A DNA stretch of 64,000 nucleotides, from contig CAZEED010000001.1 in assembly GCA_964510945.1 (NCBI GenBank), forward strand, positions 98,774-162,773, in the 5' to 3' direction. Source of the stretch: an uncultured Candidatus Saccharibacteria bacterium. Its GTDB lineage: Bacteria; Patescibacteriota; Saccharimonadia; Saccharimonadales; JAGQNJ01. Numbering within the stretch: position 1 is the first letter of the stretch; every line of letters starts with the position of its first letter. The translations under genes were made by a program, and so were the position numbers. Shown here piece by piece: positions 1 through 64,000 of this stretch. The notes beneath the pieces are model-generated. The model did not search any database. It was not told the DNA's origin and was given only the letters and a program-made list of their open reading frames with translations.

Positions 1-27
1 TTGAAGTTACTGGACCGAAGTTTGAAA

Positions 28-2583
28 TTACCGAATTTCTTGAAGATATTTCTTAATCTTTGGTTCGTCACGTTTTCGCCATGCGGTACGGGCGTCGATA
101 TCAGCAAGACCAATTTCAATGTTCTGCTTTAAGGTTTTATTCGATAAGTGCGGGACAAACAAATCTTCGTATTGCTTTTTTTGTTCATTCGTAGTTACTA
201 CGCTAGCAAAGTACGTAGGTAGATAGTCAAAAGATTTGCTATCACCAAGCTGTTTCTCTATCCACTTCCAGTTATCGACAACATAATCCCACATGACATC
301 TCTGATGTAGTAGTTTCGGAGAAATAATACAATCCAACGCGTTAAGTCTTGGGGCCGAACAAAACCTTTTTCGCCAAGAGCTTTTTTGATAATTGAGCTT
401 GCAGATTTTGGATCTCTAGTACTAGATAGGGCTCCGGCGATATCCATTTGCAAATCTGGCGAAGCATCTTCGTATTTTGATACAAGGTCGTCAGTGACTT
501 TCTTGCCTTTTTCTCTGACTGCAGCGCTAAGAATCACAGACCTGAGCTCCGAAGGAATTTCTATTATATTTTTCGTTTCATACATTGTAATTGCCTGTTC
601 TAAAGACTTTTTGTCATCAGATCCGACCATGATGGCAATTAAAGTCCGCCTGAACTGTTTTTGATTCGCATCATCAGACTTTTTATCTTCCCAGCCAAGT
701 TTTTCAAGATGACTACTAGCGAGTTGGACCTTGAGATGTTTTAACTTTTCTTCCGCTTTCTCATCTCCTTCAGTTAACTGATGAGATGCGCCAATGATCC
801 GTAGCATTGTAGTCCAGACAGAGTCTCGTTGCTCTGGCTGGTTAGCGACAACTACCTTTAGCCCATCAACAATAGAGGTATCGCCCCTTCTGGCCAGCAT
901 ATACATATCGTTAAGGGTGTTAATACGACCTTCAGCGGGCATGGAGTCGTCATGTAAGGCTTTGGCTACGGTTTTTTTATGATCAGCTGATTGGTAATCA
1001 ACAAAATAATGACCACTACCGTGAGTGTTAAAAAGCGTATTAACATCACCGTCAACTGTAATTTCGGACTCTTTCATTATTTTGGGATGTATTGAGGTAT
1101 TGGCAAGTAGTGGAATTGGCCAAACCGAACTCGATTTTTCGACAGAATCGAGTAGAAACCGCTGTTGCTTCAGTTTGAGGCCAGTATCAGACTCGCTAAC
1201 GTGTAGTACTGGCATACCTGGTTGTGTTATCCAGGCATCCATTAGTGCCGGAACATCGTGTTTAGTTACTGAGCCTAGACTGTCCCAAAGATCATTCCGA
1301 GTGGCGTTACGATATGCGAACTTTTCAAAGTATTTTTTCAATCCCAACCTAAAATCATCATCGCCAATATATTCTCTTAGCATTTTTATTAAACGTCCAC
1401 CTTTAGCGTAGACAATCCCGGGATCGAATAGAGTTTCGATAAGTTCTGGATCGTTTACTGGGACTACGACTGGTTGAATACCACTATAGACATCGCGACT
1501 AGTTGTAGACAGGACATCTTGAGATGTGTATAGCTCCCATTGATTCCACTCTGGATGAATTTCATCCAAGGCAATATGTTCCATAACGCTAGCAAAACTT
1601 TCGTTTAACCACAGATCATCCCACCATTTCATTGTGACTAGGTTGCCAAACCATTGGTGTGAAATTTCGTGAGCGATTACTAGGCTAACATATTGCTCGG
1701 TAGAAATTGAACGATTCTTAGGATCGGCTAGAAGTACTACCTCGCGGTAGGTGATTAAACCCCAATTTTCCATGGCGCCTGCGTCAAAATCAGGCAAAGC
1801 TACCATGTCGAGTTTTTTTAACGGATAAGGAGTCTGAAAATAGTCGGTAAAGAACTCTAATATTTTAATTCCCTCGTCGACAGAATACCGTAAATGGCTT
1901 TTATCTCTGGCGGTGCATGCCCAACTTCTTATTGTTACGCCGTCCTTGGTTTTGCCTTCAATAAAGTTCATGTCACCACAGACAAAAGCTAAAAGGTATG
2001 TGGACATTATAGGAGTTGTCTTAAACGTTGTTACTTTCCGGTTAGCAACTCTATTGACGCTTAATTCATTGGTATTGGATAAAACTATGTCAGTCTTGTC
2101 AGTTTTTAGCGTAAGGTCAAAGGTTGACTTTGCATCTGGTTCGTCAATGCACGGGAAGGCTTTTCGAGCATGATGACTTTCAAATTGTGTCGCTATCAGA
2201 CTCTTCTTTTTATTCTTTTCAGTGAAAGAGCTTGAATAAATCCCGAGCATTTGTTCGCTTATTTTCGCTACATACTTAATAGTGATTATATATTCACCGG
2301 GATAGATCAACTCGTCAGTGTGGATTCTTACCTCGTGCAATGATTTATGGGTATTTACTCTTTTAATTTTGACGTCAATATTTTGTTTTTTGTTGTGTAA
2401 TGAAGCGCTAATAATCTTAAGATTCTGCTGATGAAATGTTACCCGTTTACTTGGTCTGCCAACTTTTTTGCCTGTAATCGTTACTTGTCCCGATACGGAG
2501 CTGTTAGTTTTATCAATATCAAGTATCAAGTTGTAGTTATTTGGTGCAAATTGCTTTATTAGATGATCGACTTTCTTTGCCAT
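28..2583 (-). CDS. pepN: Aminopeptidase N, M1 family zinc metallopeptidase
   Basis: 851-aa ORF; GAMENWG exopeptidase motif and HEISHQWFGNLVTMKWWDDLWLNESFA (HExxH-x18-E zinc site). Confidence 0.88.
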   Translation of the reverse strand: MAKKVDHLIKQFAPNNYNLILDIDKTNSSVSGQVTITGKKVGRPSKRVTFHQQNLKIISASLHNKKQNIDVKIKRVNTHKSLHEVRIHTDELIYPGEYIITIKYVAKISEQMLGIYSSSFTEKNKKKSLIATQFESHHARKAFPCIDEPDAKSTFDLTLKTDKTDIVLSNTNELSVNRVANRKVTTFKTTPIMSTYLLAFVCGDMNFIEGKTKDGVTIRSWACTARDKSHLRYSVDEGIKILEFFTDYFQTPYPLKKLDMVALPDFDAGAMENWGLITYREVVLLADPKNRSISTEQYVSLVIAHEISHQWFGNLVTMKWWDDLWLNESFASVMEHIALDEIHPEWNQWELYTSQDVLSTTSRDVYSGIQPVVVPVNDPELIETLFDPGIVYAKGGRLIKMLREYIGDDDFRLGLKKYFEKFAYRNATRNDLWDSLGSVTKHDVPALMDAWITQPGMPVLHVSESDTGLKLKQQRFLLDSVEKSSSVWPIPLLANTSIHPKIMKESEITVDGDVNTLFNTHGSGHYFVDYQSADHKKTVAKALHDDSMPAEGRINTLNDMYMLARRGDTSIVDGLKVVVANQPEQRDSVWTTMLRIIGASHQLTEGDEKAEEKLKHLKVQLASSHLEKLGWEDKKSDDANQKQFRRTLIAIMVGSDDKKSLEQAITMYETKNIIEIPSELRSVILSAAVREKGKKVTDDLVSKYEDASPDLQMDIAGALSSTRDPKSASSIIKKALGEKGFVRPQDLTRWIVLFLRNYYIRDVMWDYVVDNWKWIEKQLGDSKSFDYLPTYFASVVTTNEQKKQYEDLFVPHLSNKTLKQNIEIGLADIDARTAWRKRDEPKIKKYLQEIR

Positions 2584-2621
2584 ACAGAAATATATACTAA
2601 CATGCTCTGGCGATAGCTAGC

Positions 2622-2650
2622 TTGACTGGGCATTAAGCGACTGATATGAT
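2622..2650 (+). promoter_or_regulatory. Sigma70-like promoter upstream of nusA (TTGACT-17 nt-TATGAT)
   Basis: TTGACT at 2622-2627, 17-nt spacer, TATGAT at 2645-2650, read directly. Confidence 0.5.
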
Positions 2651-2662
2651 ATCTATAGTTAG

Positions 2663-2685
2663 GTCGGCCGGAAGGTCGACTTTTT
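2663..2685 (+). terminator. Leader hairpin with GGAA tetraloop plus T5 (intrinsic terminator/attenuator before nusA)
   Basis: GTCGGCC-GGAA-GGTCGAC (7 bp incl. one G-T) followed by TTTTT, located between the promoter and the nusA start. Confidence 0.45.
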
Positions 2686-2711
2686 AAATGCTAAACGGAA
2701 GGAAAAATATA

Positions 2712-3929
2712 ATGGATTTAGACATGAAACAGTTAGCGTTAGCCGTACGGACTATCGCAGAAGAGAAAAATTTGCCGGAAGAAACAGTTAAAGAAAGCGT
2801 AGAGCAAGCTTTAGCAGCAGCTTACAGACGAGATTATGGAGATCGTGAACAAGAAGTCCGAGTAACTATGAACCTTAATACAGGCGATATTGACGCTTAT
2901 GTCACTAAAGACGTCGTAGAAAAAGTTGAAGACGACAAAATTCAGATAAGTCTTCGCGATGCCAGTGTGATGAAGAAAGACGCTAAAGTAGGCGATCAGA
3001 TTGAAGTGCATCAAACAGTCGAAAGTTTTGGACGAGTAGCAGCCCAGACAGCAAAACAAGTAATTTTACAAAAACTTCGAGAAAGTGAACGCGAGATCAT
3101 CTTGGCCGAATACGAAGATAAAATCGGAACAGTAATCAATGGAATCGTGTCCCGAGTTGAAGGACGACTAGTGCGCGTTGACATTGGCAAGGCGCAAGGA
3201 ATAATGCCGGTTAGCGAACAGATTCAGGGCGAACACTACTATAGTGGTCAAAGGGTTAAAGTATACCTAAAAGACGTTGAGCGCGGGCTTCGAGGACCAC
3301 AGCTAATAGTGTCTAGAGGAAATACCGAGTTTATAGAATGGTTATTCCAAAACGAAGTGCCCGAGATGGAGAGTGGCGCTGTAGAAATCAAAAAGATTGC
3401 CCGTGAGGCTGGCGTCAGGACAAAACTTGCCGTTAATTCGACTGTACCTGGTGTTGATCCGGTAGGGACATTTGTTGGTGGACACGGCACCAGGGTAAAC
3501 GCGGTGATGAGCGAAGTTGGCGAACAAGAAAAAATCGATATTGTAGTCTGGGATGATGACGTTAAACAGTTCATAATCAATGCTTTGAGCCCAACAAAGG
3601 TTACTAAAGTAGAATTAGATGAAGCTACAAAAAAAGCAAAAGTTTTCGTACCGGAAGATCAACTATCAATTGCTATCGGTAAGAGTGGGCAGAACGTCAG
3701 GCTTGCGAGCAAACTCTCTGGCTATGAGCTAGATATTGAAGGTGATAAATCAAAGGTTGAAGAACCGACTTCTGCTGACGAGAATCCTGAAGTTACAGGA
3801 CCAGTACAAGCTAAGCCTGCGCATAAACCAGCAGAAACTGTTGATACTAAACCAAAAAAGTTAAAGAAGAAAAGTGAGCTAGAAAGTAGCCTGCTCGATG
3901 CTGTCGAAGAACACGGTACTGAAGAGTAA
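2712..3929 (+). CDS. nusA: Transcription termination/antitermination factor NusA
   Basis: ORF 2688-3929; N-terminal NusA domain, S1 then KH region (SIAIGKSGQNVRLASKLSGYELDI). Start placed at ATG 2712 behind GGAAGGA; ATG 2688 abuts the leader T-run. Confidence 0.9.
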   Translation: MDLDMKQLALAVRTIAEEKNLPEETVKESVEQALAAAYRRDYGDREQEVRVTMNLNTGDIDAYVTKDVVEKVEDDKIQISLRDASVMKKDAKVGDQIEVHQTVESFGRVAAQTAKQVILQKLRESEREIILAEYEDKIGTVINGIVSRVEGRLVRVDIGKAQGIMPVSEQIQGEHYYSGQRVKVYLKDVERGLRGPQLIVSRGNTEFIEWLFQNEVPEMESGAVEIKKIAREAGVRTKLAVNSTVPGVDPVGTFVGGHGTRVNAVMSEVGEQEKIDIVVWDDDVKQFIINALSPTKVTKVELDEATKKAKVFVPEDQLSIAIGKSGQNVRLASKLSGYELDIEGDKSKVEEPTSADENPEVTGPVQAKPAHKPAETVDTKPKKLKKKSELESSLLDAVEEHGTEE

Positions 3930-3955
3930 AAGAAGAATAGGTAAATTACATAAAC

Positions 3956-3983
3956 GGCACTCTTGACCCATGTCAAGAATGCC
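3956..3983. promoter_or_regulatory. Imperfect palindrome GGCACTCTTGAC-CCAT-GTCAAGAATGCC sharing its left arm with the CIRCE sites
   Basis: 12-nt arms with one mismatch; the left arm GCACTCTTGAC also occurs at 4141 and 20409. Confidence 0.35.
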
Positions 3984-4029
3984 AAGTATGTTCATCCGCT
4001 GGCACTATCTCTCCAGCGAACTACTCTAA

Positions 4030-4096
4030 CTATTTAGTAATAACTTCACTTTAGTGTAGCTACGGCTACACTAAACTCTGAGTTATTACTAAATAG
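4030..4096. other. Long stable hairpin (16 bp + 11 bp stems, C-TACG-G apical tetraloop) in the nusA-clpC spacer
   Basis: CTATTTAGTAATAACT/AGTTATTACTAAATAG and TTTAGTGTAGC/GCTACACTAAA pair perfectly; 4x5 internal loop; loop TACG at 4061-4064; no T-run. Confidence 0.6.
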
Positions 4097-4137
4097 CGAG
4101 TACTTCATCTTTATAGATACGCTTTCGAACAAACATA

Positions 4138-4175
4138 TTGGCACTCTTGACATGAGAGTGCTAATTTCATAATAT
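4138..4175 (+). promoter_or_regulatory. CIRCE-like operator overlapping the clpC promoter
   Basis: TTGGCACTC-N9-GAGTGCTAA (4138-4164) versus consensus TTAGCACTC-N9-GAGTGCTAA (17/18). The spacer starts with TTGACA (4147-4152); 17 nt later is TAATAT (4170-4175). Confidence 0.7.
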
Positions 4176-4226
4176 GGGAATACGATTATAGTCGTATACA
4201 AAATTAATTCGAGGGATAATTAATAC

Positions 4227-6701
4227 ATGCACCCAAATTCATCTGACTTTCAAGAGTTCTTAAATCACCTGACGGAAAACGCCCTGCAAAGTTTGCGACA
4301 CGCCGACGCTATTGCTCGTAGTGCAAATAGTCCGTACGTAGGTACAGAGCACCTACTGCTCGGTGTATTGGCGCAGGAAGGGTCGTTAGGCTCAAAAGTG
4401 TTAGTTGACGCAGGCGTAACTCTTGATAAAGCTCGGGTTGCGCTAAATCTAAGCCCAAAGAATATCATAATTAATATGGGCGCTAAGGGGCTGAGTGAGA
4501 CCGCAAAATTGACATTAAAAATGGCCTACGATGTAGCACAGGAATTTAATCAAGAGTTCTGCGGGACAGAGCATATTGTGTATAGTATTTTGACTCAGAA
4601 GAATGCTCGAGCCACAGTTTTGGTTAGAGATATGAGAGTTGATGTTGATCGACTAATAACTGAGCTAGAACAATTTTTAAATAAGCAACAATATGATGAG
4701 AACGGCAGTCCGGGTTCAACAAAGCGAGTTAAAAAAGGCAGAAAAACTGCTTTAGACTTTTTTGGCACAGATTTGACCGCTCAGGCAAAAGAAGGAAAGC
4801 TTGATCCAGTAGTTGGTAGAGACCCACAGATCAGACGACTAATCACTATTTTAAATCGTAGAACCAAAAATAACCCAGTATTGATCGGTGAGCCAGGAGT
4901 AGGAAAAACTGCAATCGCTGAGGGGCTTGCTCAAAGAATAGTAAGCGAGGACGTTCCTGACGGTTTGTTGGACAAAAAGATAATAATGCTCGATCTAGCG
5001 GGTATGATCGCAGGGACTAAATACAGGGGCGAATTTGAAGATCGCCTGAAGAAAGTCATGAATGAACTAGAACGAGATAGGAATATTATAATTTTTATCG
5101 ACGAACTTCATTTGATTGTTGGTGCAGGCGCCGCTGAGGGTGCTATGGATGCCGGGAATATTCTAAAACCGGCACTCGCTCGAGGTAAGATTCAGATGAT
5201 TGGTGCTACGACGACAAATGAATATACTAAGCACATCGAGAAAGACGCCGCGTTAGAGCGTCGACTACAGCCCATTCAAGTGCCAGAAACGAACGTTAAT
5301 GAAACAATAGCAATCCTAAAAGGTCTGCGTAAACATTACGAAGCTTTCCACGGAGTAACTATTAGCGATGAAGTTATAACGGATACTGTTCAGCTAGCTA
5401 AAAGGTATATTAATGACAGATTCATGCCTGATAAAGCAATTGATCTTATAGACGAGACTGCGGCGCATCTTCGCCTAGATAAAGGTAGAACACCACCGGA
5501 AGTGAGAAGGCTTAAACAAGAGCTGAAGTTAGTTAATACCCGTATTGAAGATGCAGTTGATGCGGAAGATTACGAGAGAGCCGCCCAAAATAAACAAAGG
5601 GCCAGTCAGATTCAAGAAGAGCTCAAAAAACTAAATTCAAATGAAAAAGTAAACAAAAAAATTGTTATGAATAGCGAGGATGTCGCCGGAACAGTTGCAC
5701 GTATGACCGGTGTACCAGCTAGAAAAGTTATTAGATCTGAAGCAAAGTATCTGATGAACCTAGAAAAGTCTTTAGGTAAGTATGTTATAGGTCAAGACGA
5801 GGCCGTTGAGGCCGTATCTAAGGCTATTAGACGAAATAGATCAGGAGTTGGTAGCGAAAAACGGCCTGTTGGCTCATTCATTTTCCTAGGACCAACAGGG
5901 GTAGGTAAAACGGAACTTGCTAGAGTGCTGGCTAGAGAATTTTATGGATCAGAAGAAGCGCTAGTAAAAATAGACATGAGTGAATTTAGCGAACGACATA
6001 CTGTTGCGCGTTTAGTAGGTGCTCCTGCAGGATACGTTGGATACGATGATGGCGGACAATTAACTGACAAAATCAGACGTCAACCTTATAGTTTAGTTTT
6101 GTTTGACGAGATTGAAAAAGCTCATCCTGAAGTTTTTAACATGCTACTACAAATATTAGAAGATGGACATTTAACTGACGCCAAAGGACGAAAAATTGAT
6201 TTTACTAACACTATAGTGATTATGACTAGCAATATCGGAGCCGAAAAACTCCAGAAAGAAGCGTCATTTGGCTTTTCGGTAAACACTAGCAAACAATTAG
6301 AAAATCTCGACGAGCTTCACAAAGCCAATAAAGATAAGGTGCTAGATGATTTGAAGAAAATGCTACGTCCAGAACTGCTGAATAGAATCGATAAAACAAT
6401 CGTATTTAGAGCTTTAACGAAAAAAGATATTATTCGAATACTTGATCTTCAGGTTGATGAGTTGAAAGAGCGTTTAGTAAAGCATGGTCTTAGCGTTAAA
6501 CTGACGCCTCAGGCTAAGCAATACATGCTAGACAATGGTTATGATGCCAAAAACGGTGTCCGACCGCTCAGACGGCTCCTGCAAGACACGTTGGAGGACT
6601 ATATTGCATCAGAGCTATTGTCTGACAAATATAAAAAAGGCGACATCATATCTATTGATACAAAAAAACACGATTTGACGTATAAAGTAGCTACTGAATA
6701 A
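4227..6701 (+). CDS. clpC: ATP-dependent Clp protease ATP-binding subunit ClpC (class I Hsp100)
   Basis: 824 aa; duplicated Clp_N repeat; Walker [16 protein letters not shown] and [15 protein letters not shown]; short coiled-coil/UVR-like linker between the AAA modules. Confidence 0.9.
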
Positions 6702-6725
6702 GCATTTTTAGTTATAATAGATAGA

Positions 6726-7694
6726 ATGAATTCCAGAAAGAAATCATTTGAGATATTCATTGTTTTCTGTTTATTGTTGGTTGGATTAGGATTTGTCTTT
6801 CGACAGGATTTGATGGATTGGTACACGCTCAGGACCTATGACCCTCCGGCATCTATTGAAAAAATAACAAAAACCAATAAATTCACCGAGTCAGGAAAAA
6901 GATATTTTTATGTAGCTCGTCCCGCGATCGTTAGAGGGGCACAATTTAATCAAAAGTGTCGGGATGGTTTGCCGACAGAGTTTTCTATAGTCCTGGGGTG
7001 TTATATCAATACTGACGGTATCTATCTTTTTAGAGTCACGGATAAGCGATTAAATGGAATTGTAGAAGTAACAGCAGCACATGAAATGTTGCATTCGGCA
7101 TACGACCGATTAAACAGTGATCAAAAAAACGAAGTAGATAAAATGTTGCAAGAAGCTTACCAGGGAATAAAAGACGTTAGGATTAAACGAACGATCGAGC
7201 AATACAAGCAACAAGATCCCTCGAGTGTCCCGAACGAACTACATTCTATACTCGGAACAGAAGTCGCAAATTTGCCCGAAGATCTCGAAAATTATTATAA
7301 GCAATATTTTAAAGATAGGACCACTATTACAGATCTGTCGTCTAGCTATGAATCAGAATTTAGCTCAAGACAGAATAAGGCCGACCAAATTGGCTTGCAG
7401 CTTTCGGGCCTTAAGTCTGAAATTGATTCCGCCCAGCAGTCAGCTAATCAAAAGCGCGCCCAACTCTTAGGTGATAAAAGTTCGTTAGATGATTTATTGG
7501 CGAGCGGAAAAACAGACGAGTATAATTCGCGTGTCGATTCATTCAATAACGAAGTCGCTGTTTACAACGCACTCGTTAAGCAAATTCAAACAAAAATAAA
7601 GTCGTATAACTTGCTGGTAGCCGAGTACCAAGACGTTTCTGTAGAGATAAATGATTTATATCAATCTATAGACAGCCGTCCAAAGTCCCTGTAA
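6726..7694 (+). CDS. Hypothetical membrane-anchored protein with HExxH motif and coiled-coil C-terminus
   Basis: N-terminal hydrophobic helix (IFIVFCLLLVGLGFVF), AAHEMLHSAY, Q/S/L-rich C-terminal third; family not recognised. Confidence 0.5.
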   Translation: MNSRKKSFEIFIVFCLLLVGLGFVFRQDLMDWYTLRTYDPPASIEKITKTNKFTESGKRYFYVARPAIVRGAQFNQKCRDGLPTEFSIVLGCYINTDGIYLFRVTDKRLNGIVEVTAAHEMLHSAYDRLNSDQKNEVDKMLQEAYQGIKDVRIKRTIEQYKQQDPSSVPNELHSILGTEVANLPEDLENYYKQYFKDRTTITDLSSSYESEFSSRQNKADQIGLQLSGLKSEIDSAQQSANQKRAQLLGDKSSLDDLLASGKTDEYNSRVDSFNNEVAVYNALVKQIQTKIKSYNLLVAEYQDVSVEINDLYQSIDSRPKSL

Positions 7695-7714
7695 TCTGAT
7701 ACAATTTTATCTAT

Positions 7715-9049
7715 ATGGCAAAACAGCAAAGAATGTATGTTTGTAGTAATTGTGGTGCTGAGTCTATTGTCTGGGCGGGAAAATGTCAGAGTTGCCAAGA
7801 ATGGAATACTTTAGAAGAAGTAGTAATCGAGAAGAATGTCAGTAAAAGCGCTTCTAAAACGGAAATAAAAATTGTTAACGCAAAAGATGCAATCAACAAT
7901 TTTGAAAAACGAATTGTTGTTGGAATAAGTGAAGTTGATAAAGTTTTGGGCGGAGGATTGGTTAAGGGTGGAGTTGTATTAATTGCTGGAGAACCCGGAA
8001 TTGGAAAAAGCACTCTTTTGTTACAGATGGCCGATGGTTCGGGTGAAAAATCGAAAGTTTTATATGTTAGTGCAGAAGAATCTATTCATCAAGTCGGTCT
8101 GAGAGCGGGTAGGTTAGGAGTAGAAAAAAGTAATATTTCTTTATCGGACGAAACAGATGTGGATTCAATCTCAAACGCGATAAGTTCAAAAAAATTTGAT
8201 GTAGTGATAGTGGATTCTATTCAAACTATATCTACAAATCTACTATCAAGTTCATCTGGTTCTATTAGCCAAATCACTAGTTGTGCTCATATGTTGATCG
8301 AAGCAGCAAAATCATCAAATACAGCAATTATGATCGTTGGACATGTCACTAAAGAGGGAAGTATTGCTGGACCAAAGATCCTCGAGCATCTTGTTGATGT
8401 AGTATTACAGCTGGAAGGTGATAGATACGGTGGCTTTAAATTACTGAGGAGTATAAAAAATCGTTTTGGGAGTACCAATGAGGTGGCTATTTTGGAAATG
8501 GCTGAGAATGGACTAAGAATAGTAGATAACCCTTCAAAAGAACTGCTAAAAGAGCGGCAAATAACTGATGGATCGGTAGTGCTAGCTACAATGGAAGGCA
8601 CACGGCCAGTGCTAGTTGAGGTTCAGGCGCTTGTAAACAAAACTGCCTACGGCTACCCTAAACGCACCGCTAGTGGATTTGATATAAATAGGCTAAATCT
8701 TCTGATTGCAGTTCTAGAGAAAAGGACTAAGCTAAATCTTGCCGATAAAGATATATACATTAATATCGTTGGGGGTATTAGAGTGACCGAGAATGCCGCT
8801 GACCTAGCTGTTTGTATGGCTATAGGATCAGCGGCGAAAGGTCTTAAACTAAAAACTAACTCTGTGGTTTTTGGAGAAATTGGACTAAGCGGTGAAGTTC
8901 GGCATGTTGCAAGTGTTGAAAAAAGAATTCTAGAATCAACAAAAATGGGTTTTAAACAGACGATTGGGCCAAAATCAATGGCCGTAACTAGCCCAAATCA
9001 TTACCGAGCTAAAGATATTCGTACAACTTTAAACGACTTCTTGAAATAG
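7715..9049 (+). CDS. radA: DNA repair protein RadA/Sms
   Basis: C4 zinc ribbon CSNCGAESIVWAGKCQSCQEW, Walker A GEPGIGKST, KNRFG motif, Lon-like C-terminal domain; clpC-radA linkage as in Firmicutes. Confidence 0.92.
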   Translation: MAKQQRMYVCSNCGAESIVWAGKCQSCQEWNTLEEVVIEKNVSKSASKTEIKIVNAKDAINNFEKRIVVGISEVDKVLGGGLVKGGVVLIAGEPGIGKSTLLLQMADGSGEKSKVLYVSAEESIHQVGLRAGRLGVEKSNISLSDETDVDSISNAISSKKFDVVIVDSIQTISTNLLSSSSGSISQITSCAHMLIEAAKSSNTAIMIVGHVTKEGSIAGPKILEHLVDVVLQLEGDRYGGFKLLRSIKNRFGSTNEVAILEMAENGLRIVDNPSKELLKERQITDGSVVLATMEGTRPVLVEVQALVNKTAYGYPKRTASGFDINRLNLLIAVLEKRTKLNLADKDIYINIVGGIRVTENAADLAVCMAIGSAAKGLKLKTNSVVFGEIGLSGEVRHVASVEKRILESTKMGFKQTIGPKSMAVTSPNHYRAKDIRTTLNDFLK

Positions 9050-9064
9050 ATACTTTATTTATTT

Positions 9065-12000
9065 CTACAGAGGGTACGTGAAGCTGATACTACTGTATTT
9101 TCCATTTGCCGTTACTGTAGCGGTATAGCTCTTGCCGATTTCTACATCTCTGAGTAGTGATTTACTTGACGTCGAAGAACAACTATTAGGTCCGCTAGTT
9201 TCTTTAAGACAAACTTGGTAGGTTGTGCCAGACGGCAGTGTTGAGCCTGACCACTGAATTTTTACTTTGTCGCTACCTTGGTCGGAAACTGACAGTGAAC
9301 CAACGCTTGATCCGTCAGATGATTCACCGCTAATAGTTGAAGAATCGGTTGCGTCATACAATACGCTATCGATTACTGTTGCTGTCACAGTCCTTGAACC
9401 ATTAAAGTTTGGTTTGTAGTTTTTATATATCACTGTGCCTGGCTTTGTAATAGTGAAAGAACCTCCAGCAATCTGAGAACCGTTAACAGAAAAGGTAACT
9501 TTGCCTTTAAATCTCTCGCTAGACAAAGGATGTGTGCCTTGGCTAATCGTTGCAACTAAATTATAGCTATTAGATCCTTGTTTTTGAACAGACAAGCTAA
9601 TCTTAGGCTTACTGTCGCTACATTTATGTACGTCATCCTGTTGACTCGAACTATTTCCTCCAGCATCGACATAAGTGTCACCCGAGAAACTAGAAGCGTC
9701 GGTTTCGGTAAGAGTTTTCTTAGCTCGCGTTGGTGTACAGCTTGTAGCTATTTTGTTGGATACTATATCAATAGTCTTTTTTGAAGCAGATTTCTTTTTG
9801 TTGTTTTGATACCAACTAGGGAATAGATCTGTTGCTGGGCTTGGCTCTACAGAACCTATACCGACATGTGTTCTAATTACAAAGGCAGGATCTTGTTTTA
9901 CACCCGCTGGTTTTGTCCAATCTTTTGCCTTTTTACCATCGTGAGCTGATTGCATCCATCCTTGCCAAATCGGCTGGGTCATATTCTCCATTGTGCCACT
10001 CATTTCAACTTGTCTAGTGTGATGCCCAACCCACACGCTGGCTGCATATTTAGATGAGTAGCCTGTCATCCACCCGTCTTTTCCGTCGTTAGTCGTTCCG
10101 GTTTTCATGGCAAATTTCCAGCCATTAGGTCCAATCTGAGGTTTTCGTCCAGCTGGGAAGTAACTAGCATTAGGATCAGATAATATGTTGTTAATAATGT
10201 AAGCCGCGTCTGCTTTAACAGCTTGTCTTGATTTACCTTTTTCGTCTCGACTCCAGTCGTATACTGGTTTTGATGTTGAATCTTCAATCTTTAAGATATA
10301 GGTCTGTGGAATCCATTTTCCGTTTCTAGAAAGAGAAGCTTGAGCGTGTACATGTTCGTCGAGTTTAAGAAAAGCTCCATCACCAATCGCTGATGACGCT
10401 CCACATTGGATTTCTTTTGTCAGCGCTTGGTTACCGTAACATTTATAGCCACTCTCTAATCCAAGGTTCTCAGCAGTCTTTATAGTTTTATCAACACCGT
10501 TAATAAGCATTGCTTTTACCGCTGGGACGTTCCTAGAACCACCTAAAGCATAGCGAATTGTTAGTGGTCCCGGATATCGAAAATCGTAATCGTAGAGGCA
10601 GTTACCGCTTCCTCGTGGTGGAGGTAGCCCTTTATTAGTACAATCATAGCCTTCAAGTGGGCCTTGGGTGTCATATAACACTGAGCCAGCCCCAAAATTG
10701 TTCTGGTTATCTATTAGCGATACATAGTCGTATGGTTTAAAGCTTGATCCGGGAGGTAGTTTAGTTTGAGCATAGTTTAGTTGTCCGTATTGCTTATTAG
10801 TAAAATCGTTACCGCCAACTAGTGCTACCATTTGACCTGTTTCTACGTCTTCAGCTGCGATTGCAGCGTTATCTCCACCTTGAGCATAGATTTGACCCAT
10901 ACCTGCGGCAACTTGTTCTTCAGCCTTTTTCTGAAGTCCTAGATCAAGAGAGGTAGTAACTTTCCACCCACCAATGTCGGCAGTTTCTGAAGCAATTTTA
11001 TTCTGGATTTGGTTTTTTGCTGCTAGTACAAACCATGGTGCTTTAATACCAGCAAATTTTGCTTTTCTAGGCTTAACAGTTTTTAGTACATCTACTTTCT
11101 TGGCTTTGTCTCGTTGGGCCGATGTAATCATATTTTGTTCTACCATGAGGTCAAGAATATAGTGTTGTCGATTTAGGAAAGCTTCTTTTTCAAAATCTTG
11201 GCTATACGGTGAATAGTATCTTGGTGACTGTGGAATAGCCGCGAGCATCGCAGATTCTGCAATGGTTAGCTCGTCGGCTGATTTATTAAAGTAATCTCTA
11301 GCTGCGGCTTCAGCCCCATACTCGATTCCACCATAGGGCGCAGTATTTAAATATCCAGCTAATATCTCTTGTTTTGAATAACTTCTCTCTAACTCAACGG
11401 CTAGGATAACTTCTTTTACTTTTCTGCTAACAGTTCTTTCTTGAGTCCAGTTTTGGGTTAACTTAACTAATTGTTGAGTGATAGTTGAACCACCCTGCGT
11501 ACTACCGCCGAAGGCGTTATTCCAAGCGGCTCTAGAAATACCTCTAACATCGAACCCTCCGTGTTTGAAGAAGTCTTTATCTTCTATAGCAACAGTCGCA
11601 TCTTTTAGGTTTTGGGAGATCTTGTCATCTTCTACAGGTATTCTTTTTGCAGCGTCATAATCTTCCCACAGCAGCACTTTACCGCTTCGATCGTAATACT
11701 GAATACTACCGCCTAAATTACTACCAGTAATTGATCGTAAGTCGGGTAGATCTTTACGAAAGTATGCAAACATACCAACCAAAATTAAAAAACCAGCTAT
11801 AAAACCAATACCCATAATTTTTAGGGCCATTATCCCACCTTCACGACTGAACCAGTATTGATAAAGTCTTTTTGGGTGAAGGCGATATACGAATCGCTGT
11901 AGTTTACCTTTAGGCATTCCAGCTAATCGCTCGGCCTTGGACCTTGATTTCTGATCATTTCTAATTTTTAACTTATCAGAGATACTTCGATGAATTTTTA

Positions 12001-12067
12001 CAGTTGCACCACTTCTGGTTGTGAACGTATTTCTTCCGACTCTAGGGCTACGGCGACTTCGTGCCAT
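9065..12067 (-). CDS. Class A penicillin-binding protein (transglycosylase/transpeptidase) with long Ser/Thr-rich C-terminal extension
   Basis: GT51 motifs EDKDFFKHGG and GGSTITQQL; transpeptidase SSFK, SRN, KTGTT; basic N-tail plus one TM; about 250 aa beta-rich C-terminal region. Confidence 0.9.
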   Translation of the reverse strand: MARSRRSPRVGRNTFTTRSGATVKIHRSISDKLKIRNDQKSRSKAERLAGMPKGKLQRFVYRLHPKRLYQYWFSREGGIMALKIMGIGFIAGFLILVGMFAYFRKDLPDLRSITGSNLGGSIQYYDRSGKVLLWEDYDAAKRIPVEDDKISQNLKDATVAIEDKDFFKHGGFDVRGISRAAWNNAFGGSTQGGSTITQQLVKLTQNWTQERTVSRKVKEVILAVELERSYSKQEILAGYLNTAPYGGIEYGAEAAARDYFNKSADELTIAESAMLAAIPQSPRYYSPYSQDFEKEAFLNRQHYILDLMVEQNMITSAQRDKAKKVDVLKTVKPRKAKFAGIKAPWFVLAAKNQIQNKIASETADIGGWKVTTSLDLGLQKKAEEQVAAGMGQIYAQGGDNAAIAAEDVETGQMVALVGGNDFTNKQYGQLNYAQTKLPPGSSFKPYDYVSLIDNQNNFGAGSVLYDTQGPLEGYDCTNKGLPPPRGSGNCLYDYDFRYPGPLTIRYALGGSRNVPAVKAMLINGVDKTIKTAENLGLESGYKCYGNQALTKEIQCGASSAIGDGAFLKLDEHVHAQASLSRNGKWIPQTYILKIEDSTSKPVYDWSRDEKGKSRQAVKADAAYIINNILSDPNASYFPAGRKPQIGPNGWKFAMKTGTTNDGKDGWMTGYSSKYAASVWVGHHTRQVEMSGTMENMTQPIWQGWMQSAHDGKKAKDWTKPAGVKQDPAFVIRTHVGIGSVEPSPATDLFPSWYQNNKKKSASKKTIDIVSNKIATSCTPTRAKKTLTETDASSFSGDTYVDAGGNSSSQQDDVHKCSDSKPKISLSVQKQGSNSYNLVATISQGTHPLSSERFKGKVTFSVNGSQIAGGSFTITKPGTVIYKNYKPNFNGSRTVTATVIDSVLYDATDSSTISGESSDGSSVGSLSVSDQGSDKVKIQWSGSTLPSGTTYQVCLKETSGPNSCSSTSSKSLLRDVEIGKSYTATVTANGKYSSISFTYPL

Positions 12068-12222
12068 TGTATGTATTTCTCCTTGAATTTAACATGATCA
12101 TTATAGCAAATGTTAGTAATATTATCGCTATCTATATGCAAAAGTAGTTGTGTAAAAATATCAGAATAGTAATCAAGTAAGAAAATTTGCATTCGACAAA
12201 AACCTGATATACTTTTGCGTAC

Positions 12223-12993
12223 ATGGCTAAAGAAAACACAAAACATAAGCGTGCTGATCAGTATAATGATCCAAAACATAATTATAAGAAATACTGGGAT
12301 GGCCGCGAATATGAAAATGCCGCTGAAGAGCTTGCAATTAGAAGACTGTTAAAAAACAGATCATTTAAACATGCTGTAGATGTTGGTGGAGGCTATGGTC
12401 GGCTTTGTATATTGCTAGAAGAATTTGCGAAAAAAGTAACCCTTGCAGAACCAAGTAAGCAACAGCTAGATATCGCAAAAGAGTATTTGGCGAATCACAA
12501 ACGGATAGAACGGGAATTAATGCAAGCTGATGACCTAAAGTTTAAAGACGATAGTGTTGATCTAGTAACGATGGTGAGGGTGATGCATCATCTTCCAGAC
12601 CCTTCACTAGAGTTTTCAGAGATTGCCAGAATACTATCTAATGATGGGGTTTTTATATTAGAGATTGCAAACCTAGCACATATACGTAATAGGATTAAAT
12701 ACATGATGAAGGGCAAGAAAATTCCGATTGACCCAGTAGATATACGAAGCCCGAAAAACCGCAATAAGAACGAGATCGAATTTGTTAATCACAATCCAAA
12801 AAAAGTCGCAAAACAACTTGCGCACGCTGGTTTAAAAGTTGATAAAGTTCTGTCTGTTTCTAACCTTCGTAGCCCTGGACTCAAAAAAATTGCACCGATA
12901 AGCGCGATGGTAACTGTTGAAAAGTTTCTTCAGCGTCCGCTTGCAAGAGCGCATTTTGGCCCTAGCGTATTTTTCTTAGTCAAAAAAGCCTAA
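12223..12993 (+). CDS. Class I SAM-dependent methyltransferase
   Basis: Glycine-rich SAM loop VDVGGGYGRL, acidic loop LAEPS, VRVMHHL motif. Confidence 0.7.
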   Translation: MAKENTKHKRADQYNDPKHNYKKYWDGREYENAAEELAIRRLLKNRSFKHAVDVGGGYGRLCILLEEFAKKVTLAEPSKQQLDIAKEYLANHKRIERELMQADDLKFKDDSVDLVTMVRVMHHLPDPSLEFSEIARILSNDGVFILEIANLAHIRNRIKYMMKGKKIPIDPVDIRSPKNRNKNEIEFVNHNPKKVAKQLAHAGLKVDKVLSVSNLRSPGLKKIAPISAMVTVEKFLQRPLARAHFGPSVFFLVKKA

Positions 12994-13033
12994 GTTAAAA
13001 CAAGCCGTTAATTACCGCTATACTATTAGGTAA

Positions 13034-15070
13034 ATGGTGATGATCAAAGAACTATCTGAACTACGTGGAGTTGGGCCTGCTGTCGTAAATAGCCTGAAAT
13101 CTGTGGATATCCGCTCCATAGAAGATTTAATTAATTATTATCCACGGCGGTATGAAGACTATTCTAACTTGTCACTAATAAGCCAGATTAAACCTGGACA
13201 AGTTTCTATCAAAGGTAGGGTGACAAGTATTCATGGTCGGTATGTACGACGAGGCATGCATATTACTGAAGCAGTGATAACAGATAAAACAGGGTCTGTT
13301 CGGATGGTGTGGTTTAACCAGCCTTATCGATCGAACTCGATAAAAACTGATAACGAATATTTTGTTTCTGGTCTGTTTCAGCTAAGCCGGCAAAAAATGA
13401 GCATCATGAATCCTTCGTTAGAATTAGTCACTGATTTTCCCTTAAACACAGCTCGAATAATTCCAATTTATCCTCAATCAAAAACTGTTAAATCTACACA
13501 ACTTAGAAAATATATAAAAGCTGCTTTTGATAGTGATTTTGAAATTTTGGAAGTTTTGCCAAATAAACTAAAAAAGAAATACAAGTTATTGAGTTTAAAA
13601 CAAGCTTTATTCCAACTGCACTTTCCAAGTTCAAAAGAGGATTTAGATACTGCGAAATATACGCTAGGCTTTATAGAGTTATTTGAATTGATTATGGCAA
13701 ATCAGATGACTAAAAACGAGATTGGCAAAATAGCATCTATACCAGTAAATTTTGATGAAAAAGTTGCAAAAAAATTCGTAAAAAATCTTAAATTTACGTT
13801 AACAACTGATCAACGTGTAGTAACCTGGCAGATATTAAAGGATATCGACAGTGAGGTAGCTATGAATCGACTGCTTGAGGGAGACGTGGGTTCTGGTAAA
13901 ACTGTTGTGGCGGCGATGGCAAGTGCAATGGTGATGGCAAGAGATCTACAAGTTTTAGTCCTAGCTCCAACTGAGATTCTAGCCAGACAGCACGCGATAA
14001 CTTTTTCAGAGCTCCTAAGTCCACTTGATTTAGATAAGCAGGTGACATTGCTGGTAGGTAGTATGAACAAAAGCCAAAAACAAAATGCATATGAATCAAT
14101 TAAATCCGGTCAGTCGAAGTTAGTAGTCGGAACGCACGCAATATTACAAGAGAGCCTCGATGTCCACTCGCTTGGCTTGATTGTTGTTGATGAGCAACAT
14201 CGGTTTGGTGTCGAACAAAGAAAAGCCTTACTTAAAAAAGCTGGCCATATGCCGCACATGTTAAGCATGACTGCTACACCAATACCTAGGAGTTTAGCTC
14301 TAACCGTTTACGGTGATCTCGAGATCAGTATCTTAAAAACCAAGCCTATTAATCGCAAACCCATTGATACGCAGATGGTACTTGAAAATGAAAGAACTAA
14401 GATATATGAGAGTTTAAAAACAAACATAGAGAATAATGAACAAATATTTGTTGTTTGTCCTATAATTGACGATTCTGAAGTAATTAAAGCCAGATCTGTT
14501 AATGAAGTCTATAATGATTTAGCCAATAATATTTTTACTAATAATATTGTTGCTTTGTTACATGGTCGTTTGTCGTCAGATGACAAACAAAAAATAATGC
14601 AAGATTTTGTAGCTGGCAAGATCGATGTCCTAGTGTCGACAACTGTTATTGAAGTTGGGGTAGATGTGCCTAATGCTACGATAATGTGTATAGAGTCGCC
14701 AGAGCGCTTTGGGCTAGCTCAGATCCATCAGTTACGCGGAAGGATCGGCAGAGGGGATAAGAGCGGAACATGTTATATGATGCTCAATAGTAACGAGAAC
14801 CCATCTAGAAGGCTCAGAGCGGTGTTATCTAGCAATGATGGATTCAAGCTGGCTGAGCTTGATCTAGAGCTCCGTGGACCAGGGGCAATATATGGTGAGT
14901 CTCAGCATGGAGAATTAGATCTTAGGATGGTTAACTTAACTGATACGAATCTTATAAAAAATGCCCGAAAAGCCGCTTTAGAGTTATTAGACGAAGACCC
15001 CAACCTGCTACAATATAGTGGACTAAAAAAGCGGATAGAAAATCTACAAAAAATAACACATCTAAACTAA
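13034..15070 (+). CDS. recG: ATP-dependent DNA helicase RecG
   Basis: 678 aa; OB/wedge N-terminus; helicase motifs GDVGSGKT, VVDEQHRFGV, SMTATPIPRS, QLRGRIGRG. Confidence 0.92.
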   Translation: MVMIKELSELRGVGPAVVNSLKSVDIRSIEDLINYYPRRYEDYSNLSLISQIKPGQVSIKGRVTSIHGRYVRRGMHITEAVITDKTGSVRMVWFNQPYRSNSIKTDNEYFVSGLFQLSRQKMSIMNPSLELVTDFPLNTARIIPIYPQSKTVKSTQLRKYIKAAFDSDFEILEVLPNKLKKKYKLLSLKQALFQLHFPSSKEDLDTAKYTLGFIELFELIMANQMTKNEIGKIASIPVNFDEKVAKKFVKNLKFTLTTDQRVVTWQILKDIDSEVAMNRLLEGDVGSGKTVVAAMASAMVMARDLQVLVLAPTEILARQHAITFSELLSPLDLDKQVTLLVGSMNKSQKQNAYESIKSGQSKLVVGTHAILQESLDVHSLGLIVVDEQHRFGVEQRKALLKKAGHMPHMLSMTATPIPRSLALTVYGDLEISILKTKPINRKPIDTQMVLENERTKIYESLKTNIENNEQIFVVCPIIDDSEVIKARSVNEVYNDLANNIFTNNIVALLHGRLSSDDKQKIMQDFVAGKIDVLVSTTVIEVGVDVPNATIMCIESPERFGLAQIHQLRGRIGRGDKSGTCYMMLNSNENPSRRLRAVLSSNDGFKLAELDLELRGPGAIYGESQHGELDLRMVNLTDTNLIKNARKAALELLDEDPNLLQYSGLKKRIENLQKITHLN

Positions 15071-15082
15071 ACAAGGACAATC

Positions 15083-15898
15083 ATGTATTCAGGCTCGACA
15101 CTTACACCATTTTCAGGACGAATTTTAGGTGCGCACCAAAAACTCGATAGGGTTGCTAGAAATAATTTAGACAAAATAACTCAGAATAAGGATGATTTTC
15201 CGGCATCGAAAAAAATCCTTCATTTTGAAGGTAAGAAAGGGCCTGATGCCATAAAGCGAAAAAGTCCTTCCAAAGATGAACCTTGGCATTATTATAGTCC
15301 GTTTGACGATAAAGACTCTCAACTTTTAGATTTAATCGACGACCATTACAAAAAGCTGGTTAACGAGCTAAAGTCTAATAACCAAGAGCGAATAGCTTTT
15401 GAAGCCGCTTGGCTTGCTCATGCAATAACTGACGGTTTAACGCCAGCTCATCACTATCCATACGAGGAAAAGGTTGAAGAATTATGGGAAGGTAGCAAAG
15501 ATCAACGAACGACTCTTAGTAAGAAATGGTTTCCGCCTGCAGATACAAAGCGTGGACGAATTAAAAAAACATGGAAGTATCTTGGCCCAAAGGGTTTAAT
15601 GAGTACTCATGGGTTATTTGAATTTGGGATTGCCACAATTATCGCACCCTTATCAATGAAAGAATCTGTTCCAACTCAAGAAGATATTGTTAACGCACGA
15701 AAAATTGGCCATATTGAAACATTCAAGCATTCGGCAAGAGAAATTGCCGTTCTTGATATGTACGAAAGATTTATGAAAAAAGGTTGGTCGCCAAAGTTGG
15801 TTGTCAATGTTCGAAATAAGTTAGGCCCGACTATTGCAAAAACTATCACACTTATTTGGTTTTTAGCCGTTAGTGAAGCAAAAAATGATAAAGCATAA
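15083..15898 (+). CDS. Hypothetical protein (His-rich, possibly zinc phospholipase C/P1-nuclease-like fold)
   Basis: 271-aa ORF; AAWLAHAITDGLTPAHH segment; assignment tentative. Confidence 0.45.
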   Translation: MYSGSTLTPFSGRILGAHQKLDRVARNNLDKITQNKDDFPASKKILHFEGKKGPDAIKRKSPSKDEPWHYYSPFDDKDSQLLDLIDDHYKKLVNELKSNNQERIAFEAAWLAHAITDGLTPAHHYPYEEKVEELWEGSKDQRTTLSKKWFPPADTKRGRIKKTWKYLGPKGLMSTHGLFEFGIATIIAPLSMKESVPTQEDIVNARKIGHIETFKHSAREIAVLDMYERFMKKGWSPKLVVNVRNKLGPTIAKTITLIWFLAVSEAKNDKA

Positions 15899-15903
15899 TT
15901 AGC

Positions 15904-16437
15904 ATGAGAGTAATTGCCGGATTTTTAAAAGGACAGCAAATCATAGCACCCTCAGGCCATAGAACACATCCTATGAGCGAAAAGGTTAGGGGTGGCCTGT
16001 TTAACGTTTTAGGAGATTTAAGCGGGCTTGATATTCTGGACGCGTTTGCAGGTAGTGGAGCGTTGAGTATTGAAGCGATTAGTCGAGGCGCTAACGGTGT
16101 TGTTGCCATCGATATAGACAAAAAAGCCAATACTGTTTTAAAACAAAATATCAAAGCTCTGAAAATTCCTGATCGAATAAAGCCTATTAATGCTAACGCC
16201 AGCGGTTGGTCAGACAATAATCCAGATGCTCAGTTTGACATTGTAATAGCTGCGCCACCGTATGATGGGATAAAAATGCAGATGTTAGTTAAACTAGTAC
16301 AACATGTTAAATCTGGGGGATTGTATATTCTTGACTGGCCGGGAAAAATGGAAATTCCTGACTTTGATTCTTTATCTCAACTTAGAGTAAAAAACTATGG
16401 CGACGCACAACTGGTCTTTTATAAAAAAACAGGGTAA
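15904..16437 (+). CDS. rsmD: 16S rRNA (guanine-N2)-methyltransferase RsmD family
   Basis: 177 aa; DAFAGSGALSIEAISRGA SAM site and AAPPY catalytic motif. Confidence 0.8.
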   Translation: MRVIAGFLKGQQIIAPSGHRTHPMSEKVRGGLFNVLGDLSGLDILDAFAGSGALSIEAISRGANGVVAIDIDKKANTVLKQNIKALKIPDRIKPINANASGWSDNNPDAQFDIVIAAPPYDGIKMQMLVKLVQHVKSGGLYILDWPGKMEIPDFDSLSQLRVKNYGDAQLVFYKKTG

Positions 16438-16461
16438 AATCTTACAGTATTCATTGCTCAA

Positions 16462-16546
16462 GCCGGAGTGGTGGAATTGGTAGACACGCTAGTCTTAGGA
16501 ACTAGTGCCGCAAGGCGTGAAGGTTCGAGTCCTTTCTCCGGCACCA
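16462..16546 (+). tRNA. tRNA-Leu (anticodon TAG), long variable arm, CCA encoded
   Basis: GCCGGAG/CTCCGGC acceptor, anticodon loop CTTAGGA, variable arm GCCGCAAGGCGT, T-loop TTCGAGT, 3' ACCA. Confidence 0.92.
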
Positions 16547-16565
16547 AATATCAGGGATTTATATT

Positions 16566-16811
16566 ATGCAGCCAGAATTATCGAAAAATTACGTAGAAGT
16601 GCCTCTTGGGGATGGAACTGTAGAGCGCAACAGTCCGCTATATGTGGGGGCTATGATAGATGGCGGACAAGCTAGTCTGTCGATCAGAGGTGACATAAGT
16701 TTCAGAAATCTGGTCGGAGAACAAGCACATGAAGAGTATATTGGATATCTTAACCCATCTCAGCGAGTAACTCTTCGAGAAAGGTTACTGGGGAAGCTAG
16801 GTATAGTGTAG
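16566..16811 (+). CDS. Hypothetical protein
   Basis: 81-aa ORF only; no recognisable motif. Confidence 0.35.
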   Translation: MQPELSKNYVEVPLGDGTVERNSPLYVGAMIDGGQASLSIRGDISFRNLVGEQAHEEYIGYLNPSQRVTLRERLLGKLGIV

Positions 16812-16840
16812 TTGCGTAGCATTGCCTAGTATGTTATAAT
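16812..16840 (+). promoter_or_regulatory. Promoter TTGCGT-17 nt-TATAAT driving the hisS leader
   Basis: TTGCGT 16812-16817, 17-nt spacer, consensus TATAAT 16835-16840. Confidence 0.55.
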
Positions 16841-16935
16841 AATATTGTAATGAATATAATTTACATTAACCAAAATCATGTACATCTGTTGCCGGAGCTG
16901 ATCGGTTAGTTTACTATTTTCCTAAAAAACATACA

Positions 16936-16961
16936 AACGCCGGATCTCCCCGGCGTTTTTT
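16936..16961 (+). terminator. Intrinsic terminator in the hisS leader
   Basis: AACGCCGG-ATCTCC-CCGGCGTT followed by T-run, 18 nt before the hisS ORF. Confidence 0.75.
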
Positions 16962-16978
16962 CTTTTAAAAGATAACAA

Positions 16979-18235
16979 ATGTATAATAGAGGAAATATGA
17001 AACTTTCAACACAACCATATAAAGGAACACGAGATTTTTACCCCGATGATATGCGCATTCGCAAATGGATGTTCGATAAGTGGCGCAAGGCCTGTGAATC
17101 GTTTGGTTACGAGGAATACGATGGCCCAATTTTGGAGCCACTTGAGCTTTACGCCGCTAAAACAAGTGACGAAATTGTAAACGAGCAAACTTATGCCTTT
17201 ACCGATAGAGGTGAGCGTAAGGTGGTCATGCGCCCAGAAATGACGCCGACCGTAAGTAGGATGGTCGCGGGACGCCGCCAGGAGCTTACTTATCCGTTGC
17301 GAATGTTTAGTATACCCAACTGCTTTCGATATGAGCGGCCACAAAAAGGTCGTTTACGCGAGTTTTGGCAGCTGAATGCCGATATTTTCGGTGTTGTTGG
17401 CACTGAAGCTGATATTGAAGTAATTATGCTTGCCGATGAAATCATGAAATTATTTGGCGCTAAGCCTGAGCAATATGAGATACAAATAAGTAGTCGAAAA
17501 ATAGTCCAAGATATTTTTGACGAATTAAATCTTTTGGACTATCAAAGAAAAGATATAGTTACACTGATAGATAAAAAAGAAAAAGTCGATAAACAAGAAT
17601 GGGAGAATCTATTCTATGAAGTACTTGAGAAAAATACTGCTGACAAAATATTAGAATTTTTACGTGAAGACGAAACGCCAGAAAATGCAAATAAAGTTAT
17701 ACAAGAGCTAAAGCGACGTAGCATCAAAAATGTTGTTTTTAATAGGTATCTAACCAGAGGATTTGAGTACTACACGGACATTGTGTTTGAGGTGTTCGAT
17801 ACCAACCCAGACAATAATCGCTCAATGTTTGGTGGTGGTCGCTATGATGTATTAGTGGGTGCATTTGGCGTAGAACCGGTACCAACTGTAGGTTTTGGAA
17901 TGGGCGACGCAACCTTTCAGAACTTTTTGGAGAGCAATAACTTAATCCCAGAATTGAACACACAAACTGATATCTATATTGCTACTATTGGCGATGCGGT
18001 TTTTGGTGCACAAGATGTCGCCCAAGAACTTCGAAGCAAGGGCTTAAATGTTGCGATTGATCTTTCGGGTAAAAAACTAGAAAAACAAATCAAAACTGCT
18101 GACAAAAAGGGCATAAAAAACGTACTTTTTGTGGGTGAAGAAGAACTAAAAACGGATAAGTACAAGCTAAAAAACCTAGATACCGGTGATGAACAGAATC
18201 TTTCAGTGAATGAAATAGATGAAAAGCTAAATTAA
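16979..18235 (+). CDS. hisS: Histidine--tRNA ligase
   Basis: Class II aaRS motifs: GTRDF, MRPEMTP, FRYERPQKGRLREFWQ, GGGRYD; anticodon-binding C-domain. True start may be ATG 16997. Confidence 0.92.
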   Translation: MYNRGNMKLSTQPYKGTRDFYPDDMRIRKWMFDKWRKACESFGYEEYDGPILEPLELYAAKTSDEIVNEQTYAFTDRGERKVVMRPEMTPTVSRMVAGRRQELTYPLRMFSIPNCFRYERPQKGRLREFWQLNADIFGVVGTEADIEVIMLADEIMKLFGAKPEQYEIQISSRKIVQDIFDELNLLDYQRKDIVTLIDKKEKVDKQEWENLFYEVLEKNTADKILEFLREDETPENANKVIQELKRRSIKNVVFNRYLTRGFEYYTDIVFEVFDTNPDNNRSMFGGGRYDVLVGAFGVEPVPTVGFGMGDATFQNFLESNNLIPELNTQTDIYIATIGDAVFGAQDVAQELRSKGLNVAIDLSGKKLEKQIKTADKKGIKNVLFVGEEELKTDKYKLKNLDTGDEQNLSVNEIDEKLN

Positions 18236-18691
18236 ATGCGAGCGATAAATCATGCGTTAACTGGGTCGATTATTGGATTTATTATTGTGAGTCCAATTGC
18301 TATTCCAATAGCTTTTGCTTCGCATTTTGTTCTCGATAGTTTGCCTCATTATGGAGACAGAAGTAGATCCGAGGTGGAAATTCACAACAGTAAGGAATTT
18401 AAAGTATTGCTCGTAATCGACGCAATTTTGTGCGGGCTACTCGTGATTGTACTTGGTATTAGCGGTGCAGATAACTGGCAATTAGCGGGTCTGTGTGCGT
18501 TTGCAGCTGCATCGCCAGACTTGTTTTCTATTCCACGATTTAAACGGTCAATAACTGAAAAGAAGGAATACGTCGGTAATGCATTTCAGAGATTCCACAA
18601 AAAGATCCAATGGGGCGAAAAACCTTGGGGTAAGTACGTTGAAATTTTTTGGTTTAGTGCCTCAGTTGTAATACTGGCAATAATTATCTGA
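18236..18691 (+). CDS. Small integral membrane protein (possibly YdjM/DUF457-like)
   Basis: 151 aa, 4 predicted hydrophobic segments, His residues near helix ends; TAAATG junction with hisS. Confidence 0.45.
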   Translation: MRAINHALTGSIIGFIIVSPIAIPIAFASHFVLDSLPHYGDRSRSEVEIHNSKEFKVLLVIDAILCGLLVIVLGISGADNWQLAGLCAFAAASPDLFSIPRFKRSITEKKEYVGNAFQRFHKKIQWGEKPWGKYVEIFWFSASVVILAIII

Positions 18692-18711
18692 ATCTGTTAA
18701 TATAGCAAACC

Positions 18712-19992
18712 ATGCAAGTAAAAAGACAAAATATCACTGATACAAAATTAACACTGACGGTTTCGGCTGATCCTAAAGATCTTGAGACAATTAAACAGAT
18801 TACACTCGAAAGACTTCGATCATCCGTAAAGCTACCAGGTTTTCGTGAAGGAAAAGTTCCTATCAATCTAGTCGAGAAAAACGTTGATCAGCAGACTTTA
18901 CAGACAGAGTTTATGGATGAAGCGCTAAATCAGTTGTATCCGCAGGCTGCGAAAAACGAAAAAATTCGACCTGTCGATAGACCCAAGATATCTATTAAAA
19001 AGTTCGTACCGTATGCAGACTTAGAATTCGAAGCAGAAGTTGAGATATTAGGACCAATAAAGCTCGCTAATTACAAAACCATAAAAAAACCTCTAAATAA
19101 AGTGTCTGTAACGGATAAAGAAGTTGACGATGTGTTGGATAATTTAGCTATAAGACAATCTAATAAAACTGAAGTTAAACGATTAGCAAAAAATTCTGAT
19201 GAAGTTTGGATTGATTTTAGTGGAGTCGACTCAAAAAACCAGCCCATTCCTGGTGCAGACGGTAAAGACTATCCTTTAGTACTTGGCAGTAAAACGTTTA
19301 TTCCTGGTTTTGAAGAAAAGTTAGTTGGTAAAAAAGCCAAAGATGAAGTCACATTTACACTGACATTTCCTAAAGACTATGGTGCAAAAAAACTTGCCGG
19401 TCAAAAAGTCACATTTACAGTGACCGTTAAAAAAGTCGAAGAAGTTACAAAACCCAAGATTGACGATGATTTTGCAAAAAACGCCGGACCATTCAAAAAC
19501 CTCGCAGGGCTAAAATCTGACATTAAAGCCCAGCTGTTGGCTGAAAAGCAAAAACAGGTGTTGCAGCAACAAGAATCAGATATTATTCGTGAAGTTACTG
19601 AAAAATCGACTGTTTCTATACCAGATTCACTTGTTACTGATCAAGTTGAACGACTGCTTCAAGATTTTAAACAAGATCTTACTTATCGTGGTTTAACCTA
19701 TCCAGAGTTTTTAAAACAAGAAGGTTTTACTAAAGAATCGTATAAAGAAGAAGTATTACTCCCTGAAGCGAAGAGTAGAGTTAAAGCTGGACTAGTATTG
19801 GCAGAAATAGCTGAAAAAGAAAGTATAAGTGTGTCGTCTGATGAGGTTGACGCAAGGATCCAGACTTTAAAAGCTCAATATACTGATCCAAAAATGCACG
19901 AAGAACTAGATAAAGAAGATTCAAAACGAGATATTTCGTCTAGGTTAATGACTGAAAAAACTATCAACCAATTAGTTAGCTATTCAAAATAA
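18712..19992 (+). CDS. tig: Trigger factor
   Basis: 426 aa; ribosome-binding signature GFREGKVP, central FKBP-like region, C-terminal arm domain; tig-clpP linkage. Confidence 0.92.
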   Translation: MQVKRQNITDTKLTLTVSADPKDLETIKQITLERLRSSVKLPGFREGKVPINLVEKNVDQQTLQTEFMDEALNQLYPQAAKNEKIRPVDRPKISIKKFVPYADLEFEAEVEILGPIKLANYKTIKKPLNKVSVTDKEVDDVLDNLAIRQSNKTEVKRLAKNSDEVWIDFSGVDSKNQPIPGADGKDYPLVLGSKTFIPGFEEKLVGKKAKDEVTFTLTFPKDYGAKKLAGQKVTFTVTVKKVEEVTKPKIDDDFAKNAGPFKNLAGLKSDIKAQLLAEKQKQVLQQQESDIIREVTEKSTVSIPDSLVTDQVERLLQDFKQDLTYRGLTYPEFLKQEGFTKESYKEEVLLPEAKSRVKAGLVLAEIAEKESISVSSDEVDARIQTLKAQYTDPKMHEELDKEDSKRDISSRLMTEKTINQLVSYSK

Positions 19993-19995
19993 ATA

Positions 19996-20024
19996 TTGAC
20001 AAAACCACCCTTAACTTATACAAT
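19996..20024 (+). promoter_or_regulatory. Consensus promoter TTGACA-17 nt-TACAAT placed for a leaderless transcript
   Basis: TTGACA 19996-20001, 17-nt spacer, TACAAT 20019-20024, then 6 nt to ATG 20031. Confidence 0.6.
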
Positions 20025-20030
20025 AGTGTG

Positions 20031-20408
20031 ATGTCAAGGAAACCCGAATTAAACTTTGAAGACGTTCGTTCAAATGAAGATTTAGTGAATCTAGGTGTTG
20101 AGCTAGAAAGAAGATACCCTGAGCTTGAACTTGGAATTCTAACAGTCATGTCAAGATACATTGATACACAAAGAGGACCGAATGATGTTGATAACGCAGT
20201 TAACGGATTAAAAAGTTTGGTTATGAGCGGCATCGATCATAGCGACATGACTGAACAAGTAGTACAACCTCATGGTAGCGCACTTACCTCAACTACGTAC
20301 AGAAGGCTCGAAAGACGAGGAATCCTACCTGCTTTTCGGGTTGACGTATCGAAGTCGTCAGCACCAGATCATGGGGTCATTGGAAAGATCTTAACACGTA
20401 AAAACTAG
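20031..20408 (+). CDS. Hypothetical protein (orphan between tig and clpP)
   Basis: 125-aa ORF, no recognisable motif, own promoter, no Shine-Dalgarno. Confidence 0.45.
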
Positions 20409-20431
20409 CACTCTTGACACGAGAGTGCCAA
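20405..20431 (+). promoter_or_regulatory. CIRCE-like operator upstream of clpP
   Basis: CTAGCACTC-N9-GAGTGCCAA (16/18 to consensus); spacer again begins TTGACA (20414-20419). Confidence 0.65.
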
Positions 20432-20470
20432 TTAATGTATTCTATTTGTACAATAAAAGGAGAGAAAATA

Positions 20471-21070
20471 ATGTCCACGAAAGCATCATCAGTATTAATC
20501 CCGACAGTTATTGAATCAGATGGTAGAGTTGAACGGGCTTATGATATATATTCGCGTTTACTCAAAGATCGAATTATATTTTTAGGCACAGACGTTAACG
20601 AGCACACTGCTAATTTAATTGTTGCTCAATTGCTGTTTCTTGAGTCTGAAGACCCAAAGAAAGATATTAAGCTATATATCAATAGTCCAGGTGGTAGTGT
20701 TTATGACGCTCTGGCAATTTATGACACTATGCAGTTTGTAAAAAACGACATAGAGACGGTTGGAATCGGTATCCAAGCTAGTGCAGCGGCATTTTTATTA
20801 AGCTCTGGAACTAAAGGTAAGCGGTTTTTGCTAAAAAACGCCACGGCAATGATCCATCAGCCTTCAGCAGGTACTCGTGGCAAGGTTACTGATATGGAGA
20901 TTGACCTTAAAGAAGGTATAAGAATTAAGCATAAATTAAACGAAATTATGGCCAAAAATACCGGTAAACCTATCAAGCAAGTCGAAAAAGACATGGACCG
21001 AGATTATTGGATGACATCTGATGAAGCAGTAAAATACGGCCTAGCCGACAAAGTCATCACCAACCGCTAA
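20471..21070 (+). CDS. clpP: ATP-dependent Clp protease proteolytic subunit ClpP
   Basis: ORF 20414-21070; start moved to ATG 20471 behind AAAGGAGAG. Catalytic Ser context [37 protein letters not shown]. Confidence 0.93.
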
Positions 21071-21082
21071 AATACCCACTTT

Positions 21083-21682
21083 ATGAGTACATTGCAAAAT
21101 CGATCTGAAAAATATTTAGTATCAGTTGCCGAAGCGACTCAATGGATTGTTGAAATGGGTTTACCGGAAGAACATATACCCCAATACAATTCTTTAAATA
21201 GATTGTATTGGGGTGGACATTTTGGTCAGGCAGTAATAGTTCTCGCTAACCAAGAGCCAGTAAATCGCAGTATGGATCTAGGTCTAATCTATGCCGCAGT
21301 AAGTGCTCGTAACTCTTGCAGCTATTTGGGGACACCAATTAAATCTCGACAAGATCAATTCGCTAAATCGTATAGTAAATTCGGTAAAGCATGGGCAGCT
21401 GCAGATAATAGGTTCCAGAAGGGATTAGAGCCCAGTATGATGGGTGCGTTAGCATTTGTGTTCGCTCCATCAAAGAGCGAATTAAGTTCTCCAATACCTG
21501 GTGGTGTACTTATCGCGGCACATCCCTCAAATTCTGAATATTTGCCGGATTTCTGCGGATTGTATGGGTGGGATACTAATAGATATGCGCCTTTTGAGGA
21601 TGAAGATCATAAAGTCGGCGCAGCAGAAGACCATTACCCTAATAGACTCGGATTCCTATTACCTGAAGTTCAGCCAAACTAG
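21083..21682 (+). CDS. Hypothetical protein (cargo between clpP and the clpP 3' relic)
   Basis: 199-aa ORF; Trp/Gly-rich, no recognised family. Confidence 0.45.
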   Translation: MSTLQNRSEKYLVSVAEATQWIVEMGLPEEHIPQYNSLNRLYWGGHFGQAVIVLANQEPVNRSMDLGLIYAAVSARNSCSYLGTPIKSRQDQFAKSYSKFGKAWAAADNRFQKGLEPSMMGALAFVFAPSKSELSSPIPGGVLIAAHPSNSEYLPDFCGLYGWDTNRYAPFEDEDHKVGAAEDHYPNRLGFLLPEVQPN

Positions 21683-21702
21683 TCTTGGATCAATAAATCT
21701 AT

Positions 21703-21786
21703 GAAGACACGGATAGGGATTACTGGATGACTTCGGACGAAGCAGTAAAATACGGTCTAGCCGACAAAGTCATCACAAACCGTTAG
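21703..21786 (+). pseudogene. Relic second copy of the clpP 3' end (last 27 codons plus stop)
   Basis: Aligns with 20988-21070 (13 mismatches in 83 nt by my count). Encodes [27 protein letters not shown] versus [27 protein letters not shown]. An in-frame TAA lies immediately upstream and there is no start. Confidence 0.8.
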
Positions 21787-21824
21787 TACTTGCTAATTTT
21801 GAATATCGAGAATACAGTTTTAAT

Positions 21825-22457
21825 ATGGCGAAACTAGAACAGATAACTGCACATCGAGCTACTACACAATTAATGCCAGTGCGTCGGTTCGTCGAAAGAC
21901 ATAGATTTGATTTATCAAGAAATGCACCAGCTACACTTGATCGTTTCGGATCATTTTTCTCAACCGTTGTTAATGTGGGTAGATACGCAATCGATCCGTC
22001 AATCTTACAGTTTTTAGTCAGAGAAGATAAAACAAACCGCATGATGGGATTTGCAACTATAATTCCTAACATTGTTGTTGAGCCGCCGGTAGGAGCAGCT
22101 GTTACAGGAAATTATCTTGATTACGTTCTCTCTGACTCGGTATCAGAGTCAATTCACGAGTCTGTTTCTAAGGCTTTACTTAGACGGAACGAAAAGTATG
22201 AACTAAAATATCATGGCATATCAGAGTCTAGATTTGTCGGAGAAGAAACGTATGCTCAAGTGAATACTATTGCAGTTAATCGGTTCCCTGAAAGAGATAG
22301 GTATGACATACCCAACAGGGGTTTAATCCGAATGATTCCACCCCTAACGGGGGTAGTTTCGCTTGAATCACCACAAGTTACTGGTCTTGAAACGCAAGGA
22401 TTCGTTCCTTCAGATCAGGTTGTGTTTCACTATATGTCAAACCGAGCAGTCAGTTAG
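21825..22457 (+). CDS. Hypothetical protein
   Basis: 210-aa ORF; no recognised motif. Confidence 0.45.
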   Translation: MAKLEQITAHRATTQLMPVRRFVERHRFDLSRNAPATLDRFGSFFSTVVNVGRYAIDPSILQFLVREDKTNRMMGFATIIPNIVVEPPVGAAVTGNYLDYVLSDSVSESIHESVSKALLRRNEKYELKYHGISESRFVGEETYAQVNTIAVNRFPERDRYDIPNRGLIRMIPPLTGVVSLESPQVTGLETQGFVPSDQVVFHYMSNRAVS

Positions 22458-22631
22458 TTTAGCATTTCCTACTACAATAAGCGCTTGACATAATTAAATT
22501 GTTATATAAACTATGATTCAAGAAGTAGGGTAAGCGGGCCTTGCTATGATTTATCAAAAAATTGTGTGAGCTACCCCTTAGAGATCTTCGTTCAAAATCA
22601 ATCTAACAGATTCAAGGAGAACTTGCTCTAT

Positions 22632-25600
22632 ATGGCAAAGTCGCTAACGCTCACGTCTGGTAAACGGCAATATTTCACAAAAACAGAAAACATCTTAGAT
22701 CTACCAAATTTAGTTGACCACCAAAACAAATCTTTTCAATGGTTCATCGAAGAAGGCCTCGGCGAATTACTAGCAGAAGTTAGTCCAATCGAAGACTACA
22801 CAGGCACAAAATTATCACTAAGCTTCAAAGACTATCGATTCGAAAAGCCAAAACTAACAGAACAAGAAGCTCGCGAGAATAACGTAAGTTTTGACGCGCC
22901 TCTTAAAGCGACAGTTGTTCTTACTAATAAAGTTACCGGTGAAGTTAAAAAACAAGAGATTTATCTTGGCGATTATCCATGTATGACCTCACGGGGAACT
23001 TTTGTGATTAATGGCGCAGAACGTGTTGTAGTAAGCCAGCTTATTAGATCAGCTGGCGTTTTCTTTACTAGCGAACAAAGCGCAGGGAAGAATTTGTACG
23101 GAGCCAAGGTTATTCCCGGACGAGGTGCGTGGCTAGAATTTGAGACATCCGCCAAAGGCGCAATGTTTGTAAAAATTGATCGAAAACGAAAAATTCCTGT
23201 TACTACACTGCTTAGAGCATTAGGTGTTTCTGATGCCAAGATGAAAGAAGAATTTGCTCATGTTGATCAAGGTAGTGAAAGTTACATTGACATGACTCTT
23301 GATAAAGATCCGGCTCGAGGCACAAATGAAGCCTTAATTGAAGTCTACAGACGTCTTCGACCAGGGGATCTTGCTACAGTTGATAACGCTCGTAGCTTGC
23401 TTGAAAACATGTTCTATAACTTTAAACGTTTTGATTTTAGTCGTGTCGGAAGATACAAAATCAACAAACGCTTAGATATCGATCTACCAAATACTATCGA
23501 AAACCGAGTGATGAGATTAGAAGACCTCATCGCAATTATTGCTGAAATTATTCGACTTAATAATACACAAGAACCGGCTGATGACATTGACTCGCTTGCA
23601 AATAGGCGAGTCAAATTAGTTGGAGAGCTTGTTCAGCGTCAGTTCCGTATCGGATTACTTCGAATGGAGAGAAACACTAAAGACCGAATGTCGATGAGTG
23701 AGATTGAGACAGTTACACCAGGTCAACTGATTAACGCACGTCCAGTTGTTGCTGCGGTTAGAGAATTCTTCGCTAGTTCGCAGTTATCTCAGTTTATGGA
23801 TCAGATTAACCCGTTGTCAGAGCTTGCACACAAAAGACGATTGAGCTCAATGGGCCCGGGTGGATTATCAAGAGAGCGAGCCGGCTTTGAGGTTAGAGAT
23901 GCGCACGCTACACACTATGGCCGTATTTGCGCGGTTGAAACACCTGAAGGTGCCAATATTGGTTTAGTGTTAAACATGGCAACTTATGCTCGAATTAATG
24001 ATTACGGATTTATTGAAACGCCTTATCGAAAAGTAACTAACGCTGTAACAGCCAAAAAAGCTGCCGGACACATTGCCGCAGTAAACCTAGAAAATGAAAA
24101 AGGCGCAGTAATCGTTAAAGCAGGTGAAAAAATCTCAGATGCTCAGGCTAAAAAACTCGAAGCCGTTAAAAAACAAGTTACTTGGCCGATAAAAGCCAAA
24201 GCAACCGATGAAATAATATATTTAGATGCCTTCGAAGAAGGAAAAGCCGTTATTGCCAGTGCTGGAGAAACAATTGATGACGACGGTTATTTCGTTAATG
24301 ATCGTGTTTCTGCTCGAATCCGACTAAAAACTGGTGAGATCGACGCTAACGAAGTTACTCATATGGATGCTTCTAGACGTCAGATCATTGGATCAAGTGC
24401 GGGATTGATTCCATTCATTGAGAAAAACTATGTTTATAGGAGTTTGATGGGAAGCAACCAGCAACGTCAAGCAGTACCGCTAATTAATCCACAATCTCCA
24501 ATTGTTGGAACTGGTCTAGAATCGACTGTAGCTGAAAATACTGGACAACTAATTGTTGCCGAGGAAAATGGAGAAATCATCAAAGCCGAAGCTGATGAAG
24601 TTGTAATTAAATACAATAAATTAGGTAAGAGAAGCTACTATCCACAACATTTTGTACGAAGTAACGAAGGAAGTTGTATTAATCAAAAGGTCGTGGTAAA
24701 TACTGGCGATAAAGTTAAAGCCGGTACACCGCTTATTGAGGGAATGTCTATTCAAGGTGGAGAGTTAGCGTTAGGAAAAGACCTAATCGTGGCATTTATG
24801 CCATGGAAAGGCTATAACTTTGAAGACGCTGTAATTATCTCTAGAAAACTTGTTGAAGATGATACTTTGACATCAATTCATATCGTCGACTTTATGACTG
24901 AAGTTAGAGAGACAAAACTTGGACCAGAAATCGTTACAAGAGATATTCCGAACGTCTCAGAAGAAGCATTAAGGCACCTTGATGATGACGGAATAGTGCG
25001 GATTGGTGCAGAAGTACATCCTGGGGATATTTTAGTAGGAAAGATTACACCAAAGGGTGAGCAAGAGCTGTCAAGCGAAGAACGACTTCTTCGAGCAATC
25101 TTTGGTGAAAAAGCTAAAGATGTTAGAGATACATCACAGCGCATGAGTAACGGTAAACACGGAAAAGTTGTTGGAGTCAAAGTATTCTCTAGAGAAAATG
25201 GTCATGAACTAAAAGCCGGTGTCATCATGCAGATTCAAGTCTTTGTGGCACAAATGCGCAAGATCGCTGTAGGTGATAAATTAGGTGGTCGACACGGTAA
25301 CAAGGGTGTAATCGCCCGAATACTTCCAGTTGAAGATATGCCATTTATGGAAGACGGAACGCCTGTAGACATCATCCTAAACCCTCTAGGTGTGCCGAGT
25401 CGTATGAACATTGGACAATTATTTGAGACTCACTTAGGTATGGCTGCGCACGCTTTAGGCTTTAAAGTTGCTACTCCACCATTTAATGGCGTGCCTCTAG
25501 AAAAGATCCGTAGCCTCCTTAAAGAAGCGGGACTTCCTGAAACAGGCAAACAACAGTTATATGATGGAAGAACTGGCGATAGATTTACAGAATTAACTAC

Positions 25601-26171
25601 TGTTGGTTCAATGTACATGATCAAACTAAATCACATGATTGTAGATAAAATCCATGCTCGTTCAACCGGACCATACACAATGGTTACACAACAACCTTTG
25701 GGTGGTAAAGCTCAGAATGGTGGTCAAAGATTTGGAGAAATGGAAGTATGGGCTTTAGAGGCTTACGGCGCCGCCCACACTCTACAAGAGATGCTAACTA
25801 TTAAGTCTGACGATGTTTACGGACGTTCAAAAGCTTACGAGTCAATTATTAAAGGAACAGAAATTGTTGGACCGAAGGTCCCTGAAAGCTTTAACGTTCT
25901 TGTTAAAGAACTTCAAGGACTAGGACTAAAAGTTGATCTGTTTACTAAAGAAAAAGCCATCGATGCTGAAGATATTCTGTCAGAAAATATCAAAACTGAA
26001 GGAAGTCATCCTTCTGATATAGATGTACCTCAGCCTGAAGCATCAGAAGTTGACGTTACAGAAGACGTAACAATAGATGAATTTGACGTAATGGATATCG
26101 ACAGTACGGCTCCGGAGAATGAAGTTACACTGGATGCACCTATCGACGGAAAGGAGATGGAAAATGCGTAG
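22632..26171 (+). CDS. rpoB: DNA-directed RNA polymerase subunit beta
   Basis: ORF 22566-26171; start placed at ATG 22632 behind AAGGAGA. Motifs GDKLGGRHGNKGV, NPLGVPSRMNIGQ; acidic C-terminal tail. Confidence 0.96.
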   Translation: MAKSLTLTSGKRQYFTKTENILDLPNLVDHQNKSFQWFIEEGLGELLAEVSPIEDYTGTKLSLSFKDYRFEKPKLTEQEARENNVSFDAPLKATVVLTNKVTGEVKKQEIYLGDYPCMTSRGTFVINGAERVVVSQLIRSAGVFFTSEQSAGKNLYGAKVIPGRGAWLEFETSAKGAMFVKIDRKRKIPVTTLLRALGVSDAKMKEEFAHVDQGSESYIDMTLDKDPARGTNEALIEVYRRLRPGDLATVDNARSLLENMFYNFKRFDFSRVGRYKINKRLDIDLPNTIENRVMRLEDLIAIIAEIIRLNNTQEPADDIDSLANRRVKLVGELVQRQFRIGLLRMERNTKDRMSMSEIETVTPGQLINARPVVAAVREFFASSQLSQFMDQINPLSELAHKRRLSSMGPGGLSRERAGFEVRDAHATHYGRICAVETPEGANIGLVLNMATYARINDYGFIETPYRKVTNAVTAKKAAGHIAAVNLENEKGAVIVKAGEKISDAQAKKLEAVKKQVTWPIKAKATDEIIYLDAFEEGKAVIASAGETIDDDGYFVNDRVSARIRLKTGEIDANEVTHMDASRRQIIGSSAGLIPFIEKNYVYRSLMGSNQQRQAVPLINPQSPIVGTGLESTVAENTGQLIVAEENGEIIKAEADEVVIKYNKLGKRSYYPQHFVRSNEGSCINQKVVVNTGDKVKAGTPLIEGMSIQGGELALGKDLIVAFMPWKGYNFEDAVIISRKLVEDDTLTSIHIVDFMTEVRETKLGPEIVTRDIPNVSEEALRHLDDDGIVRIGAEVHPGDILVGKITPKGEQELSSEERLLRAIFGEKAKDVRDTSQRMSNGKHGKVVGVKVFSRENGHELKAGVIMQIQVFVAQMRKIAVGDKLGGRHGNKGVIARILPVEDMPFMEDGTPVDIILNPLGVPSRMNIGQLFETHLGMAAHALGFKVATPPFNGVPLEKIRSLLKEAGLPETGKQQLYDGRTGDRFTELTTVGSMYMIKLNHMIVDKIHARSTGPYTMVTQQPLGGKAQNGGQRFGEMEVWALEAYGAAHTLQEMLTIKSDDVYGRSKAYESIIKGTEIVGPKVPESFNVLVKELQGLGLKVDLFTKEKAIDAEDILSENIKTEGSHPSDIDVPQPEASEVDVTEDVTIDEFDVMDIDSTAPENEVTLDAPIDGKEMENA

Positions 26172-29100
26172 ATATTCACATGGACCTGACATAACAGATT
26201 TTGATGCAGTGAGACTTGCAGTTGCAAGTTCAGCTGATATTTCAGACTGGTCATACGGAGAGGTTACAAAACCAGAGACTATAAACTACCGAACTCAAAA
26301 ACCAGAACGAGATGGACTGTTTTGTGAAAGGATCTTTGGACCAGTTAAAGATATCAATCCACATGACGCTAAATATAAAGGCGTTAGATCAAGAGAAGCT
26401 GCAGTTGATAAAAAAGGTGAGATCGTTACTCGTAGTATTGTGCGACGTGAAAGAATGGGCCATATTCAACTTGCATCACCAGTTGCACATATTTGGTTCT
26501 TACGAGGCACACCATCAGCGATGGGGCTACTACTTGGCTTGACTGTAAAAAATCTTGAGCGTGTTGCCTACTTCGCTAGTTACATCATTAAAAAAGTCGA
26601 CGTTAAGAAGCGCGATCAACTACTAACTGATAGAGAAGCGCAGACTGATGCAGCAAAACAAGCTATTGACGCCAGATATGAGGCTGAAGCTAAAAAAGAC
26701 GATGCCAATATTAAAGCACTTGCCGAAATGCGTACTAAAGAGCTTGAAGAGTTGGTTAACGAGTTTAACGAGTTTAAAGAACAAATTGATATGTTAGTCG
26801 AATACGGCCTTATCAACGAAGGTGACTATCAAAACCTTCCGGATAATTTGAAAGAAATCATCGAAGTTGGTATGGGCGGTAACGCTTTGAAACAAATGCT
26901 AGACGAGATTGAACTTGAAGATCTAATTAAACAACTCAATGAAGAAGCTGAAGGCGCAAAAGGCCAACGTAAGAAAAAACTACTAAAACGTCTAAGATTA
27001 CTCGAGAGCATGAATAGAGCTGGTATAAAGCCTAACTCTATGTGTTTACAAGTTTTGCCAGTTATACCTCCAGACCTTCGTCCAATGGTTCAGTTGACTG
27101 GCGGTAGGTTTGCTACATCAGACCTAAACGATCTTTACAGACGTGTTATCAACCGAAATAATCGATTGAAAAAACTAATTGACCTAAATGCTCCAGAAGT
27201 TATTTGCCGTAACGAGCAGAGAATGCTTCAAGAAGCTGTCGACGCACTAATTGATAACGGCAATGCCCGCTCTGGACGTGCAGTAGCAGCATCCGGTCAA
27301 CGACGACGCCTAAAGTCACTTAGCGATATGCTTAAGGGTAAACAAGGACGTTTCCGTCAAAACTTGCTTGGTAAACGTGTAGATTATTCTGGTCGTTCAG
27401 TCATTGTATCTGGACCAGAGCTTAAGATTGACCAATGTGGACTGCCGAAGATGATGGCTCTAGAATTGTTCAAACCATTTGTAATAGGGTCGTTAATAGA
27501 AAACGATTACGCGCACAACATTAGAAGTGCGACAAGAATGATTGAGCTAGGCGAAACACCAGTTTGGGATGCACTAGATGAGGTTATTAAAGAAAAATAT
27601 GTATTGCTAAACCGTGCTCCAAGTCTTCACAGATTAAGTATCCAGTCGTTTAAGCCGATTCTTATTGAAGGTAAAGCTATTCAGCTTCACCCACTAGTTT
27701 GTAGAGGTTTTAACGCTGACTTCGATGGAGACCAAATGGCTGTACATTTGCCGTTATCTGATGCTTCACAAAAAGAAGCTAAAGAAATAATGGCTGCAAA
27801 TAAAAACCTATTGAAGCCAGCAGATGGTTCACCGATACTACACATAGAACAAGATATTGTGCTTGGATGTTACTACTTGACATATATAAAGCCAGGTAGC
27901 GAGACTAAACCAAGAGCCTTTAAATCCCTAGAAGAAGCGATGATGGCTTATGATTGCGAGTATATCAAGCTTCAATCCGCTGTACGTGTTCCATTTAGAG
28001 GTAAAGTACAAGAAACTACATTAGGTAGACTACTCTTCAACGAGATCTTCCCAGAGGATTTTGAATTTCACAATACTACAATGACCAAAAAACTTTTAGG
28101 ACAGGTTATGTCTGAAGTTTACGAGAAGTATGGTCAAGACGTAACTGCTGAAATTGCAGATGACTTAAAAGATATTGGATTCGAATATGCGACAGTTTCT
28201 GGTCTGTCTCTCGGAATCTCAGATTTTAGCGATATTGTTGGGCTAGATAAGAAACTAAGTGAAGGTGAAACAAAATCTGCAGATATTAGCACACAATACA
28301 ATGAAGGGTTCATTACAGATGATGAGCGCTATAGACTAACTGTGAATAACTGGAAAACAATTGATTCTGACATTCAAGAAATGCTAACCAAACAATTTAC
28401 ACAAGAAGACAGTGCCATGGCTACAGCTGTGACATCTGGAGCTAGAGGTAATATTGGACAGGTTAAAACTGCTGTTGGAATGCTTGGAATTACTCAGGAT
28501 ACTACTGGACGAGCTATTGAGCTTCCAATTAGATCTAGCTACAAAAAAGGTCTAAATCCATTGGAATACTTTACCGCGACACGTGGTGCTCGAAAGCAAA
28601 TGATTGATACAGCCCTAAAAACCGCTGACTCAGGATATTTGACTCGACGTTTAGTAGACGTGAGTCAAGATGTATTTACCGATGATGAAGAGGCGCCAGA
28701 TCCTGGCTTCCCAGTTTATAGGTCTGATTCGATTGAAATTGGCGTAACCCTTGGTTCTCGACTTGAAGGCCGATTTGCGGCTGAGACAGTCAAGCCACAT
28801 ATTAAAAAGGGTGAACTGATAACTAGAGCCATTGCTGAGATGATCGATAAAGACTTGAGTATTGAATCAGTTAAGATTATGAGCGTTCTAAGTTGTAGTA
28901 GCCCTCGCGGTATTAGCCGAAAATCTTATGGTATTGACCCAGCTACTGGTAACCTTGTCAGTGCGTACTATCCTGTTGGGGTAGTAGCAGCGCAAAGTAT
29001 TGGTGAACCGGGTACACAGTTGACTCTAAGAAGTTATCACGCTGGTGGACAATCGGTTGAAGATATAACAACTGGTCTGCCGCGTGTTGAAGAACTTTTC

Positions 29101-29976
29101 GAGACTCGCACACCAAAAGGACAGGCTGTATTGTCTGAGCTTGCCGGTACAGTTAATGTTTGGGAAGAGGGCGAAAAATATATTGTCCAAGTAACTTCAG
29201 ACGACAAATCGCGAGTCGATCTAGACCTTAATGATAGAATTGCCAAGATTGAATCTAATACTGAAGTTGGTGTTGGAGATGTAATCGCAATCGGGCCAAA
29301 TGATTCTGACCCACTTGTCGCGCCAGTTGCCGGAAAAGCATCTGTAACTAAGAAAAAGATTAGTATTAGCCCTGTAAGCGAACAGGTTGTGAAATACGAA
29401 ATACCTGGAAATAAGCCAGTTGTAGTCAAAGATGGCGACACTGTAGTAGCCGGACAACGACTAACTGGTGGATCGATTAGCCTACACGAGTTAATGGCAT
29501 TACAGGGCATAGAGGCAACTCAACGCTACATCATGAATGAAATCCTTCAGATCTTTGTATCGCAAGGGCAGAATATTGCTAACAAACACCTTGAAGTAAT
29601 TGTTAGACAAATGTTCTCCAGAGTACAGATAGATGATGCAGGTGATAGTGAATACGTAACAGGTGATATCGTCAGTAAAGTTGATGTGTTAGAGAAGAAC
29701 GAAGAACTAGCTAAGAACAAAAAACAGCTCGTTCAGTACAGTCAATTACTGCTGGGAATCACTAAAGCCTCACTATCAACAGAATCATTCTTGTCAGCCG
29801 CTAGTTTCCAGGATACTACTAGAGTACTTATAGCAGCAGCGACAAGTGGAAAAGTTGATTACCTAAGAGGGCTAAAAGAAAACGTAATCTTGGGACGCAT
29901 GATTCCAGTAGGAACAGGCTACAATGCCTACGACAAAAAAGATGCTACCCCCGTTGACGAAGAAGATGAAAAGTGA
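26164..29976 (+). CDS. rpoC: DNA-directed RNA polymerase subunit beta'
   Basis: ORF 26119-29976; start at ATG 26164 overlapping the rpoB stop by 8 nt; catalytic [12 protein letters not shown]. Confidence 0.96.
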
Positions 29977-29993
29977 TAGGGTTATAGACTGAT

Positions 29994-30407
29994 ATGCCAA
30001 CAATTAACCAACTAATTCGAAAACCTAGAAAACCTGTGACTAAGAAATCAAAGTCGCCAGCGCTTCATCGGGTTGTTAATAACCTAAATACGACTAACTA
30101 CGAAAAGCCATCACCTTTCAAGCGTGGTGTCTGCGTTAAAGTAACAACAAAAACACCTAAAAAACCAAACTCTGCGCTCCGTAAAGTTGCCCGTGTTAGA
30201 TTGACTAATGGTCATGAAGTCTGGGCCTACATCGGTGGCGAAGGGCACAACTTACAAGAGCACGCTGTAGTACTAATCCGTGGTGGTCGAGTAAAAGACC
30301 TTCCGGGTGTTCGATATCACATCGTACGTGGTGCATTAGACCTTCAGGGTGTTTCTGACCGAAAACAAGGCCGATCTAAGTATGGTACAAAGAAGGCGAG
30401 TAAGTAG
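29994..30407 (+). CDS. rpsL: 30S ribosomal protein S12
   Basis: PTINQLIRK..., [15 protein letters not shown]. Confidence 0.97.
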
Positions 30408-30884
30408 ATGCCAAGGAAAAAGACCAAAGAACTAATTCGAAAAATTCCTGGTGATCGCTTATACGACAGCGTCATGGTACAACGCGTAATTAATCGTGTA
30501 ATGCTAGATGGTAAAAAACAAGTTGCTGAACGTTTGGTCTATGGTGGTATGCAGGATGCTGCCGACAAACTTAAAGTTAAAAATCCTCTAGAAGTCTTTG
30601 ATAAAGCGCTTGGTAATATCCGTCCAAGTGTAGAGACTAGGTCTAGACGAGTTGGTGGAGCTAACTATCAGATACCATTTGAAGTTAAAGGCCAGAGACA
30701 ATCTCACCTTACAATTATGTGGTTTGTTGAAGCAGCACGTGCACGATCAGGCATGAGCATGAAAGATCGAATCGCCCAAGAGCTTATGGATGCGTATAAC
30801 GAATCCGGTTCAGCAGTTAAAAAACGCGAAGATATGCACAAAATGGCAGAAGCCAACCGTGCCTTCGCTCACTTCGCGAGATAG
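30408..30884 (+). CDS. rpsG: 30S ribosomal protein S7
   Basis: 158 aa; RRVGGANYQIPFEV, KMAEANRAFAHF. Confidence 0.96.
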   Translation: MPRKKTKELIRKIPGDRLYDSVMVQRVINRVMLDGKKQVAERLVYGGMQDAADKLKVKNPLEVFDKALGNIRPSVETRSRRVGGANYQIPFEVKGQRQSHLTIMWFVEAARARSGMSMKDRIAQELMDAYNESGSAVKKREDMHKMAEANRAFAHFAR

Positions 30885-30888
30885 CAGA

Positions 30889-31092
30889 ATGATTTCTGAA
30901 ACTGTCGGACGGTTTAAAAGAAACGTGGCTGATCAATTAGTCCAGCACGAAGATAGGCTAAGAACTTCGTTTGAAGATCAGGAAAATAATATCCGCCTAA
31001 ACTTTGAAGTTGCAGGTTTAAGCGTTGTCCATGCTTTAGCAAGTTTAGCAGTAACAACAGTTGAAATATTAACACCTAGGAGTACAGAATAA
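30889..31092 (+). CDS. Possible 67-aa ORF filling the rpsG-fusA spacer
   Basis: ATG 30889 is 5 nt after the rpsG stop; its TAA abuts the fusA ATG (TAAATG); the fusA SD AGGAG lies inside it; no homology recognised. Confidence 0.3.
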   Translation: MISETVGRFKRNVADQLVQHEDRLRTSFEDQENNIRLNFEVAGLSVVHALASLAVTTVEILTPRSTE

Positions 31093-33180
31093 ATGGCGGA
31101 CAAAAAATCAGATCTAAAAAATTATAGAAATATCGGTATTATAGCGCATATTGATGCTGGTAAAACTACAACAACAGAGGGTATTCTTTACCGTACTGGC
31201 TTAAAGCACAAAATTGGTGCAGTTCACGAAGGTGAAACGACCACCGACTGGATGGAACAAGAACGCGAACGCGGTATCACCATCACATCTGCCGCGGTTA
31301 CCTGTTTCTGGAAAGATCACAAGATCAACATCATAGACACACCTGGGCACATTGACTTCACCGCCGAAGTTGAACGTAGCCTAAGAGTACTAGATGGTGC
31401 TGTAACAGTATTTGACGGCAAAATGGGTGTCGAGAGTCAATCAGAGACAGTATGGCGTCAAGCGAACAAATATAATGTCCCTCGGATCTGTTTTATTAAC
31501 AAAATTAACCAAACAGGTGGCGATTTCTACAAATCACTTGATACTATTCACGCAAGGTTAACAAAACGTGCTTTTCCGATACATCTACCATTAGGTTTCG
31601 AACAGTCGATTAATGGAATCATTGATCTGATTAGTATGAAAGCATACACCTATAAAGAGTTTACTGATCACGAATTAGTCGAATCAGACATCCCAGAGAA
31701 TATGGCAGATCAGGTAAAGAAGTACCGAAGTCTATTGGTCGAAAACGCAGTAGCCGAAGATGAAAAAATCCTAGAAAAATTCTTCGAAGTTGGAGAAGAT
31801 GGATTATCAGAGGATGAAATAAGGCAAGCCGTCCGAACAGCAACACTTACCAGTGATTTCTTCCCTGTAACGGGTGGTGATGGTCGCGGGGTGATTGTAG
31901 AGAAAGTCCTTGATGCAGTTAATGACTTTTTACCAAGCCCACTAGATCGTGGCTCTGTCTGGGGCACACATCCTAAGAGTGGCGATGAGATTGAAAGAAA
32001 ACCTTCAGAGTCTGAGCCAATGTCAGCTTTAGCGTTTAAAATTGCAACTGATCCTTTTGTAGGTAAATTATGCTTTGTAAGAGTATATTCAGGTAAGTTG
32101 CAGGCAGGATCATATGTCTATAACAGCTCTACAGGCGAAAAAGAACGTGTTGGACGCGTTGTACGTATGCAAGCCGATAAACGAGAAGACATTACAGAGA
32201 TTAGCGCTGGTGACATAGCTGCGATAGTAGGCCTAAAAGGTACTACGACTGGTAATACCCTATGTGACGTAAATAACACAGTTGTACTCGAGAATATTAC
32301 TTTCCCTGATCCACCGGTATCGATTGCCATTGAGCCAAAAACTAAAGCCGATCAAGAAAAGATGGGTATTGCTTTGCAAAGACTAGCCGAAGAAGATCCA
32401 ACCTTCCAAGTAAAGGTTGATCACGAGACAGGGCAAACAATTATTAAAGGGATGGGTGAATTGCACCTCGAAATCATTGTCGATCGAATGAAAAGAGAAT
32501 TTGCTGTTGAGGCTAACATTGGTCAACCGCAAGTTGCTTATCGCGAGACAATCCGAAAAGATGGTGTTGAAGTACAAGGCAAATTTATCCGACAATCAGG
32601 TGGACGAGGTCAATATGGTGACGTTTGGCTGCGACTTTCGCAAAATGAACAAGGTAAGGGCTTTGAATTCATCAACAAAATTAAGGGTGGTGTGATTCCT
32701 GCAGAATATATTAAGCCAGTTGAAGAGGGAATCAAAGAAGCCATGAGCAATGGAGTACTCGCTGGATATCCAGTCGTAGACATCGTTGCCGAACTTTATG
32801 ATGGTAGCTATCATGACGTGGACTCTAGTGAAATGGCCTTTAAAGTTGCAGGATCTATGGCATTACAAGCGGGTGTTAAACAAGCTGCGCCAGTATTACT
32901 AGAGCCAGTGATGAAAGTAGTAGTTGTTACACCTGAAGAGTTTATGGGTGAAGTTATTGGTGACCTTAATAGTAAACGTGGTCGTATCGAGTCTATGGAA
33001 GATCTAACAGCCGGTATTAAAGAAATTACAGCCTTTGTACCACTCGGAGAAATGTTTGGCTACACTACTAATCTACGTAGCAATACACAAGGTCGCGCTA
33101 GCTCAAGCATGGAGCTGGATCACTACGCTGATGTTCCAAGCCACGTAGCCGAAGCAATCATCGCCAAAAACAGTAAATAA
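31093..33180 (+). CDS. fusA: Elongation factor G
   Basis: 695 aa; [24 protein letters not shown](Q). Confidence 0.97.
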
Positions 33181-33241
33181 CATATTCATATAAATATATA
33201 GAAAAATCTCAAAGAATTAAATTTCAACACCTAGACAAATG

Positions 33242-34048
33242 CTATTTATTTATATTCGTTCCGTCTCCGAATAATTTACCAGAATTAAAATCAGCGCGCA
33301 TCCCCGTATAATCGCCAGTAGGTAACTGTATACTCCTAACCCTTATTGCAGCAATATCTATAGGATCTCCCATGACCGCTACATACATTCTCGCTTTTAC
33401 TTGTCTATTGACTGGGGTGCCATAGTCATCAGTGTCATATATGTACTCGTTAAAGCCGTAGCAACCTATTCTACGTGCAGTCTTATTACTTTCTTGTCGA
33501 TGGTCATAACTACTATTACTAGTTGTATACCATGATCTTGTTCCTTCTCTGTATAAACGAATGCTAACATGCGTATTCCAACTTTTTGCTTTCCAGCAAA
33601 GCTGTACTGCCATCGGACGATTACGAGTGTTTTCGGGCTTTGGAATGATAAAAGACTTTGATATATAGGTCATTCTTGGCGTATATAGACTAGTTCTAGA
33701 TCTCCAACCATTTATTTTACGCCCTTTAGAATTAGTGGATACTTTGATCTTGTGGCCAACAGACCTCCAATTTACTTGCGGAATACTAGTATCATACTGA
33801 TCTTCATTATTATTTTCTGCTGCTGCGTCGTCGTAGTTGAGTACTTTAATAGGTTTTTTCTCTACTATATCCCCAGCCGGATATGTTTTGCTGTAACCCT
33901 TCGATTGCGCGTCTGAATTTCTGATGTTGAATAAATCATTTTTGTATGCGAATACCCCTAAAGCTAACACTAAACCAATCAATAGCGACATAACTAATAT
34001 TGGTTGAAATCTACGATTTGTAGTTTTAGTTTTATTATTTGACTTCAT
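33242..34048 (-). CDS. Membrane-anchored two-Cys extracytoplasmic protein, paralog 1 (unrecognised family)
   Basis: 268 aa; basic N-tail plus TM (ILVMSLLIGLVLALGVFAY). Shares DLFNIRNSDAQSK.YSKTYPAG, RPMAVQLCWKA, GCYGF, IAAIRV with the two downstream paralogs. Confidence 0.6.
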   Translation of the reverse strand: MKSNNKTKTTNRRFQPILVMSLLIGLVLALGVFAYKNDLFNIRNSDAQSKGYSKTYPAGDIVEKKPIKVLNYDDAAAENNNEDQYDTSIPQVNWRSVGHKIKVSTNSKGRKINGWRSRTSLYTPRMTYISKSFIIPKPENTRNRPMAVQLCWKAKSWNTHVSIRLYREGTRSWYTTSNSSYDHRQESNKTARRIGCYGFNEYIYDTDDYGTPVNRQVKARMYVAVMGDPIDIAAIRVRSIQLPTGDYTGMRADFNSGKLFGDGTNINK

Positions 34049-34080
34049 ATGTTTAGTCTCATTTCAATTATTTAATATAA

Positions 34081-34881
34081 TTATCTTGTGATGTCCGTTT
34101 CGAATTGTCTCAGGTAATATCCATTACTGTCGTGTTCTTGTGGTTTTGTTGGTTCAAAGATTTTAATAGATGCCAGTTCAATGCCACCTTCAGGTACTTT
34201 AATGAAGAGTTTTGCTTTTATGGATTTTTTTATTCTTACCGCGTATTGTCCTCGATGTATTGGCTCACTCTGCGGATGTGATCTAGGTACGACAGATTTA
34301 TAGCCAACATCATAAAAACCCCAGCAAGCAATTTCGCGATACCGATTAGGATCGCTTTCATATCGATGGGTGAAATTTATATGATATGCTCCATCCTTGG
34401 TCCCCCACACTTTATTGATATCTCTACTCAAACGTAGTTTTATGGTTGTATTCTTTTCTAGAGCTCGCCAGCAAACATACACAGCCATTGGACGTTTTGA
34501 TGTAGGAATGGTAAACCATTTACTGAAGTAGACCCATCCTTCGTTATCTAGAGTGTGTTTTTCATCGGCGTGATTCATCCTCCAACCATCAATCATAGGG
34601 CCACCTGGTTTAGCGGGCATACGAATATTCCCGCCTTGAGATTTAACCGATACTAACTTACCTCTGTAATACTTGAATGGTGTGGGTTTGTAATTAACTA
34701 TTTTTCCCGCAGCATAGGTTTTATTATATCGTTTAGAATCCGCCGACGAATCTTTTAGATTCAGCAAATCCATACTAAAAATAACAAGTCCAATTACGAA
34801 TATTAATATAATTGAAAAAGTTATAATTTTTGATTTATTTGATAATTTAAGATCCTTATTTTTCTTTTTTTTGTTTGCCAT
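34081..34881 (-). CDS. Membrane-anchored two-Cys extracytoplasmic protein, paralog 2
   Basis: 266 aa; MANKKKKNKDLKLS tail, TM, NIRMPAKPGGPMIDGWR, RPMAVYVCWRA, IACWGFYD, LASIKIF; SD AAGGA before the ATG. Confidence 0.65.
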   Translation of the reverse strand: MANKKKKNKDLKLSNKSKIITFSIILIFVIGLVIFSMDLLNLKDSSADSKRYNKTYAAGKIVNYKPTPFKYYRGKLVSVKSQGGNIRMPAKPGGPMIDGWRMNHADEKHTLDNEGWVYFSKWFTIPTSKRPMAVYVCWRALEKNTTIKLRLSRDINKVWGTKDGAYHINFTHRYESDPNRYREIACWGFYDVGYKSVVPRSHPQSEPIHRGQYAVRIKKSIKAKLFIKVPEGGIELASIKIFEPTKPQEHDSNGYYLRQFETDITR

Positions 34882-34912
34882 ATTTGTCCTTAGCTACATT
34901 TATTAGTTATCT

Positions 34913-35869
34913 TTAATTGGTGATGTCAGATTCAAACTGTCTATCGTAATAATTTGCACCGAGTTTAGATCTTTCAGGCGGTTGTGTTGGGTGAAAAACT
35001 TTTATTGAAGCAATTTCTACTTGGCCACGAACCTTTATATTAATTCTAGCCTTAATGGATTTGGATTTATTCATTTTTTTCATGTATTGCCCTGGATATA
35101 TTGGCTCGTTTTGCGGATGTGATCTAGGCACGACACGTTCATAGGCGATATCGTAAAAACCCCAACATTTTATTTTTTGCCACTCATCGTCACCATGTTC
35201 ATAACGATGTATATAGTTCATTATAGGCGCGCCATTTTTGTCTGACCATAATTCTCGTCTATTCTTGTTACTGAGCGTAGGACCTGCGAATAGAAGTTTT
35301 AATGATGTTTCTTTGCCGGACAATGATCTCCAGCAGACATATAAAGCTAGCGGTTTATCACTCTTGTCTTTTGGGATATTTATTTCTTTTGAAAAATAAG
35401 ACCAGTCAGGTAAATATGTAGTAAGTCTAGGGTTTACAGCTTTTTTATTGGGTTTTAACTTTTTAAAAAGTTTATCGTAGGTTGATGAGTTAACTAATGG
35501 CGATCGCCATCCCTTAATCATAGGACCTCCTGGTTTGGCAGGCATTCTTATGTTCTTTCCTAAAGATTTCATCATTACAAAATCATCGTCGCCGTATATT
35601 CCGCTATCTTTACGAACTTTTGTTTTGCCGTAGTTAACGATTTCGCCGGCTGGGTAAGTTCTATTGTAATTCTTAGAATCTGCAGATGAGTCTCTTAGAT
35701 TCAGCAAATCCATACTATAAATTAATAATGCAAGTACAATTACTAATAAAATTGAAAAAGTTATAATTTTTGTTTTATTTGATAATTTAAGATTCTTATT
35801 TTTCTTTTTTTGTTTGGCATTTTCTCTCCTATACTTAAGCATTATACATAACACACTAATTGATTCCAA
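34913..35869 (-). CDS. Membrane-anchored two-Cys extracytoplasmic protein, paralog 3 (conserved ATG at 35820 is out of frame because of an A7 tract)
   Basis: ORF open to 35869. The homolog of the paralog-2 start (ATG 35820 behind AGGAGAG) is in the +1 frame. Motifs NIRMPAKPGGPMIKGWR, KPLALYVCWRS, IKCWGFYD, IASIKVF. Confidence 0.55.
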   Translation of the reverse strand: MESISVLCIMLKYRRENAKQKKKNKNLKLSNKTKIITFSILLVIVLALLIYSMDLLNLRDSSADSKNYNRTYPAGEIVNYGKTKVRKDSGIYGDDDFVMMKSLGKNIRMPAKPGGPMIKGWRSPLVNSSTYDKLFKKLKPNKKAVNPRLTTYLPDWSYFSKEINIPKDKSDKPLALYVCWRSLSGKETSLKLLFAGPTLSNKNRRELWSDKNGAPIMNYIHRYEHGDDEWQKIKCWGFYDIAYERVVPRSHPQNEPIYPGQYMKKMNKSKSIKARINIKVRGQVEIASIKVFHPTQPPERSKLGANYYDRQFESDITN

Positions 35870-36034
35870 TTTCTTATTTTATGTACTCTATTAACTATAA
35901 TTAAGAGTTAAAAGAATAATCCAAAAATGATTCTTTACTTGTATGCGTATTTTCGCTATTATATTCAGGTATCTCGCGTGAGTATTATATACTTATGCTA
36001 AATAATTAAGTAATTAACAGGAGTAACAACTAAA

Positions 36035-37216
36035 ATGGCAGATTTTGATCGAAGTAAACCACACGTAAACGTTGGAACAATGGGGCACGTTGACCATGGT
36101 AAAACAACACTAACAGCAGCAATTACAGCTGTACTAGCTAAAAAGCTTCCTAGCGACGTTAACAAACCAGTTAAATACGACGAAATTGACAAAGCACCAG
36201 AAGAAAAAGCACGTGGTATAACAATTGCGACATCTCACCAAGAATACGAGAGTAAAAAACGACACTACGCACACGTTGATATGCCAGGTCACGCTGACTA
36301 CGTCAAGAACATGATTACAGGTGCCGCACAGATTGACGGAGCGATTCTAGTAGTATCAGCTGCAGATGGCCCTATGCCTCAAACACGAGAACACGTACTA
36401 CTCGCAAAACAGGTCGGCGTTCCATCGATACTTGTATTCATGAACAAGATGGACCTTGCAGATCCAGAACTAGTTGAACTAGTAGAAATGGACATTCGTG
36501 AACTACTCGGCAAATACGAATTCGACGAGAACGCTCCAATTATTAAAGGTTCTGCAACTAAAGCTCTTGAAGGTAGTGCCGCAGATGAAGATGCCGTTAT
36601 GGAACTTGTCGACAAGATGGACGAATATGTTCCAGAACCAAAACGAGACCTTGATAAAGACTTCTTGATGGCTATTGAAGACGTTTTCTCAATTAAAGGA
36701 CGCGGAACTGTAGCAACCGGTCGTATTGAACAAGGAGTTGTTAAGGTAAACGAAGAAGTTGAAATTGTCGGTATCCATGATACAAAAAAGACTGTTGTTA
36801 CAGGTGTAGAGATGTTTAAAAAGAATCTAGATCAAGGTCAGGCTGGAGATAACGTCGGAATCTTACTTCGAGGTATCGAACGTGATGATATCGAACGTGG
36901 TCAAGTTTTGGCTAAACCCGGTTCAATTACGCCTCACACAGAATTTGACGCAGAAGTATACGTGCTAACAAAAGAAGAGGGTGGACGACACACCCCATTC
37001 TTTAAAGGTTACAAACCTCAATTCTACTTCCGAACAACGGACGTTACAGGTGAGGTAGAACTACCGGCTGATAAAGAAATGGTCATGCCTGGTGATACAG
37101 TAACTTTCAAGGTTAAATTGATCCAACCGATTGCTATGGATCAAGGTCAACGATTCGCCATCCGTGAAGGTGGACGAACAGTTGGCGCCGGTGTTGTAAC
37201 AAAAATTACAAAATAA
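36035..37216 (+). CDS. tuf: Elongation factor Tu
   Basis: 393 aa; [25 protein letters not shown]. Confidence 0.98.
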
Positions 37217-37250
37217 TAGTCCTTCCGCCACAAGGCAGACGAGAAGCCAA

Positions 37251-37279
37251 AAAGAGCCTCCAAAACAGAGGCTCTTTTC
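37251..37279 (+). terminator. Intrinsic terminator after tuf
   Basis: AAAGAGCCTC-CAAAACA-GAGGCTCTTT, T-rich tail. Confidence 0.7.
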
Positions 37280-37402
37280 ATATTTATCATTTTGTTATAC
37301 AATACAGTAACAAACTAATCGTAATGACTAAAAGTCGTTGTATATGATCTATTTATCATTGCAAAGATGTTACATTACACCCATAAAGAAAGGTATTTTT
37401 AT

Positions 37403-37789
37403 ATGGCTGAAGCCGATAAGACACAACCAACAAAAAAGCCAGCAGCAAAGTCTGCTGATCTAAAAGAAAAGGCCGTAGCTTCTACGAGTCAAAGGATTCG
37501 GATCCGATTAAAGGCTTATGATCATAAAGTAATTGATCAGGCTACAAAACAAATTGTCGATACTGCAATTCGTACAGGTGCTAATATTGCAGGACCAATC
37601 CCACTGCCAACAAGAAGAACCGTCTATACAGTCGTAAAAAGTCCGCATGTCTTTAAAAAAGGCCGAGAGCAGTTCGAGATGCGTACGCACAAACGACTCA
37701 TTGACGTATTAGAACCAACCCCTAAGACAATTGACTCGTTAATGAACCTAAGTCTGCCCGCTGGTTGCGATGCAGAAATTAAAATGTAG
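37403..37789 (+). CDS. rpsJ: 30S ribosomal protein S10 (with about 25-aa Lys/Ala-rich N-extension)
   Basis: ORF 37367-37789; start at ATG 37403; core [18 protein letters not shown]...RTHKRLIDV. Confidence 0.93.
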
Positions 37790-37798
37790 ATTTCTTGT

Positions 37799-37975
37799 AT
37801 ACTTTTGTGCCGGCAAAAGTATGGCAAAACCTCGGGCTATCCGTTTGTCTTTACATATCTTCTTGTCAATAATCACAACAGCCTGCGGAACTCATCCGCC
37901 TGCTGGCGGACTCAAACAGTCCTCGGCATTCTAGTTGTGATTTTGACGAAGTTAATCAGGACAAGCCGGAGGCCC
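37799..37975 (+). repeat. Structured foldback element, copy A (5' hairpin ATACTTTTG/CAAAAGTAT plus long imperfect stem with variable apical hairpin)
   Basis: Alignable with 53015-53206 (+) and 53277-53467 (-). Conserved blocks ACAACAG(C/T)CTGCG(G/A)AAC and CA(A/G)ACAGTCCTCG(G/C)C; helices maintained by paired substitutions. Confidence 0.65.
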
Positions 37976-38013
37976 AAACAACATCATCGAAAATATAATG
38001 ATACAATACGTTT

Positions 38014-38277
38014 ATGGCAAAAAAACAAAAACGTATAAGAGAAACAGACGATGCATATTTCTTAAAACTAGTATTATTCATGATCTTGGGATCAATGTGG
38101 TTAAAAGTCAGTGATGGTCAATCTTGGCAAATTCCGTTACCCATAGGACTAGTTTTCGGAATACTACTGGCGAGACATGACCATTTTAGGATAGATCGTA
38201 AAATAGAATATGCTGTGCTACTAATTGCAGCGTTTGTGGGTTTTTGGGCGCCAATAGGGATTTATATTAATCTGTAA
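38014..38277 (+). CDS. Small hydrophobic protein (about 3 TM) inserted between rpsJ and rplC
   Basis: 87-aa ORF; TACAAT (38002-38007) lies 6 nt before the ATG, no SD; no family recognised. Confidence 0.45.
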   Translation: MAKKQKRIRETDDAYFLKLVLFMILGSMWLKVSDGQSWQIPLPIGLVFGILLARHDHFRIDRKIEYAVLLIAAFVGFWAPIGIYINL

Positions 38278-38433
38278 TATACACAACATATTGACAGAGG
38301 TAAGTTATTCGTGTTAATCTGTTATGGTATCAAGAAAAACCTTGGTGATTCTAGTGAAGGTTTGCTCGTTTTAACAGGGGCAAAAACCACATAAGAGCCA
38401 ATTTTTTTATGCAAATAAACGAAAGGTTAGATA

Positions 38434-39057
38434 GTGGACTTTAAGAGTCTTATTACAACTAAAATTGGAACAACAAGCACCATCGCTGAAGATGGTAGTG
38501 TTGAAGCAATTACTCTATTGTCGGCCACACCTAATACAATTACTCAGATAAAGACTGATGAAACTGATGGATACACTGCTATCCAACTAGGTTTTGAAGA
38601 TAAGAATAAATCAAAACTAGGCAAAGCACTTCTAGGACACGTCAAAAAATCTAAAGTAATGCCAAGAATTATCAAAGAAGTGCGTATTAATGAATTAAAT
38701 GAAGAACATAGCGTCGGCCAACAATTTACAGCCGACGTTTTTAGTGTTGGCGACATTGTTGATGCATCCGGTGTAAGTAAAGGAAAAGGCTGGGCTGGAA
38801 CAATTAAACGACACAACTTCCATCGTGGACGTAAAACACATGGTGGACGTAGTTATCGACGACCGGGTTCAATTGGATCAATGTATCCCCAAAAGATTTT
38901 TAAAGGTAAGAAAATGGCCGGACAAATGGGCAACGAAAACGTAACTGTTAAGAATTTAAAAGTTACTATTGTTGACGTTGAAAAGAATATTATTGGGGTA
39001 AAAGGGGCTGTCCCTGGTCCAAAACGCGGTACTGTAGTGCTGAGGGGAGTGAAATAG
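38434..39057 (+). CDS. rplC: 50S ribosomal protein L3
   Basis: GTG start; [22 protein letters not shown]. Confidence 0.95.
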
Positions 39058-39058
39058 A

Positions 39059-39694
39059 ATGCAAGCCTCAACTTTTACCAAGACTGGTTCAAAAGCTACC
39101 TCAGCTACATCTTTGAATAAAGATATTTTTGGTCTAGAAGTGAAATCTACAGATTTATTGAAAAAAGCATATCTAGCAAACCAAGCAAAAGGGCGACACA
39201 CACCTGCTGTAACTAAACTTCGCGGAGAGGTCCGTGGTGGTGGTCGTAAGCCGTGGAGACAAAAAGGCACTGGTAATGCACGTGTTGGCTCGATTCGTAG
39301 CCCAATCTGGCGTGGCGGAGGGATAACCTTTGGCCCAACAGGAAATGAGAATCACGAAATTAGAATGTCTAAAACTGAGAAACGCACTGCTACAAAACAG
39401 GCATTGAGTCTAAAAACTAAAGATATATGTGTAATTGACAGTTTTGATATTAAAGATAAACCAATGACTAACAAAGTCTCCAAAGTTTTAGACAAAATTG
39501 CACCGAATAAGAAATTTCTAGTTGTGATTGATAAATCAGATGATACAACAAGCCAAACTTTCCGAAATATAGAGAAGGTTAGACTAATCACCGCTAATTC
39601 ACTTTGTGTCGCAAATGTACTCGATGCAGACAAAATACTCGTTACTAAAGACGCGCTAGCATTAATCTCAGAGAACTTAGGAGCTAAAAAATGA
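39059..39694 (+). CDS. rplD: 50S ribosomal protein L4
   Basis: [30 protein letters not shown]. Confidence 0.96.
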
Positions 39695-40191
39695 GCGCCA
39701 CAGCCGTAAAACCAACTACTCCTACCAAAAAATCAACTAAGCCAAGTACGGTTACTGGTATGTTGATGGCTTTAAAACCCAGAATTAGCGAAAAATCATA
39801 TACTTCAGCCGACATAGATAATGTTTACATATTTGAAGTACCAAAATCTGCTAACAAACATACAATTACCCGAGCTGTAGAATCTCAGTTTTCAGTAAAA
39901 GTATCTGATGTCAGAACAGTTAATGTTGTAGGCAAGCCAAAACGAGCGGTCAGAAAGCGACAAAGACCAGCCAGCGGTAAACGCAAAGACATCAAGAAAG
40001 CTTACGTTGGCCTTATTGTAGGTGATAGTATTAATATTTTCGGTAATGATGAGAAAAAGACAAAAACCGCAAAATCCGAAAAACCAGCTCAAGAAGCTAA
40101 AGCTACTGAGAAAGTTCAGAAAAAGTCTGGCTTAAGAGGCGCGTTCAATCGTGGTCCACGTCATACTCAAGATAAAGGCGGAGGTAAGTAA
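39691..40191 (+). CDS. rplW: 50S ribosomal protein L23 (N- and C-terminal extensions)
   Basis: Core [26 protein letters not shown]; 166 aa, against roughly 100 aa for most bacterial L23. Confidence 0.92.
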
Positions 40192-41045
40192 TGGCTATTA
40201 AGTATTACAAACCAACTACTCCAGCGAGACGAGGTATGACTAACCGTGACTTTACGCAAGTTACCGCAAAAAAACCTCTTAAATCTTTAACGACAATCAA
40301 AACTAGGACAAATGGACGTAACAACAGCGGTCGAATTACCGTTAGACATCGTGGTGGTGGCGCAAAACGATTCTACAGAAATGTAAATTTCAAACTATCA
40401 CCAGGTACTTCCGCTACTGTAGAAGCTATAGAATATGATCCTAATAGAACAGCTCATATCGCCAGAATCAAAGATAATGAAGGCAAGTATCACTACATTA
40501 TCGCACCAACAGGCGTTAAAGTAGGAGCAAAGATTGAGTGCGGGGAAGAAGTCCCTATCGAAAAAGGAAATCGACTAATATTAAAGAACATTCCAATCGG
40601 TAGTAGTATTCACAGTATTGAACTCGTCCCAGGACAAGGTGCAAAGCTGGTTAGATCTGCTGGTGCATCAGCACAGTTGGCAGCTAGAGAAGGAGAATAC
40701 GCCCAGATCAAGTTACCTAGCGGCGAAGTACGGTTGGTAAACATTAAATGTAGCGCGAGTCTAGGTGGAGTAGGTAATATTTCACACCAGAACGTGAAAT
40801 ATGGGTCTGCCGGTAGAAAACGACACATGGGCTTTAGACCATCCGTAAGAGGTGTTGTAATGAATGCTGTAGATCACCCACATGGTGGTGGTGACGGCGG
40901 AAGACACGGTATTGGTGGCGGTAAAAACCACGGTTCTGCACCACGAACGCCTTGGGGCCAAAAAACACTTGGTTACAAGACTAGGCGACGAAAAATTAGT
41001 AATAAATTTATTGTCCGTTCACGACATGAAAGTAAGAGGAGATAG
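40191..41045 (+). CDS. rplB: 50S ribosomal protein L2
   Basis: [31 protein letters not shown]. Confidence 0.97.
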
Positions 41046-41047
41046 AT

Positions 41048-41323
41048 ATGAGTCGATCACTTAAAAAAGGACCATATATTGACTTTAAGCTTGCTAAGAA
41101 AGTGGAAGCTTTAGCTAAAGAAGACCGTACAATTATCAAAACTTGGGCAAGATCTTGTACTATTCCTCCAGAATTCGTTGGACGAACGATCGCTGTTCAT
41201 AACGGTAAGGTTCACGTTCCGGTTTTTGTATCAGAGAATATGGTTGGTCATAAACTCGGCGAATTTTCTCCTACACGAAAATTCCGATCACACGGCGGTA
41301 AACTAGCGAAAGGTCAGAAATGA
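41048..41323 (+). CDS. rpsS: 30S ribosomal protein S19
   Basis: [10 protein letters not shown]...[18 protein letters not shown]. Confidence 0.97.
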
Positions 41324-41712
41324 GTGTAAAAGCTATTGCTAAAGGTGTACAGATAAGCCCACGAAAAGTTGAAGTGGTTGCTGATTTAGTACGCAATCAA
41401 TCTGTTAAGAACGCTCTTACTATTTTGGAGCATACACCTCGCCGTAGCGCAGTAGCAGTTCAAAGCGTTATTAAATCTGCAAAAGCCAACGCCGAGAATA
41501 ATCATAACTACAAGCCTGATACTTTAACAATCACCGAGATATTTGTTACATGCGGCCCAAGAATGAAACGTTTTAGACCAGCAGCACGTGGCCGAGCATT
41601 ACCTTTCCAGAAAAAGTCATCACATATTCGAGTAGTTGTTGATGGCGAAAAACGAGTAGTAAAGAAAAAAACTGAATCAGTATCAGCAAATGCTAAAAAG
41701 GAGTCAAAATAA
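41320..41712 (+). CDS. rplV: 50S ribosomal protein L22
   Basis: [15 protein letters not shown]...[21 protein letters not shown]. Confidence 0.95.
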
Positions 41713-41819
41713 TGTTTTTCGTAAGGAAAAAGAGCAGCCAGATCCAGCGAATTTATTTCGCTGACCTGCGCGATGAGAAAAAACGTAGTTTTGTCTCATG
41801 GACCGGAGGGACGATATAA
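41712..41819 (+). CDS. Possible 35-aa basic peptide ORF between rplV and rpsC
   Basis: [35 protein letters not shown]; TAATG overlap with the rplV stop and TAATG overlap with the rpsC start. Confidence 0.3.
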   Translation: MFFVRKKSSQIQRIYFADLRDEKKRSFVSWTGGTI

Positions 41820-42448
41820 TGGGTCAAAAAGTAAATCCAATTAGCATGCGACTTCAAGCCAACAAAGATTGGCGTAGTAAATGGTTTGCTAACAAACGTG
41901 AATACCCAAAATATCTAAAACAAGATCTTGATGTCCGGCAATTGATCATAACTAAGCTTGGTACAAGGGCCTCAATCAACAAGGTTGATATTGAACGCTC
42001 GCCAAATCTTGTTACTGTGACTATTGTTACCGCAAAAGCCGGTGTAGTAATCGGACGAGGTGGTACAGGCGCAACAGAGCTAAAAACCGCAATTGAAAAA
42101 ATCTATGGCGTCCCAACCAGAGTAAATATCGAAGAAATTAAAAAACCAGAATTATACGCAAAATTAGTCGCCGAAAACATTGCCTTTCAATTACAACGAC
42201 GAATATCGTTTAGACGAGCAATTAAAATGGCAGCTCAAAATACAATGCGCTCTGGAGCTAAAGGTATCAGAATCCAGGTGTCAGGACGACTTAATGGTGC
42301 AGAGATGGCTAGACGAGAGAAAGAAATTCAAGGTAGCGTGCCTCTTCACACAATTAGAGCCGATATTGACTACGCCTACGTTCCTGCCCAAACACCAGCT
42401 GGAGTTATAGGGATTAAAGTATGGATTTATAAAGGAGAGGTAGCTTAG
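41819..42448 (+). CDS. rpsC: 30S ribosomal protein S3
   Basis: ORF 41798-42448; start ATG 41819 behind GGAGGG; [14 protein letters not shown] domain. Confidence 0.95.
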
Positions 42449-42450
42449 TC

Positions 42451-42870
42451 ATGTTAATGCCTAAACGGTCAAAGTTTAGAAAAGCCCGAAAAGGCCGTAT
42501 TACTGGTGTGGCAACCAGAGGTAACTCTATTGCTTTTGGTACATATGCACTGCAAGCCCAAGGCATTGATCGAATTACTTCTAGACAAATCGAAGCTGCC
42601 CGACAAGCTATGACAAGATATGTTAAGCGTGGTGGAAAGATTTGGATCAGAATTTTTCCTCACACTCCAGTTACACGAAAACCTCAAGACGTAAAAATGG
42701 GAAGTGGAAAAGGAAACCCAGAATTTTTCGTTGCAAAAGTTCGACCAGGGACAATTTTGTTTGAGATGCAAGGCGTAGAAGAAGAAATCGCGCGAGAAGC
42801 GATGAGACTTGCTAGTCATAAACTACCGGTCAAGACCAAGTTTTTGGTTAGAGAGGATGGATCACAATGA
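42451..42870 (+). CDS. rplP: 50S ribosomal protein L16
   Basis: [16 protein letters not shown]... Confidence 0.96.
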
Positions 42871-43067
42871 AATTAGCAGAAATCCGAAAACTACCTACAA
42901 AGAGTCTGACAGAGCAATCCACGAAAATTAGAGAAGAGATTGCTGATATGAGACGTCAATATGCACTAGGAGAAATCCAGAACACTAGAGGAATACGAAA
43001 TAAACGAAAAGAATTAGCTAGAATACTGACCGTGTTAGGCGAAGAGCTAGTGAAGGAGACGAAATAA
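42867..43067 (+). CDS. rpmC: 50S ribosomal protein L29
   Basis: 66 aa, position and helical L29 pattern (EIRKL...[22 protein letters not shown]). Confidence 0.9.
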
Positions 43068-43345
43068 TGGCAAAACAATTTACCGGTATCGTAACAAGTG
43101 ATAAAGCCGACAAAACTATAGTCGTGACTATTTCTGTTAAGAAAACTCATCCAATTTATCGAAAGCAATTTACAGAGACTAATAAAATAATGGCGCATGA
43201 TGAAAAAAACGAAGCAAAAATTGGAGACAAAGTAATTATTTCAGAAACTAGGCCAATTAGTTCACGCAAGTCATTTAAGCTAGATAAAATCGTTGAGCGT
43301 CCGGTTCTTCAATTGACTAGCGATGACAAAGGGGACGAAAAGTGA
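43067..43345 (+). CDS. rpsQ: 30S ribosomal protein S17
   Basis: [14 protein letters not shown]...[25 protein letters not shown]. Confidence 0.94.
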
Positions 43346-43710
43346 TACAACAAGAATCTAGACTAGTTGTGTGTGACAACAGCGGTGCAAAAGAGATTCT
43401 CTGCATACGTGTTCTTGGTGGTAGCCGTAAAAGATACGCACGGGTAGGTGACGTTATCGTTGCGACAGTAAAAGACGCTAGTCCATCTGGAAACGTGAAG
43501 AAAAAGTCCGTTGTTAGGGCTGTTGTGGTACGCACGAAATACGTAATCAACCGTAGAGACGGATCGTCAATCAAATTTGACGATAATGCCGCGATCATAA
43601 TTGGAGACGACAAACTACCTAAAGCCACTAGAATATTTGGTCCCGTACCAAGAGAACTTCGTGAAATGGGCTACAGTAAAATTGTTTCTCTCGCACCGGA
43701 GGTACTGTAA
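43342..43710 (+). CDS. rplN: 50S ribosomal protein L14
   Basis: [27 protein letters not shown]. Confidence 0.97.
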
Positions 43711-43982
43711 TGAATGAACAAGTATACAAGATCAAATTGAAGCTTAACGATACTGTGGAAGTTATTTCTGGCAAATACAAAGGCAAAAAAGGCAAAGTTG
43801 TCAAAACTCATCCAAAACTTAACAAAGTTACAGTTGAAGGTATCAATATTGTTAAAAAACATCAAAAAAAGCCAAACAAAAAATACCCACAAGGTGGAAT
43901 TATCGAATTAACTCAACCGATATGGGTATCCAAAGTCAAATTGTCTACCAAAGCTACAGGAAGCAAAGGAGTTAAGAAATGA
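43710..43982 (+). CDS. rplX: 50S ribosomal protein L24
   Basis: KOW motif [13 protein letters not shown]. Confidence 0.93.
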
Positions 43983-44578
43983 CCGACGTAAGGACAAACT
44001 CCAAAATGCCTGTACGACTTAAAGCTCAGTATCAAACTGAGATTAGAAAACAGTTAATGGACGAACTAAAGCTGAGCAATATAAACGAAGTTCCTAAGCT
44101 AGAAAAAATTGTGTTAAATATTGGCCTTGGTAAAGCTAAGGATGATAAAAAAGCTATGGAAGTTGCGACTACTACACTAAAGAAAATTACTGGTCAAACA
44201 CCAGTTCAGACTTTAGCTAAAATCTCTGTTGCCGGCTTTAAGCTCCGAGAAGGTAACAAAATTGGCCTCAAAGTAACGCTTAGAGGTGACAAGATGTACG
44301 AATTTTTAGATCGATTAATCAACATAGTACTACCACGACTTCGAGATTTTCATGGTTTAAGCCTGAAATCTTTTGATAAACAGGGAAATTACAGTATCGG
44401 AATAGTTGATCAAACTGTTTTTCCTGAAATTACCTTCGAAGATAGTCCAATGACTCATGGTCTTCAAGCAGTTATAGTTACTAATTCTTTAGAAAAAGAA
44501 CATTGCAAGGCGCTACTAGAGAAATTTGGTCTGCCGTTTGAAAAAGAGTCAGATAATGATAAAGGAAAGGAGAACTAG
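43979..44578 (+). CDS. rplE: 50S ribosomal protein L5
   Basis: Position; [38 protein letters not shown]. Confidence 0.95.
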
Positions 44579-44580
44579 CA

Positions 44581-44850
44581 ATGGCAAAAAAATCAATGAT
44601 TGCAAGAGATTTAAAGCGTCAAAAGATGATAATGAAATATGCTGCAAAACGAGCTGAGTTGAAATCTGTTGGAGATCAAGAAGGACTTGCTAGATTACCG
44701 AAAAATTCATCTCCTTCGCGATGGAATAACCGTTGTCTTGAGACTGGTCGATCTCGAGGTTATATGAGAACTTTTGGACTTTCAAGAATATCGTTCAGAG
44801 AACATGCAAACAAAGGGGAGATACCTGGTGTCACAAAATCAAGTTGGTAA
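44581..44850 (+). CDS. rpsN: 30S ribosomal protein S14 (long, non-zinc form)
   Basis: [25 protein letters not shown]...PGVTKSSW. Confidence 0.94.
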
Positions 44851-44854
44851 TAAT

Positions 44855-45265
44855 ATGAAAATCGTAGGCAGTACTTCAACTGATCCAATCGCTGATATGC
44901 TCAGTCGTATCAGGAACGCTATTTTAGTCCATAAAACAGAGATTATGGTTCCTCATTCAAAGTTGAAAAAGGCTGTCCTTCAAGTTCTTGTAGATAATAA
45001 TTTTATCTCAAAGTACGAAGAAATCTCGCTTGGAGTAGGTAAAGTTTTGAAAGTTACTATCAATACCCCAAGTGAAAATGCAAGAATTACGCACATCTCG
45101 AGGATTAGTAAGCCTGGACGCCGAATGTATGTAAAATCAAAGGACATTCCTAAAGTAAAACATGGTAGAGGAATTGTGATAGTCTCAACATCGAAAGGGC
45201 TGGTCACGGATAAGCAAGCTAGAGCTCAGGCTTTAGGCGGAGAGTTGATCTGTAAGGTATATTAA
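44855..45265 (+). CDS. rpsH: 30S ribosomal protein S8
   Basis: ORF 44774-45265; start at ATG 44855 after the rpsN stop; DPIADMLSRIRNA. Confidence 0.94.
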   Translation: MKIVGSTSTDPIADMLSRIRNAILVHKTEIMVPHSKLKKAVLQVLVDNNFISKYEEISLGVGKVLKVTINTPSENARITHISRISKPGRRMYVKSKDIPKVKHGRGIVIVSTSKGLVTDKQARAQALGGELICKVY

Positions 45266-45267
45266 TT

Positions 45268-45804
45268 ATGAGTAGAATAGGCAAATTACCAATAAATGTA
45301 CCTAGTAATGTGACAGTGTCTGTTGATAATGGCATTATTAAGGTTAATGGTCCAAAAGGTGAATTAACAGAAAACGTTCTTGTTGGAGTTAAAATCGAAC
45401 AAAAAGATAACCTTATAACAATTACAAGAAATTCTGACAGTAAAATTGACAAATCCAACCACGGCCTAATGCGAAGCTTAATCAATAATATGGTCATTGG
45501 TGTAACTGAAGGATTCAAAAAAGAACTAGAAGTTACGGGAGTAGGTTTTAGAGTAGCCGTATCTGGCAATGTACTAAAACTAAAAGTCGGATTTTCTCAT
45601 GAAATTGAATATAAATTCCCTGAAGGCATCAATGTATCAGTTGAGCAGAACAAAATAACAGTTGAAGGCATTAGCAAGCAACAAGTTGGTCAAACGGCCG
45701 CAGAAATCCGATCTTTTAAGAAACCTGAGCCATATAAAGGTAAAGGTATCAGCTACGTAGGCGAAAGAATTCTACGAAAAAGCGGTAAGTCAGGTAAAGA
45801 ATAG
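45268..45804 (+). CDS. rplF: 50S ribosomal protein L6
   Basis: [15 protein letters not shown]...; two L6 repeats. Confidence 0.95.
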
Positions 45805-45812
45805 GTAAGATT

Positions 45813-46163
45813 ATGAATAGATTATTTAAAAAACAAACTAATTTGTTTAGACGAAAAGCTCGAATTCGAAAGAAGATTTCTGGAACGACAGAAAGACCTC
45901 GAATGAGCGTTCATATTAGTAACAAGAATATTACGATTCAATTGATTGACGATAGCAAACATACTACTTTAGTGGAATTGAACACATACAAAGAAAAGAA
46001 CAAGAGCCTAACAGACAAAGCAGTGTTAGCCGGCACTGAAATTGCTAAAAAAGCTAAAGCAAAAAAGATTAAGACTGTAGTGTTTGACCGTAACGGTAAG
46101 TTATATCATGGACGTATTAAAGCTCTTGCGGATGCAGCAAGAAAAGAAGGATTGGAGTTCTAG
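45813..46163 (+). CDS. rplR: 50S ribosomal protein L18
   Basis: [33 protein letters not shown]. Confidence 0.94.
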
Positions 46164-46727
46164 ATGTACCAGAAACAGACAGATAGAAAAAATGTTTTTG
46201 AAGAAAAACAATTTGACGAACGAATGGTGCACATAGATAGAGTTGCTAGAGTTGTAAAAGGTGGACGTCGATTCAGATTTCGTGCTCTAGTCATTGTAGG
46301 CGATCACAAAGGGAAAATCGGTGTAGGGACTTCTAAAGGCGCAGACGTTACAACAGCAGTAACCAAAGCAACTGACGTTGCTAAAAAGAATATGGTTCAG
46401 ATAAGCCTATATAACGATACAATCCCTCATGAATCACAAGCAAAAGTTAGTGGTGCAAAAATCCTAGTAAAGCCGGCAAGCCCAGGTACAGGTCTAATAG
46501 CTGGTGGAGTTGTGCGAGTCGTTCTAGAAGTAGCTGGTATTAAAAATGCTCTATCTAAGTCACTAGGTTCAAGTAATAAGATTAATATTGCTTATGCGAC
46601 AGTTGAAGCACTTAAAGCAATCGAGCCTATGAAAAATTGGGTAACGACATCCGATAAGCCTAAATCCGTAAAAAAGACCACAAAATTATCAGAAAAAGCT
46701 AAAGCATTAGATGAGGCCAAAGTATGA
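46164..46727 (+). CDS. rpsE: 30S ribosomal protein S5 (C-terminal extension)
   Basis: RVARVVKGGRRFRFRALVIVGDHKGKIGVGTSKG. Confidence 0.95.
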   Translation: MYQKQTDRKNVFEEKQFDERMVHIDRVARVVKGGRRFRFRALVIVGDHKGKIGVGTSKGADVTTAVTKATDVAKKNMVQISLYNDTIPHESQAKVSGAKILVKPASPGTGLIAGGVVRVVLEVAGIKNALSKSLGSSNKINIAYATVEALKAIEPMKNWVTTSDKPKSVKKTTKLSEKAKALDEAKV

Positions 46728-47185
46728 AATATAACGAGTTAGAGCTAAAAAGCTATAAAAAAACCCGCCGAAAGGGTCGGGGTATTGGTTCTGGCGCCGG
46801 TAAAACGGCTGGTCGTGGAACAAAAGGTCAAAACTCTAGAACTGGTGGTGGCGTAAGGATAGGATTCGAAGGTGGCCAAACTACGTTAATGCAAAAAATG
46901 CCGAAAAAACGTGGTTTTACATCTCATCGTACAAAACCAATCGCTATTACACTGGACAAATTGAGCCTAATAAAAGGAAAAATAACTAACCAAGCAGTTT
47001 TTGAGACAAGATTAGTAGACGATGTTTACCTTCCTATAAAAGTTTTATCCGCTAAAAAAGATATTCCAAAGATGTCAATTGAACTTCAAGCTATATCAAG
47101 CGGGGCCTTAAAACAATTAGAAAAAGCCGGTGGCAGTTTTAAGAAAATCGATAATCCAAAACGTAGTAAAAAAGAAAAAGTTTAA
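46724..47185 (+). CDS. rplO: 50S ribosomal protein L15
   Basis: RKGRGIGSGAGKTAGRGTKGQNSR; overlaps rpsE directly, leaving no room for rpmD. Confidence 0.94.
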   Translation: MKYNELELKSYKKTRRKGRGIGSGAGKTAGRGTKGQNSRTGGGVRIGFEGGQTTLMQKMPKKRGFTSHRTKPIAITLDKLSLIKGKITNQAVFETRLVDDVYLPIKVLSAKKDIPKMSIELQAISSGALKQLEKAGGSFKKIDNPKRSKKEKV

Positions 47186-47233
47186 AGCTACGAAATACAG
47201 TATTATATATAGTAATAACTAATTGAGGGTTTT

Positions 47234-48727
47234 ATGAGCTGGAAAACAATATGGCTGTCTTTTAAGAACAAGGATATGCGAAAACGGATTTTTGCCGTTC
47301 TCGGAATGCTATTTATTTTTAGAATACTCGCACATATTCCCATACCATTAGCCGACGGGGCCACTTTAAAGCAAATATTAGAGACTCTATTTGCTTCCAA
47401 AGATACTCCTCAACTACTTAGCTTTATAGATGTTTTATCTGGTGGAGCTTTAGCAAAATTCTCCATTATGCTAGTTGGTCTTGGGCCTTACATTAACGCA
47501 TCAATCATTATGCAGTTATTAACTAAGGCAATACCAAAGCTTGAAACTTTAAATAAAGAAGGCGAGTACGGGCGAAAAAAGATTAATCAATATACTAGAA
47601 TGTTAGCTCTGCCGCTTGCAGTCATTCAATCAATTGGAACAATATTCTTGGTAAGACAGACCGCTAGTCAGATCGGTGGTCTTGGCGACATCACTGCCAA
47701 CACTTCGATTGCTCAGTGGGCCTTGATGGTTACTGCGTTAACTGGTGGCTCTATGCTACTAATGTGGTTAGGCGAATTAATTACAGAAGAAGGTATCGGA
47801 AATGGTATCTCACTAGTGATTACCGTTGGTATTGTTAGCCGATTACCTAGCACTATATCATCCATTGCAAATGCAATATTTAAAGAAGGCGCCAAGACAA
47901 ATGTACTTGGTTTTACCTTACCGATTGATACCGATGCGTTACTATACGCCTTACTTATTGCTGGAACCGTAATTTTAGTTACAGTACTAGTAGTCAAGCT
48001 CAACGAAGCTTCCAGGAACCTTACTATTCATTATGCTAAACGAGTACAGGGAAATAGGGCCTATGGAGGCGTCCAGACCACTTTGCCAATAAAACTCATT
48101 ACAGCTGGAGTCATACCTATTATATTCGCTGTAGCGTTCTTAAGTGTCCCTAGCTTCGCAGGACAATTGATGAGTTCATCGAGCAATCCAAATATCCAAT
48201 CTTTAGGGCTTAATTTGACTCAATGGTTCCAACAACCAACCCCTCAGTCCTTCGCCGCAGGTGGCCTGCAACCATACATATATCCAATTGTATATTTTAC
48301 CTTAGTGTTTGCATTTACGTTTTTCTATACAAATATCACCTTCAACTCTCAAGAAATAGCCGAGAACCTTCAAAAACAAGGTGGATTCTTCTCAGGAGTT
48401 AGATCAGGTAAGCAAACTGAAAAATACCTATCAAAAATGGTCAACAAATTAACCTTATTCGGCGCCTTAAGCCTTGGAGCGTTGGCCGTTTTCCCGATAA
48501 TACTACAAGCCTTTATAAATACGAGTATCGCATTGCAAGGGACAAGTATTCTGATTTTAGTGGCTGTGGCACTTGAGACACTTCGACAGATTGAATCTCG
48601 AGCATTAATGGTAACTTACGACCAATATGATCAACCTGATTTCTTTTACGATACTTCTGATCCTGCAAGTGCCGCAACAGGGGGGAGAAGATTGCGATTT
48701 CGTGGACGAAAAAAATCAAAAAAATAA
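47234..48727 (+). CDS. secY: Preprotein translocase subunit SecY (basic C-terminal extension)
   Basis: 497 aa, 10 hydrophobic segments, position after rplO; LGPYINASIIMQLL, GISLVITVGIV. Confidence 0.95.
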   Translation: MSWKTIWLSFKNKDMRKRIFAVLGMLFIFRILAHIPIPLADGATLKQILETLFASKDTPQLLSFIDVLSGGALAKFSIMLVGLGPYINASIIMQLLTKAIPKLETLNKEGEYGRKKINQYTRMLALPLAVIQSIGTIFLVRQTASQIGGLGDITANTSIAQWALMVTALTGGSMLLMWLGELITEEGIGNGISLVITVGIVSRLPSTISSIANAIFKEGAKTNVLGFTLPIDTDALLYALLIAGTVILVTVLVVKLNEASRNLTIHYAKRVQGNRAYGGVQTTLPIKLITAGVIPIIFAVAFLSVPSFAGQLMSSSSNPNIQSLGLNLTQWFQQPTPQSFAAGGLQPYIYPIVYFTLVFAFTFFYTNITFNSQEIAENLQKQGGFFSGVRSGKQTEKYLSKMVNKLTLFGALSLGALAVFPIILQAFINTSIALQGTSILILVAVALETLRQIESRALMVTYDQYDQPDFFYDTSDPASAATGGRRLRFRGRKKSKK

Positions 48728-48777
48728 CCCTTTACAAACAGATAAGAAGTAGGCTATAATTACCTCTTGTTATATTT

Positions 48778-48999
48778 ATGACTAAACAAAAGGAAGTTAT
48801 TGAACTAGAAGGTAAAATAGTAGAGACGCTTCCTGGCGCTCAGTTCAAGGTAGAACTAGAGAATGGTCATCAAATTATAGCTCACGTCGCCGGTAAAATG
48901 AGGAAATATTTTATCCGCATTGTGCCAGGTGACAGCGTGACGGTCGAGTTGACCCCTTACGACCTAACTAAGGGAAGAATCACCTATCGCAAAACGTAA
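48778..48999 (+). CDS. infA: Translation initiation factor IF-1
   Basis: 73 aa; [33 protein letters not shown]. Confidence 0.96.
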
Positions 49000-49099
49000 T
49001 ATTAAAGCAGTGTGTCCTTCGTAGCTTTAGCGAAGTAGGATCCGCATCGATCGTTTATAGCTAAACGATAACCCAATTAAGAGAGGAAAATCTAACGGG

Positions 49100-49216
49100 A
49101 TGAAAGTGCGTGCAAGTGTTAAAAAGATAAGTCCAGACGATAAGATAGTTCGTCGTAAAGGCCGTGTCTATATTATAAATAAACTAAAGCCTAAACATAA
49201 ACAGAGGCAAGGTTAA
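49100..49216 (+). CDS. rpmJ: 50S ribosomal protein L36 (Cys-less form)
   Basis: Not in the ORF track (38 aa); hand translation [38 protein letters not shown]. Confidence 0.9.
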
Positions 49217-49218
49217 AT

Positions 49219-49605
49219 ATGGCTCGAATATCTGGAGTTACGATTCCTACTGATAAGCAAATAGAAATTGCGTTAACTTACGTATACGGAATCGGCAGAA
49301 AGTCTAGCCACGATATTTTAGTTAAAGCAAAGATTGATCCAACGATCAGAGTCAAAGATTTAACAGATAGTGAAATATCTAAAATTCAAGACATTATTAA
49401 TGAGCAATACTCAGTTGAAGGTGATTTACAACGAGTTGTTACAACAAATATTAAACGGCTTAAAGATATTGGATCCTACAGAGGTCTAAGGCATCAACGA
49501 AGCCTGCCTAGTAGAGGTCAACGAACAAGAACAAACGCCAGGACTCGTAGAGGTAAAAAAGTAACTGTAGGCGGTACTAAAGTTAAGGCAGCGACAAAAA
49601 CATAG
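49219..49605 (+). CDS. rpsM: 30S ribosomal protein S13
   Basis: [26 protein letters not shown]. Confidence 0.96.
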
Positions 49606-49612
49606 GTAATTT

Positions 49613-50071
49613 ATGAAAGAAGATAACCCAATTATTGAATCAAAAGCTCCAGAAGTAGCTGAAACGCTTGATACTGATAAAGTCGTTACTAAATCAGTAA
49701 AGCGAAAAAAAGTTAAACGAACTGTACCTTACGGTCAAATGCATATTCTCGCAACTTTTAATAATACAATTATTACTTTTACTGACTCTAAAGGTAACGC
49801 TTTGACATATAGCAGTGCAGGAGCATGTGGGTTTAGAGGATCGAAAAAAGGCACAGCCTACGCTGCCCAAATCGCTGCTGAGAAGGCTGCCAACAGTGCA
49901 AAACAGAATTTTGGACTGTCTAAAGTTGATATTTTTGTAAAAGGAGTAGGTCTTGGGCGAGAAGCCGCAATTAGGACTTTGATAAACGCGAACATAAAAG
50001 CTGAAAGTATAGCAGACGTTACTGGTGTACCACATGGTGGCGTTAGACCAAAGAAAGCACGGAGAGTATAG
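49613..50071 (+). CDS. rpsK: 30S ribosomal protein S11 (N-terminal extension)
   Basis: HILATFNNTIITFTDSKGNALTYSSAGACGFRGSKKGTAYAAQ. Confidence 0.95.
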   Translation: MKEDNPIIESKAPEVAETLDTDKVVTKSVKRKKVKRTVPYGQMHILATFNNTIITFTDSKGNALTYSSAGACGFRGSKKGTAYAAQIAAEKAANSAKQNFGLSKVDIFVKGVGLGREAAIRTLINANIKAESIADVTGVPHGGVRPKKARRV

Positions 50072-50692
50072 ATGGCCCGAGATAGAAGCAGTATTGTAAA
50101 ACAGAGTAGGAGAGAAGGCTATGCTTTGCATCCAAAAGCACATAAAGCCCTAGTAAAGAAAACTTCACTACCTGGTAAAGCACCAAATTATCGTGCTCGA
50201 AATAAAGATAGCCAGTATTCTCTGCAACTAAGAGAAAAGCAAAAAGTTAAAAGACTATATGGGCTATTAGAAAAACAATTCAGAAAATTAATGAAAGAAG
50301 CTAGCGCAACTAAAGGCCAATCCGGCGAAACGCTTCTAAAATATCTAGAACAGCGTGCTGATAATGTTGTTTACCGATCAAGTTTTGCAACAAGCCGTAG
50401 AGCCGCTAGACAACTCGTCACCCATGGTCATTTTGAGTTAAACGGTAAAAGATTTGATATTCCTTCAATAAGAATCAACCCAGGCGACGTTTTGAGCGTT
50501 CGCGATAAGAGCAAAAAATCCGAGTACTTTAAACTAATTGATGATCTTAGTCCTGCAGGAGCAGAAGGATCGATCAGTTGGTTAAAAGTTAATAGAAAGA
50601 AACTTGAAGTATCTGTTACGGCCCTCCCGCCGCGCGAAGAAGCCGAACCAGATATTAACGAGCAATTAATAGTAGAGTATTACTCACGATAA
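50072..50692 (+). CDS. rpsD: 30S ribosomal protein S4
   Basis: 206 aa; S4 RNA-binding domain RADNVVYRSSFATSRRAARQLVTHGH. Confidence 0.95.
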   Translation: MARDRSSIVKQSRREGYALHPKAHKALVKKTSLPGKAPNYRARNKDSQYSLQLREKQKVKRLYGLLEKQFRKLMKEASATKGQSGETLLKYLEQRADNVVYRSSFATSRRAARQLVTHGHFELNGKRFDIPSIRINPGDVLSVRDKSKKSEYFKLIDDLSPAGAEGSISWLKVNRKKLEVSVTALPPREEAEPDINEQLIVEYYSR

Positions 50693-50709
50693 GGGAGGTG
50701 AGCAGTCAA

Positions 50710-51645
50710 ATGTCAAAATCAATTTATACACCAGGAGTAGTCACCGTAGACGACCATAGCAAAACAAGTGCAACGTTCGTCATTGAACCACTTCATACTG
50801 GATATGGTATGACTCTAGGGAATAGCCTTCGTCGAGTACTGTTATCTAGTATTTCAGGAGCATCTATCACAGCATTTAAAATTGAAGGTGTAACTCATGA
50901 ATTCACCGGAGTTCCAGGTATCAAAGAAGATGCTGTTGATATCATGCAGAACCTCAAAGGCGTCAATTTCAAAGTATTTAGTGAAGAGCCTCAGACGTTA
51001 AGGATCGTGAAAAAAGGTAGCGGGACAGTTACCGCAAAAGATATTGAAGTTAACGCAGATGTCGAAATTGTCAATCCTAAGCACGTTATATGCACGATTG
51101 ACGATTCTAAAGGTTCTTTTGTTGCCGACATAGTTGTCGAAACAGGTAGAGGCTACCGTCCAATCGAAGAAGGGGCACTACGAAAACCAAGTGATATGAT
51201 CGCAATTGATGCAATCTTTGGACCAGTACAGAGGGTTCGATATAAAGTTGAGCATACTCGTGTTGGCCAAATGACTGACCTAGACAAGCTAATAATTGAT
51301 GTAGACACTGACGGTTCTATATCTCCAAGCGATGCGTTTGAAGAAGCGGCTGCTATTTTAGTTAATCAATATACTGCTCTAGCTGGCCAGACTCGTGTTA
51401 AAGCGGCAGCACCAATTACTGCTGAGCCAGAAGTTGAAAACGCAGTTGAAGAACAAACAGAACTAATGACCCCAATCGAAGACCTCAACCTATCAGCCCG
51501 AACAACCAACGCACTTGTAAATAATGATATCCATACCTTAAAAGACCTATTTAGTCTTAGCGACATTGAATTACGAGAGCTAAAAGGCTTTGGATCAAAA
51601 GCACTAGATGAAGTGAAAGATAAAATGGCGGAACTGGAGCTGTAA
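50710..51645 (+). CDS. rpoA: DNA-directed RNA polymerase subunit alpha
   Basis: ORF 50698-51645; ATG 50710 follows GGGAGGTG; N-terminal dimerisation domain and C-terminal helix-hairpin-helix (LNLSARTTNAL). Confidence 0.95.
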   Translation: MSKSIYTPGVVTVDDHSKTSATFVIEPLHTGYGMTLGNSLRRVLLSSISGASITAFKIEGVTHEFTGVPGIKEDAVDIMQNLKGVNFKVFSEEPQTLRIVKKGSGTVTAKDIEVNADVEIVNPKHVICTIDDSKGSFVADIVVETGRGYRPIEEGALRKPSDMIAIDAIFGPVQRVRYKVEHTRVGQMTDLDKLIIDVDTDGSISPSDAFEEAAAILVNQYTALAGQTRVKAAAPITAEPEVENAVEEQTELMTPIEDLNLSARTTNALVNNDIHTLKDLFSLSDIELRELKGFGSKALDEVKDKMAELEL

Positions 51646-51646
51646 T

Positions 51647-52132
51647 ATGCATCGACACGGATATCAGGGAAGAAAGTTTGGCAGAGAGCGCGATCAGCGT
51701 AAATCTCTTATTAAGTCATTGGCTGATTCTTTGATTATCCATGAATCGATTGAAACAACCCTAGAGAAAGCTAAAGAAGTTAATCCGTACGTAGAAAAGC
51801 TAATAACCAAGGCAAAAAAAGGCGGGTTAGCTAATCGACGATACATTATTGCGCACCTTCAGACCAAAGAAGCATCACACAAGCTTGTTGATGGTATTGC
51901 ACCCCAACTAACCGGCCGAACCAGCGGACACCTTAGGATTGTAAAAACTACTTCTAGGCGTGGCGATAATGCCCAACTTGCTAGAATTAGTTTTGTTGAC
52001 GAACTTAAGCAGATTACTGCCGAAGAGTCTGCAAAAAAATCTTTAAGTAAACCAAGTGAGACATCACAAACGAAAAAAGTCGCTACAAAAATGACAGTAG
52101 CAAAAAAACCAGTTAAGGCGGAGAAAAAATAG
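51647..52132 (+). CDS. rplQ: 50S ribosomal protein L17 (C-terminal Lys-rich extension)
   Basis: MHRHGYQGRKFGRERDQRKSL. Confidence 0.94.
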   Translation: MHRHGYQGRKFGRERDQRKSLIKSLADSLIIHESIETTLEKAKEVNPYVEKLITKAKKGGLANRRYIIAHLQTKEASHKLVDGIAPQLTGRTSGHLRIVKTTSRRGDNAQLARISFVDELKQITAEESAKKSLSKPSETSQTKKVATKMTVAKKPVKAEKK

Positions 52133-52573
52133 ATGAAAACTTATAGTGCCAAAAATACCGATGTAGAACGCAAATGGTGGCTGGTTGATGCTTCTGATTT
52201 AACTTTAGGTAGATTATCAACTGTTATTGCGACAAAACTCACAGGCAAAGATAAACCTATATTTAGCCCTCACGTTGATTGTGGCGACTATGTAGTAGTA
52301 ATAAACTCAGATAAATTAGTAGTTACTGGCGATAAACTTAACAAAAAGACTTATTATCGACATAGTGGCTTCCCTGGAAATCTTAAAGAGTCTAGCCTTC
52401 AAGAGCAAATCGATAAGGATTCGAGAAACGTAATTATATACTCGGTACGCGGAATGCTACCTAAAAACAAGTTACAAGACCCTAGAATAAAACGATTAAA
52501 AGTGTACGCTGGACCTGAGCACGATAACACCGCACAACAGCCAACAACGCTAAATCTTAAGGAAGGTAAATAA
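52133..52573 (+). CDS. rplM: 50S ribosomal protein L13
   Basis: RKWWLVDASDLTLGRLSTVIATKLTGK. Confidence 0.95.
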   Translation: MKTYSAKNTDVERKWWLVDASDLTLGRLSTVIATKLTGKDKPIFSPHVDCGDYVVVINSDKLVVTGDKLNKKTYYRHSGFPGNLKESSLQEQIDKDSRNVIIYSVRGMLPKNKLQDPRIKRLKVYAGPEHDNTAQQPTTLNLKEGK

Positions 52574-52974
52574 TGGCTATAAAAAACGCATATTTCTATG
52601 GTTTAGGACGAAGAAAAAGTGCCTCAGCACGAGTCAGGATTTCGGGCGGTAGCGGAAAATTCATTATCAATGATCACACAGCTGAAGATTATTTCGCTAA
52701 TAGTAAAAATTTGCTAAATGAACTAACAAAACCATTTACTGCGGTTGATCTAGTTAATAAGTTTGATGTTAGCGTTAAAGTTATTGGTGGAGGACACAGT
52801 GGACAAGCTGATGCCATTATCCTAGGTATTTCAAAAGCACTTGCAGTTATGAACGAAGATCTTAGAAGCACATTGCGTCGTGCAGACCTACTCGGTCGCG
52901 ATCCAAGAGAGAAAGAACGTAAGAAGTTCGGACTCAAGGGCGCTCGTAAACAAAGACAGTTCACAAAACGATAA
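52573..52974 (+). CDS. rpsI: 30S ribosomal protein S9
   Basis: GGGHSGQADAIILGISKAL...DPREKERKKFGLKGARKQRQFTKR. Confidence 0.96.
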   Translation: MAIKNAYFYGLGRRKSASARVRISGGSGKFIINDHTAEDYFANSKNLLNELTKPFTAVDLVNKFDVSVKVIGGGHSGQADAIILGISKALAVMNEDLRSTLRRADLLGRDPREKERKKFGLKGARKQRQFTKR

Positions 52975-53014
52975 TTTTCAAATTTTTGAGTAAAATAACA
53001 TTTTCGCAGTTTCA

Positions 53015-53206
53015 ATACTTTTGACCGCCAAAAGTATGACAAAAGCTCGGGCTTAACGTTTTTTCTTGACTAACTCACTAGTCAAGACAAACAACAGTCT
53101 GCGGAACTCCCCCGCACCTATTGCTTAGACAAAAGGTGCGGGGTCAGACAGTCCTCGCCTGATAGTTGTTTGTTTGACCTGAGTCATCAGGAAAAAGCCG
53201 ATGCCC
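53015..53206 (+). repeat. Structured foldback element, copy B
   Basis: ATACTTTTG-ACCGC-CAAAAGTAT hairpin; ACAACAGTCTGCGGAAC...CAGACAGTCCTCGCC; apical hairpin CCCCGCACCT/AGGTGCGGGG; aligns with copy A. Confidence 0.65.
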
Positions 53207-53276
53207 AACACAAAAAACAACCCCGCAACGTTAGTCTGGTCGTTGGCCAGATAAACGATGAGTATTACATATTGTT

Positions 53277-53467
53277 GGCATCCGGCTTGTCCTGAATAAC
53301 TTCGTTAAAGTAACAACAAAAAAGGCGAGGACTGTTTGAAGTTAGTAGTATGCCTGAGTGGCATATTACTAACAAGTTTCGCAGTCTGTTGTTATCTTTA
53401 ACTAGAAGTTATATAAAGACAAACGAAAAGCCAAGAGTTTTGTATTACTTTGGCGATACAAAGTAAT
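53277..53467 (-). repeat. Structured foldback element, copy C (inverted relative to B)
   Basis: The reverse complement aligns with copy A (CGTTTGTCTTTATATAACTTC..., ...GACGAAGTTATTCAGGACAAGCCGGATGCC); apical hairpin GTTAGTAATATGCC/GGCATACTACTAAC. Confidence 0.65.
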
Positions 53468-53513
53468 AGTTTTTGAATTATATTTACAAAATTTCTGACA
53501 TGATTGATAATAC

Positions 53514-53542
53514 TTGACAAATTATATATGAAGCTGTATTGT
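53514..53542 (+). promoter_or_regulatory. Candidate promoter TTGACA-17 nt-TATTGT for the G+C-rich operon leader
   Basis: TTGACA 53514-53519; TATTGT 53537-53542. Confidence 0.4.
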
Positions 53543-53656
53543 CTTATGGTTATGTTTCAAAACATTATAAACAACACAACTTATTGGTTTACCTCCAAAT
53601 ATTCATGGCGGCAAACTTCGTATTGTCTATAAAATAACAAACTATCAAGAAATATT

Positions 53657-53679
53657 AACCGCCACCAAGGCGGTTTTTT
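53657..53679 (+). terminator. Intrinsic terminator 20 nt upstream of the first ORF of the G+C-rich operon (attenuator candidate)
   Basis: AACCGCC-ACCAA-GGCGGTT plus T-run. Upstream TGGCGG (53606-53611) can pair with CCGCCA of the left arm. Confidence 0.65.
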
Positions 53680-53699
53680 AATAGTAAAGGAGAATAATC

Positions 53700-53960
53700 A
53701 TGATAAGACCAGAGCATAATCCAGAGAGAGTAACGGCAGGTCTACCGGACCAGATAGAATCAATCCCGAGTAGATTGCTAATTGCTCTAGATCAAGGAGT
53801 AATTAAAGAATCAGATTTAGTACCAAATATTGCAGCGACTATAAGCAGTAATCATAGGCCCGAAGTTGACCCACCATTAAATATTCATGAACAAGTAGAA
53901 CGAACCAGACACATAAATCAATTAGCAGCTAGCTGCGTAGAACAATTTTCAAAACAATAA
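53700..53960 (+). CDS. Hypothetical protein (first ORF of the G+C-rich operon)
   Basis: 86-aa ORF behind AAAGGAG; no motif recognised. Confidence 0.45.
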   Translation: MIRPEHNPERVTAGLPDQIESIPSRLLIALDQGVIKESDLVPNIAATISSNHRPEVDPPLNIHEQVERTRHINQLAASCVEQFSKQ

Positions 53961-54025
53961 GATTTAAGGAGAAAATATCATGCAAACTATAACAACAGAA
54001 CAATTACATACAGCAACTGAAGCAC

Positions 54026-56200
54026 TTGAACGACGGGGGTTGGTTTGGCTCGCCTGAAATTGCAGCCATACGCTTAAGAGGATATCCGTACGAGCAAGTT
54101 ATCGACGGAGAACCTCACGACAGTACAGATACTTTAAATGGCTTTGCACGTAACGAGAGCTATGAAAACAATCTTGCCCTAAAGCTAGCTGAGCACGAAC
54201 CAGACCTAGAACCACTGCGAGAACTCGGATTTCATGGACTAGATGCCAAGGTGAAAAGCCCTGGTGCCCTAACCTATGAAGAGGCTTTTAGCCTAGCGAC
54301 CTTCGTATGCCTAACAAGCAACAGAGAGCTACACAAGGCTTTTGAGCCTGAGCTAGCAGGTATTGGTGAGCCGGAAACTTTGCGTCTTCAGGCGGTTTCA
54401 TTGCTTCAAGGCATGTCAACTCGTGAGAGCCTGATCGGTTTTGAACCACAGGAAATTGCTGGAATGGTAGCCGCTACTTTAGAGCTAGATACCGTGGCTC
54501 GAGTAGCATCCCCTAGCGAAACCCCGACATTCATTGTTGGCGGTATGGGCGGTGATAGGGGTATACCCTCTCACGGGGAGCAGTCAAAACTATTTAGTAC
54601 CTCTACGCTTGCTTCAATAGCATTGGCTGGACTCGTGGCTGTTCATAAGCATCACTCTTACCCCAATACATCCAAAGCAGCTGGCCAATCAGCTATAGAA
54701 GCTTTGGGCGCAAGATCCGATATGGAGGATGCCGCAACTATGGAACTGGCACTAGGCATATCTGGAATGCTTATGACGAGTTGTCATAGCGTAAGAACCC
54801 TGCACACCATATCCCATATTCTTAAGGGAGAAACAGTCAATCACGCTATCGGGCCTTTGGCGGTTCCGCATGCCAGCAGCGATAAAGTTAACGCTCTAGT
54901 TGGCGTGAACCATAATGTTCACCCGACAACAATCATTGAAACCTTGCGTGTACTACAGACTAAAGGTATCCAAGACTACGGTAATAGCGTAGCGTTTTGT
55001 GGAGTTACTGCTCCGGTTGAAGAGCTCCCTGCTGAGATCTTAGACCCTAAAGCTTACTATGCTGCTCCTGATCTAAAGGAGTTAATCATGCTGGATGAAG
55101 TAGCGCCACCACCATTTGTAACGATGGCATCATTCTTAGTTGATGGCCAATCAAGTGGACCGTATTTAATCGAACCAATTGACTTCATGGAAGCCGAAGA
55201 GGCAGAAGCTATGTCATCAGATGGATTGCTGATTCCAAATACCCTGGAAGACATCATGACAGCCAATAATGCGGTCATCCAGGCCCAGGATCATATGAAG
55301 ACAAAGTACGTGGCGATGACCGTTGCTTTGGCCAACTTCGCGAGAGATTATGCGCATCTGCCTGACGCACTTGATGTGGATGCTCGTACTGTGAACAGAG
55401 CCTATCTTCGAGCATGTTTTAGAGCTGCTGTAGAAAATATGAGCGATGGGTCTATGGAGAACACAACAAGACTCTACGGCGAAGCAACGCAGAAAGACAT
55501 GCTTCCAAACATAGATGTGGTGGTCTTGGATATCGATAACACCTTGATTCGCCCTAAAAACCAAGACTTCTACGAACAATACTCAGAAGCTGTAAACTTG
55601 GCCATTGCTAACTATCTTGGCGTTAACCTAGAAGAAGCTACAAAAGTTGCGGACTTTTTCAGGGAAAACTTTGGTGGTGGCGAACAAGCCTTGTTTTCAG
55701 GAGCTGTTGGGGATTACTTTCCACAATACGGGAATCCTAGCCCTGACTTCGAGCTGCTTTACGATGCTATGTCCCAGATCAAGATTGATGGTCAATTTGG
55801 TGATGATGGCTTGAGTGCCAAGCTAGTTAAATTACTACGAGCCAAAGGCAAGAAAGTTGTAGCTATGACCGATTCGCCTGAAAGTCTATCGAGGCAGACA
55901 CTAAAAGCATGCGGCTTCGACCCAGATTCTGATTTTGACCTGTACGTTCCCTACACCAAAGAATCCGGTCCCCCGAAAATCGTGCAGGCCGATGAGGCTT
56001 TCAAGAGCATCGCTGACTATTTCGAGGTAGATCCTAATAGAGTGCTGAGTGTGGGTGATAGTCTAACAAGAGATATTGTACCAGCAGAAAGGTCTGGTAT
56101 GAAAACGTGCCTTGTCTCTCAGTACGATGTGCCTGGATACGAAGGCCTACAAGTAACTAATCTTGCGGATACATTCCGCACATATAGGAGAAGTTTATGA
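54026..56200 (+). CDS. Fusion protein: glycosyltransferase family 3 (TrpD/nucleoside phosphorylase-like) N-domain plus HAD-superfamily phosphatase C-domain; 5' end apparently frameshifted
   Basis: GGMGGDRG...LFSTSTLASIALAGLVAVHKHHSYPNTSKAAGQSAIEALGA resembles the TrpD GTGGDG...KHGNR...GSAD.LEALG pattern. HAD motifs VVLDIDNTL, MTDSP, VGDSLTRD. Strong SD plus ATG at 53980 is in another frame. Confidence 0.6.
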   Translation: MNDGGWFGSPEIAAIRLRGYPYEQVIDGEPHDSTDTLNGFARNESYENNLALKLAEHEPDLEPLRELGFHGLDAKVKSPGALTYEEAFSLATFVCLTSNRELHKAFEPELAGIGEPETLRLQAVSLLQGMSTRESLIGFEPQEIAGMVAATLELDTVARVASPSETPTFIVGGMGGDRGIPSHGEQSKLFSTSTLASIALAGLVAVHKHHSYPNTSKAAGQSAIEALGARSDMEDAATMELALGISGMLMTSCHSVRTLHTISHILKGETVNHAIGPLAVPHASSDKVNALVGVNHNVHPTTIIETLRVLQTKGIQDYGNSVAFCGVTAPVEELPAEILDPKAYYAAPDLKELIMLDEVAPPPFVTMASFLVDGQSSGPYLIEPIDFMEAEEAEAMSSDGLLIPNTLEDIMTANNAVIQAQDHMKTKYVAMTVALANFARDYAHLPDALDVDARTVNRAYLRACFRAAVENMSDGSMENTTRLYGEATQKDMLPNIDVVVLDIDNTLIRPKNQDFYEQYSEAVNLAIANYLGVNLEEATKVADFFRENFGGGEQALFSGAVGDYFPQYGNPSPDFELLYDAMSQIKIDGQFGDDGLSAKLVKLLRAKGKKVVAMTDSPESLSRQTLKACGFDPDSDFDLYVPYTKESGPPKIVQADEAFKSIADYFEVDPNRVLSVGDSLTRDIVPAERSGMKTCLVSQYDVPGYEGLQVTNLADTFRTYRRSL

Positions 56201-57060
56201 GTAACCCAGAAATTATCTATGAAGTTGGCGAAGGTAACCCTATCGTCGTCATCAACACAGGAACACATGGCAACGAATATCAACCAGTAGAAGCAGCTAA
56301 TCAGTTTGCGGAAAATTTTGACGGATCCGAGTTAGTAACGGGGACAGTAAGACTTATTGTCTCAAACCCCCCTGCCTTGGAGCAGAATAAAAGATTCTTA
56401 GACGAAGACTTAAATAGAGCTTTTCCTGGTGATCCATCTTCCCCAAGTCGAGAGGCAAGATTAGCCTCTCAAGTACTTGGGTTAGTTGATGATGCGGATT
56501 TTGTAGTTGATCTGCACACTGCTCCAGACGGACCACCTTTTACAATTTTGGGCTCAAGGGATAGATCAAGACTTGATCTTGCTGAGCTTGCGCCGGTTCA
56601 GGATATTGTTCTATTTGAAGCTACTGAACCATGCGCAATGGTTGATTTTACTAAGTGTGGTATAGGCATTGAGATAGGAGCTCACACGGACGAACAGTCA
56701 ACGCAAGAAGGGGTTTCAATTATCGAAGCATACCTCGAGCGATTAGGCCTAACTCCTTCGACCCTAACAGGTGGCCGTAAATACGCTTACTCAAGACGAG
56801 GCTTAGGCGATCTGTTCCCACATCAATACCATGAAGTATTTTCGCGCTTAACCAGAGCAGACATACCCGAAGATGCTATAGCACAACTCAAGAATCTTGA
56901 GCCAATAGATAGTGCAACACTGGGTTTGAACCTAGAGGAGCCCGTTGTTCATCCTGTGCTATGTGGCGACAAAGATTACTCTCCCGTCTTCTGCTACTTA
57001 GCTAAACCGGTGGATAGAGAAAGTCTGGGAGGAAGGAAACGATACAATGCTTATTTTTGA
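56197..57060 (+). CDS. Succinylglutamate desuccinylase/aspartoacylase (AstE/AspA) family zinc deacylase
   Basis: INTGTHGNEYQP, EDLNRAFPG, VVDLHTAP; ATGA overlap with the upstream gene. Confidence 0.65.
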   Translation: MSNPEIIYEVGEGNPIVVINTGTHGNEYQPVEAANQFAENFDGSELVTGTVRLIVSNPPALEQNKRFLDEDLNRAFPGDPSSPSREARLASQVLGLVDDADFVVDLHTAPDGPPFTILGSRDRSRLDLAELAPVQDIVLFEATEPCAMVDFTKCGIGIEIGAHTDEQSTQEGVSIIEAYLERLGLTPSTLTGGRKYAYSRRGLGDLFPHQYHEVFSRLTRADIPEDAIAQLKNLEPIDSATLGLNLEEPVVHPVLCGDKDYSPVFCYLAKPVDRESLGGRKRYNAYF

Positions 57061-57958
57061 TACTGACGCTGGGCATGACGATGTCTTAGCGATGCTGATG
57101 TTACTCAAGTCCAAACAGTTCGATGTGTTGGGCATAACTACGGTTGCCGGTAATTCAACGCTTGAAAATGCTACCCGTAATACCGCGTTTGCGCTTGATC
57201 TGTTAGGAAGACGCGATATTCCTATTTTTTCAGGCGCAGCTAAACCTCTCAAGAGACAGCTCGTCCAAGCGGTTGTTCACGGACATAGTGGTCTTGATGG
57301 TGCCGATACATCTAGAACTAGCTATACACTCACCAATAATGCTGTCAATAAGCTTATCGAGCTAGTTCGAGCTCACCCTTACGAAGTAACAATCCTGACA
57401 CTGGGGCCACTAACCAATATTGCAAAAGCATTCGAGGCTGACCCAGATCTTCCGACGCTTGTTAAGGGACTGGTCATTATGGGCGGTGTTGTTGATGGCG
57501 TTGGTAACAAAAACCGTGTCGCCGAGTTCAATATATTCGTTGACCCAGAAGCTGCCCATATCGTGTTTAGTGCAAATGTGAAAAAAACGCTCATTCCGTT
57601 TGATATATGTAGAGACATTGTTTTCCCGCTGAAAGACTTCGACAAGCTCAAAGGAACAAGCCTGCATAAGCCTGTTAAGAAAATGATGAAACCATTCATA
57701 TCTGGACTTAAGGCCGAAGAGGGAATCAACGGGGCGCTATTGCCTGATCCTATAGCAGCCTACTACCTATTAAACCCAAGAGTCTACACTATAAAACCAA
57801 TGGATATAGTCGTCGAAACATCTGGTAAGCATACTTCAGGAATGACAGTCATTGAAAAAAGAAAGAACAAACCACAAAAATATAATATAGAAGTAGCAAC
57901 AAGAATTATCGAAAATAAATTTAAACAACATTTCTTTAAGCTACTGAGGAAAGCCTAG
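57047..57958 (+). CDS. Inosine/uridine-preferring nucleoside hydrolase family protein
   Basis: N-terminal fingerprint LIFDTDAGHDDVLAMLM (DxDxxxDD); 14-nt overlap with the upstream gene. Confidence 0.85.
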   Translation: MLIFDTDAGHDDVLAMLMLLKSKQFDVLGITTVAGNSTLENATRNTAFALDLLGRRDIPIFSGAAKPLKRQLVQAVVHGHSGLDGADTSRTSYTLTNNAVNKLIELVRAHPYEVTILTLGPLTNIAKAFEADPDLPTLVKGLVIMGGVVDGVGNKNRVAEFNIFVDPEAAHIVFSANVKKTLIPFDICRDIVFPLKDFDKLKGTSLHKPVKKMMKPFISGLKAEEGINGALLPDPIAAYYLLNPRVYTIKPMDIVVETSGKHTSGMTVIEKRKNKPQKYNIEVATRIIENKFKQHFFKLLRKA

Positions 57959-58002
57959 AAGTTAATAACTAGGACGTAAATAATATATAATAGGAGAAAG
58001 TT

Positions 58003-59055
58003 ATGAGCAAACCACTTCAACAAGTTCAGGACAAGCCAGTAATTTTGACAGGCCTTCGGGCAAATAACGACTTGCACCTCGGTAGCTACCTAGGGGCGAT
58101 GTTACCTATGGCGCAGATGCAAAAGAAATATGGAGAAACCTATCAGTTGAATATGTTTATCCCTGACTTGCACAGTTTTACTACGCCTATCGACCACAGT
58201 AAGCTATACGAGCAATCAATACATAATCTAAAGTTATTTACAGCATCAGGACTAGATATAACTCATCCTGATACATATATATACCGTCAGAGTCGAGTAT
58301 CCGCCCATAGCGAATTAACCGTAATTTTGAACTGTTTTACCTATATGGGCGAGCTTCAGAGGATGACTCAGTTTAAAGAAAAGAGTGCGAAATCAGATTC
58401 CGTTTCTGTTGGACTTTTTGACTATCCGGTTCTTATGGCAGCGGATATTTTGCTTTACGGTGCAAAATACGTTCCGGTAGGGGCCGACCAGACGCAGCAC
58501 GTAGAACTAGCTCGAGATATTGCAATTCGCATGAACAACAAGTTCAACCGAGAATTATTTGTACTGCCAGAGGCCGAGAAAGATCAAATTGCCTTTGCGA
58601 CTCAAGACGAAAGATTACGCGTCAGGGATTTGCTTGATCCTTCTAAAAAAATGAGCAAATCTGACGAAACAGGTAAAGGAGTGATTTTCTTAGGTGATAG
58701 CCCTGAGACAGGTGCAAAAAAGATTATGAGCGCCACGACTGATAGTCTAGGTGAGATTAACTATGATTTTAATAAGCAACCAGGAATTAGTAATCTACTA
58801 GATATCTTAAGTGCACTTACCGATACACCAATAAAAGACACTGTCGCAAAATACAAAGGCCAAACACAATACGGCCCGCTAAAACAAGATGTTGCAGAAG
58901 CTGTAAAAAACTTCTTAACAAATTTCCAAACAAAATTAACGCAAGTTGATGAAAAAGCACTAATGGATAAGCTAGAAGAGTCAGAAAAAGCCATGAACAT
59001 AGTCGCAAACCAAACCCTACACAAAGTCCAAGAAGCCGTCGGTCTCCGTATTTAG
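58003..59055 (+). CDS. trpS: Tryptophan--tRNA ligase
   Basis: 350 aa class I aaRS; GLRANNDLHLGSYLGA (HIGH-type), KMSKS. Confidence 0.88.
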   Translation: MSKPLQQVQDKPVILTGLRANNDLHLGSYLGAMLPMAQMQKKYGETYQLNMFIPDLHSFTTPIDHSKLYEQSIHNLKLFTASGLDITHPDTYIYRQSRVSAHSELTVILNCFTYMGELQRMTQFKEKSAKSDSVSVGLFDYPVLMAADILLYGAKYVPVGADQTQHVELARDIAIRMNNKFNRELFVLPEAEKDQIAFATQDERLRVRDLLDPSKKMSKSDETGKGVIFLGDSPETGAKKIMSATTDSLGEINYDFNKQPGISNLLDILSALTDTPIKDTVAKYKGQTQYGPLKQDVAEAVKNFLTNFQTKLTQVDEKALMDKLEESEKAMNIVANQTLHKVQEAVGLRI

Positions 59056-59056
59056 T

Positions 59057-59917
59057 ATGCAGAAAATCATAGTTGATCAGAATGAGAATACACGGCTTGA
59101 TTTGTTTTTAGTCTCAAAAATCCCCGAATTAAGTAGAAGTTCTATCGCAAAACTAATTAACGACGAAAAAGTATTAGTTAATAAAAAACCTTGTTCTAGT
59201 AAATATAAAACAAAGCTAGATGATGAAATAACTGTATATTTTGATCCTAGAGATTTGGATGAAATTCCAACAATCGATCTACCGATTTTGTATGAGGACG
59301 AAAACTGCGTTGTTATTGATAAGCCCTCGGGCATTTTAACGCATAGTAAAGGTGCATTTAATCCTGAGGCAACTGTAGCGACTTTTATCAGAGAAAAGAT
59401 AACGGATATAGACAGCGAACGGGCAGGTATTGTGCATCGACTAGATAGAGGCACTTCAGGTGTAATTATTTGCGCAAAAAACCAAAAGTCACTGGATTAC
59501 CTGCAAAAGCAATTTGCCGAGAGAAAAACAGTCAAAAAATATATCGCAATTATCGAAGGAGAGATTACCCCGAGCGAAGCCGTAATTGATATGCCGATTG
59601 CCAGAGATGTTAAAAATCCCAAAGCATTCTGTGTGAAAACAAGTGGTAAAAATGCAGTCACCAGCTATAAGGTACTAAAACAACACAATAACTATTCAAT
59701 GCTAAAACTAACCCCAAAAACCGGCAGAACTCATCAATTAAGAGTCCATTTATCACACCAAAAGCACCCAATTGTTGGCGACGACCTCTACGGCGGCAAG
59801 CCATTTAATAGAATTCTGCTTCATGCAAAAGACTTAACAATAAACTTGCCGGAAGGAAAAACAACGACTTTTGAGTCCAAACTGCCGTCCGAATTTACAG
59901 ATATAATGGATATATGA
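59057..59917 (+). CDS. rluD: RluA/RluD-family 23S rRNA pseudouridine synthase
   Basis: S4-like N-domain; catalytic HRLDRGTSGVII; GRTHQLRVHL. Confidence 0.85.
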   Translation: MQKIIVDQNENTRLDLFLVSKIPELSRSSIAKLINDEKVLVNKKPCSSKYKTKLDDEITVYFDPRDLDEIPTIDLPILYEDENCVVIDKPSGILTHSKGAFNPEATVATFIREKITDIDSERAGIVHRLDRGTSGVIICAKNQKSLDYLQKQFAERKTVKKYIAIIEGEITPSEAVIDMPIARDVKNPKAFCVKTSGKNAVTSYKVLKQHNNYSMLKLTPKTGRTHQLRVHLSHQKHPIVGDDLYGGKPFNRILLHAKDLTINLPEGKTTTFESKLPSEFTDIMDI

Positions 59918-60765
59918 CGCAACCTCTAGTAAATCCTCGCACCAAAAATCAAGTTGATGATTTTATTAAAAATCCGTCACACGCTCTAATTATTTCTGGT
60001 CCTGACGGCTCAGGAAAAAATCAATTAACTGAATATATTTCACTGTCTATCCTCGAAACGTCTGATATAAATACTTATCCGTACTTACACAAAATCATGC
60101 CAATTGATAACAAACTTGGTATAGAACAAGTTAGAGAACTGCAAGAACTAACTAAACTTAAAATCCCTAGCAATAAAAGAATCTCTAGAATTGTAATAAT
60201 TGAAAAAGCAGATATTTTGGGTGACGAAGCCCAAAATGCACTGCTAAAAACATTAGAAGAGCCTCCAAAAGACACAATACTAATCTTAATTGTTAATGAT
60301 CAAAATAATCTACTGGGTACTGTAAGCTCAAGAGCAGTAACAATAGAGCTTTTACCTCCCACCAAAGATCAACTTTTAAAGCACTTTACTAATAAAGGTT
60401 TCGACAATACACAGGTTGAACGAGCGATCTTACTGGGATCTAACAGGCCGGAAATCATTAGCGACATACTAGAAAAGAATGAATCTAAATTCGAGAAATC
60501 AATATCTAAAGCAAAAGATATTCTGTCAAACAGTGAGTTTGATAGATTAGTTAAAATTAACGAACTGTCAAAAGACAAACAAGTTTCATCCGAGATTATA
60601 GATTCGCTAATACTAATTGCCCGATCAGCGATGAAGTCAGCAGCAAAACCGGAGCAAGTTAAACGCTGGCATAAGATACTTAAAAATGCTGATAAGGCAA
60701 AACAAATGATGGCCAAAAATGGCAATACCAAAATTATACTAACTGACTTGTTCTTGAACCTATAG
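59914..60765 (+). CDS. holB: DNA polymerase III delta' subunit (clamp-loader AAA+)
   Basis: GPDGSGKNQL P-loop variant, AQNALLKTLEEPP sensor motif. Confidence 0.72.
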   Translation: MTQPLVNPRTKNQVDDFIKNPSHALIISGPDGSGKNQLTEYISLSILETSDINTYPYLHKIMPIDNKLGIEQVRELQELTKLKIPSNKRISRIVIIEKADILGDEAQNALLKTLEEPPKDTILILIVNDQNNLLGTVSSRAVTIELLPPTKDQLLKHFTNKGFDNTQVERAILLGSNRPEIISDILEKNESKFEKSISKAKDILSNSEFDRLVKINELSKDKQVSSEIIDSLILIARSAMKSAAKPEQVKRWHKILKNADKAKQMMAKNGNTKIILTDLFLNL

Positions 60766-60780
60766 TATAATCATGTACAG

Positions 60781-61437
60781 ATGTTAGAACTATTATTTGT
60801 TATAGGATTTGGAGTTATCGCTTATCGGAGCGCTACAATTCGAGACGAGGATTTATCACCACTTCCGCGAAAACTTAGCGACAAACTAGGTCAATTATGG
60901 GGCATAGCCCACCAAGGGATGAAAGATAATAGCCTAATTCGGGCAGAAAAAGCCTTATTGACTATCCTTAAAATTGATAAAAAGAACGCTGCTGCCTATA
61001 ACCGTCTAGGAATCTTGTATGCAAAACAAAAAGAATACAAAGACGCCATAGATTGTTTTGAAATTGCTTCGAGCATCGAAGTTAGCCCGTCTAGTTTGCA
61101 CAACCTAGGTTTGATTTATTACGAAACAGAAAATTATGAAAAAGCCGCGACTGCGTTTGAGCAAGCTTTAAAACTTGAAGATAATCTTGCGGCAAGACAC
61201 GTAGCATACGCAAAAGTCCAAGAAAAATTAGGCAATAATAAACTCATGTTTGCAGAGCTAGAAAAGGCCGTAGAATTAGAGCCTACAAAAGAATCATTAA
61301 AATATCTTCATCAGGCTTATGAAAATAACGATATGCACGAACAAGCAAAAAGTATTCGTCGAAGACTAGACCGCGCGACCGTATCAAAAACAAAACCAAA
61401 AAAGCTTATTCGTCCAAAACGCAGAGTTGTTATTTAA
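60781..61437 (+). CDS. TPR-repeat protein with N-terminal membrane helix
   Basis: Repeated A..YN.LG..Y....Y..A...FE.AL pattern, three to four repeats. Confidence 0.7.
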   Translation: MLELLFVIGFGVIAYRSATIRDEDLSPLPRKLSDKLGQLWGIAHQGMKDNSLIRAEKALLTILKIDKKNAAAYNRLGILYAKQKEYKDAIDCFEIASSIEVSPSSLHNLGLIYYETENYEKAATAFEQALKLEDNLAARHVAYAKVQEKLGNNKLMFAELEKAVELEPTKESLKYLHQAYENNDMHEQAKSIRRRLDRATVSKTKPKKLIRPKRRVVI

Positions 61438-61612
61438 CCCCTGTTCTGATAAAATTTACAGGTACTTTTCGCTGTTTTAACCTAGCTTTTCAACCTAACG
61501 ATTCGATTTATTCGGCTCGAGCGATTGAAAGGCTAAGAAAAAGAAGCGACTAGAGATTGAAGGCAAATATTCGTAGAATGTTAGCGGAAAGTCGACCGTC
61601 GGTTCTGACGAG

Positions 61613-61689
61613 CCGCCTTAGCTCAGTTGGTTAGAGCGACGGTTTTGTAAACCGTAGGTCGTCGGTTCGAATCCGACAGGCGGCTCCAA
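61613..61689 (+). tRNA. tRNA-Thr (anticodon TGT), CCA encoded
   Basis: GCCGCCT/AGGCGGC acceptor, anticodon loop TTTGTAA, T-loop TTCGAAT. Confidence 0.92.
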
Positions 61690-61724
61690 AAGAGACGTAT
61701 GCAACTTTATGTTACAGGCGGCTC

Positions 61725-61737
61725 CACAGAAAACTTC
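61725..61737 (+). repeat. Direct repeat of the tRNA-Thr 3' end (ACAGGCGGCTCCA), copy 2
   Basis: Identical 13-mer to 61677-61689. Confidence 0.85.
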
Positions 61738-61790
61738 TACTAGTTTACTGGAGAGAAGTTTTCGAGGAAGCAACTGCAGCCCGAAGGGCT

Positions 61791-61803
61791 ACAGGCGGCT
61801 CCA
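61791..61803 (+). repeat. Direct repeat of the tRNA-Thr 3' end (ACAGGCGGCTCCA), copy 3
   Basis: Identical 13-mer; preceded by hairpin AGCCC-GAA-GGGCT in a T-arm-like position. Confidence 0.85.
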
Positions 61804-61918
61804 TCCTTCGTCGCTGAAGCTATGAAGGATAAACATATAGAATGCCATGCGAGAGCATTCTAGAACATTTGAGGTGAGTTCAGAGAAGTGTTGACGACCC
61901 GAAACTCGGGTCGTTTAC

Positions 61919-62004
61919 GCAGGGTTAGTGAAGCGGTCAAACACGGCAGACTGTAAATCTGCTGGCTTATGCCTTCGTAGGTTCGAATCCTACACCCTGC
62001 ACCA
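61919..62004 (+). tRNA. tRNA-Tyr (anticodon GTA), long variable arm, CCA encoded
   Basis: GCAGGGT/ACCCTGC acceptor, anticodon loop CTGTAAA, variable arm, T-loop TTCGAAT. Confidence 0.9.
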
Positions 62005-62011
62005 ACTATAG

Positions 62012-62036
62012 AATCCCGCATTTGTGGGATTTTTTA
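62012..62036 (+). terminator. Intrinsic terminator after tRNA-Tyr
   Basis: AATCCC...GGGATT stem followed by TTTTT. Confidence 0.65.
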
Positions 62037-62143
62037 GTTGGTCCTGATTAATAAATTCGAACCGACAGGCGAGAACAGTCGGGGACTGTTTGAGTTATAA
62101 ATATTTATAGCGAGATGCTTTAGCTCTCGAGCGGATAAATCAA

Positions 62144-62166
62144 TTCGAGTCCTACACCCTGCACCA
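62144..62166 (+). repeat. Direct repeat of the tRNA-Tyr 3' end (TTCGAGTCCTACACCCTGCACCA)
   Basis: 22/23 identical to 61982-62004. Confidence 0.85.
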
Positions 62167-62220
62167 ATTCTGTAAAGTATTAAGGACGTCAGAACCGCGT
62201 CCTTTTGTTATAGTAGAGTC

Positions 62221-62379
62221 ATGAATTGTCCTAAATGCAACAAACCGATGCTCAAAGTTCGCTCAGAAATTACCAACAACCTCAAATCAGGTAAAGACTT
62301 TAAGGAGTACAATAAGTTCACATATGAATGTAAAACTGATGACATCTGGGTAACTACTGAGACTCCTGTATCAAAATAG
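62221..62379 (+). CDS. Possible 52-aa zinc-ribbon-like peptide
   Basis: Hand translation MNCPKCNKPMLKVRSEITNNLKSGKDFKEYNKFTYECKTDDIWVTTETPVSK; CPKC plus a single distal Cys only. Confidence 0.3.
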   Translation: MNCPKCNKPMLKVRSEITNNLKSGKDFKEYNKFTYECKTDDIWVTTETPVSK

Positions 62380-62429
62380 ATCGTTATAATTGCTCAAAAG
62401 TTGCTAGAACCATAGCAAAACATAGTAAG

Positions 62430-62795
62430 ATGAAGTATGTAATGGTTGTTTCAGAAGTTGTTATTCATCACAAAGCACGATTTAATGTTGCTGTGCCAAT
62501 TACAACTGACGTAACAGGTGAATGTCTAGATATTGTTCAGGCATATTCAGATTCAATTCCCTCATTGGGAATACCTACATTAGAACATGTGATTCCTGGA
62601 CTAGTAGAAGTAGCATTAGTATCGTGGGAAGAAGCTAGATATAGCAAGAAAGTAATAGATTCATGGGTAAAAATTGGCGCGGGTAGGATATCGTTATCTG
62701 AACTATTCTATTGCCAACCCATACCTCATGATCCAAAAATTACGTATAATAGGGATGAACACTTCAAGCAATTAGAACTAGGTTTGCCAACATAG
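62430..62795 (+). CDS. Hypothetical protein
   Basis: 121-aa ORF, no motif recognised. Confidence 0.4.
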   Translation: MKYVMVVSEVVIHHKARFNVAVPITTDVTGECLDIVQAYSDSIPSLGIPTLEHVIPGLVEVALVSWEEARYSKKVIDSWVKIGAGRISLSELFYCQPIPHDPKITYNRDEHFKQLELGLPT

Positions 62796-62859
62796 CCCCG
62801 CCTGTCTGGTCAGAGGTAAAACATCCATACATATCGATTTTAAGTGGTACAATCAATAC

Positions 62860-63060
62860 ATGGAAAGAATTTCGATCCAAAAAACACCAATTGAAACAAA
62901 GTCCGATGGAGATCACGATACTTTATGGCTCGTAGAACCTAGCGAACAAGCTATAGTGGCTTTCGAAAGAAGAGAAGCCGAGATAATCATGGCAGAAACA
63001 CCTGACCCAGTCTTTGATGCAGATCACTGCATTGGAAGCCTGGTGCTAATGCCGACATAG
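62860..63060 (+). CDS. Hypothetical small acidic protein (3' end overlaps tRNA-Thr by 10 nt)
   Basis: 66-aa ORF only. Confidence 0.25.
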   Translation: MERISIQKTPIETKSDGDHDTLWLVEPSEQAIVAFERREAEIIMAETPDPVFDADHCIGSLVLMPT

Positions 63061-63125
63061 CTCAGGGGTAGAGCGCATCCATGGTAAGGATGAGGTCCTG
63101 GGTTCAAATCCCAGTGTCGGCTCCA
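63051..63125 (+). tRNA. tRNA-Thr (anticodon GGT), CCA encoded
   Basis: GCCGACA/TGTCGGC acceptor, anticodon loop ATGGTAA, T-loop TTCAAAT. Confidence 0.92.
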
Positions 63126-63171
63126 AAATTTATACTTGAATATATCAATCTAATCTGTTAATCTATACTTC

Positions 63172-63378
63172 ATGGCTAAAAAAACAGGTAAACGAAAAAC
63201 TATTGGACTTGTGAGCGAACTCTCAGGTCATCGTCATTATTACACCAACAAGAATCAACAAAATACTCCGGACAAATTAAGCATCAAAAAATACGATCCA
63301 GTAGCCCGAAAACACGCACTTTATACAGAGACAAAGAAGAGTTTGGGCCGCAACGAAGTCAAACCTCGTAAAAAATAG
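63172..63378 (+). CDS. rpmG: 50S ribosomal protein L33 (Cys-less, C-terminal extension)
   Basis: KRKTIGLVSELSGHRHYYTNKNQQNTPDKLSIKKYDPVARKHALYTETK matches the L33 pattern. Confidence 0.85.
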   Translation: MAKKTGKRKTIGLVSELSGHRHYYTNKNQQNTPDKLSIKKYDPVARKHALYTETKKSLGRNEVKPRKK

Positions 63379-63558
63379 TTATCCACACCCCCTCTATTGA
63401 CATTCAGTTTACGTCATGTAAGCTGGTCTTTGTGTCTTTTGTCAGTGAGAGTGGAACGCTGTATTAAAAAGCCCTGGACACACAAACATTAATTAGAAAC
63501 ATATTTCTAAAACAAAAATAACCTAAAAACAAAAGGGCAACAATTAAGAGGAGGTGTT

Positions 63559-64000
63559 ATGCGAAAACTCGCACTACTAGCGATGCTAGTATTGGGTGTA
63601 CTTTTTATTAGTACTACCACAGGATCAGCACATGCTGAAACAATTAAAAAAGTAAGCAAAAGTAAACAGAAAATCGTAACAGTACAAAGTGGTGACTCAT
63701 TAGTAAAAATTGCTAATAAGCACAAAACTACCTATAAACGCATTTTTGATGCGAACAAAAAAATAGAGAGTCCAGACTTGATCTTTCCAGGTCAAAAACT
63801 AAGGATTCCCAAGAAAAGTGAGAAGCTAAGGTCTAGAACAGTAGCACAAGTAGTCTCTGCGCCAGTGACGAGAACTCAACCAGTTGCTGTGGCAGCACCG
63901 CAACCCGCTCCTGCACCAGCCAACTACGCTACAGGCGACAGTGTTTGGGATCAGATTGCTGCATGCGAATCAGGCGGTAATTGGGCCATCAATACCGGCA
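63559..64000 (+). CDS. Secreted LysM-domain protein with Rpf-like transglycosylase domain (3' truncated by window end)
   Basis: Not in the ORF track because it runs off the end. SD AAGAGGAGGTG; signal peptide MRKLALLAMLVLGVLFISTTTGSAHA; LysM VTVQSGDSLVKIANKHKTTYKRIFDANK...LIFPGQKLRIP; Pro/Ala linker; GDSVWDQIAACESGGNWAINTG. Confidence 0.8.
   Translation, partial: MRKLALLAMLVLGVLFISTTTGSAHAETIKKVSKSKQKIVTVQSGDSLVKIANKHKTTYKRIFDANKKIESPDLIFPGQKLRIPKKSEKLRSRTVAQVVSAPVTRTQPVAVAAPQPAPAPANYATGDSVWDQIAACESGGNWAINTG

What the first reader, a model, noticed from the sequence alone, without database searches (positions are those of the whole stretch)
35805..35842. A7 versus A8 coding-strand homopolymer uncouples paralog 3 from its conserved start: candidate phase-variable switch or fresh pseudogene
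Seen: paralog 2 starts ATG GCA AAC AAA AAA AAG AAA AAT AAG (plus-strand T8 at 34865-34872), giving MANKKKKNK. Paralog 3 has the homologous ATG at 35820, behind AGGAGAG, followed by CCAAAC, A7 (plus-strand T7 at 35805-35811) and GAAAAATAAG. From that ATG the reading is MPNKKRKIRILNYQIKQKL-stop. With A8 it would read MPNKKKKNKNLKLS and continue into the 300-aa ORF.

The long ORF stays open upstream only through sequence that contains a TATAAT box and has no SD.

Established: slipped-strand mispairing at homopolymers in 5' coding regions is a classic ON/OFF mechanism for surface proteins.

Inference: this locus is either in the OFF phase or recently inactivated.
Basis: partly seen in the sequence, partly recalled or inferred. 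Interest (0 to 1): 0.6.

Follow-up and report, generated by a model that had tools for sequence, protein, structure and literature searches.

The report
One-base poly(A) frameshift silences surface-protein gene
In a Saccharibacteria (TM7) genome, the first of three tandem surface-protein genes has lost one A from a run of eight just after its start codon, so it is genetically switched off; this resembles the known 5' poly(A) on/off alleles of Listeria inlA, and rapid reversible switching is not shown.

Summary
On the minus strand, SD AGGAGAG and ATG (35820) are followed by CCAAAC-A7-G. That frame stops after 19 codons, and one extra A restores a 302-aa protein.

The lesion is real. Seven other assemblies from at least five sequencing projects are 99.8-100% identical and all carry A7 in paralog 3 and A8 in paralog 2. 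No A8 version exists among about 15 billion proteins.

An ortholog in an 85%-identical lineage keeps the same promoter, SD and ATGCCAAAC with A8 in frame, so A8 is ancestral. The two upstream "starts" used by database gene callers lie inside the -10 and -35 promoter hexamers.

The same ATGCCAAAC-A7 lesion occurs in a paralog-2 ortholog of another lineage. Runs of 8 or more A/T are almost confined to this gene family: 17 of 20 across 141 kb, and the only one in the window.

Saccharibacteria reportedly lack MutS/MutL. There is no downstream RNA structure, no canonical slippery heptamer, and the out-of-frame state is not conserved.

Best reading: a recent slippage-made null (OFF) allele at a hotspot tract in a membrane-anchored, CBM-like protein family. 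It is analogous to Listeria inlA A7/A6. Whether reversion is frequent enough to be true phase variation is untested.

The parts
35841..35869 (-). Promoter of the three-gene array: TTGGAA (-35), 17-nt spacer, TATAAT (-10). It includes the family-invariant motif TGTATAATGCTTAAGTATA, which extends to about 35833.
   Evidence: Consensus scan gives 10 of 12 matches. The motif is invariant in 7 lineages of 75-86% identity while its flanks diverge. The database start codons ATG 35842 (P0001) and TTG 35869 (P0016) lie inside these hexamers.
35824..35830 (-). Shine-Dalgarno AGGAGAG, 3 nt upstream of the ancestral ATG.
   Evidence: Sequence. Conserved as AGGAGA in ortholog L007.
35818..35820 (-). Ancestral start codon ATG of paralog 3.
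   Evidence: Homologous to the ATG of paralog 2 and of ortholog L007/P0003, which begins MPNKKKKKKNLKLS.
35805..35811 (-). Poly(A) tract of length 7 (plus-strand T7). It is one base short of the in-frame ancestral A8 and is the site of the -1 nt slippage lesion.
   Evidence: A8 is found at the homologous site in paralog 2, L007, L008 and L019.
35761..35820 (-). The 19-codon truncated reading frame actually served by the SD and ATG: MPNKKRKIRILNYQIKQKL, then TAA.
   Evidence: Translation.
34913..35804 (-). Body of paralog 3 in the -1 frame. It encodes a K-rich N-terminus, a TM helix and a CBM-like beta-sandwich ectodomain. The frame is intact to its stop, but there is no ATG, GTG or TTG between the predicted transcription start and the TM helix.
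34081..34881 (-). Paralog 2, intact at 266 aa, with its in-frame A8 tract at 34865-34872. This is the only A/T run of 8 or more in the window.
33242..34048 (-). Paralog 1, intact at 268 aa and a more divergent family member. It is the last gene of the array, which lies antisense between fusA and tuf.

Best explanation
Paralog 3 carries a single-base contraction (A8 to A7) of a slippage-prone poly(A) tract at codons 4-6.

The conserved promoter, SD and ATG still work, but they now feed a 19-codon frame. The 300-codon body sits in the -1 frame with no start codon of its own. The gene is therefore a genetic null (OFF) allele.

The lesion arose recently by strand slippage during replication, in an organism whose phylum lacks MutS/MutL. 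It is fixed in one near-clonal population sampled many times.

The tract belongs to a family-wide set of 5' A8 tracts that are essentially the only A/T runs of 8 or more tolerated in these genomes. They have been hit at least twice by the same lesion. The site therefore behaves as a mutational ON/OFF hotspot of the Listeria inlA A7/A6 type. It is reversible in principle by re-insertion of one A, at a rate that appears too low to produce mixed consensus states.

- Shown: the lesion, its reality, the ancestral state, its recency, its recurrence, and the tract enrichment.
- Inferred: the slippage mechanism, lack of protein expression, surface location, reversibility, and a possible polar effect on paralogs 2 and 1, which share the single promoter.
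For: - Exact anatomy of the lesion.
- Ortholog L007 (85.6% nt identity) has an identical promoter/SD/ATGCCAAAC context with A8-G-A8-G in frame, and its upstream ATG is out of frame.
- Paralog 2, L008 and L019 have AAC-A8-G in frame.
- Seven other contigs come from SRR13355620/21/22, JGI 3300009873, SRR6032603, SRR31643649 and SRR8926550. They are 99.8-100% identical to the window and all show A7 in paralog 3 and A8 in paralog 2.
- The same ATGCCAAAC-A7-G frameshift occurs in the paralog-2 ortholog of L015 (85.7% lineage). There a TAG lies just upstream and no alternative start exists.
- The window has 37 A/T runs of length 7 but only 1 of length 8.
- The 8 KKK tripeptides outside the family are never encoded AAA-AAA-x.
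- 17 of 20 runs of 8 or more in 141 kb of window plus relatives lie in family genes, 14 of them in their 5' 200 nt. The binomial P is 4e-17 but overstated, because homologous sites are not independent.
- The ORF is intact. Pairwise dN/dS against L007 is 0.38. Changes on the window branch are 24 synonymous and 30 nonsynonymous, against 16 and 37 on the intact L007 branch.
- Saccharibacteria show no MutS/MutL (PMC8406219).
- Listeria inlA 5' A7/A6 alleles have independent origins and a measured A6->A7 reversion rate of about 5.5e-7 (PMC2831843).
Against: - No read-level data were available, so minority A8 subpopulations cannot be excluded or shown.
- All eight assemblies are one clone, so they say nothing about selection after the frameshift.
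- The two A7 alleles may not be independent. The first 30 nt of L015 gene 2 match window paralog 3 while its TM region matches paralog 2, which suggests gene conversion.
- Both A7 alleles have perfectly intact bodies. That pattern would also fit continued expression by recoding.
- Enrichment of A8 in a K-rich N-terminus of weakly constrained genes could reflect relaxed selection rather than a selected switch.
- Tract lengths seen are only 7 and 8, never 9 or more, unlike classic contingency loci.
Confidence: 0.6

Rival explanations
1. True contingency locus. The A7/A8 tract switches reversibly at high frequency within populations (classic slipped-strand phase variation). The sampled populations merely have OFF as the majority phase. 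The switch may also modulate the downstream paralogs through polarity.
For: - The tract sits in the 5' coding region of a predicted surface protein.
- The phylum lacks MutS/MutL.
- A8 tracts are strongly enriched in the family against a genome-wide ceiling of 7.
- ON and OFF alleles both exist among related lineages, and the identical lesion recurs.
- OFF alleles have undamaged bodies.
Against: - 8 of 8 consensus assemblies from at least five projects are A7 at paralog 3 and A8 at paralog 2, with no variation at either tract.
- Neither the A8-repaired protein nor the internal-start version, nor any fragment of it, exists among about 15 billion proteins.
- The tracts are short (7-8) and made of A/T.
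- No lengths of 9 or more occur anywhere in the family.
- Another relative inactivated its first paralog by a plain nonsense codon, which fits ordinary gene loss.
Confidence: 0.2
2. The A7 allele is still expressed by recoding. Either a -1 ribosomal slip occurs on C-AAA-AAA-G at codons 4-5, possibly aided by the initiation SD 13-14 nt upstream as in dnaX. Or RNA polymerase stutters and adds an A to part of the transcripts. Either way the normal MPNKKKKNK... protein would be made at a reduced level.
For: - A -1 shift on the tract yields exactly the ancestral protein.
- The SD-to-tract spacing is in the 10-14 nt range that is known, from my own knowledge of dnaX, to stimulate -1 shifts.
- Two A7 alleles have fully intact ORFs and dN/dS below 1.
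Against: - The zero-frame heptamer is C AAA AAA, not the canonical X XXY YYZ.
- The 136 nt around and downstream of the tract fold worse than shuffled sequence (z = +2.3), so there is no stimulatory hairpin or pseudoknot.
- There is no Rfam match.
- Orthologs and paralogs are in frame with A8, so the out-of-frame arrangement is not conserved.
- Seven A's is shorter than the runs of 9 or more that support efficient transcriptional slippage (own knowledge).
Confidence: 0.08
3. The gene is intact and simply starts further upstream, at ATG 35842 or TTG 35869, as database gene callers annotate it (P0001 at 309 aa, P0016 at 318 aa).
For: The ORF is open to those codons. Pipelines at NCBI, JGI and Logan called them.
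Against: - Both codons lie inside the -10 and -35 hexamers of the conserved promoter, so they should be absent from the mRNA.
- No SD precedes them.
- In L007 the same ATG is out of frame and the protein starts at ATGCCAAAC.
- In the L015 A7 allele a TAG closes the frame upstream, so no such start exists.
- The extension MLKYRRENAKQ has no counterpart in any homolog.
Confidence: 0.04
4. Sequencing or assembly error in a homopolymer, with the real tract being A8.
For: Homopolymers are error-prone on some platforms.
Against: Eight independent assemblies from different projects give identical A7 here and A8 at paralog 2, 940 nt away.
Confidence: 0.02

Closest known systems
Listeria monocytogenes inlA 5' poly(A) tract alleles (A7 in frame, A6 frameshifted with stop after 8 aa; Orsi et al. 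2010, PMC2831843)
   Same: - A short poly(A) run lies in the first few codons of a surface protein gene.
- Loss of one A gives a very short peptide.
- The OFF allele is fixed in whole lineages and arose more than once.
- It is reversible by re-insertion at a rate far above point mutation but far below classic phase variation (about 5.5e-7).
- The tract is enriched at the 5' end of genes.
   Different: - Here the lengths are A8/A7 rather than A7/A6.
- The host is an MMR-less, ultrasmall Saccharibacterium.
- The gene is the first of a tandem paralog array under one promoter.
- The A8 tract is above the genome's own homopolymer ceiling.
- No mutation rates have been measured.
Classic slipped-strand contingency loci (Neisseria, Haemophilus and Campylobacter poly-G/C tracts; Mycobacterium tuberculosis glpK 7C tract)
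   Same: A frameshifting homopolymer lies in the 5' coding region of a surface or host-interaction gene. ON and OFF alleles both occur among relatives. MMR absence is comparable to mycobacteria.
   Different: - No within-strain length polymorphism is seen in 8 assemblies.
- The tract is A/T and only 7-8 long.
- No lengths of 9 or more occur.
- Switching has not been demonstrated.
dnaX / IS3-type programmed -1 frameshifting and poly(A) transcriptional slippage in endosymbionts (reviewed in PMC5009743)
   Same: An A-rich slippery run with an SD 13-14 nt upstream. A -1 shift would give the functional product. The genome is AT-rich and reduced.
   Different: - No canonical heptamer in the incoming frame.
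- No downstream structure.
- The out-of-frame arrangement is not conserved in orthologs.
- The run is shorter than those that give efficient RNA polymerase slippage.
Carbohydrate-binding modules of the CBM35/CBM6/CBM36 beta-jelly-roll type (for the encoded protein)
   Different: - There is no sequence-level membership: no Pfam hit at E<=1 and only 5-13% identity.
- It is a stand-alone TM-anchored protein rather than a module of a glycoside hydrolase.
- Ligand and binding site are unknown.
- The family is restricted to about 31 clusters, and the two contigs whose records name an organism are Saccharibacteria.

Membership tests
Slipped-strand phase-variable (contingency) locus | Simple repeat or homopolymer in the coding region or promoter whose length sets the reading frame or expression | tested here: met
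   The A7 versus A8 tract at codons 4-6 decides the frame.
Slipped-strand phase-variable (contingency) locus | Tract-length polymorphism within a strain or population (mixed ON and OFF) | tested here: not met
   At consensus level, 8 of 8 assemblies of the clone have A7 (paralog 3) and A8 (paralog 2). No A8 or other-length product is in the protein collection. Read-level heterogeneity could not be tested.
Slipped-strand phase-variable (contingency) locus | Both in-frame and out-of-frame alleles among related strains, with recurrent change at the tract | tested here: met
   L007 ortholog has A8 in frame while the window has A7. L015 paralog-2 ortholog has A7 while the window and L008 have A8. 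Independence of the two A7 alleles is uncertain because gene conversion is possible.
Slipped-strand phase-variable (contingency) locus | High-frequency, reversible switching measured experimentally | not testable with these tools
   This needs cultures, amplicon deep sequencing or reporter fusions.
Slipped-strand phase-variable (contingency) locus | Repeat over-represented relative to genome background | tested here: met
   It is the only run of 8 or more in the 64-kb window. 17 of 20 such runs in 141 kb lie in family genes. KKK outside the family is never encoded AAA-AAA-x.
Programmed -1 ribosomal frameshift site | Canonical slippery heptamer X XXY YYZ in the incoming frame | tested here: not met
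   The incoming frame reads AAC AAA AAA AGA. The best heptamer is C AAA AAA, with a P-site mismatch.
Programmed -1 ribosomal frameshift site | Downstream stimulatory hairpin or pseudoknot | tested here: not met
   The MFE is -7.6 kcal/mol against a shuffle mean of -14.3, z = +2.29. No Rfam hit.
Programmed -1 ribosomal frameshift site | Frameshifted arrangement conserved across orthologs | tested here: not met
   Orthologs and paralogs are in frame with A8.
Pseudogene in decay | ORF disrupted relative to intact orthologs | tested here: met
   There is a frameshift relative to L007/P0003 and paralog 2.
Pseudogene in decay | Secondary lesions, relaxed selection, or loss of expression signals | tested here: not met
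   About 300 codons remain open. The promoter and SD are intact and conserved. The window branch has 24 synonymous and 30 nonsynonymous changes, no worse than the intact L007 branch at 16 and 37. If it is a pseudogene, it is a fresh one.
CBM35/CBM6-like carbohydrate-binding module (protein product) | Beta-jelly-roll fold | tested here: met
CBM35/CBM6-like carbohydrate-binding module (protein product) | Sequence-profile membership | tested here: not met
   No Pfam family at E<=1 for any of the three paralogs.
CBM35/CBM6-like carbohydrate-binding module (protein product) | Conserved sugar or Ca2+ binding residues and demonstrated glycan binding | not tested
   Model coordinates were not inspected, and biochemistry is needed.

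The most novel reading that the evidence does not exclude
In MutS/MutL-less Saccharibacteria, the family-wide 5' A8 tracts may be positively maintained contingency switches. They would toggle by A8<->A7 slippage, turning on and off members, and by polarity perhaps whole arrays, of CBM-like surface adhesins encoded antisense inside the ribosomal str/S10 gene cluster. This would be the first phase-variation system described in the Candidate Phyla Radiation, tuning recognition of host-cell surface glycans.

A still more exotic variant is that the A7 alleles are decoded by an initiation-SD-assisted -1 slip at codons 4-5.
Probability: 0.2. Interest if true: 0.65.

Novelty: new member of a known kind. 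Interest (0 to 1): 0.4.

Why it matters
In itself this is an ordinary and well-precedented event: a one-base homopolymer frameshift that silences a surface-protein gene.

- **Annotation.** The database proteins P0001 and P0016 start inside promoter hexamers. The locus should be flagged as frameshifted.
- **A testable lead.** A tiny lineage-specific family of membrane-anchored, CBM-like proteins holds essentially all A/T runs of 8 or more in genomes that otherwise cap runs at 7 and lack mismatch repair. Its members are repeatedly found knocked out at those runs.
- **What it could mean.** If read-level data showed length heterogeneity, this would be the first evidence of homopolymer phase variation in Patescibacteria. 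It would also point to these proteins as host-interaction factors under fluctuating selection.

Tried and rejected
- **Pfam.** A scan of the three paralogs found no family.
- **Rfam.** A scan of 33000-36200 at E<=0.1 found nothing.
- **Collection scans.** Scans with the family alignment gave only 2 genome loci and 1 metagenome locus. Most relatives therefore had to be fetched one at a time by exact protein look-up.
- **afdb50 fold search.** It was not available.
- **L012 gene 1.** It first looked like a third tract-associated frameshift, because GTG-TTT-ACC-A8-C is out of frame and A7 would be in frame. Comparison with L010 shows a 4-nt indel and further lesions upstream in A-rich sequence. 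I therefore do not count it.
- **L013/L014 gene 1.** It is disrupted by an in-frame TAA, not by a tract.
- **L006 and L018.** The two mismatches of L006 are at the contig end. L018 differs at one position whose location I did not determine. So there is no usable within-clone diversity to measure selection after the frameshift.
- **Mismatch-repair genes.** I looked for them in the window. The large ORFs tested are an M1 peptidase, a PBP transglycosylase, ClpB/ClpC-like and RecG. MMR status therefore rests on the literature.
- **Reinitiation.** Reinitiation after the 19-codon ORF was considered. The next canonical start in the body frame is the ATG of ...YSMDLL, after the TM helix. It would give an unanchored cytoplasmic product, so I rejected it as a functional route.
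- **Conservation of A8.** Conservation of A8 across lineages is weak evidence for selection, because only two synonymous sites are involved.

Full report
**Observation.** The sequence is exactly as described. The minus strand reads AGGAGAG-AAA-ATG(35820)-CCA-AAC-A7(35811-35805)-G-AAAAATAAG. From the ATG the frame gives MPNKKRKIRILNYQIKQKL and stops at TAA 35763-35761. Adding one A gives MPNKKKKNKNLKLS... and an uninterrupted 302-aa protein. Paralog 2 (34081-34881) has ATG-GCA-AAC-A8-G, with the tract at 34865-34872. The paralog 3 ORF stays open upstream to ATG 35842 and TTG 35869. These two codons sit inside the TATAAT and TTGGAA hexamers of a TTGGAA-17-TATAAT promoter match.

**Context.** The window is a 40% GC stretch carrying rpoB, rpoC, rpsL, rpsG, fusA, then tuf, rpsJ, rplC and onward on the plus strand. 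The three paralogs form a minus-strand island between fusA and tuf.

- Relatives with an organism name are 'uncultured Candidatus Saccharibacteria'.
- The same island, with 2 to 5 tandem copies, lies between tuf and fusA in every related contig long enough to show it.
- The family is tiny: 15 clusters by single-sequence search and 31 by profile search, among 5.8 billion clusters. It has no Pfam match.
- An AlphaFold model built on 32 sequences (pLDDT 82, pTM 0.76) shows a K-rich N-terminus, a TM helix at residues 15-39 and a beta-sandwich.

I therefore read the products as membrane-anchored, outward-facing, possibly glycan-binding proteins. This is an inference from fold and topology only.

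**Ancestral state and true start.** The closest paralog-3 ortholog is L007/P0003, at 85.6% nt identity.

- It has the same upstream sequence...TTATGTATAATGCTTAAGTATAGGAGA..., followed by ATGCCAAAC-A8-G-A8-G in frame, giving MPNKKKKKKNLKLS.
- In L007 the ATG inside TATAATG is out of frame.
- The motif T(G/A)T(A/T)TAATGCTTAAGTATA is invariant upstream of the first gene of the array in seven lineages, while the flanks diverge. It is therefore a real expression signal.
- Downstream of the predicted transcription start, the body frame has no ATG, GTG or TTG before the TM helix.

ATG 35820 is thus the conserved start, A8 is ancestral, and the window allele is a one-base deletion. The database proteins P0001 (MLKYRRENAKQ..., 309 aa) and P0016 (318 aa) are gene-caller artefacts that begin inside promoter hexamers.

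**Reality and population state.** Exact-protein look-ups returned seven further contigs. They come from SRR13355620, SRR13355621, SRR13355622, JGI 3300009873, SRR6032603, SRR31643649 and SRR8926550.

- Five are 100% identical to the window over 1.4-5.2 kb.
- One differs only at two bases at a contig end.
- One differs at a single base.
- All show A7 in paralog 3 and A8 in paralog 2.
- The A8-repaired 302-aa protein and the internal-start 266-aa version are absent from about 15 billion proteins. The 90% cluster holds only the two A7-derived calls.

The lesion is therefore not an artefact, and both tracts are stable at consensus level in this clone. Because the clone is essentially invariant, these data cannot tell whether selection still acts on the body.

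**Age of the lesion.**

- The body is open for about 300 codons.
- dN/dS against L007 is 0.38. For comparison, it is 0.15 for paralog 2 and 0.16 for paralog 1 against L008.
- With L016 as outgroup, the window branch carries 24 synonymous and 30 nonsynonymous changes. The intact L007 branch carries 16 and 37.

There is no sign of a long neutral phase. The frameshift is recent, or the gene is still useful.

**Recurrence and tract statistics.** In L015, an 85.7% lineage, the second gene of the array is a paralog-2 ortholog. It reads AAGGAAAAAAAATGCCAAAC-A7-GAAAAACAAG...: the same lesion, with a TAG just upstream that excludes any alternative start. The gene caller could only call it from MDLL..., after the TM helix (P0014).

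- Its branch dN/dS is about 0.26 by my three-point calculation, so this lesion is again fresh.
- Its first 30 nt resemble window paralog 3 and its TM segment resembles paralog 2. Gene conversion, rather than an independent deletion, is therefore possible.
- Other disruptions also exist in first paralogs: an in-frame TAA in L013/L014 and a messy 5' end in L012. Plain gene loss happens in this family too.

Genome-wide, the window has 128, 37 and 1 A/T runs of length 6, 7 and 8. The single A8 is paralog 2's tract (P about 6e-4). The eight KKK tripeptides outside the family never use AAA-AAA-x.

Over 141 kb of window plus eleven related loci, 17 of 20 runs of 8 or more lie in family genes, which make up 14% of the sequence. 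Fourteen lie in their 5' 200 nt, which is 3% of the sequence. These sites are partly homologous, so the nominal P of 4e-17 overstates independence. No run exceeds 8.

Jaffe et al. report no MutS or MutL in Saccharibacteria (PMC8406219). That would make long runs costly and explains the ceiling at 7.

**Rivals tested.**

- *Alternative start:* rejected as above.
- *Programmed -1 frameshifting:* the incoming-frame heptamer is C AAA AAA, which is not canonical. The 136 nt around the site fold worse than shuffles (z +2.29). Rfam finds nothing. Orthologs are in frame. The only positive feature is the initiation SD 13-14 nt upstream.
- *Transcriptional slippage:* seven A's is short for efficient stuttering (own knowledge).
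- *Artefact:* excluded by eight concordant assemblies.
- *Old pseudogene:* not supported by the intact body and signals.

**Mechanism proposed.** Replication slippage removed one A from an A8 tract that is at the edge of what this MMR-less genome tolerates. Ribosomes still initiate at ATG 35820 but terminate after 19 codons. The TM-anchored CBM-like protein is not made.

Paralogs 2 and 1 follow with 31-32 nt gaps and no promoter of their own. The roughly 850 nt of untranslated leader may therefore lower their expression, which is an inference.

Re-insertion of one A would restore the gene. The A7 state should be more stable than A8, so OFF alleles can persist and be fixed, as seen here. The closest precedent is Listeria inlA. 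There the 5' A7 is in frame, and A6 gives a stop after 8 aa. That allele arose at least twice and reverts at about 5.5e-7 (PMC2831843).

**Verdict.** The most likely reading (0.6) is a recent slippage-made null allele at a hotspot tract, an inlA-type ON/OFF site. Rapid, population-level phase variation (0.2) is neither shown nor excluded. Recoding (0.08), an upstream start (0.04) and artefact (0.02) are unlikely.

It is a new member of a known kind. Interest is moderate. It rests mainly on the family-wide confinement of A8 tracts in an MMR-less CPR lineage, which makes a first test of phase variation in Patescibacteria straightforward with read-level data.

Noticed in passing
window 35833-35869 (minus strand); L007, L009, L011, L013, L016, L017: An invariant motif, T(G/A)T(A/T)TAATGCTTAAGTATA, precedes the first gene of every array across lineages of 75-86% identity. 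It contains the -10 box and a near-palindromic ATGCTTAAGTAT core, which may be an operator. In L009, L011, L016 and L017 it is followed by a second TATAAT and an ATG about 13 nt later with no SD, suggesting a leaderless or near-leaderless mRNA in those lineages.
   Followed up: partly
window, whole 64 kb: There is a sharp homopolymer ceiling: A/T runs of length 6, 7 and 8 number 128, 37 and 1. Lys-Lys-Lys outside the family is never encoded AAA-AAA-x. This is consistent with the reported absence of MutS/MutL in Saccharibacteria.
   Followed up: partly
window 33242-35869 (minus strand), between fusA (31093-33180) and tuf (36035-37216): An antisense island of 2-5 tandem copies of a lineage-specific family interrupts the otherwise co-oriented rpoBC-str-S10 ribosomal gene cluster. 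The family has about 31 clusters worldwide, no Pfam match, and a TM anchor plus a CBM35/6-like beta-sandwich. It occupies the same position in all related contigs. tuf must therefore have its own promoter.
   Followed up: partly
P0001 and P0016 (database proteins for window 34913-35842 and 34913-35869): Public gene calls for paralog 3 start at an ATG inside the -10 hexamer or a TTG that is the -35 hexamer. They hide the frameshift, and the locus is not flagged as disrupted.
   Followed up: yes
L013 3749-4678 and L014 500-1429: The first paralog of a related array is split by an in-frame TAA, reading ...KIVTY*PIKMLKDSG. This is seen in two samples, so it is a nonsense pseudogene in a relative.
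   Followed up: partly
P0003 and P0005 (paralog-3 orthologs), P0014 (paralog-2 ortholog, L015): The same 17-20 residue loop, (x)VVPRSHPQxEPIxxGQY, is missing in members of two different paralog lineages. This suggests a recurrently deleted or exchanged variable loop in the ectodomain.
   Followed up: no
L015 756-880 versus window 35820-35700 and 34881-34760: The 5' end of L015 gene 2 is a mosaic. Its first 30 nt match window paralog 3 (ATGCCAAAC-A7) and its TM-coding part matches paralog 2. Together with the 81.5% identity of paralog 5' ends against much lower identity elsewhere, this points to gene conversion among paralog 5' ends.
   Followed up: partly
window 38014-38277 (+); L013 996-1259; L019 6930-7193: A conserved 87-aa hydrophobic ORF with no Pfam hit sits between rpsJ and rplC in this and related Saccharibacteria contigs.
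   Followed up: no
L017 7-20 and 916-929: The promoter motif occurs again immediately after the first family gene. Some lineages therefore carry two promoter-bearing units in tandem, unless this is a repeat-collapse artefact of a 936-nt contig.
   Followed up: no

Follow-up and report, generated by a model that had tools for sequence, protein, structure and literature searches.

The window analysed here, i.e., the whole 64-kb stretch of DNA, covers a ribosomal-protein region from a Saccharibacteria-like (CPR) genome, in which three copies (A, B and C) of one structured element lie. Copy A is a solo insertion directly past the stop codon of rpsJ, and an empty pair, made up of copies B and C, follows directly on that of rpsI. 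The genes and features that bear on the argument are the following, with the strand given for the elements.

36035-37216: tuf
37787-37789: stop codon of rpsJ
37790-37998, plus strand: copy A, full inserted unit of 209 bp, as defined by the empty allele
37799-37831, plus strand: 5' domain of copy A, consisting of the hairpin at 37799-37822 and then GGCAAAACC
37799-37822, plus strand: 5' hairpin of copy A, ATACTTTTG-TGCCGG-CAAAAGTAT, 10 nt past the rpsJ stop codon
37830-37882, plus strand: 5' arm of the long imperfect stem of copy A, from the fold
37883-37925, plus strand: apical core of copy A, CTGCGGAACTC, a 6-bp variable hairpin and (C)TCAAACAGTCCTCG, from the pattern and the covariance model
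37926-37972, plus strand: 3' arm of the long stem of copy A, from the fold
37973-37998, plus strand: unpaired tail of copy A, part of the insert
38014-38277: 87-aa membrane ORF
38434: start of rplC
52573-52974: rpsI
52975-53513, no strand assigned: block of B plus C, ~539 bp, missing as a unit in related strains
~53015-53206, plus strand: copy B, with its core at 53099-57 and a 10-bp apical hairpin
~53277-53467, minus strand: copy C, with its core at 53326-53384 and a 14-bp apical hairpin
62041-62093, minus strand: candidate half-copy D, a degraded 3' half, TCAAACAGTCCCCG, 43 nt and then TAATCAGGAC

Every sequence feature that the initial annotation had listed, including the hairpin 10 nt past the rpsJ stop, lies where it was reported. 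The long stem is formed by the pairing of CCTCGGGCT (37830-37838) with AGCCGGAGG (37964-37972) and of AATCACAAC with GTTGTGATT. Copies B and C align with A over the whole length and keep the same layout, with C on the minus strand and the two arranged tail-to-tail, and the compensatory stem differences that had been described for them are real. The stems differ on both strands among the three copies (in the helix under the core, positions 6-8 are C-G/T-A/A-T in A vs A-T/A-T/C-G in B), the apical hairpins are unrelated to one another, and copy C carries the core variant CTGCGAAAC. Pairwise identity is 82% for A-B, 81% for A-C and 77% for B-C; a recent inverted duplication as the origin of B and C was rejected, because the B-C identity is not above that of A-B or A-C. 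When a covariance model of the apical domain, a check proposed at the outset, was run over the 64-kb window it found exactly these three copies (E = 3e-9, 3e-7 and 2e-4, the first being copy A at 42.9 bits) and nothing below E = 2 in the rest of the window. The 77-aa ORF that spans copy A is probably spurious, as had been supposed: in none of the relatives is a gene called at this place, and the empty alleles described below lack the ORF.

Units of this kind are ~190-210 nt long. Copy A folds with -73.6 kcal/mol (z = -7.4), a stability that 0 of 200 shuffles attain. At the tip of the unit lies an almost invariant apical domain of ~32 nt, which encloses a variable mini-hairpin and is directly closed by the long stem at its first C and last G; ~22 nucleotides are invariant across phyla. 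In an alignment of 83 covariance-model matches to the apical domain, paired cells amount to 91.4% (vs 74.7% in shuffles) and the cells changed on both sides number 115 (vs 38.5 in shuffles). The covariation score of this alignment is 0.284 as compared to 0.086 in shuffles, with none of 500 shuffles reaching the observed value and controls with slid partners scoring no higher than 0.054. The core takes part in this, in that the pair G13-C41 has become C-G in 8 copies and G.U in 2, the copies with the swapped pair being a "type 2" with a 31-nt apical hairpin. Base pairing, including that of the core and the mini-hairpin, is under constraint.

What had been introduced as a three-copy family extends across phyla and, larger than that by orders of magnitude, comprises at least 120 loci, a count of phylogenetically related copies that is not to be read as a number of independent events. 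The loci come from a scan of one genome per species with the pattern CTGCGRAAC-N(10-40)-ACAGTCCYCG, which is biased towards exact cores, and nearly all of the matches conform to the consensus CUGCGGAACUC-[hairpin]-(C)UCARACAGUCCUCG. According to record titles and MAG labels, which were taken as given and some of which may reflect binning errors, carriers occur among the Beta- and Gammaproteobacteria, the Nitrospirota, at least eight CPR lineages (Saccharibacteria, Magasanikbacteria, Gracilibacteria, Paceibacterota, Nomurabacteria, Falkowbacteria, Uhrbacteria and Microsaccharimonas), the Lachnospiraceae and other Firmicutes, the Coriobacteriia and other Actinomycetota, and the Spirochaetota, Elusimicrobia, Myxococcota, Bdellovibrionales, Gastranaerophilales, Bacteroidota and Planctomycetota. 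Cultured carriers belong to Dechloromonas, Thauera, Chitiniphilus, Azoarcus, Uliginosibacterium and Niveibacterium. Around the fixed core, the stems track the base composition of the host from AT-rich (CPR, Firmicutes) to GC-rich (Betaproteobacteria), which argues that the elements are residents of the genomes in which they are found.

The family has no entry in Rfam, in agreement with the initial annotation, which had recognised no known RNA family: at gathering thresholds Rfam 15 gave no match to the window element or to 22 loci from many phyla, and at E<=10 it returned chance matches to miRNAs and snoRNAs only. By blastn, a full copy and a core, both proteobacterial, had no true match among the 72,556 plasmids of PLSDB when used as queries, and the core had none in a collection of 50,697 phage records; among the matches to viral contigs, ~4 of 13 are true copies (L125, L128, L131 and L132). 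A metagenome scan with the loose pattern AACAGNCTGCGRAACT returned at least 120 loci, and those listed are all chance matches in which the core has no second half. Pfam gave no match to two neighbouring small ORFs of the window or to the ORFs obtained by translation across proteobacterial copies. In the literature searched, no paper contained the core or pseudoknot strings, shorter core strings led to primers and the like only, and no description was met with under MITEs in Saccharibacteria, triplex repeats or REPINs associated with defence, although a description beyond the reach of that search is possible.

The 5' domain is more elaborate in other phyla than in the window. In proteobacterial, Nitrospira and many other copies, read in the orientation of the initial annotation, it runs from a pyrimidine arm through a loop and a purine arm to a second purine tract. 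The bases past this tract can pair with part of the loop, with a mean longest complementary run of 4.16 as compared to a mean of 3.24 and a maximum of 3.61 over 200 permutations of the partners, all of which fall below the observed value; this complementarity points to an H-type pseudoknot. The second purine tract mirrors the purine arm (A4GA3/A3GA4, A2GA5/A5GA2, A2GAGA3/A3GAGA2), most of the mirror alignments being free of mismatches, and in a tract-based test the mirror relation is favored over a direct-repeat relation in 32 copies vs 7, or in 22 distinct sequence combinations vs 7. Such a mirror relation supplies what base triples require of the sequence. Two arrangements would fit. One is a purine-motif triplex on the strand as first read; in the other, the complementary strand would form a parallel U.A-U / C+.G-C triplex whose major groove accommodates loop 1 of the pseudoknot. 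The latter placement of loop 1 is common among RNA triple helices, and the triple-helix stability elements listed in the review consulted come from viruses, vertebrate lncRNAs and eukaryotic transposons, not from bacteria (PMC7583470). In copies A-C the tract is just A4, which is consistent with the mirror relation and uninformative about it, and the 5' domain of copy A appears to be a short version of the pseudoknot/mirror-repeat domain of other phyla. The earlier description was incomplete in this respect, since the pseudoknot/triplex domain is missing from it, as are the geometry and cargo of the pairs.

The non-canonical features of the fold are all on the strand complementary to the one first read, and this suggests that one strand is functional. 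There, the loops of the mini-hairpin are mostly GNA triloops (minimal form GCGAAGC), GA...GA flank the mini-hairpin as tandem G.A pairs, the C/U mismatch of the core becomes A.G, and at the pair 20-128, 69 of 80 copies have U.G and the other 11 have C-G. The complementary strand also gives the more stable fold in 100 of 128 copies, and its mismatches are purine-purine over pyrimidine-pyrimidine (694 vs 399), an asymmetry that stems largely from shared conserved parts in copies that are not independent evidence. These features could be explained if the unit were a structured non-coding RNA encoded on the complementary strand, either trans-acting or a self-processing ribozyme, in which the apical domain would be the active or protein-binding site, a triple helix would protect the A-rich 3' end, and spread would have come about by RNA-linked mobility or duplication. 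The invariance of the core across phyla, together with its covariation, speaks for such an RNA, and a parallel pyrimidine-motif triplex within an H-type pseudoknot would need precisely such a mirror repeat (PMC7583470). Other observations stand against it and leave it, as the main rival of the reading that we prefer below, rather unlikely in our estimation. G.T appositions in the variable stems are about as frequent as A.C appositions (261 vs 284, p = 0.35), and this symmetry gives no sign of selection for the folding of one transcript. Orientation to the flanking genes is random, promoter-like and terminator-like sites show no excess over shuffles, no promoter or terminator is conserved, and many abutting pairs leave no room for a promoter. 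RNAs from A and B would, in addition, be antisense to the ribosomal-protein operons. Random orientation and symmetric wobbles fit an element that evolves at the level of DNA at least as well as they would fit an RNA gene. The original inference from selection on structure thus holds for the pairing constraint and not for the step from there to RNA.

The units sit in intergenic DNA at the ends of genes. Divergent genes flank only 6 of the 56 solo copies, the other 50 lying outside divergent intergenic regions, and the orientation of solo copies is unbiased with respect to co-directional neighbours (19 vs 15). The same gene-end, non-divergent distribution has been published for REPs (PMC3733652). 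About 27 adjacent pairs are inverted, and in every one of them the 3' tails point inward, towards one another, and the pseudoknots lie on the outside; no pair shows the reverse inverted arrangement, and 3 adjacent pairs (in L013 and L109) are tandem, with both units in the same orientation. Divergent partners in these pairs were recovered by the covariance model. Pairs either abut or enclose cargo. In four Gallionellaceae genomes, one syntenic slot, with an ATPase gene on one side and a MutT/ThiE-like gene on the other, holds four different cargos, and cargo from this slot and from other paired loci includes the following.

L107: RelA/SpoT-domain protein (PADLOC PDC-S33, E = 3e-104)
L125: DUF2971 protein (PADLOC PDC-S31, E = 6e-48)
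L060: 162-aa protein (PADLOC PDC-S67, E = 2e-56)
L092: McrBC pair (Pfam AAA_5 and McrBC)

Judged by these matches, paired units in some lineages bracket a slot of varying accessory genes, mainly phage-defence candidates. A cis-acting role at cassette boundaries comes to mind, in which the outward-facing pair would serve, within transcripts, to stabilise the 3' end of whichever gene lies between the two units, or as its terminator or insulator, and would also offer portable homology arms by which cassettes are swapped through recombination; the solo copies would be remnants. The geometry of the pairs would allow cargo in either orientation to read into a unit of the same orientation, the occupation of one slot by four different cargos and their candidate defence functions speak for such a module, and a stabilising effect on upstream mRNA has been attributed to REP elements (PMC3733652). 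Most copies, however, including all of those in the window, are solo or in empty pairs, and solo copies have no preferred orientation to the upstream gene (31 vs 35 of 56). There is also no U-tract past the stems, and the invariant core would be left unexplained. As the primary explanation a boundary module is unlikely, although the role itself would be compatible with either a mobile element or an RNA.

The empty-site check suggested for the rpsJ-rplC interval proved informative. Among contigs that code for an identical L3 protein, site A is filled with the element in L141, L145, L146 and L149 and empty in L142, L143 and L144, which read TAG/TC/TGATACAATAC where the window has 209 bp; in L148 an unrelated segment with a 50-aa ORF occupies the same place. 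The empty alleles define the insert as 37790-37998, so that the extent first given, 37799-37975, encompasses the features named there but is narrower than the inserted unit. Among contigs that code for an identical S9 protein, L151, L152, L154 and L155 carry the whole B-C block, whereas it is missing in L153, L158 and L159 (TAA/TATTTAAT/TTGACA, 8 bp), where TTGACA is a promoter-like box downstream of the rpsI stop; L150 is also without any core, but its downstream gene arrangement differs. Copies B and C, rightly regarded as copies of A, therefore come and go together as one ~539-bp block (52975-53513), and it is clear that a solo unit, and a pair as a unit, can be gained or lost between near-identical strains. 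Both sites start immediately past a stop codon. The candidate target-site duplications are a degenerate one at A (AAAATGTAG/AAAATATAA, 7/9 positions) and a weak one of 6 bp (GATAAT) at the B-C block, in alleles that have diverged in either case, and the filled/empty junctions of A and B-C show no clean target-site duplication or defined cleavage site; the indels could represent deletion rather than insertion. The positions directly past the rpsJ and rpsI stops might recall an ordinary feature of ribosomal-protein operons (a chance palindrome, an intrinsic terminator, or else a leader or attenuator of the S10 operon), but we consider this extremely improbable, as both sites are empty in strains with identical L3 or S9, which refutes a conserved operon leader, an alternative raised in the initial annotation, and as many phyla carry the motif in contexts unrelated to these operons, without a U-tract or an Rfam leader match and with z = -7.4. 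Any effect on the ribosomal-protein transcripts, e.g., through a stable 3' stem-loop, would be a by-product.

The reading that we prefer, with a probability of roughly 45%, is that A, B and C belong to an old, widespread, non-autonomous and structure-dependent repeat, by analogy a giant counterpart of the REP/REPIN/BIME elements. The unit would fold as a single strand into an H-type pseudoknot capable of forming a triplex, a long stem that drifts with its host, and the invariant apical domain. The latter might be the recognition site of a putative chromosomal enzyme that acts in trans and copies or moves the unit by way of a single-stranded or extruded hairpin intermediate, and the paired form might create a slot for the exchange of accessory, mainly defence, genes. 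Cross-phylum copies, polymorphism between strains, the lack of a linked gene, REP-like placement, the geometry of the pairs, the constraint on the fold, the lack of plasmid and phage matches to the proteobacterial queries and the varying cargo of the Gallionellaceae slot all argue for such a mobile element, and symmetric G.T and A.C appositions are expected of evolution at the DNA level and not of selection on one transcript. Against it stand the ~22 invariant nucleotides, a degree of conservation that one would sooner expect in the core of a ribozyme or other functional RNA, and the purine-rich loops, GNA triloops, G.A and U.G on one strand, as well as the lack of a clean target-site duplication and of a candidate enzyme. 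No protein gene recurs in cis among 119 loci of 8 kb, and no transposase, RAYT, tnpA or tnpB cluster or other enzyme came up among them as a candidate.

In class, the unit is perhaps best viewed as an interspersed structured palindromic repeat that behaves most like REP/REPIN yet falls outside the REP size range and has no end tag evident by eye. As in REP/REPIN-RAYT systems, the copies are interspersed intergenic palindromes that form inverted doublets between unidirectional or convergent genes, they are chromosomal and not plasmid-borne, most are without a linked transposase, and recognition of a folded single strand is presumed (PMC3733652, PMC6006769). Inverted doublets do lie at the 3' ends of genes, and the lack of plasmid and phage matches resembles the situation of vertically inherited REPIN systems. 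The units differ in being ~200 nt long vs 20-40 bp for REPs, in having as their conserved part a 32-nt cross-phylum apical domain vs the GTAG/CGTC foot tag of REPs (inspection by eye gave no consistent tag of this kind; A reads ..TGTAG at its left flank, unlike B and C), and in adding a pseudoknot/mirror-repeat domain; moreover, the pairs carry cargo, and there is no RAYT among the 119 loci. Long-hairpin bacterial MITEs include Correia/NEMIS, ERIC, RUP and bcr1, and a similarity to the Neisseria Correia repeat (AATCAGGACAAG, GTCTGCGG) may exist. Like MITEs, which are 100-250 bp, multi-copy and non-coding, the units are polymorphic for presence or absence and would form a stable RNA hairpin when transcribed. 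Their termini, however, are not inverted repeats (there is a pseudoknot hairpin at the 5' end, an unpaired tail at the 3' end and the stem is internal), no clear target-site duplication is evident in the diverged alleles, no parent insertion sequence was found among the loci, and they range over many phyla with an invariant internal motif, whereas MITE families are typically confined to a genus or species. The original notion of a MITE-like foldback mobile element accordingly survives as regards a dispensable or mobile unit, in view of the empty sites, and fails as regards the definition of a MITE, in view of the termini, and with no clean duplication evident in alleles that have diverged. To our knowledge, no REP or MITE family spans a range such as Saccharibacteria, Nitrospira, Lachnospiraceae and Gallionella, and ~22 nucleotides invariant across phyla are far beyond the conservation of any such family that we know of.

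Other known systems share some of these features. Sites of the attC type act as folded single strands, and like our units they are imperfect palindromes that keep structure over sequence, vary in their terminal structure and flank accessory or defence cassettes; yet their conserved boxes are at the base of the stem and ours at the apex, the stem bases of A, B and C (e.g., TCACAAC/GTTGTGA) do not fit RYYYAAC/GTTRRRY, and attC sites stand in direct arrays next to intI, whereas our units are solo or in inverted pairs with no integrase seen nearby. The ends of IS200/IS605 elements and PATEs are distinct left and right subterminal hairpins on one strand, with tnpA or tnpB in autonomous copies; our pairs are inverted and not same-strand, and no tnpA/tnpB cluster was found among the loci. 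In pdif modules of Acinetobacter plasmids, inverted pairs of short elements bracket exchangeable gene modules, but pdif sites are 28-bp XerC/XerD sites of plasmids, and our core has no dif-like inverted arms, nor did the proteobacterial queries match PLSDB; a dif/Xer site was rejected because no inverted repeat relates the two conserved arms. With the triplex elements (PAN ENE, MALAT1, telomerase RNA, SAM-II, preQ1-II) the complementary strand shares the order of a U-rich strand, a second U-rich strand, a loop and an A-rich 3' strand, together with a third strand parallel to the purine strand, C's opposite G-C pairs, and the location inside an H-type pseudoknot (PMC7583470). In proteobacterial and related copies the third strand co-varies as base triples would require. 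Those elements are RNAs, however, and ours is known as DNA sequence; it is also without a U-rich internal-loop clamp or a poly(A) tail and is joined to a 150-nt hairpin. A hammerhead was rejected as well (CUGUYUGA...GAGU in our units vs CUGANGA...GAAA), as was a K-turn, given that the GA on one strand is not conserved.

If the family is confirmed, one short motif (CUGCGGAACUC...UCARACAGUCCUCG) marks repeats from Saccharibacteria to Nitrospira, Lachnospiraceae and Gallionella. Conservation of this degree would imply an equally conserved enzyme or an intrinsic activity, and phylogenetic profiling could find the partner. The mirror-repeat pseudoknot, if it is real, would rank among the few extended base-triple helices of bacteria that do not belong to riboswitches, and the inverted pairs around swappable defence candidates suggest a mode of gene exchange that would depend on neither integron, phage nor plasmid. 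For annotation, such a family would account for spurious ORFs and assembly breaks in many MAGs, and masking or modelling it would then be advisable. A broader proposition, which we entertain as a tentative possibility, is that these units represent an undescribed, ancient class in which a ~200-nt fold combines a core of ribozyme grade with a base-triple pseudoknot, spreads as RNA or single-stranded DNA by means of an enzyme or its own catalysis, and in its paired form shuffles phage-defence genes in hosts that range from the CPR to the Proteobacteria.

Some minor observations remain. The only transposase found between a pair is at L059, where the pair encloses an IS4/Tn5-like insertion sequence with 19-bp terminal repeats of its own, by which it is ruled out that our elements are the ends of that sequence. 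Next to copy A, a single promoter-like site (10/12 match) lies on the minus strand at 38020-37992, and it is not counted as evidence here. The segment at 62041-62093 is, tentatively, a probable degraded 3' half-copy (D), to which the covariance model of the apical domain does not respond; it lies between a tRNA at 61919-62001 and a 23-nt repeat of the 3' end of that tRNA (62144-62166).

Pairs of the foldback element, i.e., two units inverted tail-to-tail, can enclose different cargo genes at a single location. Four Gallionellaceae loci (L012, L069, L092 and L117) represent the same chromosomal slot, with an ATPase gene on one side and a MutT/ThiE-like gene on the other, and the slot has four different cargos: proteins of 183 aa and 323 aa, McrBC, and a membrane protein of 244 aa. 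Each of these cargos is flanked by one canonical unit and one "type 2" unit, the latter having the core GAGCAC...GTTGCGC and an apical hairpin of 31 nt. At another locus, L059, the centre of the element pair is occupied (1950-3450) by an IS4/Tn5-like insertion sequence encoding a transposase of 444 aa and bounded by terminal repeats CTACCGTATGCACACATCT, and the spacer may be a preferred target. The units of L012 and other Betaproteobacteria copies also contain three occurrences each of CTGCG-NNN-CTCG (e.g., CCTGCGTTGCTCG and CCTGCGCTACTCGG), located in the core and in the internal loops of both arms; this threefold recurrence could reflect repeated binding sites or an internal duplication.

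In the window, the interval between rpsJ and rplC, where element copy A resides, includes an ORF (38014-38277) for an 87-aa predicted membrane protein that matched no Pfam family; most of the recovered close relatives (L134-L149) have it too. The position of copy A is taken in one strain (L148) by an unrelated 50-aa Pro-rich ORF, and the three strains with an empty site there (L142-L144) have ~114 bp additional between the 87-aa ORF and rplC. One promoter-like leader, TTGACA-N17-T(A/T)(A/T)NNT followed by TTATGGT(T)AT, is common to two places in the window:

38291-38335, promoter-like leader upstream of rplC
53514-53560, promoter-like leader upstream of the ORF at 53700

The shared leader points to a promoter of its own for rplC, apart from rpsJ.

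Several tRNA 3'-end fragments are present as repeats in the tRNA cluster at 61612-62200. The segment ACAGGCGGCTCCA of the tRNA at 61612-61685 occurs twice more downstream, and the final 23 nt of the tRNA at 61919-62001 recur at 62144-62166, with the tentatively assigned half-copy D of the element inside the interval between them. The repeated fragments look like scars of integrated elements.

Two CIRCE-like inverted repeats are present and are likely markers of heat-shock operons or of chaperone and protease operons:

4137-4167, CIRCE-like inverted repeat, TTGGCACTC-N9-GAGTGCTAA
20402-20432, CIRCE-like inverted repeat, CTAGCACTC-N9-GAGTGCCAA

Both fit the HrcA operator consensus, TTAGCACTC-N9-GAGTGCTAA. 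At 20979-21785, two adjoining genes have in common a C-terminal segment (84% identical) that looks ClpP-like, and the ~80% identical repeats at 34221-35830 appear to be paralogous genes in tandem. A 318-aa ORF lies at 34913-35869.

What the first reader, a model, noticed from the sequence alone, without database searches (positions are those of the whole stretch)
41712..41819. 35-codon ORF exactly filling an unusual 105-nt gap between rplV and rpsC, coupled by TAATG at both ends
Seen: the rplV stop overlaps an ATG (TAATG at 41710-41714). That frame runs 35 codons ([35 protein letters not shown]) and its TAA overlaps the rpsC ATG (TAATG at 41817-41821). The rpsC SD GGAGGG lies within its last codons.

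Established: L22 and S3 genes are normally separated by only a few nucleotides, and ATGA/TAATG overlaps are typical of translational coupling in r-protein operons.

Inference: this is a small basic peptide co-translated with r-proteins. It could be a lineage-specific ribosome-associated microprotein or a coupling/relay ORF.
Basis: partly seen in the sequence, partly recalled or inferred. Interest (0 to 1): 0.5.

Follow-up and report, generated by a model that had tools for sequence, protein, structure and literature searches.

The report
Mobile relay mini-ORF between ribosomal genes
The 35-codon ORF is real, but it is the pass-through reading frame of a small, structured, mobile DNA insert that settles at stop/start overlaps between essential genes in Saccharibacteria, apparently keeping downstream translation coupled rather than encoding a functional microprotein.

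Summary
In detail: rplV ends at 41712, a 35-codon ORF runs 41712-41819, and rpsC starts at 41819, with TAATG at both ends.

The 106-nt spacer is an insertion. The two closest species (L001, L002) and one strain contig (L087) have rplV and rpsC abutting. Homologous ~100-nt copies sit at other junctions in sister strains (L23|L2, L29|S17).

In more distant Saccharibacteria the family occurs at L3|L4, S17|L14, S12|S7, rpoB|rpoC, atpH|atpA and ftsE|ftsX. A profile search found 328 distinct called peptides.

Every junction copy keeps an open frame that starts at the upstream stop. It ends at, or in one copy 17 nt past, the downstream start. The start-to-start distance is 2 mod 3 in 19 of 19 copies.

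Conservation is at nucleotide and structure level, not codon level:
- Identity by codon position is flat (0.82/0.79/0.77, against 0.75/0.86/0.44 in rpsC).
- One conserved block is read in two frames.
- Two hairpins show 17 of 22 pairs with compensatory changes.

Across Saccharibacteria, 25 of 25 and then 32 of 41 large junction gaps hold such ORFs.

Best reading: a MIRU-like intercistronic element whose ORF relays translational coupling. Translation itself and the mobility mechanism are inferred.

The parts
41320..41712 (+). rplV (ribosomal protein uL22, 130 aa). Its stop TAA lies at 41710-41712.
   Evidence: ORF list. Relatives are 95-97% identical in Saccharibacteria MAGs. Pfam Ribosomal_L22 is recorded on identical strain genes.
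41698..41703 (+). Shine-Dalgarno AAGGAG inside the last codons of rplV, 8 nt before the mini-ORF ATG. In relatives without the insert the equivalent SD serves rpsC directly.
   Evidence: Sequence. Empty sites read ...AAGGAGGCTAAGTAA(C)ATGGGTC.
41710..41714 (+). Left stop/start overlap TAATG (rplV TAA and mini-ORF ATG).
41712..41819 (+). 35-codon relay ORF ([35 protein letters not shown]).
   Evidence: Called as a gene in Logan assemblies. It belongs to a family of 328 distinct called peptides.
41715..41821 (+). Inserted segment relative to empty sites (107 nt). The boundaries can slide by the 6-nt direct repeat ATAATG that flanks it.
   Evidence: Empty versus filled sites. Direct repeats of 3-21 nt in 19 copies. 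nhmmer and CM hits cover 41710-41821 / 41712-41819.
41724..41739 (+). Near-invariant purine-rich block AGGAAAAAGAGCAGCC (consensus AGGGAAAAGAGCAGCC). It is mostly unpaired. Its last three bases start helix 1.
   Evidence: Alignments A4 and A6.
41737..41771 (+). Hairpin 2: outer helix 41737-41741 with 41766-41771, inner stem 41745-41751 with 41757-41763.
   Evidence: the repeat finder I4. RNAalifold. All 6 inner pairs and 4 of 5 outer pairs show compensatory changes.
41773..41799 (+). Hairpin 3: ATGAGAAAAAAC / GTTTTGTCTCAT, an 11-bp stem with a 3-nt loop.
   Evidence: the repeat finder I3. Pair counts. G-U at one pair in 9 copies points to folding of the sense strand.
41805..41810 (+). Element-borne Shine-Dalgarno GGAGGG, 8 nt before the rpsC ATG.
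   Evidence: CCGGAGG or AAGGAGG stands at the same place in other copies.
41817..41821 (+). Right stop/start overlap TAATG (mini-ORF TAA and rpsC ATG).
41819..42448 (+). rpsC (ribosomal protein uS3, 209 aa).
   Evidence: The N-terminus MGQKVNP is universal in relatives. The in-frame upstream ATG at 41798 is not conserved in other copies.

Best explanation
The spacer is one copy of a ~100-110-bp dispersed, strain-polymorphic insertion element of Saccharibacteria. The element lodges at stop/start overlaps (TAATG or ATGA) between translationally coupled genes. It works like the mycobacterial MIRUs.

Proposed mechanism (inferred):
1. The element is transcribed as part of the S10-operon mRNA.
2. 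Ribosomes ending rplV at UAA restart on the overlapping AUG at 41712. They use the AAGGAG that formerly served rpsC.
3. They read 35 codons through two conserved hairpins.
4. They stop at the UAA that overlaps the rpsC AUG.
5. They restart on rpsC with the SD the element brings (GGAGGG).

In this way the insert would leave uS3 synthesis coupled to uL22, and only copies built this way would survive. That would explain the sense orientation, the open frame, and the start-to-start distance of 2 mod 3.

The peptide would be a by-product. What is conserved is the nucleotide sequence and the two-hairpin fold, presumably for the element's own propagation or an RNA-level role.

Shown here: the architecture, the insertion polymorphism, the family, ORF retention beyond chance, nucleotide-level conservation and covariation.

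Inferred: that the ORF is translated, that coupling is preserved, and how the element moves.
For: Insertion and polymorphism:
- The insert is absent in the closest relatives L001 (S3 99.5% aa) and L002, and in L087.
- It is present in at least 12 strain contigs.
- Homologous copies occur at L23|L2 and L29|S17 in sister strains in all combinations.

Family reach:
- Copies occur in distant Saccharibacteria at L29|S17, L23|L2, S17|L14 and L22|S3.
- They also occur at L3|L4, atpH|atpA, rpoB|rpoC (a tandem dimer), S12|S7 and ftsE|ftsX.
- 328 distinct peptides were found.

ORF retention:
- 25 of 25 large junction gaps are ORF-filled against 2.95 expected; the log10 product of P is -35.5.
- Replication gave 32 of 41, against 1 of 13 in distant lineages.
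- 19 of 19 copies have an ATG start and a period of 2 mod 3.

Not codon-level:
- Invariant columns by codon position are 14/14/15 of 32 each, and identity is .74/.68/.75. The rpsC control gives .75/.86/.44.
- With 21 copies identity is .815/.79/.77.
- Compensated frameshifts and two reading frames over one conserved block were seen.

Structure:
- 97% of cells are paired, against 36-50% when the partners are slid.
- 8 of 22 pairs (MAFFT alignment) and 17 of 22 pairs (CM alignment) show compensatory changes. 0 of 500 shuffles reach the observed values.

Precedent:
- MIRUs insert at start codons, with an ORF coupled to the downstream gene (PMC12548453 section 11; PMC3184786 section 9).
Against: - There is no direct evidence of translation (no Ribo-seq or proteomics).
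- No mobilising enzyme was identified.
- There are no terminal inverted repeats.
- Flanking direct repeats vary from 3 to 21 nt, so classical transposition is unproven. Homology-mediated spread or gene conversion is possible.
- Blocks REKSS and LRDEKNR are read in the same frame in all copies. A peptide-level constraint on those parts cannot be strictly excluded.
- Most loci were fetched through r-protein genes or through called peptides. Copies without ORFs or outside operons are therefore under-sampled. One diverged antisense intergenic copy was seen (L175 1370-1475).
- SD sequestration by the fold is not conserved. The need for ORF translation to expose the rpsC start is therefore not demonstrated.
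Confidence: 0.75

Rival explanations
1. The ORF encodes a functional small basic protein, for example ribosome-associated, that is co-expressed with r-proteins.
For: - The frame is always open.
- The peptide is basic.
- The N-terminal two thirds (REKSSQSxRI[YH][FS]xxLRDEKNR) are similar in over 100 called peptides and are always read in one frame.
Against: - There is no third-position relaxation, while adjacent rpsC shows it strongly.
- Block 1 shows zero synonymous but several non-synonymous changes.
- F/S changes track synonymous changes on the opposite stem arm.
- The C-terminal third is read in two frames.
- The L29|S17 copies shift frame across hairpin 2.
- The insert is absent in the closest relatives and polymorphic between strains.
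- It is also found in the rpo, atp and fts operons.
- There is no Pfam match.
Confidence: 0.06
2. The conserved two-hairpin module is a cis-acting RNA with a host function. Candidates are an mRNA processing or stability site, or a tuner of gene stoichiometry inside operons. The ORF is only needed so that ribosomes pass through it.
For: - Covariation is strong, and G-U pairs occur on the sense strand.
- There is a near-invariant unpaired purine block.
- All junction copies are in sense orientation.
- The sequence is far more conserved than synonymous sites of neighbouring genes.
Against: - Presence or absence varies among strains at 95-100% identity.
- The same module sits at at least 10 different junctions in unrelated operons.
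- There is no Rfam family at E<=1.
- A diverged antisense intergenic copy keeps the fold, which fits a DNA element better.

This rival is not mutually exclusive with the best explanation.
Confidence: 0.15
3. It is a chance open frame in a neutral spacer, or an assembly artefact.
For: Taken alone, 13.9% of shuffles of this spacer stay open.
Against: - The insert occurs in at least 12 independent assemblies.
- The family-wide ORF retention and the 2 mod 3 period in 19 of 19 copies argue against chance.
- The other five frames are almost always closed.
Confidence: 0.02

Closest known systems
Mycobacterial interspersed repetitive units (MIRUs; Supply et al. 1997, as summarised in PMC12548453 and PMC3184786)
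   Same: - Both are short (40-100 bp) repeats inside operons, co-oriented with the genes.
- Both are inserted at start codons.
- Both contain an ORF whose ends overlap the flanking genes' stop and start, so coupling is kept.
- Both show empty and filled sites with short direct repeats.
- Both have internal inverted repeats.
- A tandem dimer exists here too (L184, unit 78 nt).
   Different: - The phylum is different (Saccharibacteria/CPR).
- Sequence relation to MIRUs was not tested.
- Copies are mostly single units rather than VNTR arrays.
- The element carries its own strong SD.
- It has a two-hairpin fold with extensive covariation.
- It colonises the S10/spc/str r-protein, rpoBC and atp operons.
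Rickettsia palindromic elements (RPE) and other repeats fused in-frame to genes (PMC3184786 section 15)
   Same: Both are small palindromic mobile repeats that survive inside translated sequence because one frame stays open. In both, the peptide sequence is a by-product.
   Different: RPEs sit inside coding sequences and become part of the host protein. Here the element forms a separate mini-cistron between two genes, with its own start, stop and SD.
REP/BIME, ERIC and Correia-type intercistronic repeats
   Same: All are about 100-bp or shorter structured repeats that are co-transcribed within operons and polymorphic between strains.
   Different: Those elements are untranslated. Many have terminal inverted repeats or a RAYT partner. 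This element has no terminal inverted repeats and is always spanned by an ORF at junctions.
Relay or 'delivery' short ORFs and synthetic bicistronic designs (PMC12548453 section 11)
   Same: In both, a short upstream ORF whose stop overlaps the next start delivers ribosomes and removes dependence on local mRNA structure.
   Different: Here the relay ORF is carried by a dispersed insert. It is coupled at both ends, not only downstream.

Membership tests
MIRU-like intercistronic coupled repeat (functional class) | Short repeat present at several loci, with presence or absence differing between related genomes | tested here: met
   There are three sites in the species complex and at least 10 junction types overall. 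Empty and filled sites were compared.
MIRU-like intercistronic coupled repeat (functional class) | Lies between co-oriented genes of an operon, in the same orientation | tested here: met
   All junction copies are on the gene strand. One diverged antisense copy lies in a non-junction intergenic region.
MIRU-like intercistronic coupled repeat (functional class) | Internal ORF whose start and stop overlap the flanking stop and start | tested here: met
   TAATG or ATGA occurs at one or both ends in most copies. 19 of 19 copies have an ATG start and a period of 2 mod 3.
MIRU-like intercistronic coupled repeat (functional class) | Short direct repeats flanking filled sites | tested here: met
   The repeats are 3-21 nt and always include the start codon. 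The variable length leaves the mechanism open.
MIRU family proper (mycobacterial) | Sequence homology to MIRU consensus; tandem VNTR arrays | not tested
   No mycobacterial sequence was compared. Only one tandem dimer was seen (L184). The element is therefore not filed as a MIRU, only as working like one.
MITE | Terminal inverted repeats | tested here: not met
   The repeat finder on 41690-41840 shows only internal hairpins and no end-to-end inverted repeat.
Known structured RNA family (r-protein leader, ribozyme, riboswitch) | Match to an Rfam covariance model | tested here: not met
   There were no hits at E<=1 in 36000-48000 and only four tRNA genes at gathering score in the whole window.
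Conserved functional small protein | Codon-level purifying selection (third-position relaxation, frame conservation) | tested here: not met
   See (flat identity by codon position; frame changes; no Pfam match).
Translated, coupled cistron | Ribosome occupancy or peptide detection | not testable with these tools
   Only sequence signals are available: an SD 8 nt upstream, an ATG, and overlap with the rplV stop.

The most novel reading that the evidence does not exclude
The two-hairpin module with its invariant purine block may be a previously undescribed functional RNA. It could spread between stop/start junctions, either as an RNA-level mobile element or as a recruited module that sets ribosome flow or mRNA processing inside the core operons of CPR bacteria. 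In that case the r-protein, RNA polymerase and ATP synthase operons of Saccharibacteria would carry an extra, portable layer of translational control.
Probability: 0.13. Interest if true: 0.8.

Novelty: new member of a known kind. Interest (0 to 1): 0.55.

Why it matters
The S10/spc operons are among the most conserved gene arrays in bacteria. Here they are repeatedly invaded by small inserts; one Saccharibacteria contig carries nine gap-filling junction ORFs in 8.6 kb, six of them copies of one ~40-codon repeat family. Every surviving insert is built to pass ribosomes on.

This is a natural, replicated experiment on how strongly translational coupling and continuous translation are selected in essential operons. 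It gives a portable natural 'bicistronic design' part.

It also matters for annotation. Hundreds of 33-45-aa 'hypothetical proteins' in CPR genomes are probably relay frames of repeats, not microproteins.

The element's presence or absence is a strain marker.

Tried and rejected
- Rfam at E<=1 around the site and at gathering score over the window gave nothing but tRNAs.
- Pfam on the peptide and on four other junction or intergenic ORF products gave no significant match; the 87-aa ORF hit Acyl_transf_3 at E 0.005, below the curated cut-off.
- An exact-pattern scan of metagenome contigs with a strict 44-nt pattern gave 0 hits because the pattern was too strict. The family was later found in the same collection through an S3 alignment query.
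- A viral contig scan gave 0 hits.
- Single-sequence HMMER against 1.84 billion representatives gave only 2 hits. The profile search was far more sensitive.
- No terminator was found. A promoter-like TTGTCT-18-TATAAT at 41791-41820 is not conserved in other copies and would start transcription inside rpsC.
- An alternative rpsC start at ATG 41798 is rejected. It is not conserved, and MGQKVNP is the universal N-terminus.
- SD sequestration by hairpin 3 was seen in the single-sequence fold but is not in the consensus fold.
- Terminal inverted repeats are absent.
- Supply et al. 1997 is not held in the library, so MIRU features are taken from two reviews.
- No transposase search of the window was made.

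Full report
**1. Observation**

The window reads exactly as described.
- rplV occupies 41320-41712, a 35-codon ATG ORF occupies 41712-41819, and rpsC starts at 41819.
- TAATG lies at 41710-41714 and at 41817-41821.
- GGAGGG lies at 41805-41810, 8 nt before the rpsC ATG.
- A second SD, AAGGAG (41698-41703), sits in the last codons of rplV, 8 nt before the mini-ORF ATG.
- All other junctions of the S10/spc cluster in the window are -4 to +8 nt.

On its own the open frame is weak evidence. 13.9% of dinucleotide shuffles of the interior remain open.

**2. The spacer is an insertion**

A scan with uL22 returned about 40 Saccharibacteria loci.
- The two closest (L001: uL22 95%, uS3 99.5% identical; L002: 97% and 94%) have rplV and rpsC abutting, as TAA-C-ATG or TAATG.
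- Exact look-ups of the peptide and of uL14 returned 14 strain contigs that are 91-100% identical in the flanking genes.
- Of the 13 that span the rplV|rpsC junction, 12 carry the same insert, with two single-base variants (one V4A, one synonymous). L087 lacks it.

**3. It is one copy of a repeat family**

In the same strains, homologous 100-106-nt inserts sit at two junctions that are tight in the window. These are rplW|rplB (L084, L086, L089, L093, L087) and rpmC|rpsQ (L082/L092, L087, L088, and species L001). All presence/absence combinations occur.

Comparing empty and filled sites shows where the insert lies. It follows ...AAATAATG and itself ends in ...CCGGAGG-N7-9-(A)AATAATG. It therefore takes over the old start codon and SD, and supplies a new SD, stop and start for the downstream gene.

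**4. Family reach**

An S3-alignment scan of metagenome contigs found the same family in distant Saccharibacteria (S3 65-77% identical). The sites were L29|S17, L23|L2, S17|L14 and L22|S3.

A profile of eight family peptides found 328 distinct called peptides of 33-64 aa. Contexts were sampled for nine of them:
- L3|L4
- L22|S3 (three further genomes)
- S3|L16 and L29|S17 (further copies in one of those contigs, L182)
- S12|S7
- rpoB|rpoC (a tandem dimer with a 78-nt unit)
- atpH|atpA
- ftsE|ftsX

One diverged copy lies antisense in a non-junction intergenic region (L175 1370-1475). Only one copy is present in the 64-kb window.

**5. What is conserved**

(a) The open frame.
- 19 of 19 copies start with ATG at the upstream stop.
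- All 19 have an ATG-to-ATG distance of 2 mod 3.
- The L29|S17 copies carry -3, -2 and -1 deletions that sum to a multiple of three.
- Copies with a 1-nt insertion in the hairpin-3 loop adjust their tail length.

(b) Not the peptide.
- Invariant columns are spread 14/14/15 over codon positions.
- Pairwise identity is .74/.68/.75 (7 lineages) and .815/.79/.77 (21 copies).
- rpsC in the same genomes gives .75/.86/.44.
- The conserved block GGTTTGTCTCAT is read as RFVS in about half of the peptides and as VCLI in the rest.
- F/S changes follow synonymous changes on the opposite stem arm.

(c) The fold.
- There are two hairpins (41737-41771 and 41773-41799) with 22 pairs.
- 97% of cells are paired, against 36-50% when partners are slid.
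- 8 pairs (MAFFT alignment) or 17 pairs (model-fitted alignment) show compensatory changes, and 0 of 500 shuffles reach the observed values.
- G-U at one pair in 9 copies indicates that the sense strand folds.
- The purine block AGGGAAAAGAGCAGCC is nearly invariant although mostly unpaired.
- No Rfam family matches.

**6. The phenomenon is general in Saccharibacteria**

- In 434 junctions of 45 loci, gaps are bimodal. All 25 analysed gaps over 60 nt hold an ORF that starts at the upstream stop and ends at the downstream start, against 2.95 expected. The other five frames are almost always closed. One further 78-nt gap (L008 L23|L2) was set aside. Its open frame runs from inside L23, which looks like a frameshifted L23 tail.
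- In an independent set of 685 junctions, 32 of 41 large gaps in loci with S3 at least 60% identical meet a strict rule.
- The nine failures break down as follows. One is the same family reading 17 nt into rpsC. One is an N-terminal extension of L29. One is a pair of overlapping ORFs. One is an ORF coupled only at its stop. Five are at S8|L6; one of these shows a terminator-like hairpin with a promoter-like site, and two are 0.9-1.1-kb inserts.
- More distant lineages show 1 of 13.
- Several unrelated insert families exist. Many are built of short tandem repeats forming palindromes. In L009 the heptamer CAGATAA is mutated exactly where a perfect repeat would give an in-frame TAA.

**7. Mechanism**

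What is shown:
- the architecture;
- the insertion polymorphism;
- ORF retention beyond chance;
- nucleotide- and structure-level conservation.

What is inferred:
- Ribosomes terminating on rplV reinitiate at the overlapping AUG, using the former rpsC SD.
- They translate through the hairpins and terminate on the rpsC AUG.
- They reinitiate there with the element's SD.
- The insert would therefore be nearly neutral, and inserts that break the relay would be purged.

Continuous translation may also protect against polarity and mRNA decay (established general knowledge, not tested here).

How the element moves is unknown. There are no terminal inverted repeats. Flanking direct repeats are 3-21 nt and often include the SD. 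This is compatible with target duplication or with homology-mediated insertion.

**8. Comparison with known systems**

The closest known kind is the mycobacterial MIRU. [quoted passage not shown]

The present family works like a MIRU but is not filed as one. Sequence relation was not tested, arrays are rare, and it has its own SD and a covarying two-hairpin fold.

Other comparisons:
- RPEs are in-frame inside genes.
- REP, ERIC and Correia elements are untranslated.

Literature searches found nothing of this kind reported for Saccharibacteria.

**9. Verdict**

- The relay reading is supported.
- The microprotein reading is not supported.
- It is a new member of a known kind, of moderate to good interest.

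Caveats:
- Translation has not been measured.
- Sampling is biased towards r-protein loci and called ORFs.
- A host RNA function for the fold is not excluded.

Noticed in passing
window 30889-31092: A 67-codon ORF fills the 208-nt gap between rpsG (S7, ends 30884) and fusA (starts 31093). It starts 5 nt after the S7 stop and ends 1 nt before the fusA ATG. It has no Pfam match. It looks like a second gap-filling junction ORF of another type in the same window.
   Followed up: partly
window 38014-38277: An 87-aa hydrophobic ORF lies in the unusual 644-nt gap between rpsJ and rplC. It is called as a gene in several strain contigs (L085-L090). Its only Pfam hit is weak and sub-threshold (Acyl_transf_3).
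   Followed up: partly
L001 1894-2229; also L004, L006, L009, L010, L011, L102, L107, L110, L117, L118, L124: Many Saccharibacteria carry an 84-145-aa ORF filling a 250-440-nt gap between rplB and rpsS. It is coupled at both ends. It is absent from the window (gap 2 nt). The L001 product has no Pfam match. Homology among these ORFs was not examined.
   Followed up: partly
L124 870-8109: One metagenome contig has nine gap-filling ORFs in 8.6 kb of the S10/spc operon. Six are copies of a different ~120-nt family (MSKMLQHFRSEEIGVRS...) with long palindromes and a GACTGAAAGGAGC 3' end.
   Followed up: partly
L021 890-1117 and L023 4430-4648: Homologous 72-75-aa junction ORFs sit at different junctions (L22|S3 and S17|L14). 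Their 3' halves give weak hits to the element's covariance model, with hairpin 3 fully replaced by compensatory changes. They are possibly composite elements.
   Followed up: partly
L183 828-1400: This contig is 100% identical to window 40885-41799. It then switches, exactly at the end of hairpin 3, to unrelated sequence followed by a DprA-like gene. It is either an assembly chimera through another copy of the repeat or a rearrangement.
   Followed up: partly
L175 1370-1475 (minus strand): A diverged copy of the element lies antisense in the intergenic region between ftsX and a peptidase M23 gene. Both hairpins are kept through compensatory changes, and one frame is still open on its own strand.
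   Followed up: partly
L009 254-379 and 2376-2501: Heptamer repeats (CAGATAA)n inside two junction inserts are altered (CAGACTA, CAGACAA) at the unit where a perfect repeat would create an in-frame TAA.
   Followed up: yes
L086 1037-1287, L088 1163-1413, L089 251-501: In these strain contigs, two small called ORFs (53 and 30 aa) lie between tuf and rpsJ. The window has only a 150-nt gap there.
   Followed up: no
many loci, 3' ends of inserts (e.g. L009 2984-3006, L015 2478-2501, window 41802-41812): Unrelated insert families share a 3' motif GACCnnAGGGAG / GACYGRAAGGAGC just before the downstream start. This is more than a bare SD. It hints at a superfamily or a common recognition site.
   Followed up: no
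window 41791-41820: A promoter-like match TTGTCT-18 nt-TATAAT (10 of 12) overlaps the rpsC start. It is not conserved in other copies.
   Followed up: yes

Follow-up and report, generated by a model that had tools for sequence, protein, structure and literature searches.

The DNA that we analyzed (the window) is a stretch of 64 kb from an uncultured Candidatus Saccharibacteria bacterium. Directly behind rpsI, it carries two copies, B and C, of a foldback module, followed by a promoter-like site, a leader, and an operon that starts at about position 53700. A third copy, A, lies behind rpsJ. The features are listed below with their positions in the window.

37800-37974, plus strand: copy A, solitary arm; covariance model 169 bits; fold z = -5.9
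52970-52975, plus strand: GATAAT, left copy of a 6-nt direct repeat, overlapping the rpsI stop codon; candidate target-site duplication or slippage site
52976-53505, no strand assigned: whole composite element (doublet), 530 nt, from the alignment of filled and empty sites; ends good to ~8 nt
52976-53015, plus strand: AT-rich outer flank of arm B, 70% identical to the reverse complement of the right flank (53467-53505)
53016-53205, plus strand: arm B, foldback module; covariance model 165 bits, E ~1e-39; fold z = -8.5
53016-53036, plus strand: P1 hairpin of arm B
53065-53069 and 53187-53191, plus strand: long rod helix CUUGA/UCAGG of arm B, holding the conserved U.G wobble
53091-53108, plus strand: 5' core of arm B, ACAACAGUCUGCGGAACU
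53144-53159, plus strand: 3' core of arm B, UCAGACAGUCCUCGCC
53206-53276, no strand assigned: spacer, 71 nt, with a central hairpin TCTGG-TCGTTGG-CCAGA at 53235-53251
53277-53466, minus strand: arm C, foldback module; covariance model 149 bits, E ~1e-35; fold z = -11.2
53324-53339, minus strand: 3' core of arm C
53375-53392, minus strand: 5' core of arm C
53446-53465, minus strand: P1 of arm C
53467-53505, minus strand: AT-rich outer flank of arm C, weakly inverted relative to the left flank
53506-53511, plus strand: GATAAT, right copy of the flanking direct repeat
53514-53699, plus strand: host promoter-like site and conserved leader, outside the element (TTGACA-17-TATTGT; 27-aa ORF; terminator at 53657-53675)

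B and C are tail-to-tail copies of one foldback module of 175 to 190 nt, with 71 nt between them. An earlier note on this DNA had described them as an inverted pair with A as a third copy, and a covariance model (R1, built from 13 copies and used with cmsearch on the window and its relatives) bears out the coordinates and orientations. With filters off, the model found no further significant module in the window beyond these three. Pairwise identity is 76% for A-B, 76% for A-C, and 70.5% for B-C, and the mean column identity of a three-way alignment (A, B, and the reverse complement of C) is 75%. Two blocks of this alignment, ACAACAGNCTGCGRAACT and TCARACAGTCCTCGSC, are fully conserved, and the sequence between and around them varies complementarily. 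Each copy consists of a short 5' hairpin and one long rod, with a stability far above that of shuffled sequences; in arm B, a variable terminal hairpin separates the 5' and 3' cores. Arm C belongs to a different subfamily from B, its closest counterpart among the fetched loci being L006. The spacing given by the earlier note was also accurate: B starts 41 nt past the end of the rpsI ORF (52974; about 40 nt in the note), the 5' end of C lies 47 nt ahead of the TTGACA at 53514-53519 (about 45 nt), and A and B, as direct repeats, are separated by 15.2 kb (about 15 kb). The G+C-rich operon that it placed downstream shows a rise that is present but modest, with 45-48% G+C for the genes at 54-57 kb versus 36-42% in the surroundings.

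A candidate fourth copy near tRNA-Tyr (62078-62093) was rejected, as it scored 10 bits in the model (E = 1.2). The last 23 nt of this tRNA gene (61982-62004) are repeated with one mismatch 139 nt downstream (62144-62166), which resembles an att-type duplication. The DNA between the repeats contains the terminator hairpin of the tRNA gene as well as a palindrome, GAACAGTCGGGGACTGTT, similar to the 3' core of the element (10 bits, no match in the model). Other repeats in the window involve coding sequences. Between fusA and tuf, on the minus strand (33242-35869), are three ORFs of 268, 266, and 318 aa, two of which were tested and gave no Pfam hit; since repeats of ~80% identity link 34221-34890 with 35062-35830, the first two are paralogues inserted in the str operon region. 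A 91-nt direct repeat with 84% identity (20979-21069 and 21695-21785) links the 3' ends of adjacent ORFs, and ORFs 20414-21070 and 21083-21682 are, from their sequences, probably tandem paralogues.

We then looked into the rpsI site in 23 contigs encoding an RpsI protein identical to that of the window. B and C were present with identical scores in four contigs (L086, L087, L089, and L090), and two others (L091 and L092) end within B; we counted six identical-RpsI assemblies as carrying the pair. In L088, L093, and L094, there is no module, and the rpsI stop runs directly into the same TTGACA promoter-like site and leader. L085 represents a third haplotype, with other genes behind rpsI. Comparing filled and empty sites revealed a clean gap of ~530 nt (window 52976-53505), so that the composite inverted repeat of the earlier note stands as an inverted pair, but not at the size of about 450 nt given there. 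We infer that the presence/absence at the rpsI site arose by insertion rather than by deletion, but it could equally reflect a slippage deletion between the two GATAAT copies. The GATAAT repeat is not significant alone: with a null frequency of 0.51 for repeats this long, chance alone would supply one about every second time, and a target-site duplication is therefore unproven. Among the flanks of the 11 other doublets tested, 4/11 had no repeat of at least 5 nt and the rest had none longer than expected by chance.

The leader (53530-53680, 150 nt from promoter to terminator) is 99% identical in L088, which lacks B and C, and L094, which also lacks them, has the same promoter and a 99% identical leader. 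Identity between the window and L088 drops abruptly to ~57% in the first ORF after the leader; judging from this alignment, the divergence boundary of the variable island is at ~53680-53700, that is, ~175-195 nt to the right of the element. Since the break in homology lies to the right of the conserved host leader, the element is an event separate from the island. The earlier note had the pair exactly at a composition and synteny boundary, which is contradicted by this position and by the two relatives that keep promoter and leader without B and C. It had also assumed that the downstream DNA was acquired. The genes at 53700-57958 are indeed variable cargo, absent from the L085 and L088 haplotypes, but B and C are not the edge of this cargo. 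The note would have given up its boundary-marker reading if relatives had the same operon without the elements, or if the repeats were scattered through the genome; the comparison across relatives shows the same operon start without the elements and dispersed repeats, and the reading fails.

The interval from rpsI to a class I tRNA synthetase gene (52975-58002) is a hot spot with three gene contents among the identical-RpsI genomes: HAD-fusion, AstE-AspA, and nucleoside hydrolase genes in the window; in L085, a 243-aa ORF, PDT, and a 241-aa ORF; and in L088, small ORFs together with a racemase fragment. The leader itself contains a 27-aa aromatic-rich ORF (MVMFQNIINNTTYWFTSKYSWRQTSYCL, ATG at 53546) and a UGGCGG motif (53606-53611) able to base-pair with the 5' side of the leader terminator (53657-53675). 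From these features, the leader (53514-53699) is a candidate ribosome-mediated attenuator; in Rfam, it gave only a weak match to Trp_leader (E = 0.69).

Copy A lies 10 nt past the rpsJ stop and has neither a partner arm nor an outer flank. Three contigs with identical EF-Tu (L096, L097, and L098) carry a module at the same position behind rpsJ, and in two of them the core is damaged, by two substitutions at otherwise invariant positions in L096 and by an insertion of ~65 nt in L098. Copy A differs from its L096 orthologue by 14%, compared to 12% for rpsJ and 11% for the next gene; its identity of 86%, versus 88-96% for the flanks, corresponds to divergence at about the rate of the flanks. In L095 (from the same MAG as L004), a 133-aa ORF without a Pfam hit is found in place of A (L095 4249-4650). 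According to these alignments, copy A is a solo arm that was inherited vertically, has little constraint on it, and is decaying in relatives, and the bracketing of the rplC-rpsI block by A and B, to which the earlier note had drawn attention, looks incidental. An 87-aa ORF with no significant Pfam hit lies between rpsJ and rplC (38014-38277), and L095 to L098 each have an ORF of 87-89 aa at the matching position, the likeness being one of place and length.

We next analyzed the modules as a family. A module is composed of one or more short 5' hairpins (CTTT...AAAG type), an A-rich linker, and a rod of ~60 bp. The stems of the rod vary freely and two asymmetric core strands, ACAACAGNCUGCGGAACU and UCARACAGUCCUCGSC, are invariant, for a total of ~35 invariant core bases across the family. 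Most members have one or two extra short hairpins upstream of P1 (NTTCTTT-loop-AAAGAAN, then CAAA). When 53 distinct modules were aligned with the model as a guide, standard pairs made up 90.3% of the pair cells, a share that fell to 35-47% in controls where partners were slid by 1-3 columns. Both sides changed in 40 of 52 pairs, and none of 500 shuffles reached any of the observed pairing measures. The structure is under selection at the family level, with the caveat that compensatory changes in a palindrome may come in part from hairpin-templated repair rather than from selection. Of the 53 modules, 42 retain the U.G wobble of helix CUUGA/UCAGG, and this wobble and the asymmetric core together define the strand of each module. 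Outside this wobble, G.U and U.G mismatches (56) are no commoner than A.C and C.A mismatches (70), and therefore single copies are not purified as RNAs on one strand. We rejected a coding role for the modules, since conservation is confined to the loops, the stems covary, and no ORF is conserved.

The P1 loop is complementary to the linker immediately 5' of the closing helix, over at least 4 bp in 47% of the modules, compared to 14% when loops and linkers were crossed between modules. The helices use about 10 sequences, including UGCUA/UAGCA, UGUCG/CGACA, GUCAG/CUGAC, GGCGG/CCGCC, and UUCC/GGAA. This complementarity makes it likely that the P1 loop and the linker form a pseudoknot; it is weak or absent in copy C of the window.

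Scanning species-representative genomes with a two-block pattern derived from the conserved core returned 32 loci. Of these, 23 were in MAGs of Candidatus Saccharibacteria, Saccharimonadales, or Patescibacteria (at least 13 assemblies), and none of the 9 from other phyla passed the covariance model. A scan of metagenomes gave 52 more loci. Altogether, 69 distinct modules match the model, only in Saccharibacteria/Patescibacteria contigs and in at least 13 species-level MAGs; no match was found on viral contigs or in plasmid and phage collections. Rfam 15 returned nothing for B and C, even at E values up to 10, and only four tRNAs passed its gathering thresholds over the whole window. We found no published description of the repeat element; the sole TM7 RNA motif found in the literature, the lysM-TM7 RNA motif, is separate and cis-regulatory (PMC5737381). 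Among these hits, the element family is Saccharibacteria specific; it is hairpin rich, dispersed, and so far unannotated.

At least 8 loci are found in one Rifle groundwater genome (RIFCSPHIGHO2_12_FULL_41_12), where composites of ~520 nt are 72-90% identical to each other and their flanks are at background identity. Since copies within one genome differ by 10-28%, there is no sign of a recent burst. The genes upstream of the copies are unrelated (response regulator, aminotransferase, PfkB, T2SSF, AsnRS/AspRS, PIF1, TsaD, UvrB, GroEL, L25, and others), and no neighboring protein family recurs apart from duplicate assemblies. The L004 doublet is in a close relative, a MAG whose EF-Tu is identical to that of the window; it matches B and part of its spacer at 81% identity and adjoins a DUF5661 gene. 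The mobility or dispersal suggested by the earlier note is supported by such doublets in an unrelated context, by the clean presence/absence among identical-RpsI genomes, and by the multiple copies in many Saccharibacteria.

Evaluation of adjacent modules (gap below 500 nt) revealed that the second followed the first in the order plus then minus, convergent and tail to tail, in 16/16 distinct cases; since every adjacent pair is convergent, we consider the doublet as the canonical unit. The spacers range from 7 to 476 nt (median ~64 nt; 62-71 nt in 9/16; mostly 62-67 nt in doublets other than B-C), and most contain a central hairpin with a sequence that differs between elements. In the Rifle genome, the unit reads outer flank, arm I, spacer hairpin, inverted arm II, and inverted outer flank. 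The L002 derivative retains arm I, the spacer, and the inverted terminal hairpins only, and at L004, one arm is short and internally deleted; such deletion derivatives with retained ends are typical of non-autonomous transposons. Partner arms frequently have a second core type, CGGGACUCCUUCCAGUCGGG...GUCCUCARAA, on the shared outer scaffold (L020, 7612-7786; L055, 1080-1258; L058, 2885-3057; L018, ~1565-1795), which makes many doublets heterotypic, as if their left and right ends were distinct.

In two cases, convergent arms enclose other DNA: a 114-aa ORF, by eye a small cargo, at L003 (4920-5780), and, at L050 (4932-7112), ~2 kb with two ORFs that lack Pfam hits and a third for an ArsR-type HTH protein. 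These arm pairs hint that arms are able to bracket cargo. An autonomous element between the distant L050 arms was rejected, the three ORFs having no transposase domain.

The copies are intergenic, usually 10-90 nt from a gene end. An apparent sense-orientation bias (~20/28 with a co-oriented upstream gene) proved to be an artefact of doublets and convergent junctions; the informative class, solitary modules flanked by co-directional genes, splits evenly into 7 sense and 7 antisense cases, and copies lie between convergent genes in 7 cases versus 2 for divergent genes, all these context statistics resting on crude ORF calls. We rejected the idea that the modules have promoters of their own, as no -10-like or other promoter motif occurs at a fixed distance upstream of P1 across 50 distinct flanks, and a consensus promoter scan gave nothing for A, B, or C. 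None of the three is followed by an intrinsic terminator with a U tract; the only terminator-like hits near modules fall on a sub-hairpin within B and on the leader terminator (53657-53675). The insulator or terminator role envisaged in the earlier note finds no backing in these data or in the 7:7 orientation. We found no transposase, integrase, or reverse transcriptase gene beside any copy (~0.6 Mb of loci) or in the window, no autonomous relative or cognate IS with the same ends in the same DNA, and no RAYT (Y1 HUH) gene within the 8-kb loci around the copies.

We then compared the element with known systems. A REPIN is an inverted pair of REPs, sequences of 20-40 nt with a GTAG/CGTC tag, mobilized by a RAYT transposase. 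Like REPINs and BIMEs, the element has an inverted doublet with a short spacer as replicating unit and singlets that look like decaying relics, and it is intergenic, dispersed, and non-coding, with no clear target-site duplication and with hairpin structure outweighing sequence. Instead of a tagged palindrome of 20-40 nt, however, each of its arms spans 175-190 nt and contains an internal rod, an asymmetric core, and a pseudoknot, and the hairpin feet lack the GTAG/CGTC tag. Unlike in REPINs, the arms are often of two core types, each arm self-folds rather than mainly pairing with its partner, and no RAYT-like gene is seen in the surrounding 8-kb loci. The likeness to MITEs (Correia/NEMIS, ERIC, and RUP) lies in a small, non-coding, imperfect palindrome of ~0.5 kb (below 600 bp), with terminal inverted repeats in 16/16 doublets, that is multi-copy, dispersed, gene adjacent, and strain polymorphic and has internally deleted variants retaining the ends. 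In contrast to Correia/NEMIS, ERIC, and RUP, the element is ~3-5 times longer and is a nested palindrome whose inverted arms each contain hairpins; its stems are hypervariable and its loops invariant, the reverse of terminal inverted repeats recognized by proteins; no TA or other duplication is shown, and no cognate IS is known or was found in the ~0.6 Mb of loci and the window; and the family is conserved over many species-level lineages of one phylum-level group.

An RNA-like module of ~180 nt at the end of a mobile unit, starting with a 5' stem-loop, then stems interrupted by internal loops, and having a pseudoknot, also recalls the bridge RNA of IS110 and the omega RNA of IS200/IS605. There, the programmable loops or guides vary, whereas here the loops are invariant and the stems vary, and there is no adjacent recombinase, TnpB, or IscB gene; Rfam families, including HEARO, did not match the modules. 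Integron attC sites are imperfect palindromes of 55-140 nt with R''/R' boxes at the stem base, in one-orientation arrays after cassette ORFs near intI. We rejected this identity, as the modules are longer, form convergent doublets, occur in both orientations with no integrase nearby, and follow essential genes (rpsJ, rpsI, and groEL).

We propose, with a probability of about 0.6, that B and C are the two arms of one non-coding, non-autonomous, MITE/REPIN-like mobile element specific to Saccharibacteria. The proposal builds on direct observations of family membership, conserved pairing, fixed doublet architecture, presence/absence, dispersal, and the lack of copy-level purifying selection. The propagating unit would be the convergent doublet, made of an arm, a spacer of ~65 nt with a small hairpin, and an inverted arm, with the 5' hairpins at the outer ends in the manner of terminal inverted repeats. 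An enzyme encoded elsewhere would recognize a folded single-stranded form of the ends and core and would move or copy the doublet into AT-rich intergenic DNA, where most of the persisting insertions would lie just behind genes. Internally deleted copies and solo arms, A among them, would be immobile, decaying relics. The element would be selfish, with the doublet as its competent form and with a propagation that hinges on nucleic-acid structure. Pairing and core are kept between subfamilies, and inserted copies drift, accumulating mismatches without strand bias. Against this proposal stand the lack of a mobility enzyme beside the copies or in the window and of an autonomous relative, the lack of a consistent target-site duplication across doublets, the 10-28% divergence of copies within a genome with no recent burst, and a combination of asymmetric core, U.G wobble, and pseudoknot that is more typical of functional RNAs than of classical MITEs.

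These same RNA-like traits (strand-specific fold, invariant asymmetric core, U.G wobble, and likely pseudoknot) would fit a doublet that is a pair of convergently transcribed small-RNA genes, possibly on mobile DNA, with promoters in the outer flanks and the central hairpin, present in most spacers, as a shared bidirectional terminator. A TTGCGA-17 nt-TTTAAT sequence ~5 nt before P1 in a flank of the RIFCSP genome and a TATAAT 9 nt upstream of P1 of C could serve as promoters. We nevertheless find this reading doubtful: neither the 50 upstream flanks nor the scan of A, B, and C supplied a promoter, the spacer hairpins have no U tracts, G.U mismatches are not in excess over A.C, the core is mutated or interrupted in orthologues of A, and Rfam gave no match at E values up to 10. 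The modules could instead act in host transcripts as cis elements (3'-end protectors, RNase III sites, or insulators between operons), co-opted like REP, BIME, ERIC, or Correia sequences. Their position close behind genes agrees with this, copy A is almost certainly transcribed because it is inside the S10 operon, and rods of ~60 bp would, by analogy with Correia and ERIC, be RNase III substrates. Yet orientation relative to co-directional genes is random, no terminator signature follows the modules, genomes with identical neighboring genes differ in whether they carry the element, and orthologous copies decay; the location after genes is also expected from purifying selection against promoter insertions. 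We regard such a host function as unlikely.

It is highly improbable that the pair is a recombination or integration substrate that delimits the G+C-richer operon and helped to acquire it. B and C do co-occur with the HAD, AstE, and nucleoside hydrolase genes in the sampled assemblies, at a hot spot of three haplotypes between rpsI and the tRNA-synt_1b gene, but those assemblies, whose elements are identical, may be one population. The haplotypes part only past a promoter and leader that are 99% identical and lie to the right of the element, no second copy exists at the far end of the island (~57958-58003), and the family is dispersed in unrelated contexts. A further idea, which we consider improbable, is that the arms encode a new class of structured RNA used by the element itself. 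This RNA could be a ribozyme that processes itself, or it could serve an RNA-dependent mobility enzyme of Saccharibacteria as a scaffold or guide. If so, the core, the U.G wobble, and the pseudoknot would be an active or protein-binding site.

The invariance of the core over many species-level lineages implies that a partner acting in trans, so far unnamed, is conserved as well; it would be a DNA enzyme that recognizes structure or a system based on RNA. Saccharibacteria have genomes of ~1 Mb with very few repeats; in such genomes, an element of 0.5 kb with at least 8 copies per genome is a sizeable part of the non-coding DNA. Covariance model R1 offers a direct route to annotate the doublet copies, which can be used as strain-level insertion markers and can be mistaken for island boundaries, as happened at the rpsI site. 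Copies are found in or directly behind essential operons, such as A in the S10 operon and B and C behind rpsI, and long hairpins at such positions can alter mRNA processing.
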